From a bacterium (GTDB lineage Bacteria; Electryoneota; Electryoneia; Electryoneales; Electryoneaceae), in assembly GCA_043801585.1 (NCBI GenBank), contig JAZDLX010000200.1, positions 18,621 through 82,620 of the forward strand: 64,000 bases of DNA, written 5' to 3'. Positions 1 through 64,000 of the stretch are shown here, piece after piece. How positions within the stretch are numbered: the first letter of the stretch is position 1; each line of letters opens with the position of its first letter. The position numbers were made by a program, and so were the translations under genes. Below the pieces are notes generated by a model, which saw nothing but the letters and a program-made list of their open reading frames with translations, was not told where the DNA came from and made no database searches.

Positions 1-1400
<1,400 letters not shown>

Positions 1401-1428
1401 AGAAGTCCCTTCACCAAGAGAGAGAAAT

Positions 1429-1453
1429 ACGGGGAACGCTGGGCGTTCCCCGT
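1429..1453. terminator. Hairpin between convergent guaB and rpsT (probable bidirectional terminator)
   Basis: 11-bp perfect stem ACGGGGAACGC/GCGTTCCCCGT. Confidence 0.7.
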
Positions 1454-1492
1454 TGTGTACCTTAAAGGATGTTGATCGGGCTTGAGAAGCGT

Positions 1493-1750
1493 TCAGCCCT
1501 GGCGGCTGCGCACGATATCAGCAAGACGGGATTTCTTGTCGGCTGCGCGGTTCTTATGGATAATTCCCTTGCCCGCGGCACGATCCAGTACTTTGACCGC
1601 AGTCGCATAGGCCTCGGTGGCCTTCTCGGAATTATCAGATTCGCGGACGGCACGGACAGCCTGCTTGATCTTCGCCCGGTACGCGCGATTTCGGCTGCGT
1701 TCACGGGCCGACGTCCGCATGCGCTTCTCGTTTGACTTATGCTGAGGCAT
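1493..1750 (-). CDS. rpsT: 30S ribosomal protein S20
   Basis: MPQHKSNEKRMRTS...LDRAAGKGIIHKNRAADKKSRL, 85 aa; C-terminal part of ORF 1493..2068. Confidence 0.96.
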   Translation of the reverse strand: MPQHKSNEKRMRTSARERSRNRAYRAKIKQAVRAVRESDNSEKATEAYATAVKVLDRAAGKGIIHKNRAADKKSRLADIVRSRQG

Positions 1751-1807
1751 GTTTTCAATCCACCTAACGACAATCGTTTCGTTTGTGACGCGCCAATATA
1801 GGCCAAG

Positions 1808-2593
1808 ATGAACAGTCAAGCAAGCAACAAAATCATGACTCTCGTGGAGCAGATGCTTGATTCCAAAAGCATTTGTGTGCTGACGGGAGCGGGAGTATCG
1901 AAAGAAAGCGGAGTGCCCACGTTTCGCGACGAGGACGGCCTCTGGAACAAGTTCCGTCCAGAAGAGCTGGCGAACGTTCAGGCGTTTCTCTCGAATCCGA
2001 AACTCGTCTGGGAATGGTACGACTGGCGGCGGAAACTGATGGCTGAAGTTTCTCCAAATCCAGGACATAAAGCTTTGGCAGAATTGGAATTACTATTTAC
2101 TCACTTCGTTTTAATCACGCAGAACGTCGATAACCTTCACCGCGAAGCGGGGAGCAGGGACATCATTGAACTTCATGGTAATATCCGTAGAAACAAATGT
2201 TTCGACTGTCATGTCGTATTCGAAACGGATTCCTCAGAATCAAACGATGAATTCACTTCGGGCGAATTGCCGAAATGCCTTGTCTGCGGCGGCAGACTCC
2301 GTCCGGATGTCGTCTGGTTCGGGGAGAACCTGCCCGAAGAGGCGCTGAATCGTGCGTGGAGTGAGTCAGAGAGGTGCGACATCTTCTTTTCCATCGGCAC
2401 CTCGGCTGTCGTCTATCCTGCTGCGGCCCTGCCACAGGTGGCAAAATCGTCAGGTGCGTTCCTCGTCGAAATCAATCCAAAGCCAACCGAATTGAGCTCT
2501 CTTGCGGACATCGTCTTCCAGGGAGCATCCGGAGAAATTCTGCCGAAAATCGTCGCTGCCCTGAAAGACAATCGGAGGGAGGAACAGCCATGA
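1808..2593 (+). CDS. cobB: NAD-dependent protein deacylase (class III sirtuin)
   Basis: TGAGVSKESGVPTFR, TQNVDNLH, ELHG, Zn CxxC pairs, RPDVVWFGE, GTSAVVYPAA; WYDWRR YxxR motif typical of desuccinylases. Confidence 0.95.
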   Translation: MNSQASNKIMTLVEQMLDSKSICVLTGAGVSKESGVPTFRDEDGLWNKFRPEELANVQAFLSNPKLVWEWYDWRRKLMAEVSPNPGHKALAELELLFTHFVLITQNVDNLHREAGSRDIIELHGNIRRNKCFDCHVVFETDSSESNDEFTSGELPKCLVCGGRLRPDVVWFGENLPEEALNRAWSESERCDIFFSIGTSAVVYPAAALPQVAKSSGAFLVEINPKPTELSSLADIVFQGASGEILPKIVAALKDNRREEQP

Positions 2594-4860
2594 TACGGCG
2601 TCGATCGAACCGCCTTTTCGCCGTTCTCATGGCCGCTGCATTGCTTTCAGCAGGGTGCGCCTATTTCAACTCCTTTTACAACACGAAAAAGTATTTCAAA
2701 GATGGAGAAAAGAAGCGGGGAAGTACCACCACACAGGCTGTGCGACCCCAGGAATACAATAAATCGATCGAGGCAGGTTCTCGCCTGATTGAATTCTACC
2801 CGGAGTCGAAATACATCGATGACACATTGTACCTGATGGGGCAATCCTATTACTGGTTGGGAGACTACCATAAAGCCCAGAGAAAATTCGAGGAGCTTCA
2901 GTCGAATTATCCCGAGAGCCCCTATTTCGACGACTCCCGTCTCTGGATGGGCAAGGTGTTTGTCAAGCTGAAGAAACGTCAGGAGGCGACGAATACACTC
3001 CGCGGATTGATGAGCGATACCCAGGACCCGCTGCTCGTTTCGGGCGCCCAATTTGCAATTGCTGAACTCTATTTCGATGATTCACTCTTCGTCAAGGCGG
3101 AGGAGCAGTTCCTTAAAGTCACCGAGCTACCCGGAAGCGATGATGTGATCGGCGAGGCGTACTGGAGAGCGGGGGACGCAGCGTTTCGTGAAGGGCGTTA
3201 CGAACAGGCCACGGAGTATTTGCGAAATGCGCTGAAGCACACCCTGTCGAAAAGCCTCGTCATCGAGGTTCGGTTGCTCTATGGAAAATCCCTGCTGAAA
3301 GCGGGACATCCCCAGAAAGCGTTGAACGAGTTTGATTCATTACTGAAAGATAAACGGTATTTCGAGTACCACGACCAGGTTCTTATCGAACGCGCCATCG
3401 CTCATCGTGAAATTGGAAAAAAGGACGAAGCGTGTGCGGAGTTGCAGTCAGTCATTGACAGCTCACCTCGGACGGAAGCGGCTGCCCAGAGCTACTACCT
3501 TCTTGGATTGTGGGCGCTGAAGGACGAAGGAGCGGGAAGGAACTCCCGCGGCTATCTGGAAAAGGCGAAAGTGGAGCGATCCCGTTCGTTCTATTCCATG
3601 AAAGCCGACACTCTGCTGAATCAAATAAATCAGGTGCAGAGGCTTAGCAACCGTCGTCTGCGACTCGACAGGAGAATTCAAATCCTGGAAAATTGGATTG
3701 CCGATCCGGTGAATCCGGCTGACACGACGGCCCTCATCAAGAAGCCGTATTACAGCAAGACGCTGTTCGACAGCCTGAAGATCATTCCGCTGCTCTCGAC
3801 TGCATACTCACCGGACACCTCATCCACTCAGGACAGCCTTGCACAGATCATGGTTTTCGACCCGAGATCCGTTCTCGATTCCCTTGCGTACGATCGAGTC
3901 GCGCTGCAAACGACCCGTTTTCATCTGGGAGAACTGTTGCTGTTTGACATGGGAGAGCAGGACAGCGCGTTAACGGTCTTCCGTGAATTGACACAGAGTT
4001 CGGGTATCGATTCTGTGCGTGCACGGGCGTGGTTGGCGATCGCCTACCTCCATAAAATGCGAGGCGAACAATCGCAGCATGATTCGTTGCTAACCAGGAT
4101 TGCAGAGGAGTATGCAACCACCCGGTTCGGCACCTTTGCGCTGAAAAAACTCGGCCGTGAGAACGAAACAAAAGAGCTCGTCAGACCGGATGAAGAGGCG
4201 TATCGAGAGGCTGTCTCCCTTTATGTGGATAAGGATCAGCGTCCAGAGGCCTATTCCCGATTTCGCTGGATTATCGACCGCTATCCCACCTCTCCGCTGG
4301 TCGTACCGTCCTATTACGCTGCCGCTTTTATCGCGGCACGGGACATGGGAGATATCGTCACCGCCGAGGAGCTGCTCAACCAGTTGGCGAAGGAGTACCC
4401 TGCGACCCTCCAGGGACAGCAGGCGAACCTGTTGCTGGCCAGTTTACAGGCAATACGGGACAAGGAAATGTCAGACAGCCTTGGCACCGGCATGGAAAAC
4501 AACAGCACCCTGTCCGAGGAGGAACTCGATCAGAAACCGGTCATGGTCGGTGGGCTGGAATCACTTTCGTCCGTACTCGATTCACGGGGATTGATGCCTC
4601 AGGAGGTTCTCAGGGGAGCGGGCGGTGATGTGCTTTTGCGTTACATTGTCCACGCCGACGGGAGTGCCAGCAATTTTCGCGTTGTCCTCGAAGATCCACC
4701 GGGCCGTGGATTGGCTCGCGCATTGATCAGTGGCCTCCAATTGATGGATTATGCGCCGGGTTTGAAAAATGGCAAAAAGGTGGATGCACGGGTTGAACAC
4801 CGCTTTTCGCTGCCCCTCGACGCACCACCTAACGTGAGACCGTTACCGAAGAGACGGTGA
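2590..4860 (+). CDS. TPR-repeat lipoprotein (BamD/YfiO-like N-terminus) with C-terminal TonB-C-like domain
   Basis: ATG overlaps cobB stop (ATGA); lipobox LSAG-C; repeated 'YPESxY' TPR hairpins; C-terminal GDVLLRYIVHADG...PGLKNGKKVDA. Confidence 0.75.
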   Translation: MIRRRSNRLFAVLMAAALLSAGCAYFNSFYNTKKYFKDGEKKRGSTTTQAVRPQEYNKSIEAGSRLIEFYPESKYIDDTLYLMGQSYYWLGDYHKAQRKFEELQSNYPESPYFDDSRLWMGKVFVKLKKRQEATNTLRGLMSDTQDPLLVSGAQFAIAELYFDDSLFVKAEEQFLKVTELPGSDDVIGEAYWRAGDAAFREGRYEQATEYLRNALKHTLSKSLVIEVRLLYGKSLLKAGHPQKALNEFDSLLKDKRYFEYHDQVLIERAIAHREIGKKDEACAELQSVIDSSPRTEAAAQSYYLLGLWALKDEGAGRNSRGYLEKAKVERSRSFYSMKADTLLNQINQVQRLSNRRLRLDRRIQILENWIADPVNPADTTALIKKPYYSKTLFDSLKIIPLLSTAYSPDTSSTQDSLAQIMVFDPRSVLDSLAYDRVALQTTRFHLGELLLFDMGEQDSALTVFRELTQSSGIDSVRARAWLAIAYLHKMRGEQSQHDSLLTRIAEEYATTRFGTFALKKLGRENETKELVRPDEEAYREAVSLYVDKDQRPEAYSRFRWIIDRYPTSPLVVPSYYAAAFIAARDMGDIVTAEELLNQLAKEYPATLQGQQANLLLASLQAIRDKEMSDSLGTGMENNSTLSEEELDQKPVMVGGLESLSSVLDSRGLMPQEVLRGAGGDVLLRYIVHADGSASNFRVVLEDPPGRGLARALISGLQLMDYAPGLKNGKKVDARVEHRFSLPLDAPPNVRPLPKRR

Positions 4861-5672
4861 GCGTGAAGACCCTCGAAAACGCTACAGTTGTGAGTCATCG
4901 CCAAATTCGGGAGAGGATCGTCTCGCTGTGGCTGCGTGCCCCCAGGATTGCCGGACGAGCGCACCCCGGCCAATTCGTCCACGTTCGTGTTTCACAGGCT
5001 TTCCAACCTCTTTTACGCCGTCCAATCAGTATCGGTCGAGTCCATGGAGATGAGCTGGAGCTCGTCTGGCGGATTGTCGGTGCCGGCACTGAAATCCTGG
5101 CGCGCGCTCAACCCGATGATGTTGTCGATCTGCTCGGACCGCTCGGACGGCCGTTCACGATTGATCCAAACGTGGACAAATCGTTGCTGGTTGGAGGCGG
5201 CCTCGGAGCCCCGCCCGTCGTCTATCTCTATGAACGTCTGAAATCGCTCGGGAAAGACGCCTCGTTAATCGTTGGCGCTCGATCCAGAGCGGACCTACCG
5301 CTCGCGGATGACGACCCCCTTTTGCGCGGAATCACCGTCGTCACCGAGGCGAAAGACAAGCATTTCCGGACGGGACTCGCAACAGAGCCTCTCATGGAAT
5401 TGCTATCGAAGCGGCGCAACGAAGGCGCCCTCGAACACACCGCGGTTTATTCCTGCGGGCCCTGGGGACTTGTCGGTGCACTCCAGAAAACAATTCCACG
5501 CGGCGATCTGAAAGTTGTGGAGGTCTCCCTGGAGCAGCAGATGGGTTGTGGCGTCGGGGTCTGCCAGGGGTGCGCGGTCGTCGCCGAGGGTGGGCCGACT
5601 CCGTACAGATTGACCTGTTCGGACGGACCGGTGTTCGATCTCTTTTCCGTGGAGGTGCCCGGTGTCCTTTAG
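4857..5672 (+). CDS. pyrK: Dihydroorotate dehydrogenase electron transfer subunit
   Basis: PGQF, LRRPISI, GPLG, GGGLG, [2Fe-2S] motif EQQMGCGVGVCQGC...CSDGPVF; adjacent to pyrD. Confidence 0.93.
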   Translation: MSVKTLENATVVSHRQIRERIVSLWLRAPRIAGRAHPGQFVHVRVSQAFQPLLRRPISIGRVHGDELELVWRIVGAGTEILARAQPDDVVDLLGPLGRPFTIDPNVDKSLLVGGGLGAPPVVYLYERLKSLGKDASLIVGARSRADLPLADDDPLLRGITVVTEAKDKHFRTGLATEPLMELLSKRRNEGALEHTAVYSCGPWGLVGALQKTIPRGDLKVVEVSLEQQMGCGVGVCQGCAVVAEGGPTPYRLTCSDGPVFDLFSVEVPGVL

Positions 5673-6606
5673 CCTGAAAACCACGGTTGGCTCCCTGACG
5701 ATGAACAGCCCGATCATAGCCGCGTCCGGTTGCTACGGGTACGGTATCGAATACAGGGATGTTGCTGATCCATCGCACCTCGGCGCATTTGTCACGAAGA
5801 GTATTTCACTGGAACAGTGGAAGGGAAATCCACCGCCACGGCTTGCGGAGGTCGGCCCCGGATTGATCAACAGCATTGGCCTCGCAAACATGGGCGTCGG
5901 CAACTTCCTGAAGGAAATAGGACCTCAACTGACGGAACTCGGCACAAAAGTGATTGTGTCGGTCGCCTGCAAGGTGATGGAAGAATACCCACAGGTGGTC
6001 GAACGCCTGGAGGAGTGCACGGCCATCGACGGGTACGAATTGAACATCAGTTGCCCGAACGTGAAAGAAGGGGGAATGGCTTTCAGCCAGAATCCGCGTA
6101 TCACGGAACAACTCGTTTCCACCGTGCGAAAAGTGACCGGCAAGTGGTTCACGTCGAAACTCACCCCGAACGTCGCCAGCGTGAAGGATGGCGCCCTGGC
6201 CGCTGAAGCGGGCGGCAGCAATGCCATCAGCCTGATCAACACTCTTGTGGGCATGGCGGTCGACTGGAGAACCAAACGCCCAAGGGTTGCGACAATCACC
6301 GGCGGATATTCCGGTCCGCCGATTAAACCCGTCGCCCTCGCCAAAGTCTGGGAAGCCTGCAATGCTGTCAAGATTCCTGTCATCGGCATCGGCGGTATTG
6401 TCTCCTGGACCGATGTGCTCGAATTCATGATCGTCGGGGCAACTGCAGTACAGGTCGGTACGGCGCTCTATGCGGATCCGCAGATACCGCAGAAATTGAA
6501 TGAGGAATTGACAAAATATGGGACTGAACATAGCTTGAGCTCGTTGTCCGAAATCGTTGGAAGTCTGAAGACGGATCGAGCAGCCATGGTTGGAGTCTCC
6601 AGTTGA
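5662..6606 (+). CDS. pyrD: Dihydroorotate dehydrogenase, class 1B catalytic subunit
   Basis: AASG, NSIGLAN, ELNISCPN, KLTPN, INT, GGYSG, IGIGGI, VQVGTA. Confidence 0.95.
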   Translation: MSFSLKTTVGSLTMNSPIIAASGCYGYGIEYRDVADPSHLGAFVTKSISLEQWKGNPPPRLAEVGPGLINSIGLANMGVGNFLKEIGPQLTELGTKVIVSVACKVMEEYPQVVERLEECTAIDGYELNISCPNVKEGGMAFSQNPRITEQLVSTVRKVTGKWFTSKLTPNVASVKDGALAAEAGGSNAISLINTLVGMAVDWRTKRPRVATITGGYSGPPIKPVALAKVWEACNAVKIPVIGIGGIVSWTDVLEFMIVGATAVQVGTALYADPQIPQKLNEELTKYGTEHSLSSLSEIVGSLKTDRAAMVGVSS

Positions 6607-7094
6607 TGGTGCGGATCGGTGCGATAATAAGGTACGCCGTTCTGGTTCTGATCGCTTTTAATGCGCTGATCGGACTGACTGCGTGTACTCCGGCTCCTGT
6701 CTATCGTGGAACCCGGACGGGTACAGCATCACCCCCGGCGACGAACAGACACTCGACGGGCCTCGAATCGGCCGAGAGTTTCCGCATTGGACAGGTTCTG
6801 GTTGGCGAAGCGAGTTTTTATGGCCCCGGATTTCACGGGAAACTGACCGCCAACGGCGAGACTTACAATCAGAACGACTTGACGTGTGCCCATAAAACCC
6901 TTCCCTTCAACACGAAATTGCGCGTTACCTTCATGCCAACCGGCAAAACGGTGGTCGTTCGGGTCAACGATCGCGGCCCGTACAAACGCGGACGTATCCT
7001 CGACTTGAGCGTTGAGGCGGCCCGGCGTCTTGGCATGTACGAGATCGGCACGGGCATCGTCCGAGCGCAGATTATCGCCCTGGGAGACATGTGA
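6606..7094 (+). CDS. rlpA: Septal ring lytic transglycosylase RlpA family lipoprotein (DPBB domain)
   Basis: Lipobox LTAC; GEASFYG, TANGE, AHKTLPF, VRVNDRGP, RILDLS. Confidence 0.92.
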   Translation: MVRIGAIIRYAVLVLIAFNALIGLTACTPAPVYRGTRTGTASPPATNRHSTGLESAESFRIGQVLVGEASFYGPGFHGKLTANGETYNQNDLTCAHKTLPFNTKLRVTFMPTGKTVVVRVNDRGPYKRGRILDLSVEAARRLGMYEIGTGIVRAQIIALGDM

Positions 7095-7915
7095 ACAACC
7101 TTTTCAAGCGAGTCCTCGTTGGGGCAATCGGCATTCCATTCGCTCTCGTTGTCATTTACTTCGGCGGATGGACGTTCACCATCGTGATTTCGATCATCGC
7201 GGCCGGCACCGCCTATGAATTGATCCGTGTCGCCAAACGAATTCCCATCGAAACCACCCCCTGGATTGCAGTGATCGCTTCCGCAGCCATGCCGGTCGTC
7301 AGCATGCTGTGGGGAGTGAGTGGGATGATGATTTTCTTTCTGCTGACCGTTCTCGTGCTCTCCATTTCATCGCTGCTGAAGTCTCCTGCCCAGGGATTCG
7401 CCGGCATCATGCTGAACGTTTTTACCGTGGTTTACAGCGGCATCCTGTTCAGTGCCATGATTCTTCTCCGCAATTCTGGAATTGAAAATGATGTCATCCG
7501 CGGTGGATGGCTGCTGCTCTTCGCCATGGCGGGCGTCTGGATTGCGGACTCCGCGGCTTTTTTCGTCGGATCGTATCTCGGCCGCCACCGTATGTCCCCG
7601 GTACTGTCACCGAACAAAACCTACGAGGGAACGATCTGCGGCATCCTTGCTGCTGTTGCCTGGGGTATCTGGGCGCCGATGATGCCGGAAGCATTTCTTG
7701 GCTTCGCCGACCGTGCCGTTCTTGGGGCTATCATCGGCGTGATGGCAGTGCTTGGGGATTTGACGGAATCGATGATCAAACGAGCAGTCAACCTGAAAGA
7801 TTCGAGTAATCTGTTTCCGGGACACGGCGGGATGCTGGATCGCTTTGACAGTCTGCTGATCGTGCTGCCGTCGGTGTATGTATACCTGGTGCTGCGGGGG
7901 ATTCTGACGATGTAG
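7091..7915 (+). CDS. cdsA: Phosphatidate cytidylyltransferase
   Basis: Multi-TM; SPNKTYEG, GDLTESMIKR, KDS...PGHGGMLDRFDS. Confidence 0.95.
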   Translation: MNNLFKRVLVGAIGIPFALVVIYFGGWTFTIVISIIAAGTAYELIRVAKRIPIETTPWIAVIASAAMPVVSMLWGVSGMMIFFLLTVLVLSISSLLKSPAQGFAGIMLNVFTVVYSGILFSAMILLRNSGIENDVIRGGWLLLFAMAGVWIADSAAFFVGSYLGRHRMSPVLSPNKTYEGTICGILAAVAWGIWAPMMPEAFLGFADRAVLGAIIGVMAVLGDLTESMIKRAVNLKDSSNLFPGHGGMLDRFDSLLIVLPSVYVYLVLRGILTM

Positions 7916-7924
7916 GGATTCTTC

Positions 7925-9415
7925 CTATCCCTGGATGATGACTTTGTTCTCACCCTCATTGAGTCCTTCAGCCTTCGAAACGACGCCTTCCGCCGGGATC
8001 TCGAGGACAAATTTCGCCCCACCCAACGCTTCTGACCGTTCCACCCAGGCATCTCCACCGTGCTGCTGCGCCACGCTCCGCACAATCGGAAGGCCAAGAC
8101 CGATCCCAGAGCTTTTTGTGGTTCGGTAAGGTTCGAAGATGGATTGACGATCCTGGTCCGGCACACCCGGACCGTTGTCCTCGACGATGAACCGAAGAGA
8201 GTCGTTCACCTGCGCAAGCGAAATTCTCACCGGGACGTTCTCGCCAGACGCCTGGAATGCGTTTTCCACCAGGTTGATCAACGCTCGTTTCAGCTTTTCA
8301 CGATCGACCGGAATCTCCATGTCCCCCGCGAGGAGAACACATTCTACCCGGCCCGGGTAGAGACCTGACAGCTCCTCGACGATCCGTGCGGGTGGGCACG
8401 GCGCGGTATCCAGCTGTGGCGCTCGGGCAAAATCGCTGAACTCACGGACCAGGCGGCGAAGGCTTTCCACTTCCTCATTGACAATCTCCCGTGTGGTTTG
8501 CAGCAGCCGTGCATACCGTTCATCGGATCCATCGTAGGAATCCGTTATCTGCTGCACCGAGAGCTGGATCGGTGTGAGTGGATTCTTGATTTCATGGGCG
8601 AGCACCCTGGCCAACTCTCGCCAGCCCGCCATTTTCTCCATGTCCGCCGCTCGTCTCCGGCTTTGTTCAAGACGGTCGATCATCAGGTTGAACGCCGAAG
8701 CCAACCGGCGCACTTCACCACCGCCTTCGACGCGGGCACGCAGATCGCTTCCCTCTCCGACGGCGTCCATAACATCGGCAAGCCGTTCGATACGGCGTGT
8801 CGCCGGCACAACAACGATCAGCGCCGCGCCAACAGCCAGTCCAACCACAACGAGGTGAGCCAACAGGTAGGTCAGGACGAGGCTCATCAGGAGACGGTTG
8901 CGATCGTAGCGACGCAAGGTCCATTGTGCTCGTGCGCTTTGGAGGTCCAACGCCTGTGTACGGATTTCATCGGAAACGTTGTGAGTCAGCCGCCATTCGT
9001 GTCCACGATACGTGGTATCCGAAGCCAGGACCTCCGGGATACCTCCAAATGCAGCTTCCTCTGTCTCTGCGGGAGCGGAAGGGACCCACTTCCCACCTTG
9101 ATAGTTGTACCAATCGGCGCCCTGTTTTGCGTAAAGAAACTCCCCGTCGGGCAGCCACAGGGAGCCGGGCGCGGATGCCGGGGGAGGGGACAGGGTATGA
9201 ATGGCTGAGTTCAAACGTCGATCCATGCCACTTCTGATTTCTGAGAGAAGGGTACGGGTCAGGAAAACGCCGGAGTCGAGGGCATCGGAAACCTGGGATG
9301 GGGCGAGACTCGAAGCGCTTACTTCGACCGCCGACTTTACCACAATCAGCATTGGAATCAGCGGCAGGATTCCGGCGAGAGCCAGTGCGATAATCAGGCG
9401 CCAGCGCAGTTTCAT
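7925..9415 (-). CDS. NtrY-like HAMP sensor histidine kinase
   Basis: Two TM segments, HAMP, H-box WRELARVLAHEIKNPLTPIQ, N-box NLVENA, DNGPG, GIGLGL; ATG overlaps the upstream stop. Confidence 0.9.
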   Translation of the reverse strand: MKLRWRLIIALALAGILPLIPMLIVVKSAVEVSASSLAPSQVSDALDSGVFLTRTLLSEIRSGMDRRLNSAIHTLSPPPASAPGSLWLPDGEFLYAKQGADWYNYQGGKWVPSAPAETEEAAFGGIPEVLASDTTYRGHEWRLTHNVSDEIRTQALDLQSARAQWTLRRYDRNRLLMSLVLTYLLAHLVVVGLAVGAALIVVVPATRRIERLADVMDAVGEGSDLRARVEGGGEVRRLASAFNLMIDRLEQSRRRAADMEKMAGWRELARVLAHEIKNPLTPIQLSVQQITDSYDGSDERYARLLQTTREIVNEEVESLRRLVREFSDFARAPQLDTAPCPPARIVEELSGLYPGRVECVLLAGDMEIPVDREKLKRALINLVENAFQASGENVPVRISLAQVNDSLRFIVEDNGPGVPDQDRQSIFEPYRTTKSSGIGLGLPIVRSVAQQHGGDAWVERSEALGGAKFVLEIPAEGVVSKAEGLNEGENKVIIQG

Positions 9416-10053
9416 GGCTGACTCCCGGCAGGAGAACGTTCCGGAAGCTTCGCTGTCGTCGACCACTTGCTCTTTTCTGTGCGTGAACGTCCCCTGCGGA
9501 ACAACCAGCCCGTGAGACCTTGCAGCTCTCGTTCCAGAGAGCCCACCTGTTTCGTCCCGTCTTCCGCCACATTAACCGGGTACGCTTCGACCTGGACGCG
9601 AACAAACCATTCTTCATTCCGGGGGATGTCCGCAGGATGGAGGATGAGAATCAGGTCGTTTCGGAACAGTTTATCCACCGTCGCCAGGCTTTTAATCGCC
9701 AACGCTCCGATCGGTGCAAGTACACGATAACGATCAGTCCACACGTTGTATTCGACTGTCACTTCCTGGTGAATGGTCTTGCTGAAACCGGTGCGGAAAA
9801 GTTGTATCTGAAAATCGAAACGGATCGGCACACCTGTTTGCAGGGTTCTTACATGGACGGTTGACAGGGGTGATTCAATCTTTGGATGGATGATGGCGAG
9901 GGAATCCTCCCAGAATGCTTCCACTCCCGCGATAGCGATTCCATTCTGTGCTTCAGCGGAATTCGCCAAAAAGAGCACGAGCAGGCTGCATGGAATCACC
10001 CACAGGATGACCCCGCGAAACGATATCGAGACTTTATCACTCAAACCTGCCAT
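9412..10053 (-). CDS. Exported DUF4390-like protein coupled to the kinase
   Basis: Signal peptide; 'LQTGVPIRFDF...VEYNVWTDRYRV' pattern; position upstream of an NtrY-like kinase. Confidence 0.6.
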   Translation of the reverse strand: MAGLSDKVSISFRGVILWVIPCSLLVLFLANSAEAQNGIAIAGVEAFWEDSLAIIHPKIESPLSTVHVRTLQTGVPIRFDFQIQLFRTGFSKTIHQEVTVEYNVWTDRYRVLAPIGALAIKSLATVDKLFRNDLILILHPADIPRNEEWFVRVQVEAYPVNVAEDGTKQVGSLERELQGLTGWLFRRGRSRTEKSKWSTTAKLPERSPAGSQP

Positions 10054-10068
10054 GCTGTCAAATCCGTT

Positions 10069-12027
10069 CTATTCGCCTTCCAGAAGATGAAACAACGCAA
10101 GGTCCAGGTCGTGGGTCGGCTCGAAGGATTTACCGTCCACAATCACCGCTGCACGCGCTTTGCCGCCGTTCGATGGGTAGGTTTCCATAAGAGTCCAGGG
10201 GGTCTCCTGATCCGGATCGAACGCACGGAAAAGGGTTCCGCTGGGGGCCCGTTTCAGTAATTCGCGACGCATTTCGCCGATTCCATCGCCAGTCAACAGA
10301 TCAACCACAGGGGGTGTGGCGACAAACCTGCGCAGCGCCCGTCCATAAACCGCATCGCGCATGCGAAACGGTGGATGCATCTCTTCCAGCCCACCCACCA
10401 AAGCCTGTGCACGTTCGTGCCAGCTTGTTTCACGTGTGATCGTCGCAATCACTGCAACGGCATGCGACAGCCGGGCATTGGCATCGAACGGCGTATAGGG
10501 ATGCTTCAGAGCGCCGTATTCCTGCTCTCGCATCAAATGGTCAAAACAGCCCGGTCCCTGATCATCGCCAACGATTTCAAAGGTTTCCTCTGTCAATTGA
10601 ACCGCCCGAAGGAGGTCTTTGGCTCTTCCGGATATCCTGTATAATTCAAGAAATCCATGAATCACTTCAACTTGATCTGAAAGGTACAACGTATCGGCGT
10701 CATCGCCTCGAATCTCATGGAGCATGCCGCCCTTTTCCGCACGTCCCTGAATCCAGAGCAGGTCGGCGATTTCGAATGCCCGTTGCAGGCTGCGGGGTTT
10801 GTCAAGGAAGATAGCCGCGTTTGCAAGGGCTTTGATCGCCTGTCCCTGTACATGGGTAAAAAACCTGGATTCCACCGCAGGAATCTGCCGCGTCATGGAC
10901 GTGCGGTGGAGCGCTTCTATCCCCTCTTCGATGTGCTTTTGAACCTCCTCCTGCGTCATTTCAAGACGAAACGCGATCTGGTAGGGGGTAATGCGTTCCT
11001 CGAGGCTGAACCGTCCACCGGCACCCGGAATCGGGGTGCCAAAAGGCAGTCCAAAATAGGTGATCAGCACCATAGCGGTCGTTTCATTATCGACGGACTT
11101 CCGGATTTCCTTCTCCGTCCACCCGAAAAAGCTCCCGCGATCACCGGGTATACCGTCTGAATCGAGAACGGCATAGAAGAGGCCGGTCTCATCGCCGAGC
11201 ATTCCCTCCATGTCGCGAAGAATGCCGGAAGCCACTTTTCGCGCAGGCTCATCCTGGGTCTGACGGTAGGCTTCAAGGTACGCTTCAAGGAGCGCCATGT
11301 TTTCGGTTAAGATCTTGTCATATTGTGGGTTACGCCAGGATTCGTCCTCACAATAACGGTGGAATCCACCTGAAATTGGATCTCGCAAGGGGCTCTTGCG
11401 CATCGTTTCGAGGGTGACATAGGCCAACTTGCGGATGTCCAGGGATGAATCCTCGAGCAGGAAGAGCAGCAGGTCAGGCAGTGGGAATTTCGGATATCTC
11501 CCGAAACCGTGGTATTTCGTGTCGAACCACGCCATTGCATCGTGACGGATGCTGTCCAGCGTCGACGCAGCACTTGTGAAATCCAACCCCGATCGAAGCC
11601 GGGGGAGTTGCGGAGGTGGAGCTTTCTCAATCTCCGCGATGATCTCTTCACGATGATCCCTGTAATACTGATGCACCTGCTCCAGTGCCTGCCGTGTCAC
11701 GGTAAGGCTGAGGTCCGTTCGCCCGTGCAACAGTTCTCCTGTCGGAGTCAGAAAGCATAGCGCGGGCCATGCCCCCTGGTTGTACCGTTCGGCGACATCC
11801 GGAGTGTCCATCGCATCCACGCGCACAGGCAAATAGTGGTCATGAATCAGTTCAAGGACCTTGGGGTCCCTCAGCACGTTCAGTTCGAAGAGATGGACGG
11901 GGTGGCCCCAGGACGTCGTCAAGTAGAGCAGGATTGGTCTGTCCTGGTGTTGAGCTGTTTCAAATAAGGTCCGTCCCCATTCCAGCCAGGGGATGCGAGG
12001 GGATGTATCTCGACGTTTCGAAGACAT
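10069..12027 (-). CDS. YyaL/SSP411 (DUF255 thioredoxin-like + alpha-toroid) family protein, degenerate CxxC
   Basis: IPWLEWG, PVRVD...PDV, QGAWP..FLTP, GFGRYPKFP, DPISGGFHRY, YDKIL. Confidence 0.85.
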   Translation of the reverse strand: MSSKRRDTSPRIPWLEWGRTLFETAQHQDRPILLYLTTSWGHPVHLFELNVLRDPKVLELIHDHYLPVRVDAMDTPDVAERYNQGAWPALCFLTPTGELLHGRTDLSLTVTRQALEQVHQYYRDHREEIIAEIEKAPPPQLPRLRSGLDFTSAASTLDSIRHDAMAWFDTKYHGFGRYPKFPLPDLLLFLLEDSSLDIRKLAYVTLETMRKSPLRDPISGGFHRYCEDESWRNPQYDKILTENMALLEAYLEAYRQTQDEPARKVASGILRDMEGMLGDETGLFYAVLDSDGIPGDRGSFFGWTEKEIRKSVDNETTAMVLITYFGLPFGTPIPGAGGRFSLEERITPYQIAFRLEMTQEEVQKHIEEGIEALHRTSMTRQIPAVESRFFTHVQGQAIKALANAAIFLDKPRSLQRAFEIADLLWIQGRAEKGGMLHEIRGDDADTLYLSDQVEVIHGFLELYRISGRAKDLLRAVQLTEETFEIVGDDQGPGCFDHLMREQEYGALKHPYTPFDANARLSHAVAVIATITRETSWHERAQALVGGLEEMHPPFRMRDAVYGRALRRFVATPPVVDLLTGDGIGEMRRELLKRAPSGTLFRAFDPDQETPWTLMETYPSNGGKARAAVIVDGKSFEPTHDLDLALFHLLEGE

Positions 12028-12042
12028 GGATCTGATCTCGTT

Positions 12043-13296
12043 TTAAGAATCCTGAAGGATTGCAGCGGCGTAACTGACCATCTGATTCGCATCAGGGGAA
12101 ACGAATTGCTGGTAATCGACTACGACTCCTTTTGATCCTTCCAGCAGGCGGAGCACAAGATAGGTGGCATTCAGACCGCAGATGCGCCGTTTGTTGTCGT
12201 CTTTCATGATGCTGCGCCACCACCCGTCCGCATCAGCACTTTTCACCGCCTGCAGGGCTTCCAGGTCATAACGGGCGATGTCCGTGCGGATTCGATCGTT
12301 GACCTCGGAAGAATCGCCGAAATAGGGACCAGTATGGGCAAAATCGACACTTGCGACCCAAATGACGGATCCTTCATGCGACTCTTCGATCTCCTTGAGG
12401 GCGGCAATCACCTGTTCAACGTCCTGATCGTCGCGGGGGGTCCCGGACGCGGAGGGCGAAAGGATGCCTGCGACGAGGGGGAGAAGGGTGACCTTCCTGC
12501 CCTTCAGCAGGTGTTGCAACCAGACGATCTGAAGTTCCACCGAATGTTCGCTGCGGTGCGCCCATTCGTTGATAAATGGCTTCTCGCCCAAACGTTCACG
12601 TAACACTTGAAGTGCGTTAGTGTCGCTCTTCAGAGCACCAAAGGGGGTCTCAAAATCCTTTGATGCAGCAACTAACGGGTATCCAGCCCCCTGATGGGCA
12701 ACTCCAATGATTCCCAACAGGATTGGATCCCGTAAATCATCAATCAATGAAAGGATTTCTCGGTAACCACGCCCGTAGGTCATGCCACCACGGGCAAAAT
12801 CGATATGCGGAAGGATCAGGCCGCGCAACATCTTTCCTGGAGCGGAAAATTCCGCTTCGCGATCATCGTCAGGGGGAGACGCAAGAAGTCCGTCAAAAAA
12901 CGCTGCAAGCTCATCCGCATCGTCAGGGTACCCCGTACCGGCGAGAGCGGGAGGACGGGTTTTCAGCTTCCGGTAGTCCTCTTCCATTCGCATTCTCAAC
13001 TGATGGAATTGCGGGGTCTCCAGCATATGGGAATCTCGAAGCAACTGGATTACCGCCTCGAGTTCCTCGATGTTTACGGGAATGCCGGTTTTGTTTTCGA
13101 ATTCATTTGCGATTTCCGCCGCTGTCCTGGAACCGTCGATCAGGGATAGCAGGGGAGCAGCACCGAGGGCTACAGCGATCGCCTTGTCGGTGAAACCCTG
13201 TGGATCGCGCAGTATCAAATATTGCTGGCCGTTTTCCTCAAACGGGAACGTTTCCACTGGACGCAGGGCTGGAATGGGTTCAGCACTGACTGCCAT
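12043..13296 (-). CDS. amrB: MEMO1 family / AmmeMemoRadiSam system protein B with N-terminal extension
   Basis: RPPALAG, ILPHIDF, GVAH, FETPFG, HRSEHSVELQ, ASVDFAH, RICG; SD AGGGGAG upstream of ATG. Confidence 0.85.
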   Translation of the reverse strand: MAVSAEPIPALRPVETFPFEENGQQYLILRDPQGFTDKAIAVALGAAPLLSLIDGSRTAAEIANEFENKTGIPVNIEELEAVIQLLRDSHMLETPQFHQLRMRMEEDYRKLKTRPPALAGTGYPDDADELAAFFDGLLASPPDDDREAEFSAPGKMLRGLILPHIDFARGGMTYGRGYREILSLIDDLRDPILLGIIGVAHQGAGYPLVAASKDFETPFGALKSDTNALQVLRERLGEKPFINEWAHRSEHSVELQIVWLQHLLKGRKVTLLPLVAGILSPSASGTPRDDQDVEQVIAALKEIEESHEGSVIWVASVDFAHTGPYFGDSSEVNDRIRTDIARYDLEALQAVKSADADGWWRSIMKDDNKRRICGLNATYLVLRLLEGSKGVVVDYQQFVSPDANQMVSYAAAILQDS

Positions 13297-13404
13297 GTAC
13301 GGTCTCCCCTGAAATGGACTCGCTGTCCAATATGCAGCCACAAGATCACTGGCGACGACGCCAATATGACCACCGGCGATTACTCTGGCAACAGGCACCC
13401 TGAG

Positions 13405-13429
13405 AAAACGGCACCCGACCGGGTGCCGT
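13405..13429 (-). terminator. Rho-independent terminator downstream of argF
   Basis: Stem ACGGCACCCG/CGGGTGCCGT followed by TTTT on the minus strand. Confidence 0.65.
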
Positions 13430-13457
13430 CCATAGGGTCTTGTGCTTCCGAATCAGA

Positions 13458-14366
13458 TCATCCGCAGAGGGTGACCAGGATGGCTTTTTGGGCGTGGAGA
13501 CGGTTTTCCGCTTCGTCAAAGACCACGCTCTGGGGTCCATCGATCACCTCGTCCGTGATTTCCCGTCCCCGTTCGGCGGGCAGGCAGTGCAAAACAATTG
13601 CGCTTTCCTTCGCCTTGCTCATCAAGGTGCTGTTGATCTGGAAATTTTTCAACAGTTCTGCGCGAGCGCCGGCTTTTTCCTTCTCACCCATGGAAGCCCA
13701 GACGTCCGTGTAAACCACATCAGCATCGGCAACCGCATCGAAGGGATCATTGAGCACCTCCACTTTCGCCCCTTCGGACTTGGCGATATCCACCAGTTCA
13801 CCGGGGTGCGTCTCTTTCACGGTACCGATGCGCAAGGTGAAATCGAGACGGCGGGCGGCATTGATCCAGCTTCGTGCCACGTTGTTCCCGTCCCCAAGGT
13901 AAGTGATCACCTTGCCCTGATAGGTCCCGAGATGCTCCTGAATCGTCATCAAGTCGGCCAACACCTGGCAGGGATGGGTGAAATCGGTCAATGCGTTGAT
14001 CACCGGAACCGTAGAGTATTCCGCGAGTTCTTCGATGTTTTTATGGCTGAAGGTGCGGATAACGATGCCGTCCACATAACGACTGAGGACTCTTGCCACA
14101 TCGGGGATCGATTCCCGAACCCCCAGTTCGATTTCCTTGTCCGTGATGTACATCGCGGTGCCGCCCAACTGCGCAATGCCGACTTCAAAACTGACACGCG
14201 TTCTGAGGCTGGCCTTGTGGAAAATAGTGGCGAAGCACTTGCCTGCCAGGGGAGTCGGACACTGACCCTGCTTGGTGAGTCCCTTCAACTCCACGGCGAG
14301 GTCAAACGTCTTTTTCAACTCCTCAGTGGTAAAATCCGTAATCTGAAGGAAATCCCGCTTAGCCAT
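13458..14366 (-). CDS. argF: Ornithine carbamoyltransferase
   Basis: SLRTR carbamoyl-phosphate motif, HPCQ, GDGNNV, TDVWASMG, HCLP, AENRLH. Confidence 0.95.
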   Translation of the reverse strand: MAKRDFLQITDFTTEELKKTFDLAVELKGLTKQGQCPTPLAGKCFATIFHKASLRTRVSFEVGIAQLGGTAMYITDKEIELGVRESIPDVARVLSRYVDGIVIRTFSHKNIEELAEYSTVPVINALTDFTHPCQVLADLMTIQEHLGTYQGKVITYLGDGNNVARSWINAARRLDFTLRIGTVKETHPGELVDIAKSEGAKVEVLNDPFDAVADADVVYTDVWASMGEKEKAGARAELLKNFQINSTLMSKAKESAIVLHCLPAERGREITDEVIDGPQSVVFDEAENRLHAQKAILVTLCG

Positions 14367-14664
14367 CGCAGCCGCCTCCTCTTTCTGCCGTTTCCGGTGA
14401 CATCAAAGCCTGCGTAAGGTAGCCGAACGGGAAAGGGGGAGCAAGATGCCTCGCGGGCATCTGCCCCGGGAAATGGGTGACGGATGCCGTTTTCTGAAGA
14501 GAAACTCGCAAAAGATGAGAAAAACCGTCATATCGTGCATTCCTAACCTCTCAAGAACGGTAGGGGGGACTCGCACCGCACATTTATCCGTTGCATTTTG
14601 CGTATTTTAACCGCTTGATTGTGAAGGTGAACAGCGATACACTCCCCGGACAAAGGTTTGCCTT

Positions 14665-15696
14665 ATGCATGAAAAGCTCGTCGAATTGCATCAAATCCGA
14701 GAAAAGTTCGATCAGGATGCTTCCGCTGTAACCGGTACGGACCAAGCGGAGGAACTGCGGGTACGTTACCTCGGCCGGAAAGGGATCATCTCGGGACTTT
14801 TCAAGAATATTTCGACACTCCCAGACGATCTTCGCGGACAATACGGCAAAGAACTTAACGAATTGAAAATCGCCGCCACCGAAAAGATTGAATCCCTGCT
14901 CATCTCCGGAAAAGGCACGTCGGCTGAGAGCGATTTCGACCCCACCTTGCCCGCCAGAACAATGTTCGAGGGGTCGCTGCACCCGATGACATTGATCGAA
15001 CGGGAAGCGAAGCGGATTTTTCAACGGATGGGCTTTTCCATCGAACGCGGCCCGGAGATCGAAGACACCTGGCACAATTTTGACGCCTTGAACACACCTG
15101 AGTGGCATCCTTCGCGGGATACTTCCGACAGCCTTTACCTGGCCAACAAAAGCGGATACCTGCTGCGAACCGAAACCAGCCCGATCCAGATTCGAGTGTT
15201 GGAAAAACGGAAACCGCCGATTCGGATCGTCGGGCCGGGAAGGGTTTTCCGCAACGACAAGCCCGACGCAACCCACCATCCCTCATTTACCCAGATGGAA
15301 GGGTTGTACGTGGACCGTGGCGTCACCTTCGCGGACCTGAAAGGTACGGTACTCGAGTTTTATCGCCAGATGTTCGGGAGCAATGTTCGTACGCGTTTCC
15401 GGCCGCACTTTTTCCCGTTCACGGAACCTTCTGCGGAAGTTGATGTCAGTTGCCCCTTTTGCGGTGGCGACGGCTGCCGCATCTGCAAACAATCCGGCTG
15501 GATCGAAATGGGCGGTTCGGGGATGGTGGACCCGAACGTGCTCGAGACCGTTGGTATCGATTCTGAGGAATTCACCGGCTGGGCATTCGGCCTGGGAATC
15601 GAACGGTTGGCGATGCTTCTCTACGACGTCGAGGACATTCGACTTTTCTACGAAAACGATGTGCGGTTCCTCTCGCAGTTCGGAGGCAGGCGATGA
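14665..15696 (+). CDS. pheS: Phenylalanine-tRNA ligase alpha subunit
   Basis: NFDALN..HPSR, LLRTETS, PGRVFRND, FPFTEPS, AFGLGIERL. Confidence 0.98.
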   Translation: MHEKLVELHQIREKFDQDASAVTGTDQAEELRVRYLGRKGIISGLFKNISTLPDDLRGQYGKELNELKIAATEKIESLLISGKGTSAESDFDPTLPARTMFEGSLHPMTLIEREAKRIFQRMGFSIERGPEIEDTWHNFDALNTPEWHPSRDTSDSLYLANKSGYLLRTETSPIQIRVLEKRKPPIRIVGPGRVFRNDKPDATHHPSFTQMEGLYVDRGVTFADLKGTVLEFYRQMFGSNVRTRFRPHFFPFTEPSAEVDVSCPFCGGDGCRICKQSGWIEMGGSGMVDPNVLETVGIDSEEFTGWAFGLGIERLAMLLYDVEDIRLFYENDVRFLSQFGGRR

Positions 15697-18101
15697 AGGT
15701 CTCGGTCAACTGGTTGCGGACATTCGTCGATTTCGATGAAACCCCGGAGCAGATTGCGGAACGAGTCACCTTTGGCGCCTTTGAACTGGAAGACCTGGAG
15801 AAGGTTCAGCGTCATCTTCGCGGGCTCATTGTCGGCAAAATTCTCGAATCGAAAAAGCACCCCGATGCGGACAAACTCTCCGTTACAAAAGTCGATATCG
15901 GCGGCGAAATCCTGACGATCGTCTGCGGTGCACCGAACTGCCGGGAAGGTTTGCTCGTAGCGGTTGCAAAACCGGGAGTGAAACTCGGCGACCTCACCGT
16001 GGAGACCCGCACACTGCGTGGTGTCACCTCACAGGGAATGATCCTCTCCGAGCGGGAGATGGGGCTGACGGACGATCATAGCGGGATCCTGGTCTTCGAC
16101 GATTCCATGACCGCAGGGCAAAAGCTCGACGACCTTGTGGAGGACGAAGATACGATCCTCGATTTCGAGATCACGGTCAACCGGCCGGACGCCCTTTCCC
16201 ATCTGGGCCTGGCCCGTGAAATTGCCGCCTACCTTGGGAAACCGTTGCGCATTCCCGCTTTCAATGTCAAGGAAGAGGGTGACCCGGTGTCGAAACGGGT
16301 CAATGTGGAAATCGCCGACCCCGCGCAAGGTCCACGGTATGTCGCTCGTGTCGTCGAAGGTGCAACGGTCAAACCATCCCCGCTGTGGATGCGTGCGCTG
16401 CTCCATTCGCTCGGACAGCGGCCGATCAACAACATCGTCGATATTACGAACTATGTCCTCTTCGAGCTGGGGCACCCCCTTCACGCCTTCGACTGCCATC
16501 TCGTTAAGGACGGTCACATCATCGTCCGTTTGGCGAAAGAGGGCGAAAAGCTTGTCACGCTCGACGACCGCGAGCACACCCTGACCTCCGATGATCTGCT
16601 GATTGCCGATCCGGAGCGTGGGGTCGGGCTGGCGGGCGTCATGGGGGGTGCAAACAGCGAAGTGGGCGAGGAGACGAAAGACATTCTGATCGAAGCCGCC
16701 TATTTCGACCCACCGACGATTCGTCGCACCGCCAAACGTCACGGCTTTTCGACAGAAGCCTCCCGCCGTTTTGAGCGGGGAGCGGACCCTTCGATGCCGC
16801 CGAACGCCGCTGCACGGTGCGCGGAACTGATGCGCAAGTACGCTGATGGAAAGGTACTTAAGGGTGCAGTTGACGCCTATCCGAAGCCGATTGGTCCGCG
16901 TAAGATTGCAGTTCGTCCCAGCCGTGCCAGCCTTCTTCTCGGAATGGAGATCGGAGTTGACCTGGCGAAAAAATCACTCGAGTCGCTGACTCTGCCAGCG
17001 AAAAAAACGGGGGACGATGTACTGACGGTTACCGTGCCTACTTACCGCATGGACCTCGAGCGGGAGGTTGACCTGATCGAGGAGATCGCACGAATCGTCG
17101 GGTATAACGAGGTGCCCACCGCCGAAACGTCGCGCGTTGTTCTGCAGACTCGTCAGGATCCCCGTGAAGAACTTTATGACACGGCCATCGACCTGATGAT
17201 CGGAATGGGTTTCAGGGAGATCGTACTCCCCGGAATGACATCGGGGAAGGACCAGGAAGAGTTCCAGGGCGGGCTTTCTCCTTACATCATCGACCGTCCA
17301 ATCAGCCCTGATATGGGTGTCTACCGCGCGTCGTTGCTCCCTGGCATTTTGCGAACGATTGAGCGAAATCTGAACGTAGGCTTTGAAGATCTGCGCCTTG
17401 TTGAAACGGGACAGGTGGGGGGAAAGGGCTGGTTCGGAATTGAAGGCGGACAACGCCGTCATCTCGCTTTCGCCATCACAGGCCACGCCTGGCCACCTTC
17501 ATATGATGGTTCCGGTAAAGCAGTCGATCTCCCCTTTATCAAAGGGGTTATCGCTTTGCTTTCTCGAGGATTATCGCTTGACAAGTTCCCGGATTTTTCC
17601 TATGATACTCCTGGCAGCATCCAGCAAGGAATTGTCCTGAAAGGGAAGGATGGCAAGAACGTTCTGATTGCGGGCCTGCTGGTCAACGAGGTTGCCAAAT
17701 CGTTCGGAATCGAAGTTCCTGTTTATGTATGCGAAGTCGATCTCGATCGCTGGGCGTCGGCAACATCGGACATGTTGAAACGGCCGGGTAGTACCGAGGG
17801 ATATCGAGCCTTCTCACGATTCCCGGCAAACACACGAGATGTAGCGTTCATCGCTGTTACGTCCGTTCGTTTCGAGACGTTGCTGGCGGCAATCGGCAAA
17901 GCCGGCGGTGATCTGCTTGAAGATGTATCACTATTCGATTTGTACGAGGGCAAGCCGCTTGAAAAGGATCAACGCAGCCTCGCGTTTCGACTCATTTTCC
18001 GTGCCGGGGACCACACACTTTCCGACGAGGAGGTGGATCCTGTCATCCGCGAGGTCATCCAAGCGGCCGAACATCTCGGCGGAGTTCGTCTGCGGTCGTA
18101 G
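15693..18101 (+). CDS. pheT: Phenylalanine-tRNA ligase beta subunit
   Basis: HPDADKL, IVCGAPN, NRPD, INNIVDITNY, RFERG, DLIEEIAR, C-terminal FDX-ACB domain. Confidence 0.98.
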   Translation: MKVSVNWLRTFVDFDETPEQIAERVTFGAFELEDLEKVQRHLRGLIVGKILESKKHPDADKLSVTKVDIGGEILTIVCGAPNCREGLLVAVAKPGVKLGDLTVETRTLRGVTSQGMILSEREMGLTDDHSGILVFDDSMTAGQKLDDLVEDEDTILDFEITVNRPDALSHLGLAREIAAYLGKPLRIPAFNVKEEGDPVSKRVNVEIADPAQGPRYVARVVEGATVKPSPLWMRALLHSLGQRPINNIVDITNYVLFELGHPLHAFDCHLVKDGHIIVRLAKEGEKLVTLDDREHTLTSDDLLIADPERGVGLAGVMGGANSEVGEETKDILIEAAYFDPPTIRRTAKRHGFSTEASRRFERGADPSMPPNAAARCAELMRKYADGKVLKGAVDAYPKPIGPRKIAVRPSRASLLLGMEIGVDLAKKSLESLTLPAKKTGDDVLTVTVPTYRMDLEREVDLIEEIARIVGYNEVPTAETSRVVLQTRQDPREELYDTAIDLMIGMGFREIVLPGMTSGKDQEEFQGGLSPYIIDRPISPDMGVYRASLLPGILRTIERNLNVGFEDLRLVETGQVGGKGWFGIEGGQRRHLAFAITGHAWPPSYDGSGKAVDLPFIKGVIALLSRGLSLDKFPDFSYDTPGSIQQGIVLKGKDGKNVLIAGLLVNEVAKSFGIEVPVYVCEVDLDRWASATSDMLKRPGSTEGYRAFSRFPANTRDVAFIAVTSVRFETLLAAIGKAGGDLLEDVSLFDLYEGKPLEKDQRSLAFRLIFRAGDHTLSDEEVDPVIREVIQAAEHLGGVRLRS

Positions 18102-18128
18102 AGTCCGCCTAACGCACCGGGAGTACCT

Positions 18129-18410
18129 GTGAATCCGATTGATGCATCGGTGCAAGCGGCGGTAAATCTTGATTCGATTGACCGTAAGATCCACTTGGTT
18201 ATCGAAAAAGTGGAACGGCTTGCCAAGGAAAACGAGGAGTTGAAATCTCAGCTGATGTTCACCGAACAGGAGAAGAATACCCTCGCTCGCAAAGTCGAGC
18301 AGGTTGTTAAAGATCTTGAATCATCCCGAGGCAAAACGCGGGATCTTGAGAAAGAAGAAGCGATCCGTAAGAGAGTTCACAGTCTGCTGAAGAAGTTGGA
18401 GCAGTTGTGA
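18129..18410 (+). CDS. Coiled-coil protein, ZapB-like
   Basis: 93-aa heptad-rich ORF between pheT and zapA. Confidence 0.65.
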   Translation: MNPIDASVQAAVNLDSIDRKIHLVIEKVERLAKENEELKSQLMFTEQEKNTLARKVEQVVKDLESSRGKTRDLEKEEAIRKRVHSLLKKLEQL

Positions 18411-18455
18411 ATGTGAACAGGGATCTGTCCGCCACGGAAAGCGAGCGCTATACCC

Positions 18456-18752
18456 ATGGACGATAGCGGCAGGGTCGTTAAGGTTTCCATATTTGGACAC
18501 AGCTATCCGATTCGCGCAAAGGTCGAAGACGAGGAATACATCCGAGCCATCGCCAAATATGTAGATGAAAAAATGCGTGAAATCGATGAAGCGATGAAGC
18601 CGAACTCCACGATGAAAGTGGCGATCCTGACTGCATTGAACGTTGCTGATGAGTTGATGACGATGCGTAGAGAACGTGAAGACGTCATCTTGACCTATCA
18701 GGAGAAAGTACAGGCAGTTTCTGATGCGCTCGATCTGGTGTTGAAACGTTGA
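18456..18752 (+). CDS. zapA: Cell division protein ZapA
   Basis: VKVSIFGHSY...IAKYVDEKM...AILTALNVADEL. Confidence 0.92.
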   Translation: MDDSGRVVKVSIFGHSYPIRAKVEDEEYIRAIAKYVDEKMREIDEAMKPNSTMKVAILTALNVADELMTMRREREDVILTYQEKVQAVSDALDLVLKR

Positions 18753-18790
18753 CGGCAACACCGGCATCTGCCGGTTGAACCGAACATAGA

Positions 18791-18966
18791 TCCCTGCACA
18801 TAGGCTCACGGCCTAGATTGAGAACCAACACTCAATCGAAGGGCGTTCGGCTTCGGTCGCGAAAATCAGACCTCCCCGCTTGCGGGTTGAGGAAGGTTGA
18901 CGCGATTGGGAGGACGCCCACTGTGGAATAGTAGGTTCCCAATCCTACTCCGTGAGCGTGCAGGGT
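18791..18966 (+). ncRNA. ssrS: 6S RNA
   Basis: About 176 nt; closing stem CCCTGCAC/GTGCAGGG, then GCTCACGG/CCGTGAGC, inner GGGCGT/ACGCCC, central bubble; canonical position downstream of zapA. Confidence 0.85.
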
Positions 18967-19022
18967 TTTTTATTTGGTTTCCACGCGCGGCCATCGCCGT
19001 GCCTAGGGGGGATAAAAAGGAG

Positions 19023-20579
19023 ATGGAGATGATCATCGTCGCCGCACTGGCAGGATTGGTGATCGGCGCGGGTGCAGCTTTGCTGATCAAGAACTTTTTA
19101 CTGCACCAACGCATTGAGACATCGAAACTGGAGGCAAACCGGATCCTTGCAGACGCCCGCAAGGAAGCCGAAAACCTCAAACGGGAAAAAAGCCTTGAAG
19201 CACGCGATGAAGCGATCGCGCACAAACAGCAGAAGGACAAGGAAATTGATCGTCGTTTTGATGAGCTTCGCAGATTTGAAAACCAGCTCAGGGACCAGGA
19301 AGTTAATATTGACAAGAAATTGGACCGGGCTCGCCAGCAGGAACGCGAACTGCGCGAGCTCGAGAAGAACCTGAAACACCAGACCGAATCCATTGCCGGT
19401 AAAGAGGAAAAACTCGATCGACTGGTCAAGCAAAACCAGGAGCTGCTCGAACGAACCGCCGGGATGAGTGCTGAGGAAGCCCTTGAACAATTGAAGAACA
19501 GTCTCGTCGACAAGGCTCGGGCACAGACCGCAACGATGCTCAAGGAGATGCGTGACAACGCGCGCCTGGAAGCCAACCGCGAGGCAAAAGAGTTGATCAT
19601 CCAGGCAATTCAGCGCAGCGCCGCGGACCACACCGCCGAGAACACCGTTTCTGTGGTCAATCTGCCCAACGACGATGTGAAAGGAAGAATCATCGGCAGG
19701 GAGGGCCGCAATATCCGCGCACTCGAACAGGCGACTGGAGTCGACTTCATCGTTGACGACACTCCCGAGGCGGTGATCCTTTCCAGTTTCGATCCCTACC
19801 GGCGCGAAGCCGCCCGGATTGCACTCGAGAAACTCGTGATGGACGGCCGAATCCACCCGGGACGAATCGAGGAGGTTGTTGAGAAGGCGAAGAAGGAACT
19901 CGACGAACGAGTCCTGGAACTCGGCCGCAACGCCCTTATCGAAGCGAAGGTGCACGGCGTTCATCCGGAACTGAGCCGCTACCTGGGACGTTTGCATTAC
20001 CGGACTTCCTACGGGCAGAACGTGCTGAAGCACGCCATCGAGGTTTCCCACATCACCGGCCTGCTTGCCATCGAACTTGGCCTGGACGCCAAACTCGCCC
20101 GTCGTGCCGGCCTGCTGCACGACATCGGCAAGGCAATCGATCGTGAGGCGGAAGGGACGCACGTTCAGCTCGGCATGGACCTCGCGCAGAAGTACAATGA
20201 ACCTCCTGTGGTGATCAACGCCATCGGTTCCCATCATGAGGACGTGCCTGCGGACAACCCCATCAGCGTGCTTGTCGCGGCGGCGGATGCGATCAGCGGC
20301 TCACGCCCCGGCGCACGGCGCGAAACGCTCGAATCCTACATTCAGCGTTTGCACAGCCTGGAAGAGATCGCCGAGAAGTTCGAAGGAGTGAACAAGGTGT
20401 TCGCCATCCAGGCGGGTCGTGAAGTGCGGGTGATTGTCGAGAATGAAAAGATCAACGACGATCTCGCCGATGCCCTCGCGCATGACATCGCTGAAAAAAT
20501 CGAGCAGGAACTCGAGTATCCCGGGCAAATCAAGGTGACCGTGATCCGGGAGTACCGCTCGGTGGAATATGCGAAGTGA
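19023..20579 (+). CDS. rny: Ribonuclease Y
   Basis: N-terminal TM, coiled coil, KH motif [15 protein letters not shown] motif [28 protein letters not shown]. Confidence 0.97.
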
Positions 20580-20604
20580 TCTTACGCAGGGAGTAGAAAG
20601 TATC

Positions 20605-20637
20605 AGCCCCGGTGGTCTGCCACCGGGGCTTTGTGTT
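20605..20637 (+). terminator. Rho-independent terminator of rny
   Basis: 11-bp stem AGCCCCGGTGG/CCACCGGGGCT followed by TTGTGTT. Confidence 0.75.
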
Positions 20638-20652
20638 GTGATGCTCGGTTTA

Positions 20653-20706
20653 GAGAGAATCCAGACAGTTTAAACCGATTGCCTGCTAAACTGTCTGGAT
20701 TCTCTC
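20653..20706. repeat. Perfect 20-bp inverted repeat with 14-nt loop
   Basis: GAGAGAATCCAGACAGTTTA (20653-20672) / TAAACTGTCTGGATTCTCTC (20687-20706). Confidence 0.9.
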
Positions 20707-20716
20707 CTGCTTCATT

Positions 20717-22246
20717 TCAAAGCGTTTCAAGCTCGCCGATTTCCTCCTCGACGGCTTCCAGAACGTTAAGATTTCGCACCGCTTCCCGCATCGCATTGTG
20801 ATCCGGGTAGAGTGGGCGATCAACATCGAGGTGCTCGACAACCCTCCGTATCGCACGATGAGCCGCCCGGGTGCCCTTGCCCGGAGTGAACTCTCTGAAA
20901 TCAAGGGCTTGCGCGTCAGCGATGAATTCGATTCCGAGTATGCCGTAGGCGTTATCGACGATCCTCCTCGTTTTCAGAGCGCTGTTCCAACCCATGCTGA
21001 CGAAATCTTCCTGATCCGCCGCCGCCGGGATCGATTGCACGTAGGCCGGAGCTGAAAGGATGCGCTGCTCGACAATCAGCATGTCCGCCGTATACTGGCT
21101 GAGCATGTGACCGGAATACATCCCAGCGCCTTTTGTCAGGAACGCAGGCAGCCCAACCGACAACGCCGGATTGAGCAGACGGTTCAGCCGGCGTTCGGAC
21201 AGCACCGACACCATCGTTACAGCGGCGCCAAGAACATCTAACGGCAGACTGACCGGAGTTCCCTGGAAATTCGCCCCGGACAGAACGGTGTTCTCATCAG
21301 GGAGGAAGATCGGATTGTCACCGACTCCGTTCAGTTCCGTTTCGATCTGCTGGCGTGTCCAACGGAGTTGATCCCGTGCGGCGCCGATCACCTGGGGCGT
21401 ACTGCGCATCGAATAGGCGTCCTGCACCTTGACCTTGATCTTTCCCGTGAGCAGGTCCGACCCCTCCATCACCTTCTTCATGTTGCGGGCGCTGACGATT
21501 GCCCCTTGAAAACCACGGAGGATGTGCAACCGTTCATCGTAGGGTTTCATGTTGCCGCGCAACGCCTCGATCGACATCGCAGCCGCTATCTCCGCCTGTT
21601 TGATCCAGCGTTCGATGTCATGGAGCAGCAGGCAAGCCTCGCCGGTAATCAGGTTGCTGCCGTTGATCGCTGCCAGGCCGTCACGTACTTCAAGCCCGGG
21701 AACCTTGATCTCAGCTTTTCGGAATGCCTCTTCGGTTGGCATCCGTTGACCGTCGACAAAGACTTCACCTTCGCCCATCAGGGTCAGTGCAATTTGCGAC
21801 ATGGGAGCGAGGTCGCCGCTCGCCCCTACGGAGCCGTGACTGCAAACCACCGGGGTGATCCCGGCGTTCAGCATGTCCACATAGGTCTGGGTAATTTCCG
21901 GCCGGCAGGCGGAATGTCCATGAGCGTGTACGTTGATCCGGCTGACCATCGCCGCTCGGACGGTCTCAATGGGAAGTGGATCTCCGATCCCTGCCGCATG
22001 GTTGTACACGAGGTATCGCTGGAACTCACGGGTCTGTTCTTCGTCAAGGACAACTTCGGAGAATTCCCCGATTCCCGTGTTGACGCCGTACATGATCTCT
22101 TTGGCGTCGATCTTCTTCTGAAGGAACGCTCTGCACGTCCTGATCCGTTCGATGGCGTCCTCGGACAGGATAACCTTTTCGCCCACGCGGGCGACACGAA
22201 CCACATCCTCAATGCGCAAATTGCTGCCTGTCAGTGTAACACTCAT
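20717..22246 (-). CDS. MIO-dependent aromatic amino acid ammonia-lyase (histidine ammonia-lyase family)
   Basis: YGVNTG, MIO-forming GSVGASGDLAP, QDAYSMR, DNP, SGANF, QEDFVSMG. Confidence 0.88.
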   Translation of the reverse strand: MSVTLTGSNLRIEDVVRVARVGEKVILSEDAIERIRTCRAFLQKKIDAKEIMYGVNTGIGEFSEVVLDEEQTREFQRYLVYNHAAGIGDPLPIETVRAAMVSRINVHAHGHSACRPEITQTYVDMLNAGITPVVCSHGSVGASGDLAPMSQIALTLMGEGEVFVDGQRMPTEEAFRKAEIKVPGLEVRDGLAAINGSNLITGEACLLLHDIERWIKQAEIAAAMSIEALRGNMKPYDERLHILRGFQGAIVSARNMKKVMEGSDLLTGKIKVKVQDAYSMRSTPQVIGAARDQLRWTRQQIETELNGVGDNPIFLPDENTVLSGANFQGTPVSLPLDVLGAAVTMVSVLSERRLNRLLNPALSVGLPAFLTKGAGMYSGHMLSQYTADMLIVEQRILSAPAYVQSIPAAADQEDFVSMGWNSALKTRRIVDNAYGILGIEFIADAQALDFREFTPGKGTRAAHRAIRRVVEHLDVDRPLYPDHNAMREAVRNLNVLEAVEEEIGELETL

Positions 22247-22379
22247 GTTCGCTCCTGGCTTCCCGCGCGCCGTGGCCTGACTCCACCGGTGCCGTCATTG
22301 GCCACTGCGCCTTTCGCTTGTACATTCCGACGCCTAACGTACCATGACACCCGGCGGTAGAAAAGGAGAGACGGAGGCG

Positions 22380-22547
22380 ATGAACAGAGGCAGGAAAGCG
22401 GTGAAAATCACTCTGCAGGTCCATGCCTCGCCGGTGATTGGGAAACTTCAACAAGCGCTACGCGCTTTGGCGCCCCCGATGCGAGAGGATCGTGTCGCCG
22501 TCACCGACATCGCCAACCCGCGCAAATTTCTGCTGGAGACTGACTGA
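22380..22547 (+). CDS. Possible small protein (55 aa)
   Basis: Strong SD GGAGG before ATG 22380; stop overlaps the next start (TGATG); no recognisable domain. Confidence 0.35.
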   Translation: MNRGRKAVKITLQVHASPVIGKLQQALRALAPPMREDRVAVTDIANPRKFLLETD

Positions 22548-24145
22548 TGAACGGGGAGCGACTGCTCGTTACCGGAGCTCGGATCTGGACCGCGGGCCAA
22601 CCCTGGGAATCTCCCCTCGGTGATCTCCTGATCGACAGCGGCGTCGTGGAGGCCGTGGAACCAGCCGGAACCCTCGACGAGGGATCCTTCTCGGGCATTC
22701 GTCGCATCAAGCTCCCCGGGGGGGTGATCCTCCCTTCGTTTTTTGACGCTCATCTGCATCTCGACCTGGGGGGCGTATTCCTGTCAAGGATTGCACTCCG
22801 GGATTGCACGTCTCCGTCAGAGGTTCTGACACGATTAGCGCATGAACGAGAGCCTGGTGAAGGATGGATGATCGCCATCGGGTTGCCGGAAGGGGCATGG
22901 CCATCCTACGAGGAGCTGCACCGGGCCACCAAAGGCCGCCCGGCCATCCTGTTCACACGCGATTACCATTCCGCCTTCGTCAATCCCGAAGGAATGGTGG
23001 AACTCGGCTTGACGGCGGACACTCCGCCACCGCCGGGCGGAATGTTCGACAAGGACGATTCCGGTCAACTGACCGGCCTGTTGCGCGAAAATGCCGTGCG
23101 GTGGGCGGAGAACAGGCTCCCTGCGCCGACCGATCGCCAGCGTCAGGACAACCTGTTGCTGGCGGCAAATAATCTCACCGAATGGGGTGTTCTGGGAGCC
23201 AGCGACGCCTCCGACAACAGTTCATGGGACGCATTGCGGATTCTTGATCGAGAGAACAGGATGCCATTGCGAATCGAACACTGGCACCGCTGTCTTGAAC
23301 TTGATGAAACATGCCTCGAGATCGAACGGGTCGATCTGCCCCGGTTGAAAAGGCTCCGAATTAAAACATTCTCCGACGGCGCTCTCGGCAGCCGCACAGC
23401 CTGGATGCTGGATGATTATGCCGATACTCCGGGAGTGCGGGGTGGTCCGGTCCCTGAACTGAAAACGTATCATCAGTTCCTCCAGCGTGCTGTAGAAAAA
23501 GGATGGTCTCACACCGCCCATGCGATTGGCGATGCGGCGGTAAGATGGGTGGGGGAGGTCCTTAGCCAGTTCCCGGTTCCCGGTTTGCCACACCGCATCG
23601 AACACGTCCAGCATATCGATGTGCGGGGAATCGCTCAATTGACGAACAGTTCCGTTCTTGCTTCCATCCAACCCACACACCGCCTGGATGACTCCGGGAT
23701 GCTGGTGCCACGCCTCGGAGCCGAGAGGGCCGAATTCAGCTACCCTCAGCGTTCGCTGCTCAGGAACGGCAGCGGAGTCATCATGGGGACAGACTGGCCG
23801 GTGGTCAGTGCCGATCCGCGCAGAACGATTTTCGCCGCGATGAGCCAGCGGAAACCGGGGGAGGGCATGCCGGGAGAAGAACTCTCCCTTGAACAGACGT
23901 TGACCGCGATGACCTGCCATCCGGCTGAGGCAGCAGGTTTTCATCGGGTCGGCAGGCTTTCTCACGGATATGCCGCCGATTTTATCTGGCTTCCCGATGA
24001 CCCGGGTCGCGATCCATCGTACTGGCGGGAGATGAAAACAGGCGGAGTTTGGGCAGGCGGACACCTCCTTCACGCGAACCACGGCGCACTCACATATTCC
24101 TTGCCGAAAAGGACTGAAACCCGCGTGGATAAAGAAAAAACGTGA
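22547..24145 (+). CDS. YtcJ-like amidohydrolase family 3 protein
   Basis: PSFFDAHLH, GLLRENA, KTFSDGALGSRTA, HAIGD, HRIEH, SIQP, GTDWPV. Confidence 0.88.
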   Translation: MNGERLLVTGARIWTAGQPWESPLGDLLIDSGVVEAVEPAGTLDEGSFSGIRRIKLPGGVILPSFFDAHLHLDLGGVFLSRIALRDCTSPSEVLTRLAHEREPGEGWMIAIGLPEGAWPSYEELHRATKGRPAILFTRDYHSAFVNPEGMVELGLTADTPPPPGGMFDKDDSGQLTGLLRENAVRWAENRLPAPTDRQRQDNLLLAANNLTEWGVLGASDASDNSSWDALRILDRENRMPLRIEHWHRCLELDETCLEIERVDLPRLKRLRIKTFSDGALGSRTAWMLDDYADTPGVRGGPVPELKTYHQFLQRAVEKGWSHTAHAIGDAAVRWVGEVLSQFPVPGLPHRIEHVQHIDVRGIAQLTNSSVLASIQPTHRLDDSGMLVPRLGAERAEFSYPQRSLLRNGSGVIMGTDWPVVSADPRRTIFAAMSQRKPGEGMPGEELSLEQTLTAMTCHPAEAAGFHRVGRLSHGYAADFIWLPDDPGRDPSYWREMKTGGVWAGGHLLHANHGALTYSLPKRTETRVDKEKT

Positions 24146-24196
24146 CCAGAATACCTTCCGGCCACGACTTTGAAGTTGCAGATCTATGGAATCAGA

Positions 24197-24397
24197 TCAA
24201 TGTTTGAGCGTGATTTCGATAGATTTGCCGGACTTCGATTCGACAATCTTGCCTTCCCGCGCCAGCCAACCGATCGCACGATCAAGCATCGATGGAGTAA
24301 GTTGCACCTCTTTCTTTAACTTTGCCACACTCGACGAGCCGTGCTGGCTCAAATAATGCCAGAGAACTCCGGCGGCGGTACCAATGGTGTTTTCCAT
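24197..24397 (-). CDS. Small winged-helix protein (DUF2582-like)
   Basis: IGTAAGVLWHYL...AIGWLAREGKI; SD GGAGG; 66 aa. Confidence 0.85.
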   Translation of the reverse strand: MENTIGTAAGVLWHYLSQHGSSSVAKLKKEVQLTPSMLDRAIGWLAREGKIVESKSGKSIEITLKH

Positions 24398-24422
24398 ATA
24401 TCCTCCCCAAAAATGTGACGCG

Positions 24423-26027
24423 CTATACCCCGGCGAGTGGTCCCGCGTTCTGGATTTCTTCACTCGCATCCTTTTCAAAAAGTTTAAAGTTCTCATGGAA
24501 CTTTTTCGCCAGTTCCGTGGCTTTTGTATCGTACGCTTTTTTGTTTTTCCATGTCTCTCGTGGTTGCAGCACATCCTTTGGCACGTCGGGGACCTCAGAA
24601 GGAATCTCGAGCCCGAATATTGGTTCCAGGTTAAACTGACCACCGTCGAGTTTGCCTTCGAGAGCCGAATTGACCATCGCACGAGTGTATTTGATCGCCA
24701 TCCGGTGACCCTCGCCATAGGGACCACCCGTCCAGCCGGTGTTGACAAGCCAGACCGTGGCATCGTGCTGTTCCATGCGCTTGCCAAGCATCCCGGCATA
24801 TTTTAATGGATCAAGCGGCATGAAAGGAGCACCGAAAAGCGTGCTGAACGCCGGCTGCGGTTCTTTGATTCCACGCTCCGTGCCGGCAAGCTTGCTCGTG
24901 TAACCGCTGATGAAATGGTACATCGCCTGAGCCCGGGTCAGCCTGCTGATCGGGGGCAGAACACCAAAGGCGTCGGCAGTCAGGAAGATGATGTTTTTCG
25001 GATGTGGCCCATGACCTTCCTTGACAATGTTTGGAATGTGGGTGATCGGATAGGAAGCCCTCGTATTGTCCGTCAGGCTGTTGTCATCGAGATCGACCCG
25101 CCTGGTGTTGATATCCATCGCCACATTTTCGAGGATGGTGCCGAAACGTTTCGTGGTGGCATAGATTTCCGGTTCCGCCTCAGCGGAAAGGTTAATCACT
25201 TTCGCGTAACAGCCACCTTCCATGTTGAACACGCCGTTGGGAGACCAGCCGTGCTCATCATCCCCGATAAGATTTCGTGTGGGGTCAGCGGAGAGGGTTG
25301 TCTTGCCCGTGCCCGACAGGCCGAAAAAGAGTGCACAATCGCCGTTTACGCCAACATTGGCCGAGCAGTGCATCGGCAGGACATCTTCCTGTGGCAGCAG
25401 GTAGTTCATCACGCTGAAAATCGATTTCTTGATCTCGCCGCCGTAACTGGTTCCCCCGATGATCACCATCTTCTTGCTGAAGCTGATGATGATGAAGGCT
25501 TCGCTGTTGGTCCCGTCGTATTCGGGGATCGCCTTGAAATTCGGGAGATTCAGAACGGTGAAAATCGGCTCATGGTAGTAGCCCGGTTCATGGCTGCGAA
25601 TGAACATATTCCGGGCAAAAAGATTGTGCCAGGCGGTCTCGGTAATCACCCGAATCGGCTTCTGAAACTGGGGATCCGCGTTTACATGACAGTCCTGAAC
25701 GAAAAGGTCTTTCCCCTGCGTATAGGCCTGCAGACGCCGAAACAGGTCTTCAAATCGATCCGGTTCGATGGGGACGTTGATCGGTCCCCAATTGACCAGA
25801 TTCACACTCGCCTCGTCCTTGACGATGAAACGGTCTTTAGGGCTGCGGCCTGTGTACTGGCCCGTCCGGACGACAAGGGGTCCATTGTGCGCCAGATACC
25901 CCTCACGCCTTCGTATTGACTGTTCGTACAGGAAAGCTGCGCCGGCATTCCAGTACAAATTGCCGAGATTGATCAGCCCAAGCGGTTCGAGCTTTTTCGC
26001 ATGTTCAGGGTTTGCAACGGTTTCCAT
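24423..26027 (-). CDS. pckA: Phosphoenolpyruvate carboxykinase (ATP)
   Basis: TGRSPKD, YGGEIKKS, MHCSAN, FGLSGTGKTTLS, IGDDEHGW, EGGCYAK. Confidence 0.97.
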   Translation of the reverse strand: METVANPEHAKKLEPLGLINLGNLYWNAGAAFLYEQSIRRREGYLAHNGPLVVRTGQYTGRSPKDRFIVKDEASVNLVNWGPINVPIEPDRFEDLFRRLQAYTQGKDLFVQDCHVNADPQFQKPIRVITETAWHNLFARNMFIRSHEPGYYHEPIFTVLNLPNFKAIPEYDGTNSEAFIIISFSKKMVIIGGTSYGGEIKKSIFSVMNYLLPQEDVLPMHCSANVGVNGDCALFFGLSGTGKTTLSADPTRNLIGDDEHGWSPNGVFNMEGGCYAKVINLSAEAEPEIYATTKRFGTILENVAMDINTRRVDLDDNSLTDNTRASYPITHIPNIVKEGHGPHPKNIIFLTADAFGVLPPISRLTRAQAMYHFISGYTSKLAGTERGIKEPQPAFSTLFGAPFMPLDPLKYAGMLGKRMEQHDATVWLVNTGWTGGPYGEGHRMAIKYTRAMVNSALEGKLDGGQFNLEPIFGLEIPSEVPDVPKDVLQPRETWKNKKAYDTKATELAKKFHENFKLFEKDASEEIQNAGPLAGV

Positions 26028-26198
26028 GGCGTACCTCTTGACGGTTACTGGTACAACATTCGGACAGGCTAATGTAGCCGGTTTACGTCGGTTGCTACAA
26101 GAATTTGTTACACGTTATTCTCTCGCCGAGCAGGCGAGCTCTGGCGTTTGGTGGGCAGGTGAATCGATGACTTCCAATTCGGGTTGTACGCGGAAGGG

Positions 26199-26747
26199 CT
26201 ACTCGATCTCAAACAAAAGCTGACCTTTCTCCACGGCCTGCCCCAACGACACGGAAAGTGATTTCAGCCGTCCCGCAACGGGCGCCTTGATTTCATTTTC
26301 CATCTTCATCGCTTCCATCACCAGAATGCCCTGGTGTTCTTCCACCAGGTCATTTTCGGAAGCTTCAACTTTGACAATCAGCCCCGGCATTGGCGCGGTT
26401 ACACGGCCGTGACGTGTGCCGACACCCGCCGCACGAAGGAACTCACGCAGGTAGGCCTCGCGTTTGGAGATGACGTCGGCGCTGAAATCATACCCGCCGG
26501 TGTGGATCCGGTATTGGTTTGCAATGTCCGTGGGTTCAACCGCCAGGACGACGCTTCTTCCGCCCAGCAACAGGGAGTAGTGGTCCGGAACAGCCTTGGG
26601 TTGGACATCCAGAACCATCTCCTCGCCGTCCACCCGAATCCTGCCTTCATGCCCGAGGAATTCGATCTCAAACACATCCCCGTTGATCTCGACACGATAG
26701 GCGTCACCGTTCGCACCGTTGCTGCGATTGCCGCCAGCCTTGTTCAT
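26199..26747 (-). CDS. Biotin carboxyl carrier protein with N-terminal BT-like domain
   Basis: APMPG...EAMKMENEIKAP biotinylation motif; ATG overlaps the carboxylase stop. Confidence 0.9.
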   Translation of the reverse strand: MNKAGGNRSNGANGDAYRVEINGDVFEIEFLGHEGRIRVDGEEMVLDVQPKAVPDHYSLLLGGRSVVLAVEPTDIANQYRIHTGGYDFSADVISKREAYLREFLRAAGVGTRHGRVTAPMPGLIVKVEASENDLVEEHQGILVMEAMKMENEIKAPVAGRLKSLSVSLGQAVEKGQLLFEIE

Positions 26748-28273
26748 CGTATCGCCCTCCGGCGGCCATCCATCTTCCAGGTGCATGATCCCGAGTTTGA
26801 TTGCACATGATGAGCTTCCGCCTCATTCCGGCCTTTTCCGCTCTCGTGATGCCGCCGCCATGCCGCGGCGATCGCGGCGATCTGTTGCCAGGACTTCTCG
26901 CGTGCTTGAAGCTTCTCAACGTCAAATTCACGGTCAACAAAGGAGGTGTCAAAGTTTCCCTGGCCGTACGACTCGTTGTTCATCACCAGAAGCCCGAACG
27001 GAATCGTCGTTCGCACCCCGGTGATGCGATACTCCTGCAATGCCCGGCGCATCCTCGCTATCGCTTCGGAACGATTCCATCCCCAGGCGATCAATTTGCT
27101 GATCATCGGATCGTAGTGGATGGTGATTTCATCACCTTCACGAATGCCGCTGTCTTCGCGGATTCCGAAACCATCCGGTGGCCGCAGATAACGGATCCTG
27201 CCGGTGTGGGGGAGGAAATTGTTCAGTGTGTCCTCGCTGTAAATCCGCACTTCAATGGCGTGGCCACGCATCGATACCTGCTCCTGAGTCAAGGGCAGCG
27301 GTTTACCCTGTGCTACGAGAATCTGAAGCTGAACGAGGTCCAAACCCGTAACCATCTCGGTGACCGGGTGCTCCACCTGCAATCGCGTGTTCATCTCGAG
27401 GAAGTAATACTTACGCTGAGCGTCGACGAGGAATTCCACCGTGCCGGCATTGACGTAACCCACAGCACGCGCCGCCTCTACGGCGGATCGTCCCATCTCC
27501 TCACGCATTTCAAGTGTGACGATCGGGCTCGGAGACTCTTCGACAACTTTTTGGTGGCGTCGTTGGATTGAGCACTCACGTTCGCCAAGGTGGATGACGT
27601 TGCCCCGGGAATCGGCAAAAACCTGAAACTCAATATGACGTGGCCGTTCAAGGTATTTCTCGAGGTAGATCAGCGGGCTGCCAAAGGCGTTGATCGACTC
27701 CCGTCTTGCCGCGTCCAGGGCGCCGGGGAGTTCTTTTTTGTCCCGGACCACCCGCATTCCCTTGCCGCCTCCGCCCATCGCCGCCTTGATCAGAACGGGA
27801 TAACCCGCCTCGCGAGCGAACTCCGCGGCTTCTTTCTCGGTCTCGACGGCATTTTTCGTGCCGGGGACCACAGGCACACCAGCCTTCATCATGATCGAAC
27901 GCGCTTCGGTTTTGCTTCCCATCGAGCGTATCGCATCGGGTGGAGGACCGATCCAGACGAATCCCGCATCGATAACAGCCTGGGCAAAATCTGCATTTTC
28001 GGAAAGAAATCCATAACCGGGATGGATGGCTTGAGCGCCGGATTCTCTAGCGGCTTCAAGGAGATTCTCCGGCTTCAGATAACTCTGGGATGCCGCAGCG
28101 GGACCGATGGCACATGCTTCGTCGGCGAGCTGTACATGCATGGCGTTGCGATCGACGTCCGAAAAGACCGCCACGCTTCGAATACCCATCTCACGGCAGG
28201 CACGAATGACCCGAACCGCGATTTCACCACGGTTGGCTACCAGTATTTTCTCGAAGGATCGCTCTCTGGTCAT
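26744..28273 (-). CDS. accC: Biotin carboxylase subunit (acetyl/propionyl/methylcrotonyl-CoA carboxylase type)
   Basis: ANRGEIAVR, HPGYGFLSEN, GGGGKGMR, ERECSIQRR, EMNTRLQVEH, YDPMISK. Confidence 0.9.
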   Translation of the reverse strand: MTRERSFEKILVANRGEIAVRVIRACREMGIRSVAVFSDVDRNAMHVQLADEACAIGPAAASQSYLKPENLLEAARESGAQAIHPGYGFLSENADFAQAVIDAGFVWIGPPPDAIRSMGSKTEARSIMMKAGVPVVPGTKNAVETEKEAAEFAREAGYPVLIKAAMGGGGKGMRVVRDKKELPGALDAARRESINAFGSPLIYLEKYLERPRHIEFQVFADSRGNVIHLGERECSIQRRHQKVVEESPSPIVTLEMREEMGRSAVEAARAVGYVNAGTVEFLVDAQRKYYFLEMNTRLQVEHPVTEMVTGLDLVQLQILVAQGKPLPLTQEQVSMRGHAIEVRIYSEDTLNNFLPHTGRIRYLRPPDGFGIREDSGIREGDEITIHYDPMISKLIAWGWNRSEAIARMRRALQEYRITGVRTTIPFGLLVMNNESYGQGNFDTSFVDREFDVEKLQAREKSWQQIAAIAAAWRRHHESGKGRNEAEAHHVQSNSGSCTWKMDGRRRAIR

Positions 28274-28382
28274 GGGCGTTTCTCGTCACGGATGATCGGT
28301 TTCACCAGCATCACTACTCTTGACGGATCGGGAAAACGGACCGAAGAATGTACCGGACGTGCGGGTGGGAGTCAACGATCAT

Positions 28383-28414
28383 AAAAACGCCGGATATGGG
28401 AATCCACATCCGGC
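28383..28414 (-). terminator. Rho-independent terminator after the response regulator
   Basis: Minus strand GCCGGATGTGG-ATTC-CCATATCCGGC-GTTTTT. Confidence 0.7.
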
Positions 28415-28447
28415 ACCAATGTTAATGCTTTCTTAAAATCACCAGCA

Positions 28448-29056
28448 TTAATCCGACTTAATCATCTTGGATTTGGCCAGCAGTTCGTCGATGATTCTTG
28501 ATAACTCGTCGAAATCAGGCGGTTTGTTTACATAGTAGTCCACATCCAGATCCTTCATCGCCTCTTGGACCACTTCATCAATGTATCCGGAGAGAATCAC
28601 AATCCGGGTGCCGGTCAACTGGGATTCTTTTCTTAAAATCGAGGCGATTCGGATGCCATCGGTTCCGGGAAGATGCAGGTCGAGAATGACCACGTCCGGT
28701 CGATACTTCATCAGCAGCATCCCTGCATGCGCCACATCGTCCGCACCAACAACCCGCCGACCCGGAGCCTCAAGGTTCGGAATCAACGCGTGAAGCAAAT
28801 CGGGATCGTCATCAATGACGAGTACCGTCGGGGGAGAGGCGTAGCTCTCCCATTCGGCAGGCACTTCAAATCCATGCACCTGGCAGAACCGAACCAACTC
28901 ATCGATGTTCACCCGGTAATGCCCACCGGGTGTAGTACTTGCTTTCAGACGATCCGCCTTAATCCAGTTCGCGACTGTCTCAGGAGTGACATGACAGTGC
29001 TGAGCGATTTGACCGGTTGTAAAACGTTTTGGCGATTTGACCTCTTTACTTGTCAT
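28448..29056 (-). CDS. Response regulator: N-terminal excisionase-like HTH plus C-terminal receiver domain
   Basis: FTTGQIAQHCHVTPETVANW...TPGGHYR; VLVIDDD, VILDLHLPG, KP. Confidence 0.88.
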   Translation of the reverse strand: MTSKEVKSPKRFTTGQIAQHCHVTPETVANWIKADRLKASTTPGGHYRVNIDELVRFCQVHGFEVPAEWESYASPPTVLVIDDDPDLLHALIPNLEAPGRRVVGADDVAHAGMLLMKYRPDVVILDLHLPGTDGIRIASILRKESQLTGTRIVILSGYIDEVVQEAMKDLDVDYYVNKPPDFDELSRIIDELLAKSKMIKSD

Positions 29057-29267
29057 GCGACAACCCTTTCGTTCCGCAGATTCCGCCACCCGTGCCCGAG
29101 TCTCGAAGCTCAAGTATCTGGTTCACTTGGCAGCAATAGTAAAAAGATAAAAACTATCATCCCACAAGTGAAACTTCATATAATATGGGTAAATCAGAGA
29201 CTAAATACTTCCAATTTGAATTATTTTCCTCGACCGGCTCTTTTACCGAATTCTCACCTTCGAAGCA

Positions 29268-29693
29268 TTATTTCGCGGTGGATGTCGGAAAGGTATTTGC
29301 CGGATACCGTGTCCCATCATCGGGCGGTTCCACGGGTACGTTTCGAGCAGAGCCCCCAACGAGTTCCCAGGCTGAATCGAAATCCTCCACAACGGTGTAT
29401 TTTGCTCCAGCACGGAAAGGAACCGTTAAGGATGGGTCCGCGGAGGGGATCAGAATCCGTTTGCGAAAGGAAGCTCCTGCAAGTACACCAGCCAGAAGCT
29501 TCAGCTGCTTAACCGCTGCGGGTGCGGCTCTCTCGAAATCGCCAAAGTCAAAGATCAGCGACCATGTCTCGTCCAGTCTTTCCACTTGCCGAGACAGGTC
29601 AATCCTCATCATATACGCCTCAGTTCCATCCTGCATACCGTGAAGGACAACAACAAGCGTCTTCAATTCACGGCTTTCCTCTACGCGATACAT
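29268..29693 (-). CDS. Hypothetical protein, possibly STAS/SEC14 (SpoIIAA-like) fold
   Basis: SD GGAGGTG; alpha/beta pattern 'LIFDFGDF...VVEDFDSAWELV'. Confidence 0.55.
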   Translation of the reverse strand: MYRVEESRELKTLVVVLHGMQDGTEAYMMRIDLSRQVERLDETWSLIFDFGDFERAAPAAVKQLKLLAGVLAGASFRKRILIPSADPSLTVPFRAGAKYTVVEDFDSAWELVGGSARNVPVEPPDDGTRYPANTFPTSTAK

Positions 29694-30555
29694 GTCACCT
29701 CCATGATGAATACCTTTAACCTATGGCTCACATACTTTCAAGGCAACCCGGAAGCTCTGGGAATCAAACCCTCCACATTCCCCCGATGAAATCTTCTGAT
29801 TCGTTCTTTTCGATCGTACTGCTCAGGATTAATAAATCGCCACCGGATGTGCCAACGGAGAGAATGGAGACCAGAGAGTATGAAGATTGCACGGGGAGGA
29901 TCTTCTCTTTCAACAATGTTAGATTATTCTTATAATAATATCGATATCGATAATAAGAGAAATATCATTCATCACTCAGAAGTCTACGATCGATTCGCTG
30001 AATCCGTCTATTAACCTATTAAACATTAAGTTGTTAAGCTGTTGAGGACGATTCATCCAAGGGGGCTCCGGTATATCAGCTTTCTGGAACACGATGATAA
30101 GTTACAGTCTGAATCCATTGGTTCTTTCAGCGGTACAGCGTGCACACATTTCCTGACGACCTTCTCAAATAATAACTTCACCAATTTGCACGAAATCAAG
30201 TCTTTCGATGAAACGTATTCCGCACCTGTGATCTGATGATACGGGTCGTTGTGAGAGTGTACCTATTGCGAAATTCATCTCAATCTGGCAGTTTTCAACG
30301 TAGGACATTATTTTAGCATATTGGTAATTGGACATTTATTGTTGGCAAATTCCTAGACCATGCTTCAACTGGATATCTTCAACATTCGTGGTAATGGCAA
30401 CTGGCGATCGCATAAGTCGATCACATGCAAATAAGTCTGGTGCCTGGATCTACCAGGCGGATTTGCGCGAAAATAACAGACGTCCCGTCATATGAACAGA
30501 AAGTAATTTCCGAACAATCCGCTGATGGGGCTGAATTCGAGCGGGAGGATGAGAG

Positions 30556-31392
30556 TTGGCACATCTTCTTGAACTGAGCGACGCGGAGTTCACCCGGATT
30601 CGACAGCTGGTGTATTCCAAGTTTGGAATCAACCTGACCGATCAGAAACGCGCCCTTGTGCTCGGACGGTTGAACAAGGTACTCCGTGATAAGGGGTTCA
30701 ACACCTTCTCGGAGTATTACGACTATGTGACCGATGACACGTCCGGGAAAGCATTATCGACTCTCATCGATCGCATCTCGACAAACCACACGTTTTTCTG
30801 GCGTGAATCGGATCACTTCGAGTATTTCGCTAACGCTACACTTCCGGATTGGGTGCAGCGGTTGCGCACGATTTCTCAAAAGAAATTTCGCATCTGGATT
30901 GCAGGGAGTTCCTCGGGGGAAGAATCCTACCTCATTGCCATGCTGATGCGAGAAATGCTGGGAAAGGATCTGCCACAATGGGACGTTGGCATTCTTGCCA
31001 CGGATATCTCGGTGACTGCCCTCGAAAAAGCGATCCGTGGTGTGTACACCCCGGAAAATGTCAATCATCTTCCCGATAAATTGAAAATCAACTACATGCA
31101 ACAGTTGCCTGATGGCAACTGGGAAGTGAGGGACGAGATCAGGCAGATGGTCGTCTATCGCCGATTGAACCTGATGCGCCCGGATTTTCCATTCAAAGGA
31201 TCCTTCCAGGTCGTGTTCTGCAGAAATGTGATGATCTACTTTGACCGCCCCACGAGAGACGCACTGATCAGAAAATTTCATGCGTACATGGATAAAGGTG
31301 CGACGCTTTTCATCGGCCATTCAGAGACTCTGGGCAGAACGAATTCATTGTTTCAATATATCAAACCTGCGATCTACAGGAGGATCGGGTAA
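30556..31392 (+). CDS. cheR: Chemotaxis methyltransferase
   Basis: FGINL, STNHTFFWRE..HF, AGSSSGEES, ILATDIS, FCRNVMIYFD, FIGHSE. Confidence 0.92.
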   Translation: MAHLLELSDAEFTRIRQLVYSKFGINLTDQKRALVLGRLNKVLRDKGFNTFSEYYDYVTDDTSGKALSTLIDRISTNHTFFWRESDHFEYFANATLPDWVQRLRTISQKKFRIWIAGSSSGEESYLIAMLMREMLGKDLPQWDVGILATDISVTALEKAIRGVYTPENVNHLPDKLKINYMQQLPDGNWEVRDEIRQMVVYRRLNLMRPDFPFKGSFQVVFCRNVMIYFDRPTRDALIRKFHAYMDKGATLFIGHSETLGRTNSLFQYIKPAIYRRIG

Positions 31393-31495
31393 TCGCGGAG
31401 AATCGTGTCCGCGTATTGATCGTCAATGATTCCGCCATCGTCTCAGAGAGATTCTCTCTCAGGGACTCTCAAAAGATCCAGCAATCAAAGTGGTC
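31392..31495 (+). pseudogene. cheB: CheB N-terminal remnant
   Basis: Reads IAENRVRVLIVNDSAIV / frameshift / REILSQGLSKDPAIKVV, then breaks off; ATC at the expected ATG position. Confidence 0.8.
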
Positions 31496-31497
31496 AC

Positions 31498-32149
31498 GAG
31501 ATTACGTCGATCCAGCGTGCCCTGGTTCACATCGGAGAAACGTTGGTTCTTGGCATTGTCGTCGGTGCAAGCACCGGGGAACTTTTTTGAAAAAACACTG
31601 GTTGGATATGACGGTCCGGAAGGAGCCATGAGGAAACACTGTCTCCAGGTTGCCTTCGCCGCGCGCGAACTGGCGATGCGGTCCAAGGGACAGGTGCAGC
31701 CCGATCAGGCGTATACGGCGTTCTTCTGATGGACACCGGAATGACCGTGTGATCGGACACCATGGTCGAACACACCGGAGATATTATTCACAGAATCGAT
31801 TTCGTTGAGCACGCGGATTTCACGGATTTCGAGCGTGAAGCGTTGTGGTTCGATCACGCTGAGGCCGGAGGCGAGCTCGCAAAACGATGGATCATTCCGG
31901 AGTCGTTGATCATCGGCATTCAGAATCACCATCATCCATACAAGGCTCCAGAGAAGTATCGCGCCCTGTTGTACACGCTGCATCTTGCAGACTCGGTTGG
32001 CGGGGTTTGGGATCGGGTCCGAATCTCTTTCTTATACGTTGGACGATGGGTACCCAGCCTGCTACCAACTCAACAGCCGGGACATCTCGGAGTTGATCCT
32101 TGTGGTACTGGAAAAGTACTCGAAGGTGGAGCATTCGCTTTTCAGTTAG
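31498..32149 (+). pseudogene. HDOD-domain gene remnant (N-terminal deletion, frameshifts, internal stop)
   Basis: EITSIQRALVHIGE...; KHCLQVAFAARELA...AYTA / LLMDTG; DHAEAGGELAKRW..PE...HHHP; pieces lie in different frames. Confidence 0.8.
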
Positions 32150-32163
32150 ACAGGACAGGCGAA

Positions 32164-32538
32164 ATGGTCAAAACGGTATTCATTGTGGATGATTCGGCAA
32201 CCGCTCGAATGATGATTCGACGCTGGGTGGAGATCGCCGGTTTGCCTGACTTCGCATTCGTCGAGGCTGGAAACGGACATCAAGGCCTGGATACGCTGAA
32301 AGAGACAAACGTTGATCTGATCTTCACCGATTTGAACATGCCAGAGATGGATGAAAAGGAATTCCTTCACCGTGTGCGCTTGTTGGAAGGATACAGCGTC
32401 GTGCCGGACGTCGTAATCACAAGCACGGGAAACGAGGCGAAGAAGGCGGTGTTTCGGAAGCAAGGGTCGTCCTTCATCCTTAGTAAACCGATCTCACCAG
32501 CAATAATGGCGGACACGTTGCAGCGACTGGAGGTGTAG
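32164..32538 (+). CDS. CheY-like single-domain response regulator (divergent)
   Basis: IVDDS, TDLNMP, SKP retained; atypical MDE and PDVV substitutions. Confidence 0.75.
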   Translation: MVKTVFIVDDSATARMMIRRWVEIAGLPDFAFVEAGNGHQGLDTLKETNVDLIFTDLNMPEMDEKEFLHRVRLLEGYSVVPDVVITSTGNEAKKAVFRKQGSSFILSKPISPAIMADTLQRLEV

Positions 32539-32541
32539 TCA

Positions 32542-33060
32542 ATGGTCCTCGAAAAAGCCAACCTTTACAAGGCACTCACGCAAGCGGTGGCTGAATCTCT
32601 TGAATCACTCGCTTTCGTTGAAGCGATTCTGCTGGATGAAAAAACACCACTTTTGCCGGAAGAGCAGGCTCCGAAACCTCGAACGAGCGTAGCATGGGCA
32701 CGTACACCGTTTATCAAACCTCTTGAAGGAGAGATTCTGTTGATCATGCCTCCGGAACTTGGACAGATGTTGACGGAAATCATATTCGGGGCCATGGGAG
32801 AGGAAAAGATCTCGGACGAAGTGATGCTCGACGCCATCGCCGAGACCTCCAACGTCGTCGCCGGAAGAGTGATGAACGGCTTGATCGGCAATCACACCGA
32901 GTTCGAGTTAGGATTGCCAATTCGAGGAATGGGTTCGAGCGACCAAGAGGTCCCCATGCCTCGAGGAACGCTTCACAAACTTGATTATACTATCGAAGGT
33001 TATACATTTACTGTCATCCTTGGTGCTAAAGGCTTTGAACAGGATCGCAATTCGAAGTAG
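32542..33060 (+). CDS. CheX/CheC-like protein
   Basis: DAIAETSNVVAG (ExxN motif), FELGLP; chemotaxis context. Confidence 0.75.
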   Translation: MVLEKANLYKALTQAVAESLESLAFVEAILLDEKTPLLPEEQAPKPRTSVAWARTPFIKPLEGEILLIMPPELGQMLTEIIFGAMGEEKISDEVMLDAIAETSNVVAGRVMNGLIGNHTEFELGLPIRGMGSSDQEVPMPRGTLHKLDYTIEGYTFTVILGAKGFEQDRNSK

Positions 33061-33072
33061 CGGGAGTGACGC

Positions 33073-33432
33073 ATGAAGATTCTTGTGGTTGATGATTCTG
33101 CGACGATGCGCCGCATCATTGAAAACAACCTGAAAACATCGGGTTTTGAAGACATTATCCAAGCGGGGAACGGCGTGGAAGCACTTGCGAACATGGCGGG
33201 TATCGATCTTGTTCTAACCGATTGGAATATGCCGGTGATGGACGGGTTGAGCCTGGTCAAGGAGATTCGCGGCAATCCGACATTCGCGAATATTCCGATC
33301 GTCATGATCACGACAGAAGGTGCAAAAGAAGAGGTCATCGAGGCACTGAAGGAAGGTGTGAACGACTATATCGTCAAACCGTTCACCAAGCAGGTGCTGC
33401 TGGAGAAAATTGAAAAAGTGACCCAAGGCTGA
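33073..33432 (+). CDS. cheY: Chemotaxis response regulator CheY
   Basis: KILVVDDS, TDWNMPVMDG, MITTEG, YIVKPF. Confidence 0.9.
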   Translation: MKILVVDDSATMRRIIENNLKTSGFEDIIQAGNGVEALANMAGIDLVLTDWNMPVMDGLSLVKEIRGNPTFANIPIVMITTEGAKEEVIEALKEGVNDYIVKPFTKQVLLEKIEKVTQG

Positions 33433-33454
33433 GCTTACAGCATCGGAGTTGTTT

Positions 33455-33928
33455 ATGGATGTTCGATATATCAATCCTTTCATCAACGCAACGATCAATA
33501 CGCTCGAAATGATGACGGGATTGACCCCTGAACCGAAAACACCCTACACCAAGGATAACTTCACAACCCAGGGAGATATCAGCGGTGTCATCGGTTTCGC
33601 GGAAAAAAACATCATCGGATCGGTGATTCTCAGTTTTCCCGAAGAAACCGCGATCATACTTTACAATGCAATGACTGGTGAAAACATCTTTCGCATCACC
33701 CGTGACGTTGAAGACAGCATCGGAGAATTGACGAACATCGTTGCCGGTGGCGCAAAAACCGTTCTCGCTGCCGAAGGCTTATCCTTCAACATCTCCATTC
33801 CATCCGTTATCGTAGGGAAGAGCCATACGATCACCAGCAAGGTCAACGCGCCCATTATCGTCATTCCATTCCAACTGGATCGAATGCGGTTTGTCATGGA
33901 AGTGACGATAAAGATTGAAGGGCAGTAG
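33455..33928 (+). CDS. cheX: Chemotaxis phosphatase CheX
   Basis: YINPFI, GDISGVIG, DSIGELTNIVAGGAK, ISIPSVIVG. Confidence 0.9.
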   Translation: MDVRYINPFINATINTLEMMTGLTPEPKTPYTKDNFTTQGDISGVIGFAEKNIIGSVILSFPEETAIILYNAMTGENIFRITRDVEDSIGELTNIVAGGAKTVLAAEGLSFNISIPSVIVGKSHTITSKVNAPIIVIPFQLDRMRFVMEVTIKIEGQ

Positions 33929-33957
33929 CACTCCCGCCGTAATCCATCTGAATACAG

Positions 33958-33993
33958 AAGCGCCGGGCATCCGATCGTAAGCCCGGCGCTTTT
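33958..33993 (+). terminator. Rho-independent terminator of the che cluster
   Basis: AAGCGCCGGGC/GCCCGGCGCTT stem followed by a T-run. Confidence 0.7.
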
Positions 33994-34006
33994 ATATTGT
34001 CGCCGT

Positions 34007-34756
34007 TCATCGATGCAGTGTTTCCCAGCGATCAAGCACACGTTGAAGGTTCTGCACCGCACGTGCCGCGACTGCATCAAGGAATCGTTCCGCTTTGTCC
34101 CGGTCATAGTCCGGGAACCCTTCACCTTCATGTTCCAGGATGATCGGAAAGGGGCCGGGATAAGCGGCGATTGCCGGGTTCAGGATCCCCGCATCTTCTT
34201 TTTTCCACTGGCCATCAGGTGCGGCTTCCGGCCGGATGGCAAGAACGAGTCCCGTCTCCGCGGTGCCTGAATGTCCGCCGAGTGCTTCATATGCCCCCGG
34301 TTCATTCCCGGGAATCTCACGGAACCAGTCGTAGGAGAGGGCGAACGCCCCTCGTTTCCGGTGCAGCTCGAAGGCCGCGGCTTTGATGCTGTCGATGTTC
34401 CCCGAGTGACCGTTGATGAAAAGCAATTCCCTGAAACCGCTGTCCATAAGGCCCGTTCCAATTTCCACGAGCAGCCGGGTGTAGGTTTCGGGAGTCAAGG
34501 TGACCGACCCCGGATACCGGCTGAGCGTTCGCAACGTTCCATAGGCGACAGCGGGTGCGACGAGGGCGTTCAATGCCGGGGCGATGCGAAGAGCAAGTCC
34601 TTCCGGGATCAACGTGTCCGTTCCTACTCCCGCTGCGCCATGCGCCTCTGTCGCTCCGCAGGGAATCATCACCCGATGAATCCGTTTCGGAACAAGCTCC
34701 CCGATTTCACTCGTCAGCAGTTCTTCCAGCTTCCAGCTTCTTACCGAGCTACTCAT
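34007..34756 (-). CDS. Creatininase family amidohydrolase
   Basis: PCGATEAHG....GTD, YPGSVTL, INGHSGN, GHSGTAET. Confidence 0.88.
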   Translation of the reverse strand: MSSSVRSWKLEELLTSEIGELVPKRIHRVMIPCGATEAHGAAGVGTDTLIPEGLALRIAPALNALVAPAVAYGTLRTLSRYPGSVTLTPETYTRLLVEIGTGLMDSGFRELLFINGHSGNIDSIKAAAFELHRKRGAFALSYDWFREIPGNEPGAYEALGGHSGTAETGLVLAIRPEAAPDGQWKKEDAGILNPAIAAYPGPFPIILEHEGEGFPDYDRDKAERFLDAVAARAVQNLQRVLDRWETLHR

Positions 34757-35831
34757 CTTCCGTCTCCTTGGATACGGGATTTGGTCGATTCGACTGTGCA
34801 GCCAGCAACACCTTCTCCACCAGCCCGGGAAGCAGTCGCGTCGCATCCGCGAGCAGAAGGGGAGGTGAATCTCCACGGATCACGATGACGGCAGGGAGGG
34901 AACGAATCCCCAATCCCAGCAGGCGACCGCTCCGAAAGCCGATCTTCTTGACAGTGATATCCAGCCCCCAGTCCAGCGCCGCTGCTCGCCCTGCGTCCAC
35001 ATTGATCCCCGCAAAACAAAAGGAATGGGGAATCCCGCTGCTGAGAAAATACAAGTCGAGTTCGCGAAGGATGGAGGCTTCATCATCGCCGCCAACCTCA
35101 TCCCAGAGAACAACAACACCCACCCTCTCGTCCGTCTGTCCTTTCGGTCTGCACGACCGTGGGACTGAGATTCGTTCAGTCGACGAGGCGTGTCGTTCTG
35201 CGTTTCGCAGGATCAGCTCCACTGACGATTTCTGATACTGCCGCCGGTACGCGTCCCACTGTTCTTCCGGATATTCCTGCGCCAGGTAGAGTTCTTTCGC
35301 ACTGGTGAGTAGATCGTTGTTGCCGGTCAGCAGCCATCCTGTCAGCAATGTTCCGAGCGCTTCCGACGGATACTCCTCATCTCGAAGGATCGAAGAGAGC
35401 AGGAGGTAGGTGTCCGCGGATCCATCAAGATCCACTGCCCTCGCTGCTGCGGCTTCCTCTTCCATACGCTTTTCGGTTCCAAGCAAGAGGTGCGCGATCC
35501 TGAAATGGATCCTGCCTTCCGCACGCTGGACACGGTTTACCCAGCGCAGCCTGTCCCAGGGCTTGCGGGGATGTTTCCTCCATTTCTCCAGTTTAATGAG
35601 CTGAGCATGCAGGGATTCCATCGGGGTTTCATCCGCAATCAGAGAGTCCACCTCGGCTGCAAGTCGAGCGTCATTGGATTGAACGAGCAGCGTCATCAGG
35701 GGATCATCCCGGTCCCTTGCCGATGAAACCGGAGCCGACAACAGGATGGCGGAGAAGAGGAGCAGCGGGAAAAGAAAACGGAAACGCACCCATGTAGAAT
35801 GCGGTGCCGGGATGTTGATGTTCGCGAACAT
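34749..35831 (-). CDS. Exported hypothetical protein (helical repeats plus possible thioredoxin-like C-terminus)
   Basis: Hydrophobic signal-like segment; overlaps the creatininase start; start codon uncertain. Confidence 0.55.
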   Translation of the reverse strand: MFANINIPAPHSTWVRFRFLFPLLLFSAILLSAPVSSARDRDDPLMTLLVQSNDARLAAEVDSLIADETPMESLHAQLIKLEKWRKHPRKPWDRLRWVNRVQRAEGRIHFRIAHLLLGTEKRMEEEAAAARAVDLDGSADTYLLLSSILRDEEYPSEALGTLLTGWLLTGNNDLLTSAKELYLAQEYPEEQWDAYRRQYQKSSVELILRNAERHASSTERISVPRSCRPKGQTDERVGVVVLWDEVGGDDEASILRELDLYFLSSGIPHSFCFAGINVDAGRAAALDWGLDITVKKIGFRSGRLLGLGIRSLPAVIVIRGDSPPLLLADATRLLPGLVEKVLLAAQSNRPNPVSKETEDE

Positions 35832-35891
35832 AGGCGGAAAGTAGAACAGGCCGCTGCTCCAAGGCAAACGATTAGGGCTACAAGTTGGCAC

Positions 35892-35982
35892 AAAAAACGG
35901 CATGCTTTGGGAAGCATGCCGTAAGCAAGGGCTCCTTTCGGATCGAAAGGAGTTGGCAGCGTGAGTCATTCGCTCAGCTGAC
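35892..35982 (-). ncRNA. Candidate sigma54-dependent small RNA, or structured leader/attenuator
   Basis: Three consecutive hairpins; the last is an 11-bp stem followed by a U-run; the 5' end lies about 12-14 nt downstream of a -24/-12 motif. Confidence 0.6.
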
Positions 35983-35993
35983 AAGAAAATAAT

Positions 35994-36010
35994 TGGCATA
36001 TTCCGTGCCA
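35994..36010 (-). promoter_or_regulatory. Sigma54-type -24/-12 promoter
   Basis: Minus strand TGGCACGGAATATGCC, GG-N10-GC spacing; IHF-like ATACAA-GGAG-TTA at 36029-36041. Confidence 0.6.
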
Positions 36011-36259
36011 TCCGTATTAGTACTATATATACAAGGAGTTATAGTAAAACGAACGTCAAGAACAAGGGATCATTGGCGGAAAGATTTGCCTTTTCTCAGC
36101 AGGAGATTCCGATTTTCAGCTGTTCGAACACGGATTGATGTGCTTGGGAAGGATGAATGTCGTTCTTTCCCGTGGCATGCAATTTTCGTATGTTTTTTCG
36201 TTCATAGAGTTCACCATCTTCATGAAAAAAGAACCTTTGCGTTTCCACGGAGACGATAC

Positions 36260-37744
36260 ATGGAACATCAGCTCGAAGCATGGCTGAAAACCTATCGCGG
36301 GGAAGCTGCGATTTCGCCCGCGACCTGGGCGGAACTTCCCAAGGACTGCAAAAGAAAACTCGATAATTATGCTCGGGACGAGGCGGTTCGGCGCGCGGAC
36401 GAGTTCGCTCGAGACGGCCATCTCGACCTCGATCGTCAGGATGCCATCCGTCAACTCGTTGATTCTATGGCGCAATGTTGGATGCTTCCGGGCGAGGAGG
36501 CACGTCGTATCGTGGAGGATTTCCTCGACGAATTGCCAGCCAACCCCGGATTTGAGTTTGACAAACTCTCGACGAGGACGTTTCGCCGCCGTGTGAACGG
36601 CACCTGGAAAGATCTCCTGGATAGTTTCGATTTGAAAAAGGAACCGAAAATCATCAGCATCGTCAGCAGGGAGCTGGATGTCGACAGGAGAAAAAATACG
36701 GACCGCACATCCTTCCTTGCAGCCTGGCGGGAAGCCTACGACCACTGGAGTCTGGCAGAGGCGAAAGATGCGGTAAATGAACTGATTGACCTTGTCAACG
36801 CAGGTGCAACCGGAGCAACGGAAGTTTCATTGCGAGAAATTCTCCCCCTGATCAAGCATCGCGGTGGCGCTTCATGGGCGAAAGCCCTCGAACTCGAACT
36901 GGAAGTTGGAGTGGAAGCAGCAGTTCGAGAAGACCTCATTCGCATGTTGAAACGGTATGCGTTGATCGTTCGCAGGGAGGGGGCGCTTGCGGAGCCCCCA
37001 AAGCCCAGAACGATCAGCGTTGATCTCGGGATTGAAGGGGAAAGCGTTGCTGCTCAGCACGCAACACTCCGCACGGAACCGGAGGTGGAACCATTGGTCA
37101 GCGTCGAGACTGAGCCGGAACCGGAAGAGCCAAAGACACCTGATGTTGAAGAAGAATCCGAGTCCTCTGAAGAGGACGCTGAAGTGGAGGCCCTCGAACC
37201 CGCGGAATCCATTTTTAACCAGCCGAGCGAAGAGGACAGGGAAGCTGCGGAGGAATTGTTCGGCAATGCCGAATCGGAAGTACAAGCAGTGGAAGAAATC
37301 CATCACGCGGTTGACGTTGTTGATGAGGATTCCGAACAAGTAGTTGAGGAAAAAGAATCAGCCGTTTCCCCTGTTGAAGCACAGGAGGTAGTGAGCCCTC
37401 CGAGCAAAGCTGCGATTCGAGTACCTGAGAAAGAGACTCCAGATGAGCATGAAGGAGCGCGGAAGAAGCGGTTGAAAGATGTCTTCTCGCCATCTCCTGT
37501 GCGTGATAAGAAAGACCGTTTTGCGGTGATTCGATCCGGTGAGTTTCGTGAGAGGGTAGTCCGGGAGATGTATAGCGGCGACGCGACTCTCCTTGATGTC
37601 TTCCTTGCCAAGCTGTCAGGCGCACCGGATTGGAACAGGGCGAAGCAGTTTATTGCGAATGAGTTTTTCCGATGCAAGGTCGATCTTCATTCTGAATTGG
37701 GAGAGGAGTTGTTTCTCAAATTGAAGGAGAATTTGAGTGAATGA
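36260..37744 (+). CDS. Hypothetical protein with long acidic low-complexity linker
   Basis: SD GGAG before ATG 36260; helical N- and C-terminal domains flank an E/P/S/V-rich region; overlaps the HDOD gene. Confidence 0.75.
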   Translation: MEHQLEAWLKTYRGEAAISPATWAELPKDCKRKLDNYARDEAVRRADEFARDGHLDLDRQDAIRQLVDSMAQCWMLPGEEARRIVEDFLDELPANPGFEFDKLSTRTFRRRVNGTWKDLLDSFDLKKEPKIISIVSRELDVDRRKNTDRTSFLAAWREAYDHWSLAEAKDAVNELIDLVNAGATGATEVSLREILPLIKHRGGASWAKALELELEVGVEAAVREDLIRMLKRYALIVRREGALAEPPKPRTISVDLGIEGESVAAQHATLRTEPEVEPLVSVETEPEPEEPKTPDVEEESESSEEDAEVEALEPAESIFNQPSEEDREAAEELFGNAESEVQAVEEIHHAVDVVDEDSEQVVEEKESAVSPVEAQEVVSPPSKAAIRVPEKETPDEHEGARKKRLKDVFSPSPVRDKKDRFAVIRSGEFRERVVREMYSGDATLLDVFLAKLSGAPDWNRAKQFIANEFFRCKVDLHSELGEELFLKLKENLSE

Positions 37745-38654
37745 ACACCCAGAACCTTTCGTTGATCCCTCGATTGGAGATGTAGAAGAACTTCAAAAAC
37801 GCGTGCGCTCAACCATCGAGGGAGTGACGGACCTTCCGACACTTCCAGGTGTGGTGATGAAGGTGGTCCAGCTCGCCGCGGACGAGAACGTGTCTGCGCG
37901 GCAGCTGAAGGAAGTTATTGTCACCGATCCTCCGCTGAGTGCGAAAGTCCTGAAAGCAGCGAATTCCGCTTTTTTCGCGAGGCGTGAAAAGACGGAAAAC
38001 CTGGACCAGGCGATCGTCACAATCGGTCTGAACGAGCTGATCAATCTCTGTGTTTCCACTGGCATGATCGAGACGCTTGAGAGCTGGGAAGAGAAACAGC
38101 TTCATCGCGCCGACATCTGGAAGCATTCTCTGGCCACCGCCTTCCTGGCGAAGAGTCTCGGTCTGCGAAAGGATATGCAGCGGCCGGGATCTCCCGATCT
38201 GTTTCTCTGCGGGCTGCTGCACAACATCGGATGGATTGTCATCGATCAATTCTTCCGAAGTGAATTGAAAGCCCTGCTGAAAACAGCCGCCGAAGTGGGA
38301 GAGTGGCGTCTCGAATACGAACAGCGCTACCTCGGGTTGAACCACGCGGAAATCGGCGCCCTTTTCCTGAGGAAATGGGGATTACCCGATGCCATCGCAC
38401 ATGTGATCGAGTACCACCACACGCCTGACAACACGAAAGAACATGCTGCGGAAGCGGCGTTGATCGGACTCGCTGCGACCTTGTCTCCCTTCGAGTTTTT
38501 CCCCAACATCCATGTCAACACGATCAGCGATCACATCCCACACCTTTTGCAGCACACCGAGGGGGAAGCCGCCATACGAGAAATGCGGCAGCGGTATGAA
38601 GCAAACATTAAACAGGCGAAGGTGATGACGGAACGGATGATGTCCTGGCTGTAG
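37737..38654 (+). CDS. HDOD domain-containing protein
   Basis: LPTLP, DPPLSAKVLKAANSAFF, WKHSLATA, GLLHNIG, HAEIGA...WGLP...YHH. Confidence 0.92.
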   Translation: MNEHPEPFVDPSIGDVEELQKRVRSTIEGVTDLPTLPGVVMKVVQLAADENVSARQLKEVIVTDPPLSAKVLKAANSAFFARREKTENLDQAIVTIGLNELINLCVSTGMIETLESWEEKQLHRADIWKHSLATAFLAKSLGLRKDMQRPGSPDLFLCGLLHNIGWIVIDQFFRSELKALLKTAAEVGEWRLEYEQRYLGLNHAEIGALFLRKWGLPDAIAHVIEYHHTPDNTKEHAAEAALIGLAATLSPFEFFPNIHVNTISDHIPHLLQHTEGEAAIREMRQRYEANIKQAKVMTERMMSWL

Positions 38655-38688
38655 GTCCTGTTGCCGGGAGACCCGGTCTGTCGTTTGC

Positions 38689-38717
38689 TTGACAAGATTC
38701 TCGATCGCCTCTATATT
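38689..38717 (+). promoter_or_regulatory. Sigma70-type promoter of tRNA-Leu
   Basis: TTGACA-17 nt-TATATT, 21 nt upstream of the tRNA. Confidence 0.8.
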
Positions 38718-38738
38718 TGCCGTCCGCATTACTGTTGC

Positions 38739-38822
38739 GCCGGAGTGGTGGAATTGGTAGACGCGCTGGTTTCAGGGACCAGTGTCCTTCGGGACGTGAG
38801 GGTTCGAGTCCCTCCTTCGGCA
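38739..38822 (+). tRNA. tRNA-Leu(CAG)
   Basis: Acceptor GCCGGAG/CTTCGGC, D-loop GGAATTGGTAGAC, anticodon arm CTGGT-TTCAGGG-ACCAG, long variable arm, GGTTCGAGTCC; CCA not encoded. Confidence 0.96.
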
Positions 38823-38930
38823 CCCGCAGCGCCTTTCCAGAGGATGGAATGGCGTTTTGTTCTTTTTGTAGTACCTCGAGAGTCATCACTCGCCAACTTC
38901 CCTTGTGTCAACCTTCAGACGGACATAGTT

Positions 38931-38963
38931 TACCGAACGTTTGAACAATTCATTCGAATGGTA
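38931..38963. promoter_or_regulatory. Possible TetR operator(s)
   Basis: Overlapping dyads TGAA-CAA-TTCA and CATTCGAATG immediately upstream of the tetR start. Confidence 0.35.
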
Positions 38964-38968
38964 GATAT

Positions 38969-39559
38969 ATGGCGAAAGAGGAACGCATTCAGGAACTGAT
39001 CGATGCAGCGCGTGATCTATTCCTGCGTTTTGGTTACAAGAAGGCGACGCTTGACGATCTGGCGGACATCGTCGGGATGACGAAAAGTTCGCTTTACCAC
39101 TATTTCAAAAGTAAAGAAGATCTGTTCAGGAAAGTCGCAACCGAGCTGTTTCACCGTGACCTGACATTGATGGAACAGACACTCGCGAATTCGACGACTG
39201 TCAACGAAGCACTCGTCAAACTGCAAAAACGAATGCGGGAACGGGTGGCCCAAGTCGATCCGAATGCGACCGAATTGATCGGCGAGATGAACAGCATCTA
39301 TCCACTGGTCCGCAATTCCTATGAGAAAACTCATGCTCAGTTCATTGAACTCTTGAAGTCCCGGCTCGATCGAGCGGTCGAAGAAGGTGAATTGCGCCCA
39401 TTAGAGACAAGGGAGTTCGCGATAATTCTGCTGATGCTGCTGAAGAATTCCCTTATTTTCCGCAGCAAAATGAAAGCGATGCACGAGATAGCGGTGAACT
39501 GGGAACACTATGTCGATGTTCTTCTTGCTCCTTACCGCCTGCGTCCAGTTTCAAGGTGA
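38969..39559 (+). CDS. TetR/AcrR family transcriptional regulator
   Basis: LIDAARDLF...GY..ATLDDLA...GMTKSSLYHYFKSKEDL. Confidence 0.93.
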   Translation: MAKEERIQELIDAARDLFLRFGYKKATLDDLADIVGMTKSSLYHYFKSKEDLFRKVATELFHRDLTLMEQTLANSTTVNEALVKLQKRMRERVAQVDPNATELIGEMNSIYPLVRNSYEKTHAQFIELLKSRLDRAVEEGELRPLETREFAIILLMLLKNSLIFRSKMKAMHEIAVNWEHYVDVLLAPYRLRPVSR

Positions 39560-39602
39560 TGACAAACTGTTAAACATTTACGATAAGGGTTGTGAGACGC
39601 AC

Positions 39603-41024
39603 ATGATGAGGATTCCTGCAAAGCGAAAATCACTGCCCATGATCGCGATCCTGTTCATGGGTACGTTCATCGCCGCACCACCGTTGATCGCCCAGGTTCC
39701 ATCCGTCCAGGACACTCTCGTTCTCGATTGGAACGGCGCCTGGAAGATGGCGCTCGAACTCAACGAATCGCTTGCGATCGTCCGCAACAACGAAACGGCC
39801 GCCAGCCAGAAGGTGCGTGAAGCCTACTCGGCGGCGATGCCGACTGTGGCTTTCAACGGAACCTTCAATCACTATTTTCAAGTCCCCTCGACGATCCTGA
39901 ATCTGCCTGCTGCGTTCAGTTCCACCGGCCAGCCGGTACGGCTTAAAGCTCAGTTCGGCAGTGAAAATAACGTCGCGGCGAACATCCAGCTCACCCAACC
40001 GCTATGGCTCGCGGGCAAGGTTGGATTCGGACTGAAGGCGGCGAAAGCCTACAGGGAACTGAACACTTACCAGGTGAAACTGGCACGCGATGATCTCCGC
40101 GTTCAACTGATGCAGACCTACTATGGCGCGATTCTGGCGAACCGTGGACTGGCTGTCGCCCGGGAAAGTCTGAAACAGGCGACGGATCATTCCGCTCAGG
40201 TTCAGCAGATGTACGACCAGGGAGTGGCGAGCGAATACGACCTGATCCGCGCCAAGGTTGCTGTCAGCAACCTGAAACCGAACGTAAGCCAGGCGGAAGC
40301 CAACCGTGATCTGGTCCGCAAGGCGCTGAAGAACCTGCTGGGCCTGGATGTCGATCGTCCGATCAGGCTCACCGACAATCTCGAGGAGGCGATCGCACCG
40401 CCAACACTCGACTACGAGGACGCTTCTGCGACAGCCTTGAACCAGCGTGTCGAATTGCGGCAACTGGACCTTCAGCAGCGCCTCTACGAAATCGAATACA
40501 AAGTGAACAAACGGAACGTTCTGTGGCCGAATCTGCTCGCTGGGCTTCGCTGGGAAACGTCAGCCCAAGCGTCGAACCTGAAGCTTGGGAAATACGAATT
40601 TCTCGGAGGATACGGCGGCCAGGTCATCCTGCAGATCCCGCTTTTCGACGGTTTCTCCAGCCACTGGAAAGCGCAGCAATCGAAAGTGAACATACGAAAT
40701 ACACGTTTGCAGCGAACCCAGCTCGAGCGTGGCATCCGTCTGCAAGTTTTTGAAGCGTTAAGAACATACCAGAGTTCCGCGGAAGAGCTGAGCGCCGCGA
40801 AAGAGAGCCTGATCCAGGCGGAAAAAGGATATGCCATTGCGGAAACACGCTACCGGAGTGGAGTGGGTACCCAACTCGAGGCGCTCGACGCGCAATTGCA
40901 GTTGAACGTCAGCCGGGTCAATCTCCTGCAGGCTCAGTACAACCTGCTGATCGCCCGTGCGAATTTCGACCGTGCAAGCGGATCAACGTTTGTGGACAAC
41001 GACAGTGACAGGGAATTGCGATGA
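39603..41024 (+). CDS. TolC family outer-membrane efflux protein
   Basis: Signal peptide, two OEP repeats, LTQPLW, IPLFDG, RYRSGVGTQLE; start approximate. Confidence 0.9.
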   Translation: MMRIPAKRKSLPMIAILFMGTFIAAPPLIAQVPSVQDTLVLDWNGAWKMALELNESLAIVRNNETAASQKVREAYSAAMPTVAFNGTFNHYFQVPSTILNLPAAFSSTGQPVRLKAQFGSENNVAANIQLTQPLWLAGKVGFGLKAAKAYRELNTYQVKLARDDLRVQLMQTYYGAILANRGLAVARESLKQATDHSAQVQQMYDQGVASEYDLIRAKVAVSNLKPNVSQAEANRDLVRKALKNLLGLDVDRPIRLTDNLEEAIAPPTLDYEDASATALNQRVELRQLDLQQRLYEIEYKVNKRNVLWPNLLAGLRWETSAQASNLKLGKYEFLGGYGGQVILQIPLFDGFSSHWKAQQSKVNIRNTRLQRTQLERGIRLQVFEALRTYQSSAEELSAAKESLIQAEKGYAIAETRYRSGVGTQLEALDAQLQLNVSRVNLLQAQYNLLIARANFDRASGSTFVDNDSDRELR

Positions 41025-42082
41025 AGAAGATTATCGGCATTGTCATCGGAGTGGTGATCGTCCTCTTTCTGGTTCTTGGGATCGCCCGCACCCGCCAGAA
41101 GGAAGAAGTGAAAAGCATTGCCAAGATTCAGCAGGCTGAAGGGATTCCTGTGTTCGCGATGACCGTGGAACCCGGAAATGTCAAGAAAGTGCAGACCTAC
41201 TACGGCACCGTTCGCTCCAAGGACCAGGCGCTGGTTGCCTCAAAACTGATGGAACGCATCGAGAAGATTTATGTGCATGAGGGGGATCGTGTTCAAAAGG
41301 GCGACAAGCTCGTCCGTTTTGACGCTTCCCACAGCGCCGCCATGGTCGCACAGGCGAAGCTTCAATACCAGAATGCGATGCGCGACTACCAGCGGATGAA
41401 GAAACTGCTCGAGGACGGCGCGATCAGCCAGCAGACCTTCGACCAGGTGAATCTCGGCTACGAGGTCGCAAAAGAGAATTATGAAACGGCCCAGAGCAGC
41501 GTGGAGGTGACCGCTCCGTTGAGCGGCATCGTCGCCCGTGTCAACTTCGCGGAAGGCGCGTTGGCGAACCCCGGCGACATCCTCGTTCAGATTGTCAATG
41601 ACAACGCCTACGAGGTGCAGTTCGACGCCACGCAGGAGGACCGGGTGATGCTGAAACCGGGCCTGCAAGCCATTGTCCGTACCAAAGAAGGCAAGGGAAT
41701 CATGGGACACCTGGCGAAGGTATCCTTTGCCACCGCGGAAGAGACACGGCTTTTCACCGCGTACGTGGACATCCCAGGATCCGGGGATGTGTACCCCGGT
41801 GTTCTGGCAGCGGTGGATGTCGTGATCAGCGAACGAAAGGATGTGATCGCCGTCCCGATCGAGGCTCTACTTAGCAGAGGCAAGGGTCCCGAGCTGATTG
41901 TCATCGTGAACGGCATTGCGAATGTCCGCCCGGTGAAACTCGGCCTCGCGGGTAGCGCGAACGTGGAGATCCTTGATGGATTGAAGGCTGGGGAGACGAT
42001 TGCGACCTACGGCCACGCATCCGTGGAACAGGGTCAGAAGGTCAGGATCATCCAGGAAGAGAAGACGGCAAACAACGGCTGA
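41021..42082 (+). CDS. RND efflux [11 protein letters not shown] adaptor (MFP)
   Basis: N-terminal TM, VHEGDRVQKGD, helical hairpin, VTAPLSG, AVP, VKLG. Confidence 0.9.
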   Translation: MKKIIGIVIGVVIVLFLVLGIARTRQKEEVKSIAKIQQAEGIPVFAMTVEPGNVKKVQTYYGTVRSKDQALVASKLMERIEKIYVHEGDRVQKGDKLVRFDASHSAAMVAQAKLQYQNAMRDYQRMKKLLEDGAISQQTFDQVNLGYEVAKENYETAQSSVEVTAPLSGIVARVNFAEGALANPGDILVQIVNDNAYEVQFDATQEDRVMLKPGLQAIVRTKEGKGIMGHLAKVSFATAEETRLFTAYVDIPGSGDVYPGVLAAVDVVISERKDVIAVPIEALLSRGKGPELIVIVNGIANVRPVKLGLAGSANVEILDGLKAGETIATYGHASVEQGQKVRIIQEEKTANNG

Positions 42083-42109
42083 CAGCCGATGTGACGAGGA
42101 CAACAAACG

Positions 42110-45100
42110 ATGTTCCTATCCGATATATCGATCAAACGGCCCGTGCTGATGACGATGGTGGTTTTCGTTTTCGTCGTCGTCGGCCTCTTCTGCGTGGCCC
42201 AGATTGGGATCGACCTGTTCCCACGGATTGATTTTCCCTTCATCTCCATAGTAACTGTCTATCCGGGAGCGGGCCCAGAGGAAATCGAGACCCTGATCAA
42301 CAAACCGCTAGAAGAAGAGGTCTCCTCGATCAGCGGCGTCAAAAACACTAATTCGATCGCTCAGGAGGGTGTGTCGGTTGTCCTTATCGAGTTGCAGCTC
42401 GGTGAGGATGTGAACATCGCTGCAATCGACGTCAAGGACAAGATCAGCGCGATCAGGATGAATCTGCCGACCGACATTCAGGAACCGGTCGTCCAGAAAT
42501 TTGAAATGGGCGCCATGGCGATCATCAGCCTGACTGTCTCCGGTGACCGTCCTATCGAGGATCTCTACCAGTTGGTGGACAAGACGATCAAACCGGAGAT
42601 GCTCCGCATCAGCGGTTTGGCGAACGTCGAGATCGTTGGCGCCAAGGAACGCGAGATCCAGGTGATCCTGTCGACTCAGTTGATGAAGGCGTACGGCCTG
42701 AGTCCACTGCAGGTTGTGGGCGCCCTCGCCGCTGAAAACCTGACACTGCCGGCTGGTCGTATCGAACGGGGGAGAAGTGAGTACACGCTCCGTCTCGCTG
42801 GCGAGTTCGCGGACGTCGATGCGATTCGAGCGACACGGATCTCGACGCCATCCGGCCCGATCCGCCTTGACAGGATTGCGGAGGTGAAAGACGATTTTGC
42901 CGAGATGCGTGAACTCGCCAGGTTCAATTCCAAGCCGTCCATCGGCATGGACCTTGTGAAACAGACCGATGCAAACACCGTCCAGGTGGCAAATGGCGTT
43001 TATCGCGCTCTTGACAAAATCCGCCCGCTGCTGCCGCCCGGGGTATCAGTGGATATCGCTTCGGACCGCAGCCAGTTTATTCGGAATTCCGTGTCGGACG
43101 TACTCGGCAACCTGCTGCTGGGCATTCTCTTTACGGCGATCGTGCTGTTCCTGTTCCTGCACAACTGGCGCAGCACCCTGATCGCCGCAGTGGCGATGCC
43201 GATCTCCATCATCTCGACGTTCACCCTGCTCGTCGCGGCGGACTTCACCTTGAACATGATGTCTTTGATGGGATTGGCGATTTCGGTGGGCATTCTCGTT
43301 GTCAACGCCATCGTCGTTCTCGAGAACATCGAACGGCTCGAAAAAGAGGGAATGAGCCAAAAGGAAGCCGCCGCGAAAGGCACGACGGAAATTGCCGTGG
43401 CGGTTGCCGCGGCGACCTTGACGAACATCGTGGTGTTCACCCCGATGGCCTTCATGCAGGGAATGATCGGTCCGATCTTCCGCCAGTTCGGGTTGACCGT
43501 GGCCTTCGCCACCATCTTCAGCCTGCTGATCAGCTATACCCTGACACCGATGATGGCCAGCCGCCCGCTTCGAAAGGGCATGTACATCGTGGTTGGCGGT
43601 GTGATGATCGTCGCCGTCTGGGCGTTCCTCAGCCTTACCACAACGATCATCACCACCGTCGTTGTTCTGTTCACGCTCATGGCTCAGCGGCTTGGGTGGG
43701 CTGACCGGTTCGCCGCCTGGTGGGACAAGTGGTATGGCGAACTGGAGCATGACTACCGAATCGGTCTGCGCTGGACGTTGGACCACCGGAAAATCGTGTT
43801 TGCCGCCATAACGGCGCTGTTCCTCTTTGGACTGGTGCTCTTCGGTTTCATCGGAAGCGAATTTTTCCCTTCCTACGATGAACGTTATTTCTCCGCATCT
43901 GTGGAGATGCCGGCTGGATCGCGCATCGAAGAGACGAATCGCGTGCTCTACCACATCGAAGAAGTGGTGGCGAAGTACCCCGAAGTGAACACCATCTACA
44001 CGTCTCTCGGGTTGAGCAGCTCCGGCGGTCTGGGGGGCGCCCAGGGTGTCCAATATGGCACGGTACTGGTCGCCTTGAAGCCCGTGGAAGAAGGAAACTA
44101 CCCACCGACAAGCGAGGTGGTGAAGGATCTACGCACGAAACTCGCTGACATCCCGGCTGCCCAGATCGTTGTGGCTGAGGCGACCCAGTTCGGTGGTCGC
44201 GGCGGTGCAGACCTTCAGATCGAGTTGCAGGGCGAGAATATGAACGAACTCGCCGCCGCTTCGGACAGCGCGATTGAGATCATTCGTGGAACGGGCAACG
44301 CCGTCGATGTTCGCAGCGACTGGGTTGTCGGCAAACCGGAAGTTGTCGTCAAACCGGACCGCATCCGGATGTCCGACCGTGGCATCAACGTGCAGAGTGT
44401 GGCCATGACCCTTCGCACCCTCTTCGAGGGTACCATAGCCACTCACTACCGCGAGGAAGGTGACGAGTACGACGTCCGTGTTCAACTACAGGAGGAAGAC
44501 CGCAACCGGATCGACCGGGTGGGAGACCTGCTGATTGCGACATCGACCGGATTCGTGCCATTGAAGGACATCGCCGACATCGAATACGGTACGGGACCGA
44601 CGCAGGTGACACGCAAGAACAAACGGAGAATGGTCACGATTTCCGCGAACGTAGTCAACGTGACCATTGGCGAAGTACAGCAGGAGATTGCCCGAGCGCT
44701 CGAACTCCCGCAGACACCGCCATCTCAGATCATGAAGGACATCTTTACCGGCAAGAGCAGCGCGGCGCCGAAACCCAGTCCCCGCCTGCCAAAAGGTGTG
44801 ACAGTGTTTTTCGGTGGGCAGTCGGAGAGGATGTCGGAGTCGTTCTCGAGTCTGCTGCAGGCGCTGGTTCTCGCCATTATCCTGACCTATATGCTGCTTG
44901 CGGCAATCCTCGAGAGCTACCGGTTCCCGTTGATCATCATGATGACGCTGCCGCTCGCACTGATCGGAGTCTCGATGAGCCTGGTGATTACGGGAAAATC
45001 CATCTCGATCATCGCAATGATGTCGATCATCATGCTCGTTGGAATTGTCGTGAACAACGGCATCCTGCTGATCGACTACACACAGTTGCTGCGGAGTAAG

Positions 45101-45370
45101 GGCAAGGGATTGAAAGACGCAATCCTGACCGCCTGTCCAATACGCCTGCGGCCGATCATCATGTCCACCCTGGCCACCTCGCTCGGAATGCTACCGCTGG
45201 CGCTCGGTCTCGGCGCCGGTGGCGAAATTCGAGCCCCGATGGCGATTGTCGCTATCGGAGGCCTGGTTGTGTCGACGGCGTTGACGCTCTTCCTGATTCC
45301 CGTCATGCTCGCCGCCATGGAAGCGAAGGGAGAGGAGAAACGGCTGCAACGCGGTGAAATCACGTTGTAA
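42110..45370 (+). CDS. RND efflux permease (AcrB/HAE1-like), atypical TM4/TM10
   Basis: SIKRPV, YPGAGPEEIE, TLTPM, RLRPIIMST, APMAIVAIGGL. Confidence 0.95.
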   Translation: MFLSDISIKRPVLMTMVVFVFVVVGLFCVAQIGIDLFPRIDFPFISIVTVYPGAGPEEIETLINKPLEEEVSSISGVKNTNSIAQEGVSVVLIELQLGEDVNIAAIDVKDKISAIRMNLPTDIQEPVVQKFEMGAMAIISLTVSGDRPIEDLYQLVDKTIKPEMLRISGLANVEIVGAKEREIQVILSTQLMKAYGLSPLQVVGALAAENLTLPAGRIERGRSEYTLRLAGEFADVDAIRATRISTPSGPIRLDRIAEVKDDFAEMRELARFNSKPSIGMDLVKQTDANTVQVANGVYRALDKIRPLLPPGVSVDIASDRSQFIRNSVSDVLGNLLLGILFTAIVLFLFLHNWRSTLIAAVAMPISIISTFTLLVAADFTLNMMSLMGLAISVGILVVNAIVVLENIERLEKEGMSQKEAAAKGTTEIAVAVAAATLTNIVVFTPMAFMQGMIGPIFRQFGLTVAFATIFSLLISYTLTPMMASRPLRKGMYIVVGGVMIVAVWAFLSLTTTIITTVVVLFTLMAQRLGWADRFAAWWDKWYGELEHDYRIGLRWTLDHRKIVFAAITALFLFGLVLFGFIGSEFFPSYDERYFSASVEMPAGSRIEETNRVLYHIEEVVAKYPEVNTIYTSLGLSSSGGLGGAQGVQYGTVLVALKPVEEGNYPPTSEVVKDLRTKLADIPAAQIVVAEATQFGGRGGADLQIELQGENMNELAAASDSAIEIIRGTGNAVDVRSDWVVGKPEVVVKPDRIRMSDRGINVQSVAMTLRTLFEGTIATHYREEGDEYDVRVQLQEEDRNRIDRVGDLLIATSTGFVPLKDIADIEYGTGPTQVTRKNKRRMVTISANVVNVTIGEVQQEIARALELPQTPPSQIMKDIFTGKSSAAPKPSPRLPKGVTVFFGGQSERMSESFSSLLQALVLAIILTYMLLAAILESYRFPLIIMMTLPLALIGVSMSLVITGKSISIIAMMSIIMLVGIVVNNGILLIDYTQLLRSKGKGLKDAILTACPIRLRPIIMSTLATSLGMLPLALGLGAGGEIRAPMAIVAIGGLVVSTALTLFLIPVMLAAMEAKGEEKRLQRGEITL

Positions 45371-45384
45371 CAACAGTTACTTAA

Positions 45385-45419
45385 ACAGAACCCCCGGCTT
45401 CCATCGTCGGGGGTTCTGT
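45385..45419. terminator. Hairpin between convergent genes
   Basis: ACAGAACCCCCGGC/GTCGGGGGTTCTGT. Confidence 0.7.
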
Positions 45420-45445
45420 ATTTCAATATTGGACGGCGACTTCTG

Positions 45446-46192
45446 TCATGAACGCCGTGCCTTGCGTGAACGGGCCACACCACTTCCTTTTTTTCCGGTT
45501 CCCTCCCTGGGAGCCGGGTAGGTTTCCGCGTGCCACCACGTGTACAGGAAAAGCAGCACCCCCGGGATATATCCGAGCAGGAACACTCCCCAGTGGAAAC
45601 GATCCGGTACGCCCTCCGTAAACGCCATCCTGAAATCAAGGATGAACGAGACGATGATGATAGCGCCAAACGCTATTTCGAGCGCCCAGAACAGACCCAT
45701 CGGGTTCAACGGCCGGCGGCGATCCTCCTGCACGACGATCAGGATACCCGCTCCGATCATCGCCAGCGACACGAGCACCGGCGCGATCACCGGGCCTACC
45801 CAGGGCAGAGGAATCAGAAACAGCAGATCCCATGTGAGCAGCGATTCAGGCCATCCAAGCGATATTTTCAGTCCTACGTAATACACAATGTCCCAGAGCC
45901 CGAAGGAGAGCAGGAGGCAGGCGAACCGCTCCAGCGGTCGCCGCCCCGCCAGCACTCCCACAGTCACCAGCATTACAATCGTTGCCACCTCGCGCACCAG
46001 CTCGATCACCCCCACATTCCACGGAATCACTTTCAGCGGGAATGCGAAGCCTTCAGGGTAGAAGAGGAGCCGCATATAGACGACCACGGCTGCCTCGAGC
46101 CAGCCCATCGCCACCGCGAACAGGGCAACCCACAGCAGCCGTTTTTTCGTCTCCTGCTTCAGGTCCCGCAGGATCGTTGTCAGCGCTTTCAT
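45446..46192 (-). CDS. Hypothetical integral membrane protein
   Basis: Several TM segments; LEAAVVVY.R, ELVREVATIVML, WDIVYY, WDLLFLIP.PW.GPV.AP. Confidence 0.75.
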   Translation of the reverse strand: MKALTTILRDLKQETKKRLLWVALFAVAMGWLEAAVVVYMRLLFYPEGFAFPLKVIPWNVGVIELVREVATIVMLVTVGVLAGRRPLERFACLLLSFGLWDIVYYVGLKISLGWPESLLTWDLLFLIPLPWVGPVIAPVLVSLAMIGAGILIVVQEDRRRPLNPMGLFWALEIAFGAIIIVSFILDFRMAFTEGVPDRFHWGVFLLGYIPGVLLFLYTWWHAETYPAPREGTGKKGSGVARSRKARRS

Positions 46193-46240
46193 AGCACTCA
46201 AGATAGGGCTTCCGAGAGGATTTCCAACCGTCATCTCTAC

Positions 46241-46269
46241 TGGACAACTGCACAAATGTTCAGTATCTT
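46241..46269 (+). promoter_or_regulatory. Sigma70-like promoter with SOS-box-like palindrome in the spacer
   Basis: TGGACA-17 nt-TATCTT; ACTGCACAAATGTTCAGT at 46247-46264. Confidence 0.65.
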
Positions 46270-46275
46270 GTCAGC

Positions 46276-47436
46276 ATGAAGAGCACCCATGTCGTATTGC
46301 GGATTCCTGGCTTTTACGCCAGCCTGGAAAAGGAGTTCCATCCAGCGATTGCCACCCGTCCGGTCGTCGTGTGCGCGGGAATCGGGCTTCGTGCGGTTGT
46401 CCTCTCCGGATGCCCTCTCGCGCTGCGAGCAGGTGTGCGTCCCGGCATGCGCCTCGCGGACATCCAGATTCCCGATCTCGAGATTATCCCCGCTTCGGCG
46501 GGAAAATATACGGATGGCACCAATCGCGTTCTGCGTGCGCTCAGTGAAGAATTGCCGGAAGTACGGGTTCTCCGCCCCGGGATTTTCGCAGCGCTGTGGG
46601 AGGGAGGCGTCCATTATCTCCCACACGCGCTGAAAGCAGCTCGCCTGCGTGTGGCAACTTCTGGATTTACAGGCTCATGGGGAGTCGCCTCGGAGCTCGC
46701 CTGCGCGGAGATTGCCGCACTGTACGCCCGCGAAGGAGAGACGAGAACTGTGCCGCCGGGCGAGGAGCGGGAGTTTCTCGATCCACTCCCACTCACTCTG
46801 CTGCCGGATCTTGGCCCGCGCCATCGAAGCACCCTGCAGGAGATGGGAGTACACACCTTCGGAGACCTCGCCAGGCTCCCGAAAACCGCGCTGCATCGCC
46901 TGTTCGGACCGGAAGGCCCACTCGTTCGCGAAATCGCCCTGAGTGGACATCGGCCGTCCCTGCGCCGTCAATGGCGGGGACTGCGCCGTCTTGGAGAAGA
47001 CGCGGAGGATCCGGCGGTGCTCCACGCGGCGGTCGCGGATCTGACAGCGGACGGCGTTGGCGAGATTTACGCGTCGGGACACCGCCCCGGCACGCTGCTG
47101 CTCACCCTCATCTACGCTGATCGCCGGCGAACGACAGGCTCCATCCGTCCCGAGGGATTGCAGCACGAAGGACACTGGCAGGCTGTGGCACACCGTCTCG
47201 CCTCGGAACTTTGGAAGCGGAGGGTGCGCATCGGAGAAGTCCGTATGACCATCCTCTATGGGCGTCCCGAAACCCACCAGTTGGCGCTGTTTGTCCCGGA
47301 ATACCAGCAGGAGCGGGACCATCTGCTGACCGTTGCCGTGCGGCGAATCCGTCAGCGCCTCGGCGGAATGGCGGTGCGTTTCGCCTCGTCGATGCAGCCG
47401 CGAGAACATCCCATCCCCAGCGAGAGCGAAACGTGA
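46276..47436 (+). CDS. imuB: ImuB-like inactive Y-family polymerase
   Basis: DinB-like fold (FYASLE, RPVVV, GVRPGM, FLDPLPL..LP.LG, GVHTFGDL) lacking the catalytic acidic residues; coupled to dnaE. Confidence 0.8.
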   Translation: MKSTHVVLRIPGFYASLEKEFHPAIATRPVVVCAGIGLRAVVLSGCPLALRAGVRPGMRLADIQIPDLEIIPASAGKYTDGTNRVLRALSEELPEVRVLRPGIFAALWEGGVHYLPHALKAARLRVATSGFTGSWGVASELACAEIAALYAREGETRTVPPGEEREFLDPLPLTLLPDLGPRHRSTLQEMGVHTFGDLARLPKTALHRLFGPEGPLVREIALSGHRPSLRRQWRGLRRLGEDAEDPAVLHAAVADLTADGVGEIYASGHRPGTLLLTLIYADRRRTTGSIRPEGLQHEGHWQAVAHRLASELWKRRVRIGEVRMTILYGRPETHQLALFVPEYQQERDHLLTVAVRRIRQRLGGMAVRFASSMQPREHPIPSESET

Positions 47437-50400
47437 AACGGCGGCGAACACAGGGCACGCCCCCGATGCTTCACGTGCAGACACCCTACTCGTTTTATGA
47501 AGGAGTGGGACGCATTGAGCAGGTGGTGGAGGTTGCGCGGTCCCAGAACTCGCAGACGATCGCCTTCACGGACCGCAACCGTGTCAGCGGGCTTGTGCGG
47601 GGATACAAAACGGCGCGCGAGGCCGGGTTGCGACCGATCCTCGGCCTGCTGCTTGATGAACCCGGCAAACCGGATCGATACGCACTCCTCTGGGCGCGGA
47701 ACCTGAACGGGTATGGGGATCTCTGCCGTCTCGCCACCAGCCGTCAGCTTGAACCGGAATTTCATCTCGTCGATGCGATCTCGTCCGTGGGGCAGGGGAC
47801 TATCGTGGCGGTCGCGGATTGTGATCTGCTCGAAACGCTGCGGGACCGGCTCGCTCCGGGAACCTTTTTCGCAAATCTTCGCGCGTTTTCGACTCGCCAG
47901 CAGCGTATCCGCGCATTGAAGACCTACGATCACGCCCGCGCCCTGGGCATTCCGGTCGTTGCCACCTCGCCGATCACCAGCGCAACGGTGGAACAGGCGT
48001 CACTCGCACGGCTGCTGCGTGCGATTGGGGAGCGCAGAGTCCTCCAACAGGGAAAGGACGATCCCGTCTATTCGCTGGACGATCCGGATATTGTGCAACG
48101 CTGTTTCCGAAATGTTCCGGACGCGCTGGACAACGCCCACCTGATCGCCCGGGAGTGCGATGTGGACCTGCGCCTCGGCGAATTGAAATTCCCCGCGCCA
48201 CTGCTGCCGGAGGGAACCGATCCCTTTGCCGAACTGCGCCACCGTTCCGAAGAGGGACTCCGAAGGCGCTATGGACCCGTACCGCCCGAACCCGCCCGCG
48301 AACGCCTCGCCTACGAACTGGGAGTGATCGCACACCTTGGATTTGCCGGGTACATGCTCGTCGTTCACGACATCGCACGGGATGCCTGGGGAAAGGGGAT
48401 CCGGACGCTCGGACGGGGGTCTTCTGCGAACAGCCTCGTCTGCTATTGTCTCGGCTTAACAGACATCTGTCCCCTGAAATACGACCTTTACTTCGAGCGT
48501 TTTCTGAACCCGGAACGGAGCAGTCCCCCCGACATCGACCTGGATTTCTCCTGGCGCGACCGTGACAGTATCCTGCACAATGTGTACGACACCTACGGCC
48601 ATGACAGCGTCGCCATGATCGCCACAACCGTCACCTTCCGGGCCCGTGCGGCATTTCATGAGGCAGCCCTCGCGCACGGTTTGCCGGAGGAGGAAATCTC
48701 GCGGATCACCAAACGCATTCCCTCGTTTTCACACGTTGAACGGCTGGAGGACCTGCCCGGCGAGGTGCCCGCCTGTCGTGAGCTTCCGCTCGACCGGGAA
48801 CCATGGACGTCCATCGCACGGGAAGCGAACGGCCTTCTCGGTCTGCCAAGACACCTCTCCATCCACGCCGGCGGGATTGTGATCACCCCCGGTCCGCTCA
48901 CCGAATGGACTGCCCTCGAGCGGGCATCCAAGGGGTATGTGATCACCCAATATGACATGTATCCTGTTGAAGATCTTGGACTTGTCAAGATCGACCTGCT
49001 GAGCCAGCGCTCCCTGGGCGTGCTCAAGGATACGGTGGAGATGGTCGAGCGGAACACCGGCGAAAAACCTCCCGTGAGCGACGTTGAGGATATTTTCCTC
49101 GATCCGGCGACACGGTCACTGCTCCGGGAAGGGCGCTCCATGGGCTGTTTCTATGTGGAATCGCCCGGGATGATCTCGCTGCTTCGAAAACTCGACTGCG
49201 ACCATTTCGAACTGCTTGTCGCCGCCAGTTCGGTGATCCGGCCTGGCGTCAGCGAATCGGGGATGATGCAGCAGTACATCGAGCGTGTCCGTGATCCTTC
49301 CAAAGCGGAATATCTGCACCCGAGGATGCGAACTCTACTTGCCGAAACACATGGTGTGATGATCTACCAGGAAGACGTGATCAAGGTCGCCCACCACGTC
49401 GCCGGACTTTCCCTGGGGCGTGCCGACCTGCTGCGGCGGGCGATGAGCGGAAAACATCGAAGCCTCGATGGCATGATCAAACTGAAGGATGAATTCATCG
49501 AGGGGTGCGGGAAAAATGGCGTCGAACCTGAGATTGCGCGGGAGATCTGGCGACAGATCGCCTCCTTTGCCGGGTATTCGTTCTGCAAGGCGCACAGCGC
49601 TTCGTTTGCGGTCCTTTCGATGCAGATAGCTTACCTGAAAGCCCACCATCCGGCGGAATTCTGGGCGTCCGTGCTGGCAAACGGCGGCGGCTTCTACAGC
49701 CAGGCGGCGTACGTGGAGCAGGCAAAACGGGAGGGAGTGCGCGTTCTGCTGCCCGACATCAACGAGAGCGGTCCGGAACCCTGCGGCAGGAGCGACGCCA
49801 TCCGTATCGGTTTTGCCAGCATCGGCGCCCTGCGGGAGAACACCGTCGAGCAACTGCTGGACGAACGAAATAGGAATGGAACCTTCAGTAGTCTCGGTGA
49901 TTTCGTGCGGCGTCTTCACCCTGCGATTGATGAGGTGGAGGCGCTGATTTCATGTGGAACATTCGATTCCTTTGACATCAACCGCCCGACCCTGCTGCGA
50001 AACCTGCGGGCTGGATTCAACGCCTACCTCGCCGGGCCCGGTCCTCTCGCCGTGGACACCGAGGATCCCTTCGCCGACCTCCCTCCAGCGAAAGACTGGA
50101 GCGAGGAAGAGAAATATCTCGCGGAACGGCGCATTCTCGGGTTTTCTCCGGGGACACACCCCCTGGCACTGCTCGACCTTCCCACGGACAATACTGTTTC
50201 AGCGCGGGACATGGAGCGTCACGAGGGACGGAGGGTGCACATGGTCGGCTGGGCTTACACTCACAAACGAATTACAACGCGCTCGAAGCGGGAGACCATG
50301 GAATTCATCTCGATGGAGGATCTCACCGGAACGTTTGAAGTCACTGTGTTTCCAAAGACCTACAGACGTTTCGCACCGATTCTGCACGGCAATGGACCCT

Positions 50401-50498
50401 TCCGTATCTCCGGTCATGTCGAACGTGAACACGGCGTCTGCATGCTGACCGCCGATACCATCGAACGATTGCCGACGATTGCCCTGCGTGTGGGGTGA
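47433..50498 (+). CDS. dnaE2: Error-prone DNA polymerase III alpha (DnaE2/ImuC-like)
   Basis: PHP domain, GRGSSANS, FERFLNPER..PDIDLDF, HAGG, GLVKIDLL, YSFCKAH, OB fold; GTG overlaps the imuB stop. Confidence 0.88.
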   Translation: MKRRRTQGTPPMLHVQTPYSFYEGVGRIEQVVEVARSQNSQTIAFTDRNRVSGLVRGYKTAREAGLRPILGLLLDEPGKPDRYALLWARNLNGYGDLCRLATSRQLEPEFHLVDAISSVGQGTIVAVADCDLLETLRDRLAPGTFFANLRAFSTRQQRIRALKTYDHARALGIPVVATSPITSATVEQASLARLLRAIGERRVLQQGKDDPVYSLDDPDIVQRCFRNVPDALDNAHLIARECDVDLRLGELKFPAPLLPEGTDPFAELRHRSEEGLRRRYGPVPPEPARERLAYELGVIAHLGFAGYMLVVHDIARDAWGKGIRTLGRGSSANSLVCYCLGLTDICPLKYDLYFERFLNPERSSPPDIDLDFSWRDRDSILHNVYDTYGHDSVAMIATTVTFRARAAFHEAALAHGLPEEEISRITKRIPSFSHVERLEDLPGEVPACRELPLDREPWTSIAREANGLLGLPRHLSIHAGGIVITPGPLTEWTALERASKGYVITQYDMYPVEDLGLVKIDLLSQRSLGVLKDTVEMVERNTGEKPPVSDVEDIFLDPATRSLLREGRSMGCFYVESPGMISLLRKLDCDHFELLVAASSVIRPGVSESGMMQQYIERVRDPSKAEYLHPRMRTLLAETHGVMIYQEDVIKVAHHVAGLSLGRADLLRRAMSGKHRSLDGMIKLKDEFIEGCGKNGVEPEIAREIWRQIASFAGYSFCKAHSASFAVLSMQIAYLKAHHPAEFWASVLANGGGFYSQAAYVEQAKREGVRVLLPDINESGPEPCGRSDAIRIGFASIGALRENTVEQLLDERNRNGTFSSLGDFVRRLHPAIDEVEALISCGTFDSFDINRPTLLRNLRAGFNAYLAGPGPLAVDTEDPFADLPPAKDWSEEEKYLAERRILGFSPGTHPLALLDLPTDNTVSARDMERHEGRRVHMVGWAYTHKRITTRSKRETMEFISMEDLTGTFEVTVFPKTYRRFAPILHGNGPFRISGHVEREHGVCMLTADTIERLPTIALRVG

Positions 50499-50653
50499 TG
50501 CACACGGAACGACCCAACCGATCATGCGTAACAAAGGTAAACACCGGAACCGGGGAAGGATTGCAACAGAACGGTCGGCGTTGCGGATACCCTTGGAAGG
50601 GGTCTATATTCACCCACTTGCAACGTGAAAAGTGCGAAACACGGGATGGTATC

Positions 50654-51670
50654 ATGAAGAAAAATATCGTCGTCACTGTACTCATTCTGCTGGCAGCGCT
50701 TGTGATGATGACCGGACAGGTTCTCGCTCAAACACCGGTAATCGAGAAGAACATGACGCGACTTGCAGAACTCCGCGCGCAGATGGGCAGTGCTTCGCCG
50801 GATCAATACGAACAACTGAAAGCGGAGTACGACAAGCTCAGCACCGAGACAGAAGCGCTTGTCAAGGAGTACAACGCCGATAAGGAATCCAAAGCACGCT
50901 CCGTGTCGTTGTACAACCAGGGAAACGATGCCCTTCGCAGACGCCGTTACAGCGAAGCAGTTAATTACTTTAAGCAGTCCATTCAACTGAATGGAATGGA
51001 ACCGCGCACGCACTACTCCCTCGGGATGGCGTTGCAGTATGAAAAGAAGTATGATGAAGCACTCGGCTCGTTCGACAGGGCTACAAGAATCGACCCCAGC
51101 TACATCAAGGCTTACTATGCCCAGGGTGTTCTACTCAGCCGGATGGGTCGTCTCGATGAAGCTCTCAAGAAGTATCGTGACGCCATTTCGGTGCAGAACG
51201 CCGATCCGAAGGATCTGGGGGAGGTATACGCGGGCATGGGGCTCGTACATTTCCGTCAGAAGAAATATGACGATGCCATCCGCGCTTACGAAAAGGCCGT
51301 GGAAATGGATGCAAGTTCGGCGGATGCCTGGTACAACCTCGGCAAAGCCTACGCCGAGAAGAAGGATTTCAACTCTGCCGTCAACGCAACCCAAAAGGCC
51401 GTCGAACTCGAACCGCGCAACCATAAGTACCTGACCGCACTCGCTGAAAAATACAACCGTCTCGGCAAATACAGCGAGGCGACGACCGCCGCCCAGGCAG
51501 CCACCGGCATTAATTCAAACTACGCGGCAGCATGGTTTGAATTGGGCTGGGCACTGGAAAACCTTGGCAAGAAAGATCAGGCAATCACGGCTTACGAAAA
51601 GGCGTTGAATGACCGTGCCTACCGCCAGTCCGCCGAGTACCAGATCAAGCTTCTAAAGGGCGAATTCTGA
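50654..51670 (+). CDS. Exported tetratricopeptide repeat protein
   Basis: Signal peptide and several canonical TPRs (AWYNLG, AYYAQG, AWFELG). Confidence 0.88.
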   Translation: MKKNIVVTVLILLAALVMMTGQVLAQTPVIEKNMTRLAELRAQMGSASPDQYEQLKAEYDKLSTETEALVKEYNADKESKARSVSLYNQGNDALRRRRYSEAVNYFKQSIQLNGMEPRTHYSLGMALQYEKKYDEALGSFDRATRIDPSYIKAYYAQGVLLSRMGRLDEALKKYRDAISVQNADPKDLGEVYAGMGLVHFRQKKYDDAIRAYEKAVEMDASSADAWYNLGKAYAEKKDFNSAVNATQKAVELEPRNHKYLTALAEKYNRLGKYSEATTAAQAATGINSNYAAAWFELGWALENLGKKDQAITAYEKALNDRAYRQSAEYQIKLLKGEF

Positions 51671-51689
51671 TTTGGATTAAAGATCATTC

Positions 51690-51724
51690 AGCGCCGGTTC
51701 CGGTTATAGGGACCGGCGTTTTTT
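51690..51724 (+). terminator. Rho-independent terminator
   Basis: GCGCCGGTTCC/GGGACCGGCGT followed by a T-run. Confidence 0.75.
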
Positions 51725-51740
51725 ACACCCAGGGTGCATC

Positions 51741-52361
51741 ATGTCTCAATCTGAACGGAACAGATCCCGATCACTGGAGCTATCCTTCGTCGTTGCCGCA
51801 CTGGTTGCCCGGCGCAACGATCTTGTGCGCGAATCCATCGAAACGCTCCGCGCTCAAGGCGTCAGCCGGGAAGCCGTGCGCGAAATGATCCTCCAGAGTT
51901 ACCTCCATGATGGATATGCAACCGCGCTGGAGGGAATGACCTTCCTTGCGGAAGTCTGGCCCGGCGACCCTGACCCCGTGGATGATCCAAACTGCGACAA
52001 TTACAAGGTGTGGCGTGATCGGGGGGAAAAGCTTTTTCGTGAGGTTTACGGTGACGTTGCCGATCGTGCCAGGAGCAACATCGCGGAAATCAGTCCGGAA
52101 CTGGCCGAATGGATGGTCGTTGAGGGGTACGGCAAGGTACTCAGTCGTGGAATTCTTGATACTCCGACCCGTGAACTCGGCACCGTCGCGGTGCTCATCA
52201 TGAAACGGCGTTCAAAACAGTTGTTCAGCCATCTGCGTGGAGCGCTGAGAGTGGGTGTTTCGCTGGACGAGTTGAACCTGCTGCTGGACCGGATCGCAGC
52301 GGAATTGAATGCCACCGATGCCGCGCGGGAAGCCAGGGAGCTGCTCGATCAAGTCGCGTGA
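51741..52361 (+). CDS. Carboxymuconolactone decarboxylase (AhpD-like) family protein
   Basis: RGEKLFREVYG, YGKVLSR..LD..TREL, QLFSHLRGALRVG. Confidence 0.82.
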   Translation: MSQSERNRSRSLELSFVVAALVARRNDLVRESIETLRAQGVSREAVREMILQSYLHDGYATALEGMTFLAEVWPGDPDPVDDPNCDNYKVWRDRGEKLFREVYGDVADRARSNIAEISPELAEWMVVEGYGKVLSRGILDTPTRELGTVAVLIMKRRSKQLFSHLRGALRVGVSLDELNLLLDRIAAELNATDAAREARELLDQVA

Positions 52362-52523
52362 ACACTGCCAATATTATGCCTATATGGCAGAATTCTGACA
52401 GCACGGCGGGTGTTGCGGAGCTACAGTGTCTTATCAATCCCCGTGAATCTCAATCCCCGCTTTCTTCATGTCCGTTGAAAGTCCCGAAGATCCTTTTCAG
52501 GATAATCTTGTAAGTGCAAAAAT

Positions 52524-52536
52524 AATCAAATAATTA
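52524..52536 (+). promoter_or_regulatory. IHF-binding consensus site
   Basis: AATCAA-ATAA-TTA matches WATCAANNNNTTR, in an AT-rich patch. Confidence 0.55.
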
Positions 52537-52616
52537 TAATGTCAGTTTCGTTTCTGGAAAATCTGCCCACGCGAGGCATTTCGCCGTTCCTGAAGACAAT
52601 TTGCAACGGCTTGAGG

Positions 52617-52632
52617 TGGCACAGCTGTTGCA
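52617..52632 (+). promoter_or_regulatory. Sigma54 -24/-12 promoter upstream of dnaK
   Basis: TGGCAC-AGCTG-TTGCA, consensus match. Confidence 0.75.
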
Positions 52633-52714
52633 TACCTTACTTCCGATAAATGTTGCTAATGCCGGCAATCAAGGCGAAACATTCAGAAAACATGAACCAT
52701 AAACAGGATGTATC

Positions 52715-54625
52715 ATGAGCAAGATCATTGGCATTGACCTCGGAACCACAAATTCCGTTGTATCGGTGATGGAAGGTGGCGAGCCTGTCGTTATTCAGAA
52801 TGCCGAAGGCTCGCGCACAACGCCGTCGGTCGTCGCCTTCGCGAAATCCGGCGAACGTCTTATCGGTGCACCCGCGAAACGCCAGGCAATCACCAATCCT
52901 GAAAACACGGTGTATTCAATCAAGCGTTTCATGGGCCGCCGCAAGGACGAAGTGGGCACGGAGATCACTGAAGTGCCTTACAGGGTTTCTGCGAACAAGA
53001 ACGGCCTTGCCCAGGTGGAAATCGGCGACAAGACCTACACACCACCGGAAATTTCCGCGATGATCCTCCAGAAACTGAGACAGGCGGCAGAGGATTATCT
53101 GGGCGAGAAGGTGGACCGTGCGGTGATCACCGTTCCGGCCTACTTCAACGACTCGCAGCGTCAAGCGACCAAGGACGCCGGTGAGATCGCCGGGCTGAAG
53201 GTGGAGCGGATCATCAACGAACCGACAGCCGCGTCTCTCGCTTACGGCCTCGATAAAAAGAAAGACGAGAAGATCGCCGTGTTCGACCTCGGCGGTGGAA
53301 CATTCGACATCTCGATCCTCGACATCGGCGATGGCGTCTTCGAAGTCAAATCGACGAACGGCGACACACATCTCGGCGGTGACGATTTCGATCAGCGAAT
53401 CATAGACTGGTTGGCTGAGGAGTTCAAGAAAGACAACGGCATCGACCTGAAAAGGGATAAGATGGCTCTGCAGCGGTTGAAAGAGGCCGCTGAAAAGGCA
53501 AAAATCGAGCTCTCGTCATCGACACAGACCCAGATCAACCTGCCTTTCATCACGGCGAACCAGGATGGCCCGGTGCACCTCGACATGACCTTGAGCCGTG
53601 CCAAACTCGAATCCCTCGTCGCGGACCTGATCGAACGCAGCATCGATCCGTGCAAGCGTGCGTTGAAAGACGCGAAACTCTCGATCAAGGACATCGACGA
53701 AGTGATTCTCGTAGGTGGTTCCACCCGTATTCCCGCGATCCAGGAAGAGGTCGAGAAGTTCTTCCAGCGGAAACCTCACAAGGGCGTCAATCCGGACGAG
53801 GTGGTCGCGGTCGGGGCTGCGATTCAGGGCGGTATTCTCGCCGGCGACGTTCAGGACGTGGTCCTGCTCGATGTCACTCCGCTTTCTCTCGGCATCGAGA
53901 CCCTGGGGGGGGTTATGACCCGTCTGATCGAGGCGAATACAACAATTCCGTCGAAGAAGACCGAAATATTCAGCACCGCCGCCGATAGCCAGACCACGGT
54001 GGACATCCACGTCCTCCAGGGCGAGCGTCCGATGGCAGCCGACAATAAAACGATCGGACGTTTCCAGTTGACAGGGATTCCACCCGCACCGCGTGGCATC
54101 CCGCAGATTGAAGTCAGCTTCGACATCGATGCCAACGGTATCCTTTCGGTGGGCGCCAAGGACAAGGCAACGAACAAAGAGCAGTCAATCAAAATCGAGG
54201 CGTCATCCGGTCTCTCAAAGGGCGACGTTGAAAAGATGAGGGAAGAGGCGAAAAAACACGCCAGCGAAGACAAACATCGCCGTGAAGAGGTTGACACGCG
54301 CAACGAGGCGGACGCCCGTGCCCATCAGTCCCGCAAACAGCTCGAGGAACTGAAGGATCAGATCCGGGAAGAGGATCGGAAGGCTATCGAGGAGAAGATC
54401 GAGAAGATCGAGCAGGTTCTGAAAAGCGGCACCAGCGCCGAGATCAAAGCCGCCAACGAAGATCTGACCAAAACCTGGTCTGATGTGTCAACACGGCTGT
54501 ACCAGCAGGCTGGTGCTCAGGCCGGTGCCGAAAGCGCAACCGACGACTCAGGTAAGAAAAAGGACGAACCTGACGTCGAAACAGCCGACTACGAAGTCGT
54601 GGACGAGGATGACGACAAGAAGTGA
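52715..54625 (+). CDS. dnaK: Molecular chaperone DnaK
   Basis: [53 protein letters not shown]. Confidence 0.99.
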
Positions 54626-54653
54626 TCCTCGCAGACCACTCAATTGAACGATC

Positions 54654-54686
54654 AAGCCCGCTGTCTGACAGACAACGGGCTTTTTT
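54654..54686 (+). terminator. Rho-independent terminator of dnaK
   Basis: AAGCCCG(C)TGTC/GACA(A)CGGGCTT followed by a T-run. Confidence 0.75.
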
Positions 54687-54696
54687 GTGAATAGAC

Positions 54697-54787
54697 TTAA
54701 GGGGACACACTACTTAATTCATTTCCAATGACTTAACAAATTGTTTATTATCGATATAGAATAGAATTAAGTAATGTGTCCCCTTAA
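54697..54787. mobile_element. MITE/REP-like element with 24-bp terminal inverted repeats
   Basis: TTAAGGGGACACACTACTTAATTC / GAATTAAGTAATGTGTCCCCTTAA (23 of 24 match), AT-rich 43-nt core, no ORF. Confidence 0.6.
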
Positions 54788-54802
54788 TTCACACCGATAA
54801 TG

Positions 54803-56047
54803 TCAACCCTGCGGCTCTTCGCTTGGCTGTTCCGTCGGACCCGCAAGCACCTTTTCAGCAATCCGTCTGCCGAGTTCCGCGCAGGCCTCCAGGTCGTCGG
54901 GTCCCGGGACATACTGCACTTTCAGCGGATCCTCGAACAGTTCGATGCCCATCGTTTCAAGCTCCTCCGCCAGTTTCTTGTGTACCGCAGGACTCCAGCC
55001 GAAGGAACCGAAAGCGACCCCCGGAATGGTGGGTTTTGACGGGCGCAATCCCTTGACATAGGTAAGGGCATCAGCGATGGTGGGGAAGATGCCTCCGTTC
55101 AAGCTGGGGCTGCCGACGATGAAGGCCGAGGCTTCCAGCAATTCCGTCGCCACATCGGTGCGGTGCGACTTGCTCAACGGCAACACCTTCACCGACATCC
55201 CAGCCTGTCCCAGTCCTTCCGCAATCGCCCGTCCCATTTTCGCCGTGGACCCCCACATGGTGTCGAAGAGGACCACCGCTTTCTTGCCGTGAGGTGTCCC
55301 GGAAGCCCAACGGTCGTACCAGTCGAGGACGGTATCCAGATCCCGCCGCCACAGCGGACCGTGATCGGGAGCGATGATCCCAATCGGACGGCCGAAACCG
55401 CGCAGCTTCTTCATCACACCCTGGACCGCTTTCGAGGTCGGCCACAGGATGTTCGCGTAGTATTTAGCGGTTTCAAGGCGAATCAGGGCTGGATCGAGTT
55501 CATCCGCCCATCTCTCCGTGGAGGCGACGTGCATTCCGAAGGCGTCATTGCTGAAAAGGATCCCGCCTTCGAGATCGAAATAGGTGAACATGCTGTCCGG
55601 CCAATGCACCATCGTGGACATGATGAAGGTGAGCGTCGCCTGACCGATGGAAAGCTGCTGGCCCTCGACGACCGCCTGCAGTTCAAAATCCGGGTTGAGG
55701 TGCCGTTTCAGGGCGTCCACTCCCTTCGCGGATGCGTAAACCGCCTCCGGCTGGATCTCACGATAGGTGGAGATCAGCGCTCCGCTGTGATCCATCTCCG
55801 AATGGTTCGAAACGATGATGTCGATCTCCCCGGGATCGATGACGGAACGGATTCGACTCATCATTTCGTCGTAGAAGGGGGCTTTGACCGTGTCGATCAG
55901 CACGTTTTTCTCGTCCAGAACGAGAAAAGCGTTGTAGGTGGTGCCCTGCGGAGTTGCGTATCCGTGAAAATCCGCCAATTCCCAATCGACCCCACCAACC
56001 CAATACACGTTTTCAGCGACTTTTCTGGCTTGGAATTCTGCTTTCAT
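54803..56047 (-). CDS. fprA: Flavodiiron protein (FprA/A-type flavoprotein)
   Basis: GTTYNAFL, NHSEMDHSG, HWPDSM, SNDAFGMH, PDHG; flavodoxin TMWGST, GSP, GSFGWS. Confidence 0.93.
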   Translation of the reverse strand: MKAEFQARKVAENVYWVGGVDWELADFHGYATPQGTTYNAFLVLDEKNVLIDTVKAPFYDEMMSRIRSVIDPGEIDIIVSNHSEMDHSGALISTYREIQPEAVYASAKGVDALKRHLNPDFELQAVVEGQQLSIGQATLTFIMSTMVHWPDSMFTYFDLEGGILFSNDAFGMHVASTERWADELDPALIRLETAKYYANILWPTSKAVQGVMKKLRGFGRPIGIIAPDHGPLWRRDLDTVLDWYDRWASGTPHGKKAVVLFDTMWGSTAKMGRAIAEGLGQAGMSVKVLPLSKSHRTDVATELLEASAFIVGSPSLNGGIFPTIADALTYVKGLRPSKPTIPGVAFGSFGWSPAVHKKLAEELETMGIELFEDPLKVQYVPGPDDLEACAELGRRIAEKVLAGPTEQPSEEPQG

Positions 56048-56270
56048 GGTTCTGTTTGACCTTGCAAGTTTCTGGTTCCGCGATTCAGCAATAGTGAGTA
56101 AGATACAACGGGGAACGATGCTACCGTTGCACCCGGGGAAATCGCCCCGAGAGCGTTGGCTGCTCCGTCAATTATCTTTCCAGAATACACGCTATCGACA
56201 AGACCCCTCCGTACACTATCTTTCCGCACGGACAGCACCCGAGAGATTACTTGAAGAGGAGTATGTAACC

Positions 56271-56645
56271 ATGCCTGGTAAACAGGGATACCCAATAACT
56301 GCCAAGATGTGCATGACAAAGGATGTCGGTACCCACGGCAACCTATTTGGTGGCATCATGATGTCCTGGATGGACGAGTCAGCCGCTATTTTCACCCGCG
56401 AGTACACCGGTGAATCCCACGTTGTTACCGTTCGCTTCAGCGAGATCGTGTTCAAACATCCGGTAAAAGTCGGTCAGATTGTTCGGTTTTTCGCCACCAA
56501 ACCGAAACTGGGAAAATCCAGCATTACCTTTGATATTTCAGGTATAGTTGACGCGACAACAGTCGTCCATACAACCTGTACCTTCGTTGCGTTGGATGAA
56601 AAAGGGATGCCGAAACAGGTGTCAAAGTCGCCGCAATTTGAATAG
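56271..56645 (+). CDS. Acyl-CoA thioesterase (hotdog fold, YciA-like)
   Basis: DVGTHGNLFGGIMMSWMDE, VVTV, FKHPVKVG, TFVALDE; SD GAGGAG. Confidence 0.9.
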   Translation: MPGKQGYPITAKMCMTKDVGTHGNLFGGIMMSWMDESAAIFTREYTGESHVVTVRFSEIVFKHPVKVGQIVRFFATKPKLGKSSITFDISGIVDATTVVHTTCTFVALDEKGMPKQVSKSPQFE

Positions 56646-56954
56646 TGCCTGCAATTGCATTCTGCGGATGTCTGAGTAGCCTGCTCAATCAAACGATCTC
56701 GAAGAATCGAAAACACGAATCGATCGTCAACAAACCCAACATCGCTCGCACTGAAAAACCAATTGAAACAGAATGTGTTGTGATTAGTAACGCATTAGAT
56801 AATAGATAGATAGACGTGTTGCTCCAGCGAGCATTCGATGTTCTTGTCGATGCAATTATCATGGATATGCGCAATAGGGAATGCCGCAGTTCCTGTTTAC
56901 TCCCTCTCCGTTCGCCACGAGCGGATTCACTCCGACACAACTCTGAAAAAACGG

Positions 56955-57071
56955 ATCCTGAACGAAGCGGCTGTCCCGATCCGTCAGGGAAGGATCTTTC
57001 ACCGTGAGTACCTCGAGAACGTTAGAGAGTACCACGTCGAGAGATCCCTCCGGCTTCGCCGTCAGGATGAC
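56955..57071. repeat. REP-like palindromic element
   Basis: Left arm ATCCTGAACGAAGC...GAAGGATCT, right arm AGATCCCTCCGGCTTCGCCGTCAGGATGAC. Confidence 0.6.
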
Positions 57072-57186
57072 AATAAATTCCCCATCAGGATGACTAGAAA
57101 TTCGCCGTCAGGATGACAATAAATGCGCCGATAAGATGACTGGAAATGCGGGGTCAGGATGACGAAGGATGCAGCGTCAGGATGAC
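57057..57186. repeat. Tandem array, 6 x 23 bp, core TCAGGATGAC
   Basis: Units start at 57057, 57080, 57103, 57126, 57149 and 57172. Confidence 0.92.
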
Positions 57187-57215
57187 ACTCCAGCCAGTCC
57201 GGACCCTTGAACCTG

Positions 57216-58463
57216 CTACAGAATCCTCCACACGATGTAGACCACTCCGAGCGTTGTGCCGAAGACGATTCCCAGCCAGCTCAACACAATCATCGCCCTG
57301 CCGGGCCGTGCTTCCGGCGGCATACTCCCGGAAGTGACGACGCGAAGGTTCAGATAGCCGAGTATTGGCGCGGTGAGGAAGGAAAGTGTGGTGGCGACAT
57401 CCACCATGAAGGTCAGTCCGCCTTTCAGCACCGTCAACAGCAGCAGGGCGCCAGCCATCACGATCGCCATCCAGATCCAATAGAGTCCGTTCTGCTCCTC
57501 GCCTGAAAATCGTTTGGGAAGGATGATATGTGTCAATCGCCGCAGCACACGGGGAAAGGCGTCAGCACAGGTGAGAGTCGTGCTGAACATTGTTGTAAAC
57601 GCTGCAATCAGGATAATCGGCCGCGACCACTCGCCGAGTGTCCGTGTATAAAGTCCTATCAGTTGTGCGGCGAAACCGGCGCCGGATGAGGAGAAGGTTT
57701 CGCCCGTCCCGTACATCACCAATGTCCCGAGCAAAAGGAAGAAAAGAGCGATAATCGCAGTCCCGAAATACCCGATGTTGAAATCAATCAACGCTTCCCG
57801 GACGGTTGGCTGGTGGGAGGTCTGCTTTGCCCGTTCCAGCGTCCACAGGGAGTGCCAGACGGAGATGTCGATGGCCGAAGGCATCCATCCGATCAACGCC
57901 ACAAGGAAACTGACACCCGCCATCGTCCAGACGTGTGGAGCGATGAAGTTCGTTTCTGGTCGAGCGGGATGCCGTAAAGCGATCGTCACAGCGGCAAGCG
58001 ATGAAACCGTCAGTACGACAATGATCGCTTTGACAAGGGTGTCAAGCGCCGGAAATTTCCCAAAAAAGAGGAGCGCAGCGGAAAACACCATGATTAAAAC
58101 GGTGTATTGCAAGGGTGACAATGCAGGGCTGAAAAGCTGGGTCGCGATGGAGGCGGTAACGATGGTGACCGCCGCCATGATCGAAAACGTGGTGCCGATG
58201 GAAACCACCGCATAAAGGGCGATCGGCCCCTTTCCGAGACGACGATACCCTTCCAGCAGGCTCTCTCCGGTGGCCGAGGCGTACCGCGGTCCGTATTCAA
58301 AAAAGGGATACTTGAAGAGATTAGCGAGAAGGATCGCCCAGATGAGGGAATAGCCATAGACTGCGCCAGCCCTTGTGGACTGGACGAGGTGGGATACGCC
58401 AATTGCCGCAGCAGCCCACAGCAATCCCGGTCCAATGCTTTTCCAGACAGGTTTCCTGTTCAT
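57216..58463 (-). CDS. NRAMP/APC-superfamily membrane transporter
   Basis: GPGLLWAAAAIGVSHLVQSTRAGA.YG, KYPFFE, GWMP, TMFSTT; many TM segments; SD AGGAGG. Confidence 0.85.
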   Translation of the reverse strand: MNRKPVWKSIGPGLLWAAAAIGVSHLVQSTRAGAVYGYSLIWAILLANLFKYPFFEYGPRYASATGESLLEGYRRLGKGPIALYAVVSIGTTFSIMAAVTIVTASIATQLFSPALSPLQYTVLIMVFSAALLFFGKFPALDTLVKAIIVVLTVSSLAAVTIALRHPARPETNFIAPHVWTMAGVSFLVALIGWMPSAIDISVWHSLWTLERAKQTSHQPTVREALIDFNIGYFGTAIIALFFLLLGTLVMYGTGETFSSSGAGFAAQLIGLYTRTLGEWSRPIILIAAFTTMFSTTLTCADAFPRVLRRLTHIILPKRFSGEEQNGLYWIWMAIVMAGALLLLTVLKGGLTFMVDVATTLSFLTAPILGYLNLRVVTSGSMPPEARPGRAMIVLSWLGIVFGTTLGVVYIVWRIL

Positions 58464-58682
58464 TCGATCCCTCCTTTCAGGCGAACCGTTTCGGGGAAGG
58501 TAGATTCCACATCCTGGAACGACAAGTTCCTGTTCTGCCGAAACCATCCGAGCAGCACGCCGTTGGGAGACGCTTTCCTGAAGCGTGTGATCGAACGTCA
58601 ATCACCGGGAGCGTTTCGCCGGGACTCAGCAGGATGTACATTGCCAGCATTCCATCAGGTCAACTACAAGGGAAGGAAGACG

Positions 58683-59702
58683 ATGAAGATCCCCTACAAA
58701 ACAGTCGCATTCGGAACGGATATCATCCGGATTCCGGATTTCGGCCTGATCTTCAGAAGAAGCGGGTTCTGGCTGATCGCCCTGATCATTCTCATCTGGC
58801 TGGCGAGTGGCGTGTATATGATTGGTCCGGACGAAGTCGGAGTCATTCGTACCTTCGGCAAATACACCCGCATCTCAACATCAGGGCTGAATTACCGGCT
58901 GCCATGGCCGGTAGAAAGTGTGGATCGACCGAAAATCACCGAGATCAAGCGCATCGAGATCGGGTTCCGGATGGATCATCGCACAGGCAAATTCGTCCAA
59001 GTCCCGGAAGAATCGCTGATGCTCACCGGCAGCCTGAACATCGTGGACATGAACCTGATCGTGCAGTACAAAATCAGCGATCCGGTCCGGTACCTCTTCC
59101 TTGTGCGCGACGTTCCGACAACCGTACGTGTCGCCACCGAAGCTGTAATCCGGCAGGTTGTCGGTCAGCACACCATCGACGAAGCACTGACTACGGGCAA
59201 AGGAGTGATCCAGGCGGAGTCGGTGATCATGCTCCAGCATATCCTCGACAGCTACGAGTGCGGAGTCACGATCAACCAGGTACAGCTTCAGGACGTGCTG
59301 CCACCCGATGAGGTGGCGGAGGCATTTCGCGAGGTCGCGTCCGCCAAGGAGGACAAGGCGCGCCTGATCAACGAAGCGCAGGGATACGCAAACGATAATG
59401 TCCCCAAGGCTCGTGGACAAGGCGCCGAGATGGTCCTCCAGGCCGAGGCGTTCGCCGCGGAGAGGGTCAAACGTTCCCAGGGTGAAGCAGAAAACTTCCT
59501 GGCGGTGATGAAGGCTTATCACAGCGCACCGGATGTGACGCGCAAACGGATGCTGCTGGAAACCATGGAAGTGGTCCTTCCCGGGTTGAACAAGTACATC
59601 CTTCAGACCAACCAGGGGAGCGACCTGATCAACGTCATCGGCCCCGGCCTGGTGAAACCGGATGGTGGAACGAGCACCAAAACGCAGGGAGGTTCGCGAT
59701 GA
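58683..59702 (+). CDS. hflK: FtsH protease modulator HflK
   Basis: TM plus SPFH domain; MLTG..NIV, QDVLPP.EV..AF, INEAQGYAN..VPKARG, PDVTRKRM.LETME. Confidence 0.93.
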   Translation: MKIPYKTVAFGTDIIRIPDFGLIFRRSGFWLIALIILIWLASGVYMIGPDEVGVIRTFGKYTRISTSGLNYRLPWPVESVDRPKITEIKRIEIGFRMDHRTGKFVQVPEESLMLTGSLNIVDMNLIVQYKISDPVRYLFLVRDVPTTVRVATEAVIRQVVGQHTIDEALTTGKGVIQAESVIMLQHILDSYECGVTINQVQLQDVLPPDEVAEAFREVASAKEDKARLINEAQGYANDNVPKARGQGAEMVLQAEAFAAERVKRSQGEAENFLAVMKAYHSAPDVTRKRMLLETMEVVLPGLNKYILQTNQGSDLINVIGPGLVKPDGGTSTKTQGGSR

Positions 59703-60547
59703 AATCCATGAAAATCTTCCTCGCCGCGGTGGTTGTTTTCGCGATCCTGATTTCGCTGATCACCTTCAAGGTGGATCAAACCCAACAGGCGCTGGTGCTC
59801 GAATTCGGAAAACCGCTGCAGGTCGTCGATCATCCTGGACTCCATTTCAAGTTTCCACCTCCGTTCAGGACCATCGAAGTATTCGAGAAGCGGTTGCTGA
59901 TCTATGACAGCCCGCCGAATGTCGTCGTCACCCAGGACAAAAAGAATCTCGTCGTGGACGCTTTCGCGAGATGGCGGATCGTCGATCCGTTGCTCTTCCG
60001 CCAGACGGTTCGCACGGAACCGGGAGCCCAGGCTCGTCTGGACGACATCATCTATTCCGACCTGCTGCGGGAACTGGGACAGCATGATCTTGACGACATC
60101 GTATCGGTGAACCGCGAAATAATCATGGAGACCGTCACCAACGACGCAAACGTGAAAGCCAAAGACTACGGCATCGAAGTCCTCGATGTGCGGATCAAGC
60201 GAACAGACCTGCCGCAGGAAAATGAGGATGCCATCTTCCGGCGCATGCAGGCGGAACGCCACCGCATCGCGAGCCTCTACCGCAGCGAAGGGGAAGAGGA
60301 AGCGCTGAAGATTCGTGCCCAGGCCGACAAAGAGGTAAAAGTCATCATCGCCGAGAGTTACCGTCAGTCGGAAATCATTCGCGGCAATGCAGAAGCCGAG
60401 GCTATCGAGATCTATGCAAAGTCGTTCAACCGCGATCCCGATTTCTATGATTTCAGCCGCACGTTGGAGATGTACAGGAAGGCGCTGGACGACAAGACGA
60501 CAATCGTTTTGCCACCGAATTCTGTGTTGTTCAAATATCTGAAATAA
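59699..60547 (+). CDS. hflC: FtsH protease modulator HflC
   Basis: FGKP, TQDKKNLVVD.F..W.I.DP, DVRIKR.DLP, RMQAER, DPDFYDFSR. Confidence 0.95.
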   Translation: MKSMKIFLAAVVVFAILISLITFKVDQTQQALVLEFGKPLQVVDHPGLHFKFPPPFRTIEVFEKRLLIYDSPPNVVVTQDKKNLVVDAFARWRIVDPLLFRQTVRTEPGAQARLDDIIYSDLLRELGQHDLDDIVSVNREIIMETVTNDANVKAKDYGIEVLDVRIKRTDLPQENEDAIFRRMQAERHRIASLYRSEGEEEALKIRAQADKEVKVIIAESYRQSEIIRGNAEAEAIEIYAKSFNRDPDFYDFSRTLEMYRKALDDKTTIVLPPNSVLFKYLK

Positions 60548-60629
60548 GTATCGAGGGGAGGAGACGAGGACCTGGCAGGCGACATCCGTTCATCCGTTCG
60601 GATGAACGGACAGGAGGGTAGTATTCGTA

Positions 60630-61400
60630 ATGAGGAATGGGATGGTGAATTCCGAGCAGACTCCGGAGAAGAATCCCTCCGAACAGGTTGGCAGTACGGA
60701 TTCGCTGATGAAACGGTTCAGAACTCTGTTTCTTACCGGGCTGATCGTCCTTGGTCCGATCGTACTCACCATCTGGATCGTCGTTCATCTTTTCCTGTTC
60801 GCGGATAACTTCCTGGGACGGCCGATTCGCTACGTGCTGGGCAACATTCTGGACATTCAGTTCTTCCACGACCAGACCATTTACGGCATCGGCCTGATCT
60901 CGCTGCTCATCCTGATTCTGCTGGCAGGCTGGTTTGCACGCAATTACCTCGGCGGCAAGATCGTCAATCTTATCAATCGCTGGATCAAACACATTCCCCT
61001 GATCAACAAAGTCTACAGCGCATTCCTTCAATTATCGGAGGCGCTTCTCGGGGGGCAGCGAGAGGTATTCAAATATGCCGTGCTCATCGAATACCCCAAG
61101 GATGACGTCTACAGCATCGGTTTTGTCACTCAGGATACTCGTGGGCCCGCACAGAACGCCATCTCCGAGGACGTCATCAGTGTGTTTATCCCGACGACAC
61201 CGAACCCGACATCCGGATACCTTCTGTTCGTGCCGAAACGTGACGTCACATACGTGGATCTTTCTGTTGAGGAGGCGCTGAAACTCGTTATTTCAGGAGG
61301 CACAATCGTCCCGAAGAAAGGGGGAGGGTCTCCGGAAGCGGCAAGGCGCCTGGGAATCAATTTGGGACCAGTCACTCCGGGAGAGACAACTTCACCGTGA
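60630..61400 (+). CDS. DUF502 membrane protein
   Basis: FLTGLIVLGP, IPLINKVY, VLIEYP, VFIPTTPNPTSG, VEEALKLVISGG; start may be 60642 or later. Confidence 0.88.
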   Translation: MRNGMVNSEQTPEKNPSEQVGSTDSLMKRFRTLFLTGLIVLGPIVLTIWIVVHLFLFADNFLGRPIRYVLGNILDIQFFHDQTIYGIGLISLLILILLAGWFARNYLGGKIVNLINRWIKHIPLINKVYSAFLQLSEALLGGQREVFKYAVLIEYPKDDVYSIGFVTQDTRGPAQNAISEDVISVFIPTTPNPTSGYLLFVPKRDVTYVDLSVEEALKLVISGGTIVPKKGGGSPEAARRLGINLGPVTPGETTSP

Positions 61401-63247
61401 GCTCAGCGGCGTGGAAGCAGCTTCTGTTCGCCAGCCTCCTGGTCACGTCCACAGCACAGGCCCAGGAGGCAGATTCACTTCTCTTGCGTTTTCACCAGGA
61501 ATTGAACACACGCTCTCTTCGATTTTTCGGCGGCTGGTTCAGGTCATCCTCCGACTGGATTGTCGATACTCAAGGCCGAACGGAGATTACTGAACGCACG
61601 CTTCCAAAGTATGAACCTCAATGGAAATCGGATGTCGGCTTCGACCTCAGCGCACAACGGTTGATCGCCCCAGGCTGGACAGCGGTGCTGGAATCCGACG
61701 GACAGGATTTTCATGACAGTGAAGCGTCGTTGAGGATTGATCTTGGTTCGGAAGGCTCGCTGCCCCTCGTCAACGCTCTCCCGACAACTCCACTGCGCCC
61801 TGTAACAGGACAGAACAGCCGGATCTCGCGTGCGGCCATCCGTGGTGGGACACGCTGGGAACCGGACCGATCCTGGCAGGTTTCGCTGCTCGGCGGAAGC
61901 GCCATGGATCGCCAACTGGAAGGATCGGGTGAAGGCTTTTCCGGACGCGCTGAGGTCGGCTGGTCCGATCCCGACAACGCCCTGACCCGAATACAGGGTT
62001 CGGGCTGGATTGATTCCTACGGCGACCGTCGTCAACAGGAGACATCTGCCAGCGCAACAACCGAGCGCACGATCGGGGATGCGGAAGACCACCTCAGCGC
62101 CCACTGGCAAAACCGCCGTTACGATTTGTTTCTCGGTGCCGAGAACAACGTTGTCCGCCGGATCAGCGAGGAGACACGTGTCGACAACCGCCTGACGACT
62201 CCGTTGAATCCGAACAATTGGGGGATCTACAACCTCGGGTATCGGCGAAGCACGGTGGATTACCAGGGTGGAGGCCCCGGACGGAGCTACGAACTTGACC
62301 TGATCAACCAGGTGGCGATCCGTGGATACCGCGGTCCCTATGATGGCACCCTCTCCTACGGGTACAACATCGAAGACCGCAAGTACGCCGGAAACCTGAT
62401 CCTCGGGCGTCGCCAGGTGCTCGCAATGGATGCCGGATGGGGCAGTGCCAGGCAGGACAGTCTCCGACTGTACGCATCCACTCAGAAACTGATGTTCGAC
62501 TCCCCGGACACGCTCGAAACGTCCGACCATGACCGTCTGATCCACAGGGTCGTCGTCCGATCCATCCTGCCAATTGGAGAGAGCACCCGCGTACTCGTGG
62601 AAGGTCTGGTCGTGCTGGATCACCTCGTCTACATCAACGCCGACCGATCCAGCGAGAACCGTTGGAACCGTGTCTTTCGGATGATACCATCCGTGGAATG
62701 GGTGCCAGCGCCCGGCTGGCGCAACTGCGCTTCGTTCGAAATTCTTGCCAATTACACTGCGTACGATTTTGAGGATGTGGAGAGCGGCGAGGTTCGGAGC
62801 AACGTTCTGCGACGGTGGTCAGCCGCGGATACGTTGCGGTTTCCTGCTGGCCAGATGCTTACGCTGGAATCGACTGTACGGTACGATCTTGAGGATCGAG
62901 GCCGTCTGCGTTGGGTACAATTTCAGCAGGAGCTCTCAGATGAAATCCATGCGGTCTATCTATCAGCGGCGATCCAACGCAATTTTATCCATCGTACCTC
63001 TCTGAAAACGGGGTACCGTATTCAACGGCGTTATGAGGATCGCTACCTTGTCAATCCGGCAGGAGGGACACAAAGAACACGCTCCCGTACCTACCTTGTC
63101 TATGGGCCTTTTCTGCGCATCCAGACCGGCTGGGGAAATCCACTCCGGCTGATCATCGACACAAACCTTCAGAAGGTGGAAGACTCGGCGGGAAGGGGGC
63201 CGGCACGGCTGGACCGAATCGACATCTCACTTGTCTACCAGTGGTAG
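61397..63247 (+). CDS. Probable outer-membrane beta-barrel protein of unknown function
   Basis: Signal peptide (AQA), amphipathic beta-strand pattern, C-terminal aromatic motif (ISLVYQW). Confidence 0.65.
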   Translation: MSSAAWKQLLFASLLVTSTAQAQEADSLLLRFHQELNTRSLRFFGGWFRSSSDWIVDTQGRTEITERTLPKYEPQWKSDVGFDLSAQRLIAPGWTAVLESDGQDFHDSEASLRIDLGSEGSLPLVNALPTTPLRPVTGQNSRISRAAIRGGTRWEPDRSWQVSLLGGSAMDRQLEGSGEGFSGRAEVGWSDPDNALTRIQGSGWIDSYGDRRQQETSASATTERTIGDAEDHLSAHWQNRRYDLFLGAENNVVRRISEETRVDNRLTTPLNPNNWGIYNLGYRRSTVDYQGGGPGRSYELDLINQVAIRGYRGPYDGTLSYGYNIEDRKYAGNLILGRRQVLAMDAGWGSARQDSLRLYASTQKLMFDSPDTLETSDHDRLIHRVVVRSILPIGESTRVLVEGLVVLDHLVYINADRSSENRWNRVFRMIPSVEWVPAPGWRNCASFEILANYTAYDFEDVESGEVRSNVLRRWSAADTLRFPAGQMLTLESTVRYDLEDRGRLRWVQFQQELSDEIHAVYLSAAIQRNFIHRTSLKTGYRIQRRYEDRYLVNPAGGTQRTRSRTYLVYGPFLRIQTGWGNPLRLIIDTNLQKVEDSAGRGPARLDRIDISLVYQW

Positions 63248-63260
63248 GAGATCGCGGGTA

Positions 63261-64000
63261 ATGAAAAGATCCGTCCGGGTTCCGCTTACTCTCGCCCTTG
63301 TTTTCCTCGCGTCCTCCGCAGTGATGGCTCTTCCGAAGCAGATACCACCGCTGACAATAATCGCACCTCCCGCTCGCATCGACACGATCATCGTCACAGG
63401 CAACCGAACGACTCAGCGGTTTGTCATCCTCAACGAAATCGAGCTCCATCCGGGATCCATCGCCAATGTGGAAACCATGCGTGATGACCAGGAGCGGCTT
63501 GAATCCATTGCACTGTTCAGTCACGCCCGGCTCGATCTCGGCCACACCAACGACGGAAAAAACGTCCTTTTGGTCGATGTCACCGAGCTCTGGTACATCT
63601 GGCCCGGGCTGTATCTCGCCATCGACGAGCAGGACCCCAGCCGCATCGCCTACGGCCTGATCATTTCACACGAAAATTTCCGGGGACGCCGTGAACGGTT
63701 GTCGTTGAACGCCCGGGTGGGGTTCACTCACGGTTTCGAGTTCGAATGGGCGATCCCTTACCTGGTGAACAACAAGGCCGATTGGTCGTTGCTCATTGAC
63801 GCCGGAAGTGTGACGGAAAACGAGCCTCGGTACCTGAGGGACCGCAACAATATCAAGGCCCGGGACCGCTACCTGGGCATCTCGCTCGGCCATCGGATCA
63901 ACCTGCAGAATTCGCTCTACCTGAAATCCCGCCTCAGCGAGCGAAATTTCACTCCTTATGACGGACGAACAACGATTGCCGAAGATCTCTCCGGATCCGG
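63261..64000 (+). CDS. POTRA-domain BamA/TamA-like outer-membrane protein (3'-truncated)
   Basis: Signal peptide, then IDTIIVTGN..T...VILNEI...RLESIALFS...VDVTELWYIWP, HENFRGR; open to the window end; absent from the ORF track. Confidence 0.8.
   Translation, partial: MKRSVRVPLTLALVFLASSAVMALPKQIPPLTIIAPPARIDTIIVTGNRTTQRFVILNEIELHPGSIANVETMRDDQERLESIALFSHARLDLGHTNDGKNVLLVDVTELWYIWPGLYLAIDEQDPSRIAYGLIISHENFRGRRERLSLNARVGFTHGFEFEWAIPYLVNNKADWSLLIDAGSVTENEPRYLRDRNNIKARDRYLGISLGHRINLQNSLYLKSRLSERNFTPYDGRTTIAEDLSGS

Follow-up and report, generated by a model that had tools for sequence, protein, structure and literature searches.

The window, by which we mean the whole 64,000-nt stretch of DNA analysed here, contains a divergent intergenic space in which the original prediction, made from the letters alone, placed a sigma-54-dependent small RNA with its own promoter, three hairpins and a terminator. 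The locus raises the question of whether such a gene exists and what its product would act on. From the sequence we infer the existence, start and end of a small-RNA gene of about 90 nt on the minus strand (about 35982-35892), and we consider it probable that this stand-alone gene makes an RNA from a sigma-54-type promoter. The predicted partner of this RNA is the 5' leader of one flagellin mRNA of sigma-28 type, whose ribosome-binding site (RBS) would be blocked by the pairing. Following the minus strand from upstream to downstream, the locus consists of:

36260..37744, plus strand: P0001, 494 aa, a conserved divergent neighbour, given as context and not shown to be a functional partner
35995..36010, minus strand: sigma-54-type -24/-12 element TGGCACGGAATATGCC, with GG at 36009-36008, GC at 35997-35996 and ten bases between them
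35955..35982, minus strand: 5' hairpin 1, from the fold, with a putative transcription start at about 35985-35982
35932..35952, minus strand: hairpin 2, 9 bp, CUCCUUUCG with CGAAAGGAG, that is, an anti-Shine-Dalgarno (anti-SD)-like arm and an SD-like arm, from the fold and the alignment
35923..35931, minus strand: single-stranded linker CCCUUGCUU, containing CCCUUGCU, the proposed seed or toehold
35892..35922, minus strand: intrinsic terminator with an 11-bp stem (35922-35897, 6 G-C), a 4-nt loop and UUUUUU, from the fold and a terminator scan
34749..35831, minus strand: P0002, secreted-looking, 360 aa, downstream context not required for the RNA
34876-34007, minus strand: creatininase-family gene, after P0002

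The letters of the 91-nt segment 35982-35892 (minus strand) match those quoted in the original prediction, and folding bore out the three hairpins described there, with the terminator as the last of them. The minimum free energy is -39.0 kcal/mol, compared with -19.9 on average for shuffled sequences (sd 3.0; z -6.46); none of 200 shuffles was equally stable. A terminator scan also lists the terminator at 35922-35897, a result that is not significant alone (5 sites in 4 kb, 4.8 expected).

The consensus recognized by sigma-54 is TGGCAC-N5-TTGC-like, with GG at -24 and GC at -12, ten bases apart, and the GG-N10-GC motif reported at 36010-35995 on the minus strand can be read there as TGGCACGGAATATGCC. 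The 3.28-Mb genome has only 62 matches to TGGCA[CT]-N5-NTGC, counting both strands. The genome also carries rpoN (an open frame of 499 aa on contig C98; Sigma54_DBD, 173.8 bits), together with 17 matches to Sigma54_activat above 80 bits, none of them on the window's contig. We found no upstream activator site common to the RNA promoter and the flgB-like and flgD promoters, which share one 9-mer at unrelated distances. The IHF-like site proposed at 36029-36041 did not hold up: scored against the IHF consensus WATCAANNNNTTR, the 120 nt preceding the -24 element in the window's genome contain no site with at most one mismatch, and only 4 of 12 family members have one, compared with 1.7 +/- 1.2 in shuffles.

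Relatives of the element were searched for with a covariance model of hairpin 2, the linker and the terminator, from which the promoter motif was excluded. One copy was found in 13 of the 16 genomes of the window's class, an uncultured one, and none in 63 other genomes of the phylum; searches at the order and class levels covered the same 16 genomes as the family-level search. Whole-region MAFFT alignments misplaced the 5' arm of hairpin 2, and the first model was therefore built from three sequences of equal loop length, to which the rest were refitted. The copy in genome G006 was located beside the P0001 homologue and confirmed with search filters off. For G002, G004 and G007, the model recovered no RNA, and a pattern search for further copies gave nothing convincing. 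The whole arrangement of promoter, hairpins and terminator thus recurs in 12 further genomes. A pattern search of metagenomes gave six matches, of which four have the same promoter, hairpins and terminator and two are unrelated hairpins.

In the alignment of the 13 sequences, 97.4% of cells are paired and 11 of the 18 modelled pairs have changed on both sides; on four of five measures, none of 500 shuffles reached the observed value, and slid controls were 41-54% paired. Covariation is seen in the terminator, where 7 of 10 modelled pairs show both-side changes and 100% of cells are paired across the 13 members. Three hairpins are predicted in every member, with a U-run after the last stem in each. 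The 5' hairpin, present in all 13, is variable in sequence and falls into three types, with the loop CUGCGC(A) common to six members from five genera. The arms of hairpin 2 are near-identical in 12 of the 13, and in G006 they read UUCUUCUU/AAGAAGAA, with four compensatory pairs. The linker sequence CCCUUGCU is invariant in all 13 genomic members and fully unpaired in nine of their predicted folds. Although outside the search model, a GG-N10-G motif stands upstream at the same place in 13/13 members, so that GG at -24 and G at -12 are conserved throughout; TGGCA[CT] is exact in ten, and the -12 dinucleotide is GC in seven, GT in four and GA in two, the canonical GC thus occurring in only 7/13. 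No Rfam family matches the window segment (the best sub-threshold model, Hrs12, reaches 21.3 bits against a gathering score of 70), and no Rfam match at E <= 0.01 was obtained in nine related loci, in agreement with the view that this RNA is unannotated. Motif, shape and a covarying terminator in 13/16 class genomes support a small RNA of sigma-54 type that has a promoter and a terminator of its own.

No gene lies upstream on the same strand, as had been stated: the neighbour at 36260-37744 is divergent, on the plus strand. In all 12 RNA-bearing relatives, the RNA core is preceded, at a distance of 266-430 nt, by a homologue of this gene, P0001, on the opposite strand, and homologues are present in 16/16 genomes of the class and 0/63 other genomes of the phylum. 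P0001 has no Pfam or NCBIfam match and no useful Atlas match. A small-protein gene was considered and rejected: the ATG inside the terminator in the window genome is, by eye, not kept in relatives.

The region is a divergent intergenic space adjoining a class-conserved gene, the promoter 16-mer is nearly palindromic in the window genome, and an ORF there is open from 36011 into the downstream gene, all of which would fit a conserved DNA element (for example, palindromes in a divergent promoter region to which proteins bind) or a part of a longer coding frame. We consider it extremely improbable that no RNA gene is present, however, given that both stems are kept by compensatory changes amid sequence drift, that length differences in the hairpin-2 loop are not multiples of three, that the U-run is present in all 13 members, and that the downstream frame is absent in one genus (g11). 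The same genus bears on the alternative of an attenuator for the genes at 35831-34007, which the original prediction had left open. Under this reading, the element would be a cis-acting leader whose sigma-54-type promoter serves the secreted-protein and creatininase-family genes and whose terminator gives conditional read-through. A same-strand gene does begin about 60 nt past the U-run in the window genome, and 8 of 12 relatives have a creatininase-family gene on that strand downstream of the RNA. In 4 of the 12, however, all four of the genus g11, P0002 and the creatininase-family gene do not follow the RNA; a convergent CheX gene is found there, with its end about 110 nt past the RNA core, so that 4 of the 13 RNA loci have no same-strand downstream gene. 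The convergent CheX gene after the terminator in these four genomes points to a stand-alone small RNA and not an attenuator. Moreover, the distance to the next gene ranges from about 90 to 440 nt, the gene adjoining the RNA is poorly conserved (21-49% identity or undetected), no alternative antiterminator pairing was noted, and the perfect partner of the conserved linker sits elsewhere in the genome. We therefore regard the attenuator, which is left unsupported, as very unlikely.

The partner of the linker is found in flagellin genes. CCCUUGCU is the exact complement of AGCAAGGG, and in each of the 16 genomes of the class one flagellin mRNA of sigma-28 type has AGCAAGGG at its predicted 5' end. 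Among the 40 flagellin upstream regions examined, AGCAAGGG lies at most 70 nt from the ATG in 16, exactly one in each of the 16 genomes, and it follows a -10-like CGATA (CCGATA) by 7 nt in 15 of them and by 8 nt in one. It is absent from all 30 flagellin leaders of a sister family (f6). There are three or more flagellin paralogues, one of which is the predicted target. TAGCAAGGG has four occurrences in the genome, one of them in a flagellin leader.

Cofolding of each RNA with its cognate leader gave 24-44 intermolecular pairs, covering the leader 5' end and the SD in 13/13 cases, with interaction energies of -18.8 to -32.4 kcal/mol; for the leaders of other flagellin paralogues, the values were -3.1 to -10.2 kcal/mol in 19 of 20, and none of 40 shuffles per genome attained the cognate energy. 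The seed is paired over 8/8 positions in 10 of the 13 cofolds. In G006, AGAACCCUUGCU is still obtained against AGCAAGGGUUCU despite the change in the hairpin arm. Of 4879 candidate 5' regions in the window's genome, the flagellin leader, located on contig C84, has the best score (-21.5 kcal/mol, the next being -16.1), in a ranking that used crude ORF calls and re-scored only the 400 best regions by duplex energy. A linker-only duplex scan of -35..+18 windows was noisy, and the flagellin site, 36-43 nt upstream of the ATG, is not visible in it. Across eight genera, cognate RNA-leader pairs were better than permuted ones (1/20000 permutations, p 5e-5); non-cognate pairs are also stable (mean -19.4 kcal/mol), and much of the RNA-leader energy comes from the shared core and generic SD/anti-SD pairing. 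The original prediction that hairpin 2 may pair with ribosome-binding sites is supported, with one correction: the C/U-rich arm lies on one flagellin SD in 13/13 cofolds, pairing with at least four of its five bases, but the element kept throughout is the linker CCCUUGCU and not the anti-SD arm.

In the model that we favour, the unpaired linker would first bind the very 5' end of the flagellin mRNA, as a toehold from which pairing would spread into hairpin 2, the 3' arm GAAAGGA binding the leader UCCUUU. The C/U-rich 5' arm CUCCUU, thus freed, would pair with the flagellin SD, and translation of this flagellin paralogue would be repressed. For hairpin 1, the window-genome cofold predicts that the 3' half, ACUCACGCUGC, pairs with the flagellin mRNA around its start codon. 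The predicted pairing requires hairpin 2, a stable helix of 8-9 bp, to open, and cofolding ignores kinetics. As for timing, a rod-protein gene and flgD in this genome are preceded by sigma-54-type motifs, at 34 nt and 109 nt, respectively; because the rod and hook operons also carry such motifs, the RNA would be expressed together with the flagellar genes of the middle class and might then hold back the late (sigma-28) flagellin. With no activator gene on the contig and no shared activator site, this link to the flagellar middle class is one that we infer.

The pairing could also act in the opposite direction, with the RNA activating or stabilising the flagellin mRNA, either by protecting its 5' end from 5'-end-dependent decay or by binding UUCCUUU and freeing the SD. 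The seed site at the predicted +1 of the mRNA would suit the former; for the latter, UUCCUUU/UUCUUUU is paired with the SD region when the leaders of G004, G007, G008 and G009 (4 of 16) are folded alone, and the SD-like 3' arm of the RNA pairs with the UUCCUUU element in cofolds. Since the leaders are weakly structured and some of them show UUCCUUU-SD pairing, activation in place of repression is conceivable. We nevertheless think it rather doubtful: the C/U-rich arm covers the SD too in 13/13 cofolds, the lone leaders of the 13 RNA-bearing genomes fold weakly (-7 to -13 kcal/mol) without consistent sequestration of the SD, and FlaX, the known analogue, represses. It is also unlikely that flagellin pairing is secondary, with other mRNAs as targets of the linker or of the loop in hairpin 1, or with a protein as the partner of the RNA, and with AGCAAGGG serving another factor. 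Three genomes in which no RNA was found (G002, G004 and G007) keep AGCAAGGG in the flagellin leader, so the motif may have a role of its own; in addition, flagellin pairing does not explain the CUGCGC(A) loop in all six members that have it, and further seed matches lie near other ORF starts in the window genome. On the other side, no candidate partner in the genome ranks above the flagellin leader, cognate pairs outperform permuted ones, RNA and leader motif are both confined to the same class, and CsrA, the usual protein binding flagellin leaders, was not found in any of the six genomes searched. Repression through the flagellin leader thus remains the reading that we prefer.

Two roles involving CsrA were considered and rejected. 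An RNA of the CsrB/RsmZ type that sequesters CsrA does not fit a single GGA, which lies in a stem and is lost in G006, together with CsrA in 0/6 genomes. CsrA sites are known from the Bacillus hag and Campylobacter flaA leaders, and reading the leader motif as such a site was set aside because CsrA (0/6 genomes) and FliW (0/1) were not found.

Other proteins of this kind were sought in genomes of the class as well: ProQ was found in none of five, Hfq was not found in the genomes searched, and FlbT was not found in the one searched. More tentatively, we suggest that in this class, where searches recovered none of Hfq, ProQ, CsrA, FliW and FlbT, flagellin may be gated by a lineage-specific sigma-54 RNA amounting to a truncated antisense version of the flagellin leader. 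The linker of this RNA would dock on the first eight bases of the mRNA, invasion would open a hairpin that mimics SD and anti-SD, and the anti-SD arm would clamp the RBS; RNA and leader motif would have arisen together and co-evolve, forming an RNA-only checkpoint between the hook-basal body (sigma-54) and the filament (sigma-28).

To conclude, a well-supported new family of small RNAs is proposed here, with a concrete predicted target. The class to which it belongs has been seen only in metagenome-assembled genomes, and we know of no RNA regulator described for it. To our knowledge, control of a flagellin leader by an RNA of the sigma-54 tier has so far been shown only for FlaX in Vibrio; our predictions suggest an independent origin of such control by the sigma-54 flagellar tier and suggest that it can work in bacteria for which searches recovered none of the three common RNA chaperones. 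The invariant 8-nt linker, the 5'-terminal 8-nt site and the hairpin to be invaded would also make this a compact natural case of toehold-type pairing.

Among known systems, Qrr, GlmY, CrcZ and Pxr are sigma-54-driven small RNAs. Qrr and GlmY/GlmZ are trans-acting and encoded by short -24/-12 genes with several hairpins and an intrinsic terminator; Qrr targets quorum-sensing regulators and needs Hfq, and GlmY/GlmZ targets RapZ/glmS. The activator genes of stand-alone sigma-54 small RNAs are known, and for qrr1 the activator gene is adjacent. The gene described here resembles these in being short, with a -24/-12-type promoter, hairpins and an intrinsic terminator, and differs in having no Rfam match, no activator gene nearby and a different predicted target; unlike Qrr with its need for Hfq, it occurs in a class in whose searched genomes Hfq was not found. 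Campylobacter jejuni, which we take to be without Hfq, provides a further comparison. Its CJnc230 (FlmE) is described as an RpoN-dependent small RNA that belongs to the sigma-54 to sigma-28 hierarchy, directly represses translation, is processed from the flgE mRNA, and targets flgM and a flagella-interaction regulator, raising flagellin expression (PMC11187230). The RNA here, unlike CJnc230, has a promoter of its own, and its predicted target is the flagellin leader itself.

The closest analogue is FlaX of Vibrio cholerae. FlaX is reported to be about 265 nt long, to arise from a flagellin 3' UTR by RNase E processing, to be associated with ProQ and to share its expression with the RpoN-dependent (class III) flagellar genes; it pairs at several sites of the 5' UTR of flaB, a later-class flagellin gene, including the RBS, and blocks 30S binding, thereby reinforcing the order of the flagellar hierarchy and tuning the choice of flagellin paralogue (PMC11879080). 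Like FlaX, the RNA here is predicted to pair at two to three sites of a flagellin leader, including the RBS. It differs in its length of about 90 nt, its intergenic position next to genes other than flagellin genes, its own sigma-54-type promoter and terminator, and the outcome of the searches for ProQ, which was found in 0/5 genomes, and for Hfq and CsrA, which were not found either. The likeness to FlaX is one of predicted function, and no computed result links the two families. In CsrA-FliW and FlbT-FlaF, control is exerted by proteins at the flagellin mRNA 5' leader and SD, tying translation to the assembly state. Target region and logic are alike in these systems and in that proposed here, the effector there being a protein; the role suggested for this RNA may thus be one that is filled elsewhere by FlaX, CsrA-FliW or FlbT.

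A gene for a small RNA of about 90 nt, very probably real, conserved, previously undescribed and of the sigma-54 type, is predicted on the minus strand of the window. Qrr and GlmY/Z are known sigma-54-dependent small RNAs. We call the present family undescribed solely because full-text literature searches for sigma-54-dependent small RNAs with an anti-Shine-Dalgarno element or a flagellin target yielded nothing from this lineage, and because Rfam provides no match. No Rfam family reached its gathering score at the RNA in the window, the best sub-threshold match being Hrs12 (21.3 bits, where its gathering score is 70), and nine related loci gave no Rfam match at E <= 0.01. The RNA gene and its surroundings comprise the following features:

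36260-37744, plus strand: gene of P0001, the divergent upstream neighbour
36010-35995, minus strand: -24/-12 motif TGGCACGGAATATGCC, GG and GC spaced by ten bases
35982-35892, minus strand: 91-nt RNA segment
35982-35955, 35952-35932 and 35922-35897, minus strand: hairpins 1, 2 and 3, followed by a U-run
32542-33928, plus strand: CheX-response regulator-CheX cluster, convergent with the strand of the RNA

The -24/-12 motif, the 91-nt segment and the three-hairpin fold were all found in the window as the original prediction had described them from the sequence. The minimum free energy of the segment is -39.0 kcal/mol, compared with -19.9 +/- 3.0 kcal/mol for 200 dinucleotide shuffles (z = -6.46), none of which matched its stability. 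The last hairpin, with 11 pairs, six of them G-C, is a terminator as claimed and was also reported by a terminator scan, which overall performed at chance level (5 sites versus 4.8 expected). A promoter scan of positions 34000-38000 yielded no sigma-70-like promoter; rpoN is present in the genome (Sigma54_DBD, 173.8 bits), together with 17 Sigma54_activat matches above 80 bits, none on the contig of the window. The proposed IHF-like site was not borne out: within 120 nt upstream in this genome, no stretch has <=1 mismatch to the IHF consensus WATCAANNNNTTR, and such sites occur in 4 of 12 relatives (G006 being outside this set) versus 1.7 +/- 1.2 in shuffles. The promoter 16-mer (35994-36010) is nearly palindromic in this genome, so that the TGGCATATTCCGTGC motif can also be read on the plus strand, facing P0001 250 nt away; because this near-palindromy is missing in G001, a genome of the same genus, the plus-strand reading is probably due to chance.

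The RNA is single-copy in its genome. Using BLASTN against 61 related genomes, we found a 96% identical copy in G001, with the aligned span being exactly the RNA body, and four further genomes of the same family in which the alignment covers the terminator, the linker and hairpin 2. When 185,579 species, each represented by one genome, were scanned for the exact pattern, solely these five genomes were recovered. A covariance model confined to the core (hairpin 2, the linker and the terminator), with the promoter and hairpin 1 excluded, gave one strong match each in 12 of the 16 genomes of the class, a set identical to the family and the order. A thirteenth copy, in G006, lies next to the conserved neighbour gene and scored 46.7 bits with filters off, and the model rebuilt on all 13 copies recovers 13 of the 16 genomes. 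Among 63 other genomes of the phylum, the rebuilt model gave a single weak match (23 bits, E = 0.006), in a search that scores a subset of first-look candidates, such that "not found" does not equal absent. A pattern scan of metagenomes produced six matches, four with the complete architecture; the other two were rejected as unrelated hairpins.

In the covariation analysis of the orthologous regions, 97.4% of the cells are paired (41-54% in slid controls) and 11 of 18 pairs changed on both sides, in an alignment of 13 sequences fitted to the model, a procedure that biases towards the modelled structure. For four of five covariation measures, none of 500 shuffles reached the observed value, the exception being "further pair types" (215 of 500). 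Double changes affect seven of the ten terminator pairs; hairpin 2 has four, and G006 (UUCUUCUU/AAGAAGAA) accounts for every one of them. In 6 of the 13 members, the pair that closes hairpin 2 does not form. Three hairpins are predicted in all 13 RNAs, with 5' ends set 11 nt past the promoter 16-mer. The linker CCCUUGCU, hereafter the seed, is invariant in the family and fully unpaired in nine of these folds, and hairpin 1 is variable in sequence, with three types among the members.

Although it was outside the search model, a GG-N10-G motif is present 32-49 nt upstream of the core in all 13 members. TGGCA[CT] is exact in ten, the remaining three having TGGTAC, CGGCAC and TGGAGC, and the -12 dinucleotide is GC in seven, GT in four and GA in two, the -12 C thus being non-canonical in 6 of 13. 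Counting both strands, the 3.28-Mb genome contains 62 instances of the pattern TGGCA[CT]-N5-NTGC. Apart from the promoter motif, the flanks are not alignable among members.

The original prediction had also considered an attenuator of the downstream genes. In 8 of 12 relatives, the region downstream does include a creatininase-family gene on the strand of the RNA, usually with a gene for a poorly conserved secreted protein in between. This alternative fails in genus g11: in all four of its genomes, both genes are missing downstream of the RNA, leaving an attenuator nothing to control, and a CheX gene in convergent orientation ends about 110 nt past the core. The CheX cluster there directly abuts the terminator. 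As had been stated, no gene precedes the RNA on its own strand; P0001 is encoded on the plus strand, and the intergenic region is therefore divergent. In all 12 relatives with the RNA, a P0001 homolog is encoded upstream at a distance of 266-430 nt, on the strand opposite to the RNA; its gene is always divergent from that of the RNA and usually followed by an HDOD gene. As judged from gene order, the RNA is a stand-alone gene and not a leader. P0001 itself (494 aa, with an acidic middle part) has homologs in 16/16 class genomes and 0/63 other genomes of the phylum, and matched nothing in Pfam or NCBIfam and nothing useful in the Atlas. A AATTGCATGCCACGGGAAAGA block at about 36165-36190 is identical between this genome and G001; its plus strand, TGGCATGCAATTTTC, about 80 nt upstream of the P0001 start, resembles a -24/-12 element in part but lacks the -12 GC.

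The complement of the seed, TAGCAAGGG, occurs four times in the genome. One of these copies, on contig C84, precedes by 35 nt the ATG of a flagellin gene that is cut off by the contig end (Flagellin_N, 133 bits). At least three flagellin paralogs are present in 15 of the 16 genomes, and one partial match in G004. Among the 40 upstream regions read, of 67 matches, AGCAAGGG is found <=70 nt from the ATG in 16, each of the 16 genomes contributing exactly one, and is missing from the other 24, one of which has UGCAAGGG. In all 16, this motif lies 3' of a CCGATA-type -10-like element, with a gap of 7 nt in 15 cases and 8 nt in one, and a script search located a TAAAG/TCAAG -35-like element 15-16 nt further upstream in 14; these elements resemble the sigma-28 consensus. 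Given this spacing, the motif is predicted to form the first bases of the flagellin mRNA. It persists in three genomes without a detected RNA (G002, G004 and G007), and in the sister family f6, none of 30 flagellin leaders has even GCAAGGG.

Cofolding of each RNA with its own leader gave interaction energies of -18.8 to -32.4 kcal/mol (13/13), and the cognate value was never reached by the 40 mononucleotide shuffles made for each genome; 19 of 20 leaders of other flagellin paralogs gave -3.1 to -10.2 kcal/mol. The outlier, L119, is the leader of the G010 paralog with UGCAAGGG and, being the only non-target with a strong energy (-18.2 kcal/mol), may be a second target. The predicted complexes contain 24-44 intermolecular pairs: the seed is paired at 8/8 positions in ten cofolds and 5/8 in three, at least four of the five Shine-Dalgarno GGAGG bases pair with the C/U-rich 5' arm of the RNA in all 13, and the RNA of the window additionally pairs over the flagellin start codon through the 3' half of hairpin 1. 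Because the predicted pairing spans the seed, Shine-Dalgarno and start-codon regions, the RNA resembles an abridged antisense version of the leader. When 4879 candidate 5' regions (-60 to +15) defined by crude ORF calling were scanned for duplex energy and the best 400 were then cofolded, the flagellin leader ranked first (-21.5; runner-up, -16.1). Across 13 RNAs and 16 leaders, the cognate mean was -24.5 kcal/mol versus -19.4 kcal/mol (sd 4.8) for other-genus pairs, a mean at which non-cognate pairs are stable too; with one representative for each of eight genera (G001, G012, G013, G014 and G015 being left out as same-genus duplicates), a single permutation among 20000 gave energies as low as those of the cognate pairs. 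The leader of G002 is the worst partner for every RNA (-9 to -16), and good pairing is retained by the leaders of G004 and G007. Pairing of the RNA with the flagellin leader is likely, and the chance that its outcome is repression of translation is about even, the predicted folds being compatible with activation as well.

Several observations concern other loci. L119 carries UGCAAGGGUUUG farther from its promoter. Four g11 leaders of another flagellin paralog (L130, L131, L132 and L134) have a conserved GTGCC...GGCAC hairpin just 5' of CCCACA(A)GGAGG. At L145 (G005:C1:3170746-3170788, minus strand), the seed ACCCCUUGCU directly precedes a terminator hairpin and U-run, with no sigma-54-type motif found upstream; this could be a sibling RNA or a mere terminator.

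Sigma-54-type motifs are located 34 nt 5' of a rod-protein gene (Flg_bb_rod, 22.4 bits, barely above the cut-off) and 109 nt 5' of flgD (78 bits), both on the flagellin contig. The flagellar middle genes thus look sigma-54-driven, and the target flagellin looks sigma-28-driven. As no upstream site common to the RNA promoter and the rod and flgD promoters was found, we infer rather than observe co-regulation of the RNA with the middle genes. CsrA and Hfq were each found in 0/6 genomes searched and ProQ in 0/5, each set including one single-contig genome, and FliW and FlbT in 0/1; these genomes are an estimated 92-96% complete. Elsewhere in the window, we identified:

18788-18970, plus strand: 6S RNA (Rfam, 50.8 bits)
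38739-38822, plus strand: tRNA (Rfam, 48.6 bits)
52617-52631, plus strand: sigma-54-type motif TGGCACAGCTGTTGC, 82 nt upstream of the Hsp70/DnaK gene
52715-54625, plus strand: Hsp70/DnaK gene (HSP70, 886 bits)

On contig C36, a comparable motif stands upstream of a gene that is ClpB-like by its N-terminal sequence. Sigma-54 may drive heat-shock genes in this organism.

Among RpoN-dependent small RNAs, CJnc230 of Campylobacter jejuni targets flgM (PMC11187230). The nearest analog of the RNA is FlaX of Vibrio cholerae (PMC11879080), an RpoN/FlrC-dependent class III small RNA that pairs with the 5' UTR of the flaB flagellin mRNA at three sites and prevents 30S binding; unlike the RNA described here, FlaX is cut from the flaA 3' UTR and associates with ProQ.
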